From the NCBI RefSeq assembly GCF_003334305.1, contig NZ_QOWS01000079.1: a stretch of DNA of 410 nucleotides. One strand, written 5' to 3'. The translations under genes and the position numbers were made by a program. Below the pieces are notes generated by a model. That model did no database searches. It was not told the DNA's origin and saw only the letters and a program-made list of their open reading frames with translations. This document shows positions 1 through 410 of the stretch, piece after piece (within the stretch, counting starts at the first letter, position 1; the number at the start of each line of letters is the position of its first letter). The stretch comes from Escherichia coli. GTDB lineage: Bacteria > Pseudomonadota > Gammaproteobacteria > Enterobacterales > Enterobacteriaceae.

Positions 1-410
1 CTGGATATCGATATCCCGTATGCGACGGACCCGGCAGGAAACCGGCTGCCGGACCCGGAACTGCACCCGGACAGCACCCTCACGGCGTGGCCGGATAACC
101 GCATCGCGGAAGATGCGCACTATGTCTACCGCTACGATGAATACGGCAGGCTGGCGGAGAAGACGGACCGCATCCCGGAAGGGGTGATACGGATGCACGA
201 CGAGCGGACCCACCACTACCACTACGACAGCCAGCACCGTCTGGTGTTCTACACGCGGATACAGCACGGTGAGCCGCAGGTGGAGAGCCGCTACCTCTAT
301 GACCCGCTGGGCCGCCGGACGGGAAAACGGGTGTGGCGGCGGGAGCGTGACCTGACGGGGTGGATGTCGCTGTCGCGTAAACCGGAGGAGACCTGGTACG
401 GGTGGGACGG
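1..410 (+). CDS. Rhs-family / YD-repeat protein, internal core fragment (5' and 3' partial); polymorphic toxin shell region
   Basis: Frame 1 (codons starting at nt 1) is open across all 136 complete codons, while + frames 2 and 3 contain stops (frame 2: TGA at 185 and 353; frame 3: TAA at 96 and 378, TGA at 138, 300 and 348). Translation: [137 protein letters not shown]. It carries YD-repeat motifs (consensus roughly xYxYDxxGRL) at nt 13-48 (degenerate, [12 protein letters not shown]), 121-153 ([11 protein letters not shown]), 211-246 ([12 protein letters not shown]), 289-333 ([15 protein letters not shown]) and 394-410 (WYGWDG, cut by the window edge). Codon third positions are strongly G/C-biased (CCG, CTG, CGC, GAC, TAC), as expected for a real high-GC coding frame. 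The match to enterobacterial Rhs core is from memory, not a database search. The specific paralog cannot be assigned, so no gene symbol is given. Confidence 0.85.

Follow-up and report, generated by a model that had tools for sequence, protein, structure and literature searches.

The Window Encodes an Internal Segment of an Rhs Core Protein

The stretch of DNA analysed here (the window) comprises 410 bases of Escherichia coli DNA with a GC content of 65% and lies inside an Rhs gene. Frame +1 runs across all 410 bases as 136 codons with 0 stops. This openness is by itself poor evidence of coding here, because 2.3% of composition-matched mononucleotide shuffles are also stop-free in frame 1 and antisense frame −3 is open too. 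The frame 1 translation (136 amino acids), searched against NCBIfam, aligns end-to-end with the equivalog NF041261 (RHS_core, “RHS element core protein”) with an E value of 4.3e-93 and a score of 313 bits, far beyond chance, and the alignment spans profile positions 909–1044 of 1261. The score lies below the 2000-bit cutoff set for the whole protein only because the window is a 136 amino acid fragment. An earlier note, made from the sequence of the window, had described a single uninterrupted frame encoding an Rhs/YD-repeat protein, and this alignment confirms both parts of that description.

Readings at the nucleic acid level were rejected. A search of the window against Rfam returned no family at E ≤ 1, leaving no RNA element to propose, and the repeats seen in the DNA, two short two-copy matches and one weak 12-nt inverted repeat, are at chance level or echo the repeats of the protein.

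YD-like motifs start at window residues 7, 45, 75, 100, and 133, so that successive motifs are 38, 30, 25, and 33 residues apart (Table 1). The repeat at residues 43–57 is the only one in the window to score above the curated TIGR01643 cutoff of 15.8 bits. Pfam RHS_repeat (PF05593) gives three weak matches with E values of 0.2–3.8, and the degenerate motifs at residues 7 and 133 can be made out by eye only. The strict pattern YxYDxxG[RQNKE] is matched at residue 1006 of the full-length protein, which corresponds to the repeat YLYDPLGRR, and the WYGWD repeat cut by the end of the window continues with G in that protein. The “at least five” repeats counted previously are a fair reading of the sequence, since three are clear enough to be detected by profile and two are degenerate; their spacing had been given as about 25–36 residues.

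Table 1. Features of the window and of the full-length Rhs protein, and genomic situations in which the window is found
Feature	Position or location	Strand	Evidence
Internal segment of Rhs core ORF, frame 1	window 1–410	+	NF041261; residues 909–1044 of the 1416-residue Rhs protein of strain 504838
Degenerate YD-like repeat	window 10–48	+	loose pattern match; no profile match
Clear YD repeat YRYDEYGRL	window 127–153	+	TIGR01643, 20.1 bits (window residues 43–57); Pfam RHS_repeat, window residues 42–56, E 0.2
YD repeat variant YHYDSQHRL	window 217–243	+	Pfam RHS_repeat, window residues 72–82, E 3.5; pattern match
YD repeat YLYDPLGRR	window 292–318	+	Pfam RHS_repeat, window residues 96–108, E 3.8; strict pattern
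Start of degenerate repeat WYGWD, cut by window end	window 394–408	+	sequence only
Antisense frame −3 without stop codons	window 1–408	−	
DUF6531 plug	residues 47–123 of full-length protein		Pfam
RHS domain	residues 1153–1188 of full-length protein		Pfam
Rhs-associated core domain	residues 1179–1256 of full-length protein		TIGR03696, E 1.6e-23
Protease motif PVRFIDSLGL	residues 1247–1256 of full-length protein; L001 nt 10015–10044		sequence; also in L007
Intact, behind hcp-vgrG in T6SS cluster near yafV-ivy-fadE	L001, strain 504838		
Deletion remnant, truncated tssM joined to rhs at about residue 407–410	L002, about 7496–7506, strain WCHEC020031		
N-terminally truncated pseudogenes between yncH and pptA, without vgrG	L004, L005, L008		
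Intact at yncH-pptA behind frameshifted vgrG	L007		M91/dsORF-h1 copy
Different tail, intact 1505-residue Rhs	L006, strain W2-5		

The Full-Length Gene in Strain 504838

The window is 100% identical to positions 9001–9410 of a locus from E. coli strain 504838 (L001), within a CDS at 6277–10527 that encodes an intact Rhs protein. The full-length protein scores 2633.8 bits against RHS_core over residues 1–1256, above the cutoff of 2000 bits. It contains 13 matches to Pfam RHS_repeat at E ≤ 0.001 and matches the YD-repeat model TIGR01643 in 7 stretches (E 1.8e-48). Past the window, here as in most genomes that carry its sequence, the same frame runs through approximately 190 more shell residues before the protease motif is reached. 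The window therefore belongs to the late portion of the YD-repeat shell and precedes both the Rhs-associated core domain and the demarcation motif at its end, which is where the earlier note had placed it.

The segment ahead of the DUF6531 plug is short, about 46 residues. The literal peptide PAAR is present at residues 5–8, residues 1–1200 gave no match to Pfam PAAR_motif at E ≤ 10, and no PAAR structure was matched by sequence. Upstream of rhs in L001 we found hcp, vgrG (TIGR03361, E 1e-188), and tssB/C/E. Of the vgrG, PAAR, and hcp genes that had been anticipated upstream, hcp and vgrG are present directly upstream in this intact locus; no Pfam PAAR domain was detected. The PADLOC library of anti-phage defence genes returned nothing for the tail, the small downstream ORF dsORF-h1, or the N-terminus. 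Farther downstream of the Rhs element in the same strain (L001 11249–17867), an IS66-family element is inserted in an ISAs1 copy, and ivy is split by an IS3-family element.

The Core Ends in a Variant Protease Motif

The protease site of Rhs proteins has the form DPxG-X18-DPxG, in which both aspartates are catalytic and the chain is cut just after the second motif (PMC10684867). At the end of the core of the strain 504838 protein, DPIGL at residue 1230 is followed by PVRFIDSLGL, so that the site reads DPIG-X18-DSLGL: it retains both Asp residues and the spacing of 18 residues but has Ser at the place of the second, usually conserved Pro. The PxxxxDPxGL motif that had been expected after the window is consequently present, but in the form PxxxxDSxGL. 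The form DPLGL is kept in Shigella and Hafnia relatives and in the Rhs gene of strain W2-5.

An M91-like Tail and a Putative Immunity Protein Follow the Core

The core has a GC content of 63.5%; this drops to 36% over the 160 residues of the tail and to 33% in dsORF-h1, which encodes 149 amino acids. A C-terminal domain of different composition followed by a small ORF had been predicted, and both are found. When paralogous Rhs elements are compared, similarity ends exactly at the junction of core and tail.

The tail carries a HEFAH motif at residue 1340. Pfam Peptidase_M91 (PF14891) matches the E. coli tail alone weakly, with E values of 0.002–0.016; across the tail family, each of the 17 aligned members reaches E ≤ 0.1, and 10 reach E ≤ 0.001. 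Hafnia homologues of the tail, 43–45% identical to it, are named M91 family zinc metallopeptidase, and the blocks QSPALGLGHExxHA and EE.RVI..E..AAKTL.E are invariant among the relatives. NCBIfam holds no family for the tail or for dsORF-h1, and the sequences of solved structures gave no match to the tail even at E ≤ 10. An AlphaFold model of the tail has a pLDDT of 86. In a Foldseek search of the PDB with this model, the top matches were all HExxH zincins (botulinum toxin light chains, M1 aminopeptidases, and selecase), none of them significant (best E 0.015, TM < 0.5). These comparisons suggest that the tail is related to the M91 zinc metallopeptidases, an assignment that is weak for the E. 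coli tail taken alone.

The dsORF-h1 product has a hydrophobic, signal-peptide-like N-terminus. The ORF that follows the homologous M91 tail of Hafnia alvei shares 31% identity with dsORF-h1 (E 2e-20) and likewise has a leader-like start, from which we conclude that the pairing of toxin and partner is conserved across genera. The dsORF-h1 product is a putative immunity protein and, judged from its leader-like start, appears to be exported. The name dsORF-h1 presumably implies an RhsH element in Hill-laboratory naming. The name itself was not found in the literature searched, and a search for RhsH gave one relevant match, in which the name is used for a different EHEC gene.

In the Hafnia alvei locus (L003 2465–9355), Rhs is called as two overlapping ORFs, a 1179 amino acid shell and a 170 amino acid M91 tail. 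The tail ORF starts just before the DPLGL motif, suggesting a frameshift or a split gene call. A further 360 amino acid rhs fragment and small ORFs lie downstream and look like an orphan tail array.

The Window Occurs in Several Genomic Contexts

Matches to the window were found in 3720 of 5426 complete E. coli genomes, at a median of three places per genome. The places of lower identity are paralogous Rhs elements of the same genomes, whose cores are 82–96% identical to the window. At identities of at least 99%, 904 records match, many chromosomes at 100%, and the stretch from the window through the M91 tail to dsORF-h1 is found in 986 genomes; each figure is a total over the search.

Among the copies examined, the exact window occurs in at least five situations (Table 1), and the windows of L002, L004, L005, L006, and L008 are all 100% identical. 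A cassette consisting of the 3′ core, the M91 tail, dsORF-h1, and an ISAs1 remnant occupies two chromosomal loci: the T6SS cluster beside yafV (L001 and L002) and the interval between yncH and pptA (L004, L005, L007, and L008), which we take to be the position of rhsE in K-12. The ISAs1 (H-rpt type) remnant starts 261 nt after dsORF-h1 at both loci. Linkage to a T6SS is seen in L001, with hcp, vgrG, and tssB/C/E; the vgrG of L007 is frameshifted; usable T6SS or vgrG linkage is absent from the truncated copies L002, L004, L005, and L008. In the deletion represented by L002, part of the T6SS cluster, hcp, vgrG, and the start of rhs with its N-terminal segment and plug are gone. The identical tssM–rhs junction recurs in 206 complete E. 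coli genomes (query L002:7150–7800), and a whole lineage appears to have lost the secretion system yet to retain the toxin tail and dsORF-h1.

In strain W2-5, the exact window is followed by the canonical DPLGL, a 245-residue tail, and a 125-residue ORF, and both the tail and the ORF are unrelated to the M91 tail and dsORF-h1. The variable payload foreseen for such genes is thereby documented directly, with one identical window joined to a different tail and downstream ORF. The W2-5 tail (L006 6545–7659) begins with a Gly/Ala-rich hydrophobic stretch that is followed by a C-terminal domain; Pfam and NCBIfam returned nothing for the 245-residue tail or for the 125 amino acid ORF after it. Upstream of the W2-5 rhs gene lies an orphan fragment (L006 1772–2684) that has the linker PNVGKDLTDEEKNCL...GGW.P.DE in common with the main tail and runs into a different C-terminus, followed by a small DUF3969 protein. 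The arrangement suggests a displaced module of tail and immunity gene in which the linker is modular.

Comparison of these loci shows abrupt changes in divergence. L001 and L002 have approximately 65 differences over 7506–8547 (approximately 6%) and 2 over 8548–11300, and L001 and L006 share an identical block that starts 453 nt upstream of the window, reaches 171 nt past it, and there gives way to divergent sequence. Judged from these alignments, L001 and L002 form a recombination mosaic, and the window falls in its conserved 3′ block. The sharp change in divergence, the shared blocks, and the constant position of the ISAs1 remnant fit the established view that Rhs cores act as recombination substrates by which the 3′ core, tail, and immunity gene travel together. 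The window, with its 82–96% identity to paralogues, could itself be a substrate for homologous recombination that swaps tails.

Alternative Readings of the Window

The window could instead come from a dead remnant, an N-terminally truncated rhs pseudogene rather than a working effector gene. Such a remnant would have lost its start codon, its VgrG-binding N-terminus, its plug, and sometimes the secretion system, leaving the 3′ cassette orphaned, although an orphan cassette might still give immunity or donate its tail by recombination. We regard this origin as possible but doubtful. Exact windows do lie in such genes, both in L002, where rhs begins against the truncated tssM at the junction shared by the 206 genomes, and in the pseudogenes at yncH-pptA that have no vgrG (L004, L005, and L008). 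Annotation points in both directions: among the first 30 exact matches listed, 12 are not annotated as a core protein, and all 12 are accounted for as truncated (9 are on the deletion-junction list and 3 were read directly), but the other 18 carry the annotation of a full RHS element core protein. Of these 18, the genes read in L001, L007, and L006 are intact, 14 of 15 evenly spaced full-coverage rows from the window-to-dsORF-h1 search carry an intact core protein annotation, and the window itself contains neither a stop nor a frameshift. We estimate from totals that intact copies make up about two-thirds (60–75%). The earlier note had set its reading against that of a short pseudogene fragment; the frame is intact in L001, and a substantial minority of the exact matches are nevertheless truncated.

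A second question is whether the Rhs gene sampled by the window carries a payload other than the M91-like tail and hence different toxin and immunity genes. W2-5 proves that such an arrangement exists and disproves the idea that the exact window is always accompanied by the dsORF-h1 tail, although the combination is rare. Tails of the W2-5 type occur in 389 genomes, but W2-5 alone matches its window combination at 100%; the other listed genomes among the 389 match at 97.7%, which means a different core sequence around the window. As the only genome that joins this tail to the exact window, W2-5 is likely a recombinant, and when it is set against the 904 records and 986 genomes given above, we consider a different payload quite improbable for the window. 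A functional element on the opposite strand is scarcely credible. Frame −3 has zero stops across the whole window, but its translation is R/P/V-rich and of low complexity, a search of NCBIfam up to E 10 gave no family for it, and an open antisense frame is expected of coding DNA with 65% GC. The sense frame, in turn, has the RHS_core match (E 4e-93), and in every annotated genome examined the gene is called on the sense strand. We therefore rejected the antisense ORF as a usual by-product of GC-rich coding sequence. It also seems unlikely that the Ser variant of the protease motif alters toxin release or that the peptidase has a new periplasmic target. Either would be a modest variation on a known effector class, and if true, the window itself would add nothing to it.

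Proposed Mechanism

We consider it very probable that the window belongs to a polymorphic-toxin gene of the E. coli Rhs family, as a piece of its conserved, GC-rich core, in an explanation that includes the M91 tail and delivery by a T6SS. The window encodes part of the YD-repeat β-shell, which would surround the C-terminal toxin, and its role is structural only. By analogy with solved Rhs effectors, the shell is expected to enclose the tail, while the N-terminal segment (with PAAR at residues 5–8) and the DUF6531 plug would mount the protein on VgrG, and the T6SS would fire the complex into neighbouring bacteria.

Tse5 is cleaved at both an N-terminal and a C-terminal site (PMC10684867). If the E. 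coli protein is processed in the same way, D1230 and D1252 would cut the chain after L1256 and free the toxin inside the shell. Chain B of Tse5 begins at the residue aligned to residue 48 of the strain 504838 protein, and the N-terminal 47 residues of the latter may likewise be cut off before P48 and bind VgrG. The metallopeptidase probably acts in the periplasm of the target cell, because the putative immunity protein looks exported, as judged from its leader-like N-terminus alone.

Comparison with Known Systems

The feature is an ordinary, annotated E. coli Rhs element and is already known. With E. coli Rhs elements (NF041261) it shares the same sequence, the GC-rich core, the AT-rich tail, the small ORF, and an ISAs1 (H-rpt type) remnant, a make-up that is classic for Rhs elements. 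Nothing substantive sets it apart, except that the dsORF-h1 lineage reads DSLGL instead of DPLGL. The earlier note saw nothing in the window to indicate a novel system, and in this it was correct. The window represents a conserved, structural portion of genes whose family has been described in E. coli for decades and is automatically annotated in thousands of genomes. With 410 bases of Rhs core, one cannot tell whether the gene is intact, at which secretion locus it lies, or which toxin it carries, because identical copies are found in working genes, in deletion remnants, and once on another toxin.

Among T6SS Rhs effectors with solved structures are Tse5 of Pseudomonas aeruginosa (8cp6), Rhs1 of Photorhabdus laumondii (7q97), Tse15 of Acinetobacter baumannii (8uy4), and RhsA of Pseudomonas protegens (7pq5), which have in common the YD-repeat shell, the DUF6531 N-terminal plug, and the C-terminal aspartyl-protease plug. 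A phmmer search with the strain 504838 protein matched Tse5 (E 2e-121) and Rhs1 (E 1e-89), and the window falls inside the stretches aligned to 7q97_A (query 309–1082) and 8uy4_A (query 315–1073). Sequence similarity between the strain 504838 protein and the solved effectors is confined to the shell and plugs. The toxin tails of the solved effectors differ, that of Tse5 being pore-forming, and cleavage of the E. coli protein is predicted by its likeness to effectors such as Tse5.

The payload also has precedents, and Rhs–M91 effectors are nothing novel. A PAAR-Rhs-M91 effector of Salmonella Dublin is reported to be antibacterial and to be neutralised by its immunity protein (PMC8867033, PMC12288458), and a 2024 preprint notes an Rhs-Peptidase M91 of E. 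coli (STEC O22:H8) and states that its substrate is unknown. SED_RS06335 of Salmonella Dublin SPI-19 and the STEC O22:H8 protein resemble the element described here in their Rhs shell with a C-terminal HExxH M91-type tail, in the small candidate immunity gene after it, and, for the L001 copy, in the association with a T6SS. Compared by description, the Salmonella immunity candidate has 110 amino acids and a transmembrane domain, whereas the one found here has 149 amino acids and a leader-like N-terminus. The M91-type payload with its apparently exported partner would be a reasonable subject for effector biochemistry, but comparable effectors have already been reported. NleD, the M91 type III effector of EPEC and EHEC, shares the HExxH zincin core, and PF14891 matches the tail family; NleD, however, is a stand-alone protein that acts on host kinases, whereas here the domain forms the tail of an Rhs protein and is accompanied by an immunity-type bacterial partner.

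Follow-up and report, generated by a model that had tools for sequence, protein, structure and literature searches.

The GC-rich core of Rhs genes in Escherichia coli, whose chromosome is about 51% GC, has been described since the 1990s, and the pairing of such a core with its extension is a textbook feature of the gene family. The E. coli Rhs elements (Hill laboratory; RhsA–H; NCBIfam NF041261; clade I of Jackson et al. 2009) share with the locus described here a GC-rich core of approximately 1,256 aa with YD repeats, a hyperconserved core end followed by a variable, AT-rich tip and a small, likewise AT-rich ORF, and a nearby ISAs1/H-repeat element. Published accounts of Rhs elements describe a G+C-rich core with an A+T-rich core extension (summarized in Jackson et al. 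2009, PMC2935791). A homologous YD-repeat shell is seen in the solved T6SS effectors Tse5 of P. aeruginosa (8cp6), RhsA of P. protegens (7q97), Rhs1/Tre23 of P. laumondii (7pq5), Tse15 of A. baumannii (8uy4) and the Rhs protein of Salmonella bongori (8qjb-d). In homologues of this kind, the shell encloses the C-terminal toxin, and the protein mounts on VgrG and self-cleaves at both shell ends (PMC8636562). The TcB/TcC cocoons of Tc toxins and the eukaryotic teneurins belong to the same YD-repeat shell fold family, but their delivery systems and domain contexts differ from those of the present Rhs protein.

The window, by which we mean the whole 410-nt stretch of DNA that was analysed, lies in frame within the GC-rich core of a T6SS toxin gene of the Rhs family in E. 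coli. Many E. coli chromosomes carry it without a single mismatch in its 410 nt (100% identity). Matches were found in 3,720 of 5,426 complete E. coli genomes, nearly all of them chromosomal, at a median of 3 and up to 9 places per genome. In E. coli strain 504838 (locus L001), the window occupies nt 20001–20410 and covers, in frame, codons 909–1045 of a 4,251-nt gene whose 1,416-aa product is annotated ‘RHS element core protein’. The window peptide aligned to model positions 909–1044 of 1261 in NF041261 (RHS_core) with E = 4e-93. The full-length protein scored 2,634 bits (2,633.8) against this equivalog model, above its curated cutoff of 2,000 bits, with aa 1–1256 placed on model positions 1–1261; the TIGR01643 YD repeats gave 161 bits over the full protein. 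The original prediction had recognized Rhs from the letters and had made its main claim depend on an enterobacterial host. The RHS_core match and the identity to an annotated E. coli gene settle both points.

Frame +1 is the sole stop-free forward frame of the window, and its translation carries YD-repeat signatures. This open frame, the 100% match and the RHS_core hit define positions 1–410 (+) as an internal fragment of the Rhs element core protein gene with GC 0.649 and GC3 0.83. A degenerate YD-type repeat at 19–48 (+) was read from the translation; its residues D69, A71, G72, N73 and R74 (441-aa query numbering) are nearly invariant in a family alignment of 30 sequences. Three Pfam RHS_repeat matches, each weak alone, mark the YD repeats that follow. 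The first, at 124–168 (+), is matched by Pfam at aa 42–56 and by TIGR01643 YD_repeat at aa 43–57. The second, at 214–246 (+; aa 72–82), lies inside the RHS_core match. The third, at 286–324 (+; aa 96–108), contains Y159, D160, R164 and R165, which are invariant in the family alignment. Positions 394–410 (+) hold the start of the next repeat, WYGWDG..., which runs past the window as DRL in the L001 translation; G193, W194 and G196 are conserved there (alignment A1). As a whole, the window would correspond to about four YD-repeat β-hairpins in the C-terminal third of the Rhs shell. A repeat search of the window gave no meaningful direct or inverted repeats, and the window had no Rfam match.

Frame −3 is also open throughout the window, as part of a 228-aa shadow ORF (L001 19845–20531, −) that spans it entirely. 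An antisense gene was considered here and rejected as a compositional artefact. The frame is open because the sense codons TTA, CTA and TCA are missing from the window, and it was still open in 5,000 of 5,000 codon shuffles (100%). For annotation, the window can be safely labelled internal Rhs shell-coding sequence, and the antisense open frame is not a gene.

The gene order at the locus is hcp, vgrG (identified by TIGR03361 with 628 bits), rhs and dsORF-h1, and a divergent tssB...tssA T6SS cluster adjoins. IS66/ISAs1 elements lie 3′ of dsORF-h1, followed by yafV, ivy, fadE, gmhA(lpcA), yafJ and dinB. This IS-ridden stretch (L001 22249–28867) includes ISAs1/ISEc1 fragments and an IS3 element that splits ivy. 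Its IS66/ISCro1 copy encodes the same three proteins as a prophage copy 1.5 Mb away (L003 4662–7277).

The N-terminus of the Rhs protein carries the Pfam domain DUF6531 at aa 47–123 (L001 17415–17645), and a Pfam search of the full protein gave no PAAR domain. A ‘KPAARQGD’ string is present at aa 4–11 (L001 17286–17309), but nothing downstream of it matches the His that closes the AARxxDxxxH motif (PMC8636562). The structurally solved T6SS Rhs effectors matched the protein with E = 1e-43 to 1e-121, and the window lies inside the aligned shell region. Tse5 (8cp6) gave E = 2e-121; RhsA (7q97) gave E = 1e-89 and aligned over aa 309–1082, window included. The solved effectors differ from the present protein in the N-terminal loading region, which is DUF6531 here, and in the toxin tip. 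Teneurin-like chains were detected at E ~1e-24, and the sequence similarity to them is distant only. By analogy with the published homologues, we infer a cage, its autocleavage and its delivery mechanism for the present protein: the shell would be the cage of a polymorphic toxin, loaded on the T6SS VgrG spike, and would hold inside it the variable C-terminal toxin of the same protein.

The whole Rhs core (L001 17277–21044, 3.77 kb) has GC 0.635 and GC3 0.749. At the core/tip junction the GC content drops sharply to 0.360 in the 480-nt tip (L001 21045–21524), and the small downstream ORF, dsORF-h1 (L001 21539–21988), has GC 0.331. The same step is seen in K-12 rhsA (core 0.616, tip 0.403) and rhsD (core 0.633, tip 0.367). 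The statement that Rhs cores reach about 60% GC or more against a chromosome of about 51% therefore fits these genes well, with 61.6% in rhsA, 63.3% in rhsD and 63.5% in the present core against 50.6%. The description of the stretch as an atypical island stands for the composition; the unit itself is the 3.77-kb core of one gene, whose tip deviates in the opposite direction (36% GC). Neighboring T6SS genes are mildly elevated (GC 0.50–0.63). The vasI end of the T6SS cluster (L001 860–1400), with GC 0.64–0.66, is the only other stretch near the core value in the 40-kb neighborhood.

The core/tip boundary reads ...YITQDPIGL-(18)-...IDSLGL. Of its two demarcation motifs, the first is a canonical DPxGL. 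The second (L001 21015–21044) has Asp-Ser, giving DSLGL, whereas K-12 rhsA and rhsD have the canonical PxxxxDPxGL at this position. The Rhs-associated core domain TIGR03696 was found at aa 1179–1256, outside the window. No stretch of the core is better conserved than the one that holds the window (identity 0.886 to rhsD and 0.81 to rhsA). The whole core is only 77% identical to K-12 rhsD and 72% to rhsA, and we thus assign it to a third subfamily. The dsORF-h1 annotation and a second site beside an RhsE-type element would fit RhsH/RhsG. The tip has the string HEFAH, which fits HExxH, and weakly matches Pfam Peptidase_M91 ‘effector protein’ (E = 0.004); judged by these features, the AT-rich tip may be a metallopeptidase toxin. 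The presumed immunity ORF, dsORF-h1, had no NCBIfam match, and the PADLOC defence models gave zero matches for the Rhs protein and dsORF-h1.

Composition was compared with 300 kb of the same E. coli chromosome, taken as six 50-kb pieces (~6% of the genome; GC 0.506). The window contains 144 G, 122 C, 89 A and 55 T, so that 266 of 410 bases are G or C (64.9%; 64.88%). The recount agrees exactly with the hand count of the original prediction (266 of 410, about 65%). None of 7,260 overlapping 410-nt host windows reached 0.649 (mean 0.506, sd 0.050, max 0.624). In frame +1, GC1/GC2/GC3 are 0.67/0.44/0.83, and 113 of the 136 codons have G or C in third place, which confirms the strong GC3 bias noted before. 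A GC3 of 0.83 was reached by none of 1,473 windows of 136 codons in long host ORFs (mean 0.566, max 0.75). The flanking housekeeping genes fadE, gmhA, yafJ and dinB have GC 0.51–0.57 and GC3 0.57–0.66, and 32 ribosomal-protein genes of the same genome have GC 0.516 and GC3 0.491.

The third positions of the window are 48% G and 9% T, against 28% G and 26% T in host ORFs, whose GC3 is 0.56. The window over-uses CGG, ACG, GGG, GCG, GTG and ATA, and T-ending codons are avoided. CGG accounts for 47% of the Arg codons (13% in the host, 1% in ribosomal proteins), ACG for 67% of Thr, GGG for 38% of Gly, GCG for 83% of Ala, GTG for 80% of Val and ATA for 33% of Ile. A G-test of codon usage gave p = 1e-9 against the host and p = 1e-25 against the ribosomal-protein genes. 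At 0.37 (27th percentile), the CAI of the window does not stand out. The window is compositionally atypical for its E. coli host. The comparisons that the original prediction had proposed place it far outside the host distribution (GC and GC3 against flanking housekeeping genes) and show a strong difference in codon usage from the ribosomal-protein genes. The host is at 0.506 GC, and not near 65% with matching codon usage. The claim that the stretch is compositionally foreign, given an enterobacterial host, holds in GC, GC3 and codon usage.

In the type strain of E. albertii, an orthologue occupies the same site, in the order vgrG-rhs-yafV-ivy-fadE-gmhA-yafJ-yafL. The rhs core is 89.5% identical between the two species, yafV 87%, ivy-fadE-gmhA-yafJ 92.9% and yafL 88.5%. 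The divergence of the core (89.5%) is within the range of the flanks (87–93%). Because the locus is syntenic and its divergence is host-like, it predates the E. coli/E. albertii split. The present site, between the T6SS/vgrG genes and fadE, corresponds to position 1 (dnaQ–fadE) of Jackson et al. (2009, PMC2935791), who reached the same conclusion for it. The recent spread that had been associated with the GC-rich core is therefore not what we find at this locus.

The direction of compositional change was determined from polarized substitutions. A first test used outgroups that were 23–28% divergent and gave GC>AT:AT>GC ratios of 1.6–6.4. It was downgraded after a stationary simulation for such distant outgroups showed that parsimony alone gives ratios of 1.5–3, a null that only two of four lineages exceeded. 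We then used a close outgroup: three E. coli alleles of the same locus (94.6–100% identical) were polarized by E. albertii. The core showed 123 GC>AT against 67 AT>GC changes (p = 6e-5), some of which may be recombination imports in mosaic cores. The corresponding per-site rates, 0.052 and 0.050, imply an equilibrium GC of 0.49, against a current value of 0.64. In the flank fadE-dpaA there were 37 GC>AT and 32 AT>GC changes, with an implied equilibrium of 0.49 and a current GC of 0.53. At third positions of the core the ratio was 2.05; the stationary null had its median at 1.22 (P = 0.006). The contrast between core and flank in the GC>AT:AT>GC ratio was not significant (Fisher p ~0.1). The polarized substitutions of the core in the three alleles gave no sign of a GC-favoring force. 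The core is out of equilibrium and is evolving under the usual substitution spectrum of its host.

We consider it probable, at roughly 0.75, that the GC content of the Rhs core reflects an inherited GC-rich legacy in the course of slow amelioration, joined to an exchangeable AT-rich toxin/immunity module. The core family would have got its composition in a GC-richer background, or by import from one, before the E. coli/E. albertii split; that this ancestral background was GC-rich is suggested by the published homologues. Since the split, descent at this site would have been vertical, with copying of the core from site to site inside E. coli. The core would now be decaying slowly toward host composition through the ordinary substitution pattern of the host. 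The AT-rich tip and the downstream presumed-immunity ORF would form a separately acquired, exchangeable module, and the separate module would produce the sharp GC step at the PxxxxD(P/S)xGL junction. The foreign origin mentioned in the original prediction is a point that we infer from the compositional disequilibrium, and no donor lineage was identified.

Compositionally atypical genes of the kind treated by Lawrence and Ochman under ‘amelioration’ are usually read as recent imports. Such genes resemble the present core in that their GC, GC3 and codons are distant from those of the host and drift toward the host equilibrium. The usual recent-import reading fails for the present core, whose residence predates the E. 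albertii split. The locus has been at the same site since before the divergence of E. coli and E. albertii, yet is 13 points above host GC. It is thus a calibration case, in which strong compositional atypicality need not mean recent transfer. Against an inherited legacy stands the type of the third-position bias. The core is G-ending and T-avoiding (G3 0.47, C3 0.29, T3 0.14), and both window and core make excess use of the rare codons CGG, GGG, AGG and ATA. Most GC-rich proteobacteria prefer C-ending codons, unlike the G3-rich, ATA-using core. A similar G3>>C3 pattern is seen in the Rhs cores of E. albertii, Superficieibacter and the Burkholderia loci L057, L066, L067, L072 and L077. The Burkholderia cores are only ~30% identical and thus no more than a lead to the GC-richer background.

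The GC- and G3-rich synonymous pattern could instead be actively maintained, either by GC-biased conversion among recombining cores or by selection on mRNA or DNA. The multi-copy state of the cores described above would suit such a process, as would their mosaicism. At 99% identity or more, the window was found in 904 E. coli records and the whole 3.77-kb core in only 9, and the identity to the E. albertii orthologue falls from ~0.93 to 0.76–0.83 over aa 496–765. These patterns indicate that Rhs cores are mosaic and recombine. At the same locus, core diversity within E. coli is also ~3.7 times that of the flank fadE-dpaA (~0.05 against 0.014 polarized changes per site in L001/L086/L089). However, the polarized changes show a net loss of GC, the two per-site rates are equal, and the implied equilibrium of 0.49 is identical to that of the flanks. 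Because the changes decay toward host composition, the inherited legacy is favored, and active maintenance appears unlikely.

The comparison across hosts bears on maintenance as well. It comprised 76 homologous loci, one genome per species, obtained by an exhaustive representative search, alignment and a genome scan. This replaced a word-indexed homologue search, which had returned only E. coli and E. albertii proteins. Total flank GC served as the proxy for the host, in place of flank long-ORF GC3, which is contaminated by shadow ORFs in high-GC genomes. The window-homologous segment was mostly at 0.57–0.69 GC against flank GC of 0.48–0.71 (slope 0.37, r = 0.49). For GC3 the slope was 0.65. 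In almost every moderate-GC host the segment was richer in GC than its flanks (+0.02 to +0.12); in high-GC hosts it equalled them or was lower. The compression to ~0.6–0.65 GC is a further point for active maintenance. A point against it is that several enterobacterial Rhs cores are at host-like GC, namely those of Citrobacter youngae (L012), Trabulsiella (L016) and Superficieibacter (L024). They fit what Jackson et al. (2009, PMC2935791) noted, that rhs composition goes with the genome and not with the clade, and this also speaks against maintenance.

The same compression leaves some room for a family-intrinsic pull of the kind that active maintenance would bring about, in which the G-ending, T-avoiding signature is a state toward which cores are drawn in any host and not a foreign fossil. 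If true, it would explain why the segment stays at ~0.6–0.65 GC in hosts of 0.48–0.71 GC. The three host-like cores mean that the protein family does not force high GC, and we regard such a pull as unlikely. Two loci show the opposite anomaly to E. coli: in Pseudomonas sp. RIT-PI-AD (L050) and Massilia glaciei (L076) the Rhs core segments have GC 0.46–0.49, far below flanks of 0.60–0.64, and GC3 0.39–0.49.

It is very improbable that the window belongs to a mobile island (plasmid, phage or ICE) acquired in recent E. coli history. The IS66, ISAs1 and IS3 elements directly downstream would be in keeping with such an island, and the core family is missing from ~30% of complete genomes. In other strains, moreover, the same core type (96% identical) and an identical dsORF-h1 protein occur at a second chromosomal site (L087 14001–18724; L088 14001–18727). 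This site lies between yncH and pptA/nhoA/narZ, in tandem with vgrG and an RhsE-type element (dsORF-e4), and an ISAs1 (H-repeat) element is again found 3′ of the core. RhsH was reportedly mapped to the yncH-pptA/narZ site by Wang et al. in 1998. From the shared core type and dsORF-h1, the core has been copied between loci within E. coli. Against a recent island stand the E. albertii synteny and the host-like divergence, and carriage on plasmids and phages is negligible. As evidence of mobility, the searches were essentially negative: 18 of 72,556 plasmid records matched, of which 17 were non-mobilizable and several megabase-sized, and phage matches were limited to three tiny unannotated fragments. 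In the allele L089 (18299–18808), which occupies the same site between vgrG and fadE, the tip is a different one and dsORF-h1 is replaced by a sel1 repeat protein. This swap exemplifies how the toxin/immunity module undergoes C-terminal displacement.

High GC as a by-product of YD-repeat amino acids (rich in Gly, Arg, Asp, Pro, Thr and Tyr) is hardly credible. GC1 and GC2 of the window slightly exceed their host means (0.59 and 0.41), and both vary little across hosts in the homologous segments, as the by-product would have it. However, of the GC excess of ~+0.126 over host long ORFs, codon positions 1, 2 and 3 contribute +0.025, +0.011 and +0.090, so that ~70% of it resides in synonymous third positions. 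Recoded with the codon usage of the host, this peptide would have 0.544 GC instead of the actual 0.647, and only a small share of the excess can thus come from amino-acid composition. Homologous segments of similar protein composition span 0.46–0.74 GC. This decomposition effectively refutes amino-acid composition as the main cause.

That the host genome is itself ~65% GC and the window unremarkable in it has next to no chance of being right, given the 0.506 GC of the host sample, the identity to E. coli chromosomes, and nearest relatives in high-GC hosts that are only ~30% identical in protein. Fragments of enterobacterial-type cores, 68–77% identical, also appeared in Firmicutes assemblies: one on a 2.9-kb contig of a Sporosarcina MAG (L023), and one on a 463-nt contig of Terrisporobacter (L053; coverage 0.79). 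Both are probably contamination or mis-binning.

Follow-up and report, generated by a model that had tools for sequence, protein, structure and literature searches.

The stretch of Escherichia coli DNA analysed here (hereafter 'the window', 410 nt) is an in-frame internal piece of a gene for an RHS element core protein, the YD-repeat shell, which occupies the window from position 1 to position 410 on the + strand. The window is 100% identical to chromosomal E. coli genes annotated as 'RHS element core protein' and corresponds to positions 6001–6410 of the locus L001, inside a coding sequence at 3277–7527. Its first base is the first base of codon 909, and it holds codons 909–1045 plus two bases of the next codon. 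The Rhs gene of strain 504838 is 4,251 nt long and encodes 1,416 amino acids; genes for Hcp and VgrG lie upstream, a gene for 'RHS element protein dsORF-h1' lies downstream, and a complete T6SS gene cluster adjoins the locus. A 336-amino-acid stretch that includes the window matches the Pfam family RHS_repeat (PF05593; i-E 3.2e-4), with a second weak match. Additionally, 12-nt direct repeats at positions 126–137, 216–227 and 291–302 (CTACCGCTACGA and its relatives) each encode Y-x-Y-D and represent the motifs of successive YD repeats. An earlier note, prepared from the letters of the window, had called the gene an Rhs core gene, and it was correct given the identity to annotated genes, the layout of the locus and the RHS_repeat match.

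Published E. coli Rhs subfamilies are rhsABCF, rhsDE and rhsGH, and Rhs proteins are defined by a core-end motif, DPXG-(18)-DPXG, which is followed by a variable C-terminal toxin tip (PMC2935791); that region lies outside the window. Matches to the window are found in 3,720 of 5,426 complete E. coli genomes, at a median of three places per genome, and rhsD of the K-12 derivative DH1 is 91% identical to it. Insertion sequences were seen at two of the loci inspected. On the 3' side of the Rhs gene and dsORF-h1, positions 7539–12092 of L001 hold a nest of such elements (an IS66-like tnpA, tnpB, an ISCro1 transposase and a truncated ISAs1/ISEc1 transposase), and in strain ERL06-2497 an ISAs1 transposase truncates the Rhs core about 230 nt upstream of the site described next.

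The window begins with ctGGATATCGATATCCcg, and the 14 bases at positions 3–16 (GGATATCGATATCC) equal their own reverse complement, forming a perfect 14-bp palindrome to which no strand is assigned. It consists of the codons GAT ATC GAT ATC (D-I-D-I), flanked by the G that closes a CTG (Leu) codon and the C that opens a CCG (Pro) codon. Two GATATC hexamers, the recognition sequence of EcoRV, lie at positions 4–9 and 10–15, each being a GAT-ATC codon pair, and their junction at positions 7–12 reads ATCGAT, the recognition sequence of ClaI, without an overlapping GATC. Frame 1 is open across all 410 bases, is the annotated frame and starts L-D-I-D-I-P; these six residues are codons 909–914 of the Rhs core gene, the D-I-D-I of the palindrome being codons 910–913. 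Outside positions 3–16, the 410-base window holds no other perfect palindrome of at least 8 bp. The G+C content is 64.9% for the window and 6/14 for the palindrome. On all these points the letters bear out the earlier note, which had placed the palindrome at 3–16, GATATC at 4 and 10 and ATCGAT at 7, had read D-I-D-I in frame and had described a local AT-rich patch in a GC-rich gene.

The symmetry can be traced to the codons. The Asp codon GAT is the reverse complement of the Ile codon ATC, and therefore GAT-ATC is a 6-bp palindrome and GAT-ATC-GAT-ATC a 12-bp palindrome. The two GATATC sites and the one ATCGAT site follow automatically because D-I-D-I is spelled GAT ATC GAT ATC. Self-complementarity of the codons supplies 12 bp, and the final G of CTG together with the initial C of CCG extends the symmetry to 14 bp. 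Under the gene's own codon usage (GAT is 42% of Asp codons, ATC is 49% of Ile codons and Leu codons ending in G are 67%), the palindromic spelling of LDIDIP has a probability of 2.8%.

The occurrence of such a palindrome in a window of this size is at the level of chance. A perfect palindrome of at least 14 bp appeared in 3.97% of mononucleotide shuffles and in 4.48% of codon shuffles of the window (n = 20,000 each), and the 50 kb around the window-identical copy contain four perfect palindromes of at least 14 bp, against 3.05 expected at 4^-7 per position. About one window in 25 thus shows a palindrome of this kind by chance, and its occurrence is not beyond chance when many windows are scanned. 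The chance of 2–3% per window given in the earlier note slightly overstated the rarity.

The gene shows a separate compositional peculiarity. The window contains no Dam site (GATC), and the 4,251-nt Rhs gene (L001 3277–7527) has only two, against 18.2 ± 3.2 expected from shuffles in which protein and codon usage are preserved (z = -5.1); of the 256 tetramers, GATC is the most depleted in this gene. The adjacent VgrG gene has a normal number (12 vs 11.9 expected), the surrounding 50 kb contain 3.6 per kb, and Rhs fragments of other genera are likewise GATC-poor. A reporter has been inserted into rhsD with the nearest downstream GATC 5,566 bp away (PMC5376664), and the paucity of GATC in rhsD has therefore at least been exploited before (PMC5376664). 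Foreign origin of the G+C-rich core and selection against Dam, MutH or SeqA sites are both possibilities for the depletion. Avoidance of GATC was also considered as the cause of the palindromic spelling and was ruled out, as none of the alternative spellings seen for D-I-D-I creates a GATC.

Conservation of the palindrome was examined by alignments of four and of ten sequences, by a collection of cross-species loci, by a metagenome scan with a degenerate-codon pattern and by a search with a variant 44-mer, and each of these approaches spoke against it. The cross-species scan took one genome from each species and yielded 23 related loci. The E. albertii locus retains LDIDIP and spells it CTG GAC ATT GAT ATC CCG. 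In E. coli, RhsD-type paralogues read GAC ATC CGC ATC (D-I-R-I) at the site, the second hexamer being replaced by CGCATC (R-I). Among the cross-species loci, another, E. coli-like type of paralogue (L013 and L023) reads GAT ATC CGC ATC. Further afield, the tetrapeptide is D-I-T-I in Citrobacter youngae, D-I-T-L in Yokenella and D-L-[A/T/V/S]-Q in Citrobacter amalonaticus, Trabulsiella and Lelliottia. The third residue is thus variable across the family (D, R, T, A, V or S).

Synonymous variants also occur closer to the window. The metagenome scan used a fully degenerate-codon pattern that admits any spelling of a 14-residue peptide, and it returned 91 stretches: 81 palindromic, seven with GAC ATT GAT ATC, one with GAC ATC GAT ATC and two with GAT ATC GAT ATA. 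Where D-I is retained, the first hexamer can thus be GACATT or GACATC, and the second is GATATA in two metagenome contigs. The non-palindromic variants are 95–99% identical to the window, and those that begin with GAC are nearer to the window than to E. albertii. Within E. coli, a 44-mer centred on the palindrome matches 2,095 of the 5,426 complete genomes, and a 44-mer carrying GGACATTGATATCC instead matches 272 genomes, 270 of them perfectly. Megablast with the palindromic 44-mer requires an exact 28-base word and is blind to central variants; it was supplemented by a 200-nt query, by sampling of hits and by the variant 44-mer query. The earlier note had proposed that homologues keeping DIDI while breaking the symmetry by synonymous change would indicate coincidence, and exactly such homologues are present in E. 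albertii, in 10 of the 91 metagenome stretches and in the 272 E. coli genomes.

Variability around the site was measured on a set of 56 different haplotypes of 500 nt. Of the palindrome's four synonymous sites, three are polymorphic, compared with 46 of 162 other third positions (28%; Fisher p = 0.078, the palindrome being the more variable of the two), and the palindromic 14-mer contains three polymorphic columns against a mean of 2.0 over all 14-mers. The palindrome is no less variable than its surroundings, and there is no synonymous constraint on it. Inside the palindrome-bearing subclade, all 10 E. coli copies that were read (nine sampled copies and the window-identical one) keep the palindrome intact with flanking sites varying; about seven columns in 81 are polymorphic in this subclade, about 1.2 changes are expected in 14 nt, and zero changes are therefore unremarkable. 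Taken together, the comparisons among homologues indicate a lineage-specific palindrome that is inherited by descent in one young lineage and freely lost.

Some of the collected loci carry oddities of their own. A human gut metagenome contig (OQEL01012378.1) has the palindrome, and its ungapped identity to the window downstream is 57%; such low identity means that the copy has an indel or frameshift or that the contig, covered at 1.7x, was wrongly assembled. E. coli-type Rhs cores, with 74–100% protein identity to the query, were also met on short contigs, some at about 0.8x coverage, of seven assemblies labelled Collinsella, Akkermansia muciniphila, Oscillospiraceae, Lentisphaerae, Frankia tisae, Jeotgalibacillus and Bacillota (L006, L008, L013, L022, L023, L026 and L027). 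The Rhs contigs in these non-enterobacterial assemblies are most likely enterobacterial DNA that got there by contamination or mis-binning.

Quasi-palindrome template-switch mutation hot spots occur in E. coli, and a functionless palindrome could in principle have been made in one step by a templated mutation, either through correction of the quasi-palindrome GGATATC|CGCATCC by template switching or through copying of the neighbouring GATATC, with Arg (CGC) becoming Asp (GAT). At the site, the only difference between the window and the paralogue type reading GAT ATC CGC ATC is a run of three neighbouring bases (CGC in the paralogue, GAT in the window), and correction of a quasi-palindrome would bring about just this change. 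The variable third residue in the family, however, makes a replacement in several steps plausible. Moreover, Asp (GAT) stands at the third codon without the full palindrome in E. albertii and in the 272 E. coli genomes, and the series GAC ATT, GAC ATC, GAT ATC is observed in single steps. Since these single-step synonymous intermediates exist, a templated event is unnecessary, and we regard it as very unlikely. The observed spellings suggest instead that ordinary synonymous transitions brought the palindrome to completion. On this stepwise origin, the palindromic spelling would have arisen through ordinary synonymous drift, GAC ATT GAT ATC, GAC ATC GAT ATC and GAT ATC GAT ATC all being observed, and it is frequent only through descent within a young clade of Rhs cores that are about 95–100% identical.

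The palindrome lies exactly at a change of identity between Rhs core types. When RhsD-type and window-type cores are aligned (L001 at about 5760–6400 against L002), nucleotide identity is about 68% over some 250 nt upstream (window coordinates -240 to 12) and 90–98% downstream (13 to 400). Several megablast hits begin at query base 13 because of this sharp divergence boundary between core subfamilies. One mosaic is known from E. coli TC24 (NZ_CP171637.1; window coordinates about -270 to 640), where an Rhs pseudogene has an internal stop. The TC24 sequence is 97–100% identical to rhsD upstream of the site and 95–100% identical to the window type downstream, and the switch of parents falls between window positions 24 and 36, about 10–20 nt downstream of the site.

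This setting is relevant to the proposal that the palindrome extrudes as a hairpin in DNA or mRNA, or as a cruciform, with a structural role such as that of a recombination hot spot shaping Rhs core mosaics or of a translational pause. The palindrome is a perfect inverted repeat without a spacer, it sits at the switch from about 68% to 90–98% identity, and the one mosaic pseudogene crosses over nearby. Against this, TC24 carries the non-palindromic RhsD spelling at the site and represents a single event, and the symmetry is not kept among homologues. The predicted fold is also weak. As an isolated 18-mer, the hairpin has five base pairs, mostly A-T, with free energies of -1.9 kcal/mol (DNA) and -3.4 kcal/mol (RNA); its z-scores are -0.65 (DNA) and -0.89 (RNA), and 52 and 46 of 200 shuffles, respectively, fold at least as well. 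In the minimum-energy DNA fold, the hairpin is lost in a 40-nt context and a 4-bp stem remains in a 70-nt context; in the RNA fold, the 4-bp stem remains in the 40-nt context and the hairpin is lost in the 70-nt context. Cruciform extrusion and SbcCD cleavage in E. coli require much longer palindromes. Rfam covariance models gave no match on either strand at E up to 1, and searches for promoter-like and terminator-like sites found none. The short hairpin- or cruciform-capable functional site that the earlier note had offered as an alternative fails on this evidence, the fold being weak and no better than that of shuffles, and a structural role appears exceedingly unlikely. That the palindrome or its boundary is a preferred crossover point between Rhs core subfamilies has, in our estimation, barely any probability; the TC24 switch sits where good homology begins, and homologous recombination would be expected there in any case.

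A second alternative in the earlier note was that the paired GATATC and ATCGAT sites form a selected target or marker of a host restriction-modification system. The match at the site is exact, twice for EcoRV and once for ClaI, and some small E. coli plasmids, pLG13 among them, do carry an EcoRV system. The EcoRV endonuclease sequence was validated against the PDB, and 72,556 plasmid records yielded it on five small plasmids of E. coli. The genome-wide query was the endonuclease/controller/methylase region of pLG13, and the search covers systems related in sequence to EcoRV; within this scope, DNA for endonuclease, controller and methylase was present in only 6 of the 5,426 complete E. coli genomes, was always plasmid-borne and was absent from the assembly holding the window-identical copy. 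The palindrome in its context, by comparison, is present in 2,095 genomes. Ordinary E. coli DNA, moreover, contains many GATATC sites (the 50 kb around the locus have 26), and within the Rhs gene the hexamer is neither avoided nor significantly enriched (three sites observed vs 1.35 expected, P = 0.14); nor does the count of ATCGAT in the Rhs gene depart significantly from expectation (1 vs 0.69). The GATATC and ATCGAT sites have also been lost by synonymous change in 272 genomes. With the EcoRV system almost absent from E. coli and the sites not conserved, the restriction-modification reading does not hold for a system of the EcoRV type, and its overall probability is practically negligible.

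We therefore interpret the palindrome as a by-product of the coding sequence, without a function of its own, and put the probability of this reading at roughly 93%. The suggestion in the earlier note that the palindrome may be a coincidence imposed by the protein sequence is upheld: the symmetry comes from the codons, its frequency is at the level of chance and homologues break it. The sequence, its frame, the identity of the gene, the missing conservation and the weak folding are demonstrated here; absence of function and the stepwise origin are what we infer. As a negative result, the case illustrates how codon choice alone can produce a perfect 14-bp palindrome complete with stacked restriction sites, and the natural synonymous variants in hundreds of genomes amount to a ready-made control experiment. 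A general filter is suggested by it, as Asp-Ile repeats and other self-complementary codon pairs yield in-frame palindromes unaided.

Several known systems resemble the palindrome in part. With type II sites of the EcoRV and ClaI kinds, it shares an exact sequence match; it differs in showing no site avoidance or conservation and in occurring in a species in which 6 of 5,426 genomes carry the EcoRV system, and its sites are incidental, as are the 26 other GATATC sites of the neighbouring 50 kb. With cruciform- or hairpin-forming palindromes and with intrinsic terminators, the common point is the perfect inverted repeat, but the palindrome is too short, its stem is too A+T-rich, no T-run is present and its position is mid-gene, within a 4.25-kb reading frame. 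What the quasi-palindrome template-switch hot spots of E. coli have in common with the site is the CGC to GAT difference, which such an event would yield; the single-step synonymous intermediates seen here make one unnecessary. The remaining comparison is between the gene and the E. coli Rhs core genes, which encode the YD-repeat shells of T6SS-associated polymorphic toxins. The gene containing the window shares with them the YD repeats, the G+C-rich core, Hcp and VgrG upstream and dsORF-h1 downstream, and it is an ordinary member of the group with no difference from it, the palindrome being a spelling peculiar to one core subclade.

Follow-up and report, generated by a model that had tools for sequence, protein, structure and literature searches.

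The DNA studied here, a window of 410 nt from Escherichia coli, is a segment of a common E. coli gene for an Rhs toxin container, the RHS element core protein. It is highly probable that the window as a whole encodes five YD hairpins of the late wall of an Rhs cocoon, with a Pro/Asp-rich spacer that forms a loop in one elongated unit. Nucleotide positions below refer to the + strand of the window, and residue numbers refer to the host protein unless stated otherwise.

Gene identity and genomic context

Frame 1 of the + strand is open over 136 of 136 codons. An overlapping gene in another frame or on the other strand was rejected, because both other + frames (2 and 3) carry stop codons and the complete ORFs elsewhere in the window, in a listing that does not cover ORFs running off its ends, are of 55 aa and 28 aa only. 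Many E. coli chromosomes carry the window with 100% identity. Of the 5,426 complete E. coli genomes, 3,720 had a match, with a median of 3 places each, and the genes under these matches are always annotated as RHS element core protein or RHS repeat-associated core domain protein. For strain 504838, the window (L001:6001-6410) lies inside a CDS (L001:3277-7527) of 1,416 aa, and its translation corresponds to residues 909-1044 of this host protein. The placement within the Rhs core that the preliminary description had asked for was obtained; the window alone aligned to NF041261 (RHS_core) at model positions 909-1044 of 1261 with E = 4.3e-93. The host CDS reached 2,633.8 bits against this NCBIfam equivalog (cut-off 2,000) over model positions 1-1261. 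Additionally, a Pfam scan of aa 301-1416 gave 15 PF05593 matches with E < 0.01 at aa 324-906, the range to which the confident Pfam repeats are confined, and TIGR01643 gave 161.2 bits over 7 stretches of the host CDS. Further downstream, PF03527 matched aa 1153-1188 and the Rhs-associated core domain (TIGR03696) matched aa 1179-1256 with 82.9 bits. A DPxG...D(P/S)xG(L/W) autoprotease motif is readable in the C-terminal region of the host protein, outside the window.

According to the annotation of strain 504838, hcp and vgrG lie upstream of the host CDS and "dsORF-h1" lies downstream. The annotated hcp and vgrG are directly upstream; the T6SS linkage, toxin encapsulation, and self-cleavage are putative. 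The downstream annotation suggests an RhsH-type tip. Compared with E. coli RHS element core proteins (RhsA-H type, NF041261), the window showed no difference and is a member of this family; its DNA is identical, and the host CDS has a GC-rich core followed by an AT-rich tip and an hcp-vgrG context. Within L001:3001-8000, the Rhs core has a GC content of 62-64%, and that of the tip and dsORF region falls to 35%, which is the classic signature of a composite Rhs element. The C-terminal toxin tip (aa 1257-1416, L001:7045-7524) contains an HEFAH (HExxH) motif and a weak match to Pfam Peptidase_M91 (E = 0.002, 18.9 bits), which hints at a metallopeptidase-like toxin. Directly downstream of the Rhs element, at L001:8249-12092, IS66-family and ISAs1-family transposase genes and fragments are clustered.

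An Rfam scan of both strands of the window (E <= 1) gave no match, so an RNA element is absent. A search of the window for DNA repeats found only a weak inverted repeat of 12 nt and two short direct repeats with two copies each, and the repeat structure of the window is at the protein level only. A 15-nt direct repeat at window 98-112 and 167-181 (14/15 identical, 69 nt apart) encodes NRIAE and DRIPE. The two peptides lie 23 codons apart, each behind an Asp at the beginning of an expanded connection, and they may mark equivalent second-turn positions of successive units or reflect chance.

Irregular register of the YD units

The frame 1 translation contains the five strings that the preliminary description had placed at nt 13-48, 49-120, 121-153, 211-246, and 289-333, each at exactly these coordinates. 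Only 1 of 100,000 residue shuffles yielded three Y.YD motifs in 136 aa, so their presence is not due to chance. The aspartates of the YD units lie at window aa 10, 46, 76, 101, and 136 (residues 918, 954, 984, 1009, and 1044), with spacings of 36, 30, 25, and 35 residues; in the regular zone of the host protein, the aspartates (667, 688, 708, 729, and 753) are spaced by 20-24 residues. G residues recur every 9-11 aa in the Rhs core (Jackson et al., PMC2935791), and the two longest Gly-free gaps of the whole shell, 921-957 and 969-998 (36 and 29 aa), both fall in the window.

Profile searches gave the same picture. Pfam RHS_repeat produced three weak partial matches in the window (E 0.2-3.8), covering only the YxYDxxGRL centre of the model, and matched neither the first unit nor the spacer. 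With TIGR01643, YRYDEYGRL was the sole match in the window (20.1 bits, cut-off 15.8). A repeat HMM that we built from twelve regular units of the host protein and ran with filters off and no E-value limit matched 951-960, 975-989, 999-1016, and, weakly, 1039-1049, and at this maximum sensitivity it found nothing in 913-948. The Pro+Asp content of the spacer is 0.33 vs. 0.10 for the shell. Collectively, these results bear out both the irregular register and the Pro/Asp-rich spacer, and neither Pfam, TIGR01643, nor the self-built HMM presented the repeats as regular with the spacer as a normal repeat that has diverged.

All three clear repeats (nt 121-153, 211-246, and 289-333) were modelled as a strand, a 5-aa DxxGR-type turn, and a second strand and are YD hairpins. 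Their HMM support is weak with Pfam, and the first of them passes the TIGR01643 cut-off. Unit 2, with its AEDAH lead-in, spans aa 944-964 (nt 106-168) and is a canonical YD hairpin with strands at 949-953 and 959-964, a DEYGR turn, and a partial Pfam match at window aa 42-56. Unit 3 (aa 977-996, nt 205-264) has strands at 977-983 and 989-996, a His in place of the turn Gly, and a weak Pfam match at window aa 72-82. Unit 4 (aa 997-1024, nt 265-348) is a long-armed hairpin with strands at 999-1008 and 1014-1024, and its D1009 and R1013 are at least 90% conserved in alignment A1 (47 sequences).

Three further elements had been missed in the preliminary description. A fifth unit, TWYGWD/GDRL, is cut by the 3' end of the window; its first arm, EETWYGWD(G), occupies aa 1037-1044 (nt 385-410, strand 1037-1044) and continues as GDRLTT, and TWYGWDGDRL is conserved across relatives (0.64). 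The other two are expanded loops. Loop 2 (aa 965-976, nt 169-204) comprises 12 aa, has 47% gaps in relatives, and is a clade-specific expansion. Loop 3 (aa 1025-1036, nt 349-384) also comprises 12 aa, includes a 3-residue strand, and has a conservation of 0.16 with 47% gaps.

Predicted fold of the host protein

An AlphaFold2 model of residues 301-1291 had a mean pLDDT of 85.8 and a pTM of 0.80. Foldseek aligned this model to Tse5 (8cp6), RhsA (7q97), Tse15 (8uy4), and Advenella VgrG-Rhs (8qja) with TM scores of 0.72-0.78, and a closed beta-cocoon is the predicted fold of the host protein. The modelled wall is very regular and consists of a strand, a 5-aa DxxGR-type turn, a strand, and a turn of 2-6 aa, with a median connection of 5 aa. 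Before residue 1077, the longest non-strand connection of the shell wall is 915-948 (34 aa), which contains the spacer, and the second longest is 965-976 (12 aa); both are inside the window. The segment 915-948 contains no modelled strand of at least 3 residues. Isolated beta-bridges occur at 917, 923, and 945, so the segment may partly fill a strand slot in the model. The assignment of 915-948 as a loop is a prediction of this model, whose pLDDT is 77-84 across 921-950. The reading of the window as a variant-repeat or loop region of a beta-shell of the Rhs/teneurin/Tc type, put forward at the outset, is thus supported by a score above the RHS_core cut-off, by the agreement of the model with Rhs cocoons, and by the 34-aa connection.

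Outside the window, aa 1077-1149 (L001:6505-6723) form a modelled insertion of 73 residues with five helices that interrupts the beta-shell before the PF03527 region. No sequence alignment to a solved Rhs structure spans this insertion. The model of the relative P0268 has a shorter helical segment at the same site.

A conserved turn in the first unit

To assess conservation, relatives were taken from a search of 50%-identity cluster representatives, as a closer homologue search gave only matches at least 85% identical, which is too shallow for this purpose. The conservation alignments were drawn from the closest ~150 cluster representatives, and block scores were calculated on 26 sequences filtered to at most 80% identity. 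Alignment A2 comprises 26 Rhs cores with 30-52% identity to P0268, which served as the reference sequence.

Unit 1 begins with the "up" strand LDIDIP (aa 909-914, nt 1-18; DSSP strand 609-614 of the AlphaFold2 model), whose conservation in relatives is 0.19. Its turn motif follows at aa 915-924 (nt 19-48). The Tse5 structure contains 40 hairpins with the consensus YDXXGRLV, in which DXXGR forms the turn (PMC10684867). In these hairpins, the Tyr faces the cavity, N frequently stands in for the R and R for the Leu inside the barrel, and the consensus ends with an exposed V, L, I, A, or T (PMC10684867). The first unit of the window fits this consensus in register as T917-D-P-A-G-N-R-L924, with Y replaced by T, R by N, L by R, and V by L. 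Except for the replacement of Tyr by Thr, these substitutions are those common in Tse5. This register assigns the canonical Tyr slot to T917 and not to Y915, and the earlier use of that Tyr as the skeleton anchor of the first repeat does not stand.

At the first-unit site, relatives at 30-45% identity have [YWF]x[YF]DPAGNRL. The turn block is the most conserved in the window, at 0.75 vs. 0.47-0.64 for the visibly canonical units. Moreover, only six columns are invariant over the whole protein in A2, and four of them are the D, A, G, and N of D-x-A-G-N (window 28-42, aa 918-922). The motif is not universal, as P. protegens RhsA has YDAAANLL. The description of this repeat as degenerate therefore holds against the generic consensus, with no cover of nt 13-48 by Pfam, TIGR01643, or the self-built HMM, but fails across relatives, among which it is the most conserved block. 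In the sequence alignments, the first unit is a conserved signature of its Rhs subfamily despite its degeneracy.

Two relatives showed individual peculiarities. In P0121, the module from the first-unit turn motif to WPDNRI is present twice (aa 237 and 589), which is due either to duplication within the core or to an artefact of assembly. In P0225, a frameshift apparently runs through the first unit.

The spacer as part of one elongated unit

The spacer is composite. A variable Pro/Asp-rich linker of 13 aa (aa 925-937, nt 49-87) has a conservation of 0.24, is modelled as coil with a pLDDT of 77-78, and is an indel hotspot. It is followed by the conserved WPDNRI (aa 938-943, nt 88-105; conservation 0.73), which is probably a shortened second, non-YD turn. 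In A2, the conservation of the N and R of this motif is at least 90%, and GNRV in Tse5 and HNKL in RhsA align to it. The spacer had been described as lacking a YD motif. This holds in that the HMMs find no YD unit there, but the spacer is not free of motifs: its variability is confined to the 13-aa linker, and WPDNRI is conserved.

The segment from DPAGNRx to xxDNR[IVL] varies in relatives and measures 6-7 aa, 12-14 aa (the enterobacterial clade), 16-23 aa, or 41-47 aa. The longest class is a large group of relatives with a shared DWxxxVxxxLxDPxFNLL insert, which is carried by P0142, P0171, P0175, P0184, P0222, P0226, P0229, P0237, P0250, and P0268. In the model of P0268 (pLDDT 77.3), the shell wall again makes its largest excursion at the spacer site; the insert has a pLDDT of 42-60 with one short helix at 680-686, and the equivalents of E. 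coli Loop 2 and Loop 3 comprise 4 aa and 2 aa.

The strands that flank the spacer, 909-914 and 949-953, are both "up" strands ending in YD-type turns, and the spacer thus takes the place of both the return ("down") strand and the second turn in one elongated unit. No regular strand is modelled here because four prolines fall within a stretch of 15 residues. Even the shortest relatives devote 29 residues to the unit containing the spacer; therefore, this unit is intrinsically long-armed. We consider it very likely that the spacer lies within a single elongated repeat with a loop excursion and is neither an inter-repeat linker nor an extra repeat.

The spacer could also be read as a normal YD repeat that has drifted beyond recognition, so that the register would be regular and the region would contain six or more ordinary hairpins. 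D918 and D940 (in WPDNRI) are indeed separated by 22 residues, the canonical period, DNRI resembles a shortened DxxGR(L/I) turn, and the NRIAE/DRIPE direct repeat hints at equivalent positions in successive units. However, only 14 residues separate D940 from D954, which is too short for a hairpin, and in the shortest relatives the whole interval is reduced to the 29 residues given above. Pfam, TIGR01643, and the self-built HMM gave no match at any threshold, the model has no strand of at least 3 residues in 915-948, where the four prolines fall within 15 residues, and the second, non-YD turn of Unit 1 is the better reading of WPDNRI. Tested as a two-strand hairpin repeat unit, the spacer failed on three counts, namely the lack of an HMM match, the lack of a modelled strand, and an interval that is too short, and an extra complete diverged repeat was rejected on the same grounds. 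We regard a drifted repeat as very improbable.

Comparison with known beta-shells

Tse5 (8CP6), P. protegens RhsA (7Q97), Tse15 (8UY4), and Advenella VgrG-Rhs (8QJA) are three-turn beta-cocoons, as is the E. coli model. These solved T6SS Rhs cocoons are 23-32% identical to the E. coli protein in sequence alignments that span the window. At the window site, Tse5 has WAGNRVERIAGNRYRFDALGNL, and RhsA has FAYDAAANLL...HNKLLTYQDKRYRYDAFGRM. The interval of RhsA at the spacer site is 4 aa shorter than that of E. coli and does not contain the Pro-rich linker. Additionally, the E. coli loops 965-976 and 1025-1036 are shorter or absent in the solved T6SS Rhs cocoons.

According to Kielkopf et al. (bioRxiv 10.1101/2024.02.26.582050), it is mainly in their loops that Rhs cores differ. 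In their description, loop 1120-1199 of S. bongori exceeds its counterparts in other cores and is what chiefly sets this core apart from that of Advenella; S. bongori 1141-1204 folds into four strands at a place that is occupied mostly by a big loop in the Advenella core. A phmmer alignment places E. coli residue 930 at approximately S. bongori 1180 and the YD of Unit 2 at approximately S. bongori 1205-1208. Loop 1120-1199 of the S. bongori PAAR-Rhs core (8QJB/8QJD) is thus at the spacer-equivalent site, directly before the hairpin equivalent to YRYDEYGRL. It comprises ~80 residues with four strands, whereas the E. coli connection comprises 34 residues modelled without strands. In a nearby region of Advenella Rhs, AlphaFold2 predicted a big loop and the crystal showed a beta-strand (bioRxiv 10.1101/2024.02.26.582050). 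By analogy with this precedent, the strand content at 915-948 could be under-predicted by AlphaFold2.

The BC cocoons of Tc toxins and the YD shells of teneurins have the YD-repeat beta-shell in common with the E. coli model (Foldseek probability 1.0). They are far more distant from it, with TM scores of 0.3-0.58 and identities of 12-16%, and Tc cocoons have four turns rather than three (PMC8765631).

Discussion

Based on the model and the alignments, each YD unit forms a beta-hairpin whose turn consists of the DxxG(R/N) residues, and the hairpins would spiral into a closed cocoon that holds the C-terminal toxin, as expected of a T6SS-associated container. The window represents the late shell wall, before the 1077-1149 helical insertion and the C-terminal plug/autoprotease, where the arms of the units are stretched and the repeats reach their greatest length and lowest regularity. 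Unit 1 retains an intact, highly conserved turn in T-D-P-A-G-N-R-L, and the spacer is very probably its modified return arm, running from the proline-rich, indel-tolerant linker through the turn-like WPDNRI into the next YD strand. Conserved C-terminal Rhs repeats spiral inward and thereby seal the cocoon (Günther et al., PMC8765631), and the irregular arm lengths may accommodate the change in geometry at this inward spiral. We infer that the loop is solvent-exposed and that its sole role is structural, as wall or decoration.

The invariance of DPAGN and of the NR of WPDNRI seems stronger than a plain wall element would need. In a second alternative, the DPAGN...(W)xDNR pair around the indel hotspot is a functional site, for example a hinge, a surface that binds a partner, or a place of contact with the plug or toxin. 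Four of only six invariant columns in 26 cores are the D, A, G, and N, conservation of the N and R of WPDNRI reaches at least 90%, and many relatives carry a conserved 41-47 aa insert at exactly the spacer site. However, purely structural demands account for the conservation of Gly and Asp in YD turns, P. protegens RhsA lacks the Gly, and the insert of P0268 is modelled at low pLDDT with a single short helix. Furthermore, a literature search returned no occurrences of DPAGNRL or WPDNRI, and none of the matches to DPAGN was relevant. We therefore give a functional site only a slight chance. The same slight chance attaches to the more specific proposal that the family-wide insertion site (6-47 residues, ~80 in S. 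bongori) bracketed by D-x-A-G-N and (W)xDNR serves as a functional port or hinge of the cocoon and not as passive decoration. Its contacts could include a delivery partner, the plug, or the toxin; the evidence does not call for this reading. The structural reading, five YD hairpins with a tight conserved turn, a long proline-rich excursion in one elongated unit, and two clade-specific loops, is the best supported.

Both the gene family and the kind of irregularity found here are already known, and irregular YD units and variable loops have been documented in structural papers on Rhs cocoons. The gain is at the level of annotation and consists of a residue-level placement of the window (RHS_core 909-1044) and a corrected register of the first unit. 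It was also observed that the region's best-conserved motif escapes the generic repeat HMMs of Pfam and TIGR. Finally, the delimited indel hotspot would be a sensible place to engineer insertions into Rhs shells.

Follow-up and report, generated by a model that had tools for sequence, protein, structure and literature searches.

The stretch of Escherichia coli DNA analysed here, 410 nucleotides long and hereafter called the window, is an unremarkable Rhs core segment, as the original prediction had assumed. Frame 1 of the plus strand is open throughout the 410 bases, plus-strand frames 2 and 3 are interrupted by stops, and the minus strand has no open reading frame of at least 20 amino acids contained entirely within the window. 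On the NCBIfam profile RHS_core (NF041261; 1261 positions), the translated window takes up positions 909-1044 with an E-value of 4e-93. When 5,426 complete E. coli genomes were searched by megablast, the 100% matches fell under genes annotated as 'RHS element core protein'. Its GC content of 64.9% (60-70% in 100-nt windows) is typical of the GC-rich core. The coding features of the window are the following:

Positions 1-410, plus strand: in-frame Rhs core coding segment, corresponding to codons 909-1045 of the 1416-codon gene at locus L001.
Positions 127-153, plus strand: YD-repeat motif YRYDEYGRL, from the translation, with weak TIGR01643 support.
Positions 217-243, plus strand: YD-repeat-like motif YHYDSQHRL, recognized by eye in the translation, without a separate profile score.
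Positions 292-318, plus strand: YD-repeat-like motif YLYDPLGRR, likewise recognized by eye and without a separate profile score.

The profile TIGR01643 (YD_repeat_2x) gives a weak whole-protein match to the window (E 6e-4), with its best stretch at amino acids 43-57 and no single stretch passing. The internal DNA repeats consist only of 13-15-nt pairs at a spacing of about 70 nt; they are consistent with the protein repeat and were set aside as a noteworthy feature in their own right. No exact Chi site (GCTGGTGG) occurs within the window, where two one-mismatch matches are not above chance, and Chi sites were rejected as a recombination stimulus on account of this absence. A phage origin was ruled out, since none of 50,697 phage records matched the window. 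A plasmid origin was likewise dismissed, the 11 matching plasmid records being mostly mis-filed chromosomes or Rhs-only fragments. One of the records filed as a plasmid, NZ_OL790696.1 (4,795,340 bp), has five places matching the window and is evidently a mislabelled chromosome.

The gene at locus L001 is 4,251 nt long and contains the window at ORF nt 2725-3134, the first base falling exactly at codon 909; in L002 and L008, the window occupies nt 2737-3146 of the gene at the rhsH position. The whole L001 protein scores 2633.8 bits over positions 1-1261 of NF041261, an equivalog profile with a curated cut-off of 2000, and matches TIGR01643 in 5 stretches (E 1.8e-48). With Pfam, the N-terminus of the protein matches DUF6531, no PAAR family being reported by the search; the other matches include eleven to RHS_repeat (E at most 0.001) and one to RHS (PF03527) at amino acids 1153-1188. 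The RHS-associated core domain (TIGR03696, amino acids 1179-1256, E 1.6e-23) and the core/tip boundary, which lies in the DPxGL-type motif region (...YYDPLQGRYITQDPIGL...IDSLGL in the L001 protein), are both located outside the window. The GC content amounts to 63.5% in the core, 36.0% in the tip and 33.1% in the downstream dsORF-h1, which corresponds to the GC-rich core, AT-rich extension and downstream ORF of the Hill definition. The solved relatives of the L001 gene are Rhs effectors belonging to type VI secretion systems (T6SS), e.g., Tse5 (8cp6) and Rhs (7q97). Judging from these relatives and from family membership, the window segment would supply YD-repeat strands to a shell enclosing the C-terminal toxin, and the toxin would probably be delivered through a type VI secretion system's VgrG tip. 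The tip of L001 (10877-11527) possesses an HExxH motif (GHEFAH) and a weak match to Peptidase_M91 (E 0.004), which suggests a candidate metallopeptidase toxin. The adjacent dsORF-h1 (L001 11539-11988) matched no NCBIfam family.

Four settings were found for the exact window, with a tip and a dsORF-h1 identical in kind in all of them. In the first, an intact gene stands right after the Hcp-VgrG genes of the T6SS cluster adjoining yafV/fadE (L001); in the second, an intact gene lies between yncH and pptA, 7 kb downstream of a tandem RhsE-type gene (dsORF-e4) (L002, L008). The two other settings are 5'-truncated remnants, one fused to a truncated tssM (L013) and the other situated right after yncH (L014). 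Hcp and VgrG are encoded immediately upstream of rhs in L001, L009, L015 and L016, and the copy at the rhsH position is preceded by a DUF3969 gene instead of vgrG. Downstream of dsORF-h1 in L001 (12249-16092), an IS66-family insertion (ISCro1-like) interrupts the ISAs1/H-repeat. The cassette common to L001 and the yncH-pptA locus appears to end, on its downstream side, at the ISAs1 element. The first setting is presumably that of RhsG (min 5.3) and the second that of RhsH (min 32.8, in tandem with RhsE) of Wang, Zhao & Hill 1998. By name, the window core would belong to the RhsG/H subfamily, a label based on the NCBI name 'dsORF-h1' and on this correspondence; the subfamilies rhsABCF, rhsDE and rhsGH had been defined earlier (Jackson et al. 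2009, PMC2935791).

The copies of the window were counted by megablast in the 5,426 complete E. coli genomes, using E-value cut-offs as identity thresholds for a full-length 410-nt match. The identity bands returned agreed with the intended thresholds, all identities being relative to the window:

Any megablast match: 3,720 genomes, 10,366 places, median 3 per genome, maximum 6.
About 90% or more: 3,623 genomes, 8,528 places, median 2, maximum 5.
About 95% or more: 2,315 genomes, 3,250 places, median 1, maximum 4.
99% or more: 885 genomes, 918 places, median 1, maximum 2.

Because these identities refer to the window, the relevant sample is that of the listed genomes with an exact copy. Among the matches listed, at least two places occur in 38 of 40 such genomes at any identity, in 45 of 60 at about 90%, in 19 of 60 at about 95% and in 1 of 60 at 99%. 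Roughly three in four of the sampled exact-match genomes hold more than one copy at about 90% or more, and a near-identical second copy is confined to about 4% of genomes (of 885 genomes with a place at 99% or more, 33 have two and the other 852 have one). The expectation that the window would be repeated elsewhere at high identity is borne out at the lower of these levels and fails for most genomes at the higher one. Counting at 90% or higher, as had been proposed, gave a median of two places, but 15 of the 60 listed exact-match genomes have a single one. Moreover, the closed genomes NZ_CP020509.1 and NZ_CP024821.1 have one place each at any identity, precisely the finding that had been named as contrary to a multi-copy sequence, whereas most genomes carry several copies.

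The common matches at about 90% are of the RhsD/E type. The rhsD and rhsE genes of K-12 are identical to each other in the window segment, where they align with the window without gaps at 91.0% identity with a longest exact run of 55 nt, and in L002 and L008 the window has 89.8% identity with its tandem RhsE-type neighbour, with which it shares the following run:

Positions 197-266, no strand assigned: 70 nt identical without interruption to the RhsE-type core that lies in tandem 7 kb upstream in the same genome, the longest such run between the two (ORF nt 2933-3002 of the rhsH-position gene of L008).

This run sits in a local island of about 90% identity between G/H-type and D/E-type cores. 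Three patches excepted, the window gene is 64-80% identical to D/E-type cores along the core; the largest of these patches (ORF nt ~2700-3200, 86-92% identity) contains the window, and identity drops to 65-75% on either side of the window. According to Nei-Gojobori estimates, pN between the window and D/E-type cores is 0.04, against 0.15 for the core, and pS is 0.27-0.31, against 0.45-0.46; in the comparison with RhsA, pN is 0.09, against 0.18 for the core. Nowhere in the core is the constraint on the protein stronger than in the window. As pN is low there and pS is still high, the matches at about 90% result mainly from amino-acid constraint on an old paralogue and not from recent duplication. 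The RhsA/B/C cores are more distant still: rhsA, rhsB, rhsC and the ybfO fragment of K-12 are 81-82% identical to the window, with longest exact runs of 15-22 nt between the window and RhsA/B/C, and the window gene is 56-82% identical to RhsA along the core. For RecA-mediated exchange in E. coli, perfect identity is required over a few tens of bases, and sequences diverged by about 10% are kept from exchanging by mismatch repair. With exact runs of only 55-70 nt and some 10% divergence, the RhsD/E copies would thus be poor RecA substrates for the window. The near-identical cores evoked in the original prediction are not the usual case for this particular stretch, since its second copies at 99% or more are rare and its common relatives at about 90% belong to the RhsD/E type.

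The cores are patchwork mosaics, and one crossover boundary lies inside the window. The gene of the T6SS/yafV locus (L001) and that of the yncH-pptA locus (L008/L002) are 94.96% identical over ORF nt 200-2283 and 99.93% identical over nt 2284-4963 (Fisher p 8e-36), a block that takes in the remaining core, the tip and dsORF-h1. The near-identity runs on into the downstream ISAs1/H-repeat and ends where the locus-specific flanks start. It follows that the same cassette, made of 3' core, tip, immunity gene and ISAs1, is present at two chromosomal loci whose flanking gene order is intact. A second footprint comes from the closed genome NZ_CP028122.1, in which 1.38 Mb separate the T6SS-locus core (L009 26535-30770) from the rhsH-position core (L008 17265-21527), both lying on the same strand. 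Compared with each other, these cores display successive identities of 96.9%, 79.1%, 100% over 1,257 nt, and 76.0%. The perfect run (ORF nt 1812-3068) covers the window from position 1 to about 323-332, and the window copy in L009 differs from the window at positions 333, 389 and 393 only (99.27%). Up to ORF nt 3060, the informative sites of the L009 core comprise 125 H-like and 0 E-like ones; beyond that point, they comprise 30 H-like and 129 E-like ones (Fisher p 6e-52). This switch defines the following boundary:

Positions 324-333, no strand assigned: crossover or conversion boundary in the chimeric T6SS-locus core of NZ_CP028122.1, placed by the informative sites and by the end of the perfect run.

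The boundary is located just downstream of the 70-nt island common to D/E-type cores. Beyond it, the L009 core turns to the RhsD/E type and ends in a region about 100% identical to K-12 rhsE and ydcD. The claim that recombination between cores swaps toxin/immunity modules is thereby supported, both breakpoints being sharp and one of them lying inside the window. The K-12 rhsE-type tip and ydcD, at about 100% identity, occupy L009 30754-31236 on the T6SS-locus Rhs gene of NZ_CP028122.1; at this identity, the module of the 5'-truncated K-12 pseudogene is found joined elsewhere to an intact, VgrG-linked core. In the same genome, the tandem neighbour was ruled out as the second copy at 99% or more, being 89.8% identical; the actual copy is that of the T6SS locus, 1.38 Mb off. 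The T6SS-locus cores of Sakai and of strain 1283 are also patchworks, their pairwise identity ranging from about 66% to 100% in adjacent 200-nt windows. In Sakai, an orphan core fragment located 4.25 kb downstream of the main gene holds a copy of the window, which is 95.4% identical to the main gene in the window segment, with an exact run of 107 nt.

The original prediction had invoked duplications and deletions mediated by the cores. None of the loci examined showed a duplication, deletion or inversion with a core at each end, and the classical RhsA/B/C cores, at 81-82% identity, would be too distant from the window. Two truncated remnants were candidates for such events. In L014 (NZ_CP020509.1, 9000-9002), the deletion removes about 11 kb, starting upstream of vgrG and reaching core nt ~1736, and its junction has a 2-nt overlap. 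In L013 (NZ_CP033401.1, 8462-8503), roughly 21 kb are deleted, as estimated from the locus map, between tssM and core nt ~1221, with a 7-nt overlap, which takes out most of the T6SS cluster. Both junctions join non-homologous DNA, with overlaps of 7 and 2 nt; core-core homologous deletion was rejected for both, and these deletions are illegitimate events. The 5' end of K-12 rhsE (L007 ~3884) and the L014 remnant (~9001) have their left deletion endpoint at the same place downstream of yncH, a hint that this boundary is shared or recurrent. The core apparently resumes at about nt 2230 in K-12 rhsE and at nt 1736 in L014, the K-12 right endpoint being uncertain, as megablast cannot align the region at so low an identity.

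The caution about assembly that accompanied the prediction is a fair one. A perfect repeat of 1,257 nt exceeds short-read length, and it occurs in a closed genome; in addition, three 'plasmid' records of 6.8-7.3 kb consist of Rhs-locus DNA only, without a replication gene:

NZ_OY757120.1 (pF873-2), positions 1-7307: Rhs-only 'plasmid' (L011).
NZ_CP034740.1 (pL65-4), positions 1-6767: Rhs-only 'plasmid' (L012).
CP048292.1, positions 1-7010: Rhs-only 'plasmid' (L010).

The tandem RhsE-type/RhsH-type repeat accounts for the whole of pF873-2 with exactly one period, closed inside the core at about ORF nt 3570, and its 7.3 kb are chromosomal in many genomes at about 96% identity. These records of about 7 kb are either tandem repeats closed by the assembler or real excision products. 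A circular intermediate has been postulated for the displacement of C-terminal tips (Jackson et al. 2009, PMC2935791). That pF873-2 and pL65-4, circular records each made up of a single repeat period, are real circles excised by recombination between adjacent cores, the island around the window being a preferred zone of crossover between subfamilies, seems unlikely. For those who assemble or annotate the window locus, related Rhs cores are to be expected elsewhere in the genome, and a long-read check of the locus context is advisable where a same-subfamily copy or an orphan fragment is present.

It is very probable, in our opinion, that the window belongs to the core of an E. coli Rhs polymorphic toxin of the h1-tip/dsORF-h1 type, a member of a dispersed family whose homology has been used for recombination in the past. 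At the DNA level, the window belongs to a dispersed, sometimes tandem, core family and has provided homology for recombination. Exchange would presumably proceed by RecA-dependent homologous recombination or gene conversion, with one exchange point in the core and the other probably in the downstream ISAs1/H-repeat or the flank, and would result in the replacement of the toxin/immunity cassette, leaving the flanking gene order unchanged. The quality of the substrate would vary from genome to genome with the partners present. Good partners would be same-subfamily copies or downstream orphan fragments, with 95-100% identity and exact runs of 107-1,257 nt; RhsD/E cores, with about 90% identity over about 500 nt only, would be poor ones, and RhsA/B/C cores, at about 82%, negligible. 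Neither RecA dependence nor the direction of transfer can be read from the sequence, and the identical blocks seen in different strains could result from horizontal transfer and homologous replacement instead of intragenomic exchange.

Other readings have to be weighed against these data. In its own genome, the window might be effectively single-copy, devoid of any partner above about 95%, and would then represent no real hazard for recombination or assembly. This is a serious possibility, although somewhat short of an even chance: among the matches listed, a single place occurs at about 95% or more in 41 of the 60 exact-match genomes and at about 90% or more in 15, a single place at 99% or more occurs in 852 of 885 genomes, and NZ_CP020509.1 and NZ_CP024821.1 offer one place at any identity. 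However, a further place is found among the matches listed in 45 of the 60 at about 90% or more and in 19 at about 95% or more, and 95% over about 0.5 kb is the very homology invoked for recombination between the main and orphan rhs of Salmonella (PMC3967940).

That the similarity between copies reflects purifying selection alone, without any recombination, is very improbable. The low pN of the window (0.04 against 0.15 for the core with RhsD/E, 0.09 against 0.18 with RhsA) and the high synonymous divergence (0.27-0.48) agree with selection, but selection can yield neither a run of 1,257 nt with zero synonymous differences between flanks of 76-79% identity within one genome, nor a sharp switch from 95% to 99.9% identity, and pS between the window and the D/E-type cores is about one-third under the core mean. 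As a complete explanation, selection is thus refuted, and it nevertheless remains the main one for the RhsD/E matches at about 90%. Even less credence can be given to the idea that the identical blocks are artefacts of assembly or polishing, in which the reads of one Rhs copy correct another. Rhs repeats do confuse assemblers, as illustrated by the three Rhs-only 'plasmid' records of about 7 kb and by the 4.8-Mb chromosome filed as a plasmid, yet the same cassette arrangement is seen again in closed genomes obtained independently by different laboratories (L001, L002, L008, L013, L014), and the exact window is found in many genomes, 885 of them having a copy at 99% or more.

The reading of the window as a dispersed core segment used in past recombination is therefore retained, in a form that qualifies the earlier one. 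The first guess appears right in kind and overstated in degree: the data partly support it, in so far as the window has served as a substrate for the exchange of toxin modules, but not as a demonstrated rearrangement hot spot, nor in exchange with RhsA/B/C cores. A hot spot in the sense of at least two near-identical cores would be present in a minority, 33 of 885 genomes, e.g., NZ_CP028122.1 with its direct repeat of 1,257 nt, but is lacking from most window-bearing genomes. The name 'rearrangement hot spot' is accordingly over-read for this type of core, whose near-identical partners are rare and whose visible footprint is cassette exchange. That footprint, i.e., exchange of toxin/immunity cassettes with preservation of the flanking gene order and not gross rearrangement, agrees with the views of Jackson et al. 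2009 (PMC2935791), according to whom tips are common to different loci and no natural rhs-mediated chromosomal rearrangement has been reported. The same authors found, however, that cores cluster by locus and considered recombination between cores of different loci to be infrequent, which speaks against the reading retained here. These findings belong to established and already known Rhs biology, and their value is practical instead of conceptual.

With respect to known systems, the window gene resembles the RhsG/RhsH subfamily of the Hill nomenclature (clade I rhs, PMC2935791) in its GC-rich core of about 3.7 kb with YD repeats, its AT-rich tip, the dsORF-h1 followed by the ISAs1/H-repeat downstream, and the same T6SS/yafV and yncH-pptA positions. 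Nothing sets it apart from this subfamily, and the exact window occurs in 5'-truncated remnants too. The rhsD and rhsE genes of K-12 resemble the window at 91.0% identity and are the source of most matches at 90% or more, but differ from it by their 64-80% identity outside ORF nt ~2700-3200 and by a synonymous divergence of 0.27-0.31. The first elements to be called rearrangement hot spots (Lin, Capage & Hill 1984, cited after PMC2935791), i.e., rhsA, rhsB and rhsC of K-12, share gene family and architecture with the window gene and, being 98.5-100% identical to one another here, are the kind of repeat that the original prediction had in mind. Their phenotype arose under selection for a glyS duplication between rhsA and rhsB, and recA-dependent unequal crossover between rhsA and rhsB does occur under selection (Jackson et al. 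2009, PMC2935791). At only 81-82% identity with the window, however, no recombination is expected between them and it. A parallel in layout is provided by the main and orphan rhs of Salmonella Typhimurium, for which Koskiniemi et al. 2014 (PMC3967940) proposed that recombination across 522 bp of 95% identity exchanges the toxin tip and generates a chimeric rhs; they used Southern blot and junction PCR to test this idea. In Sakai, the main gene and the orphan fragment, both containing the window segment, are arranged in the same way, but the Salmonella genes belong to another clade and another species, and the E. coli loci considered here are known from sequence alone.
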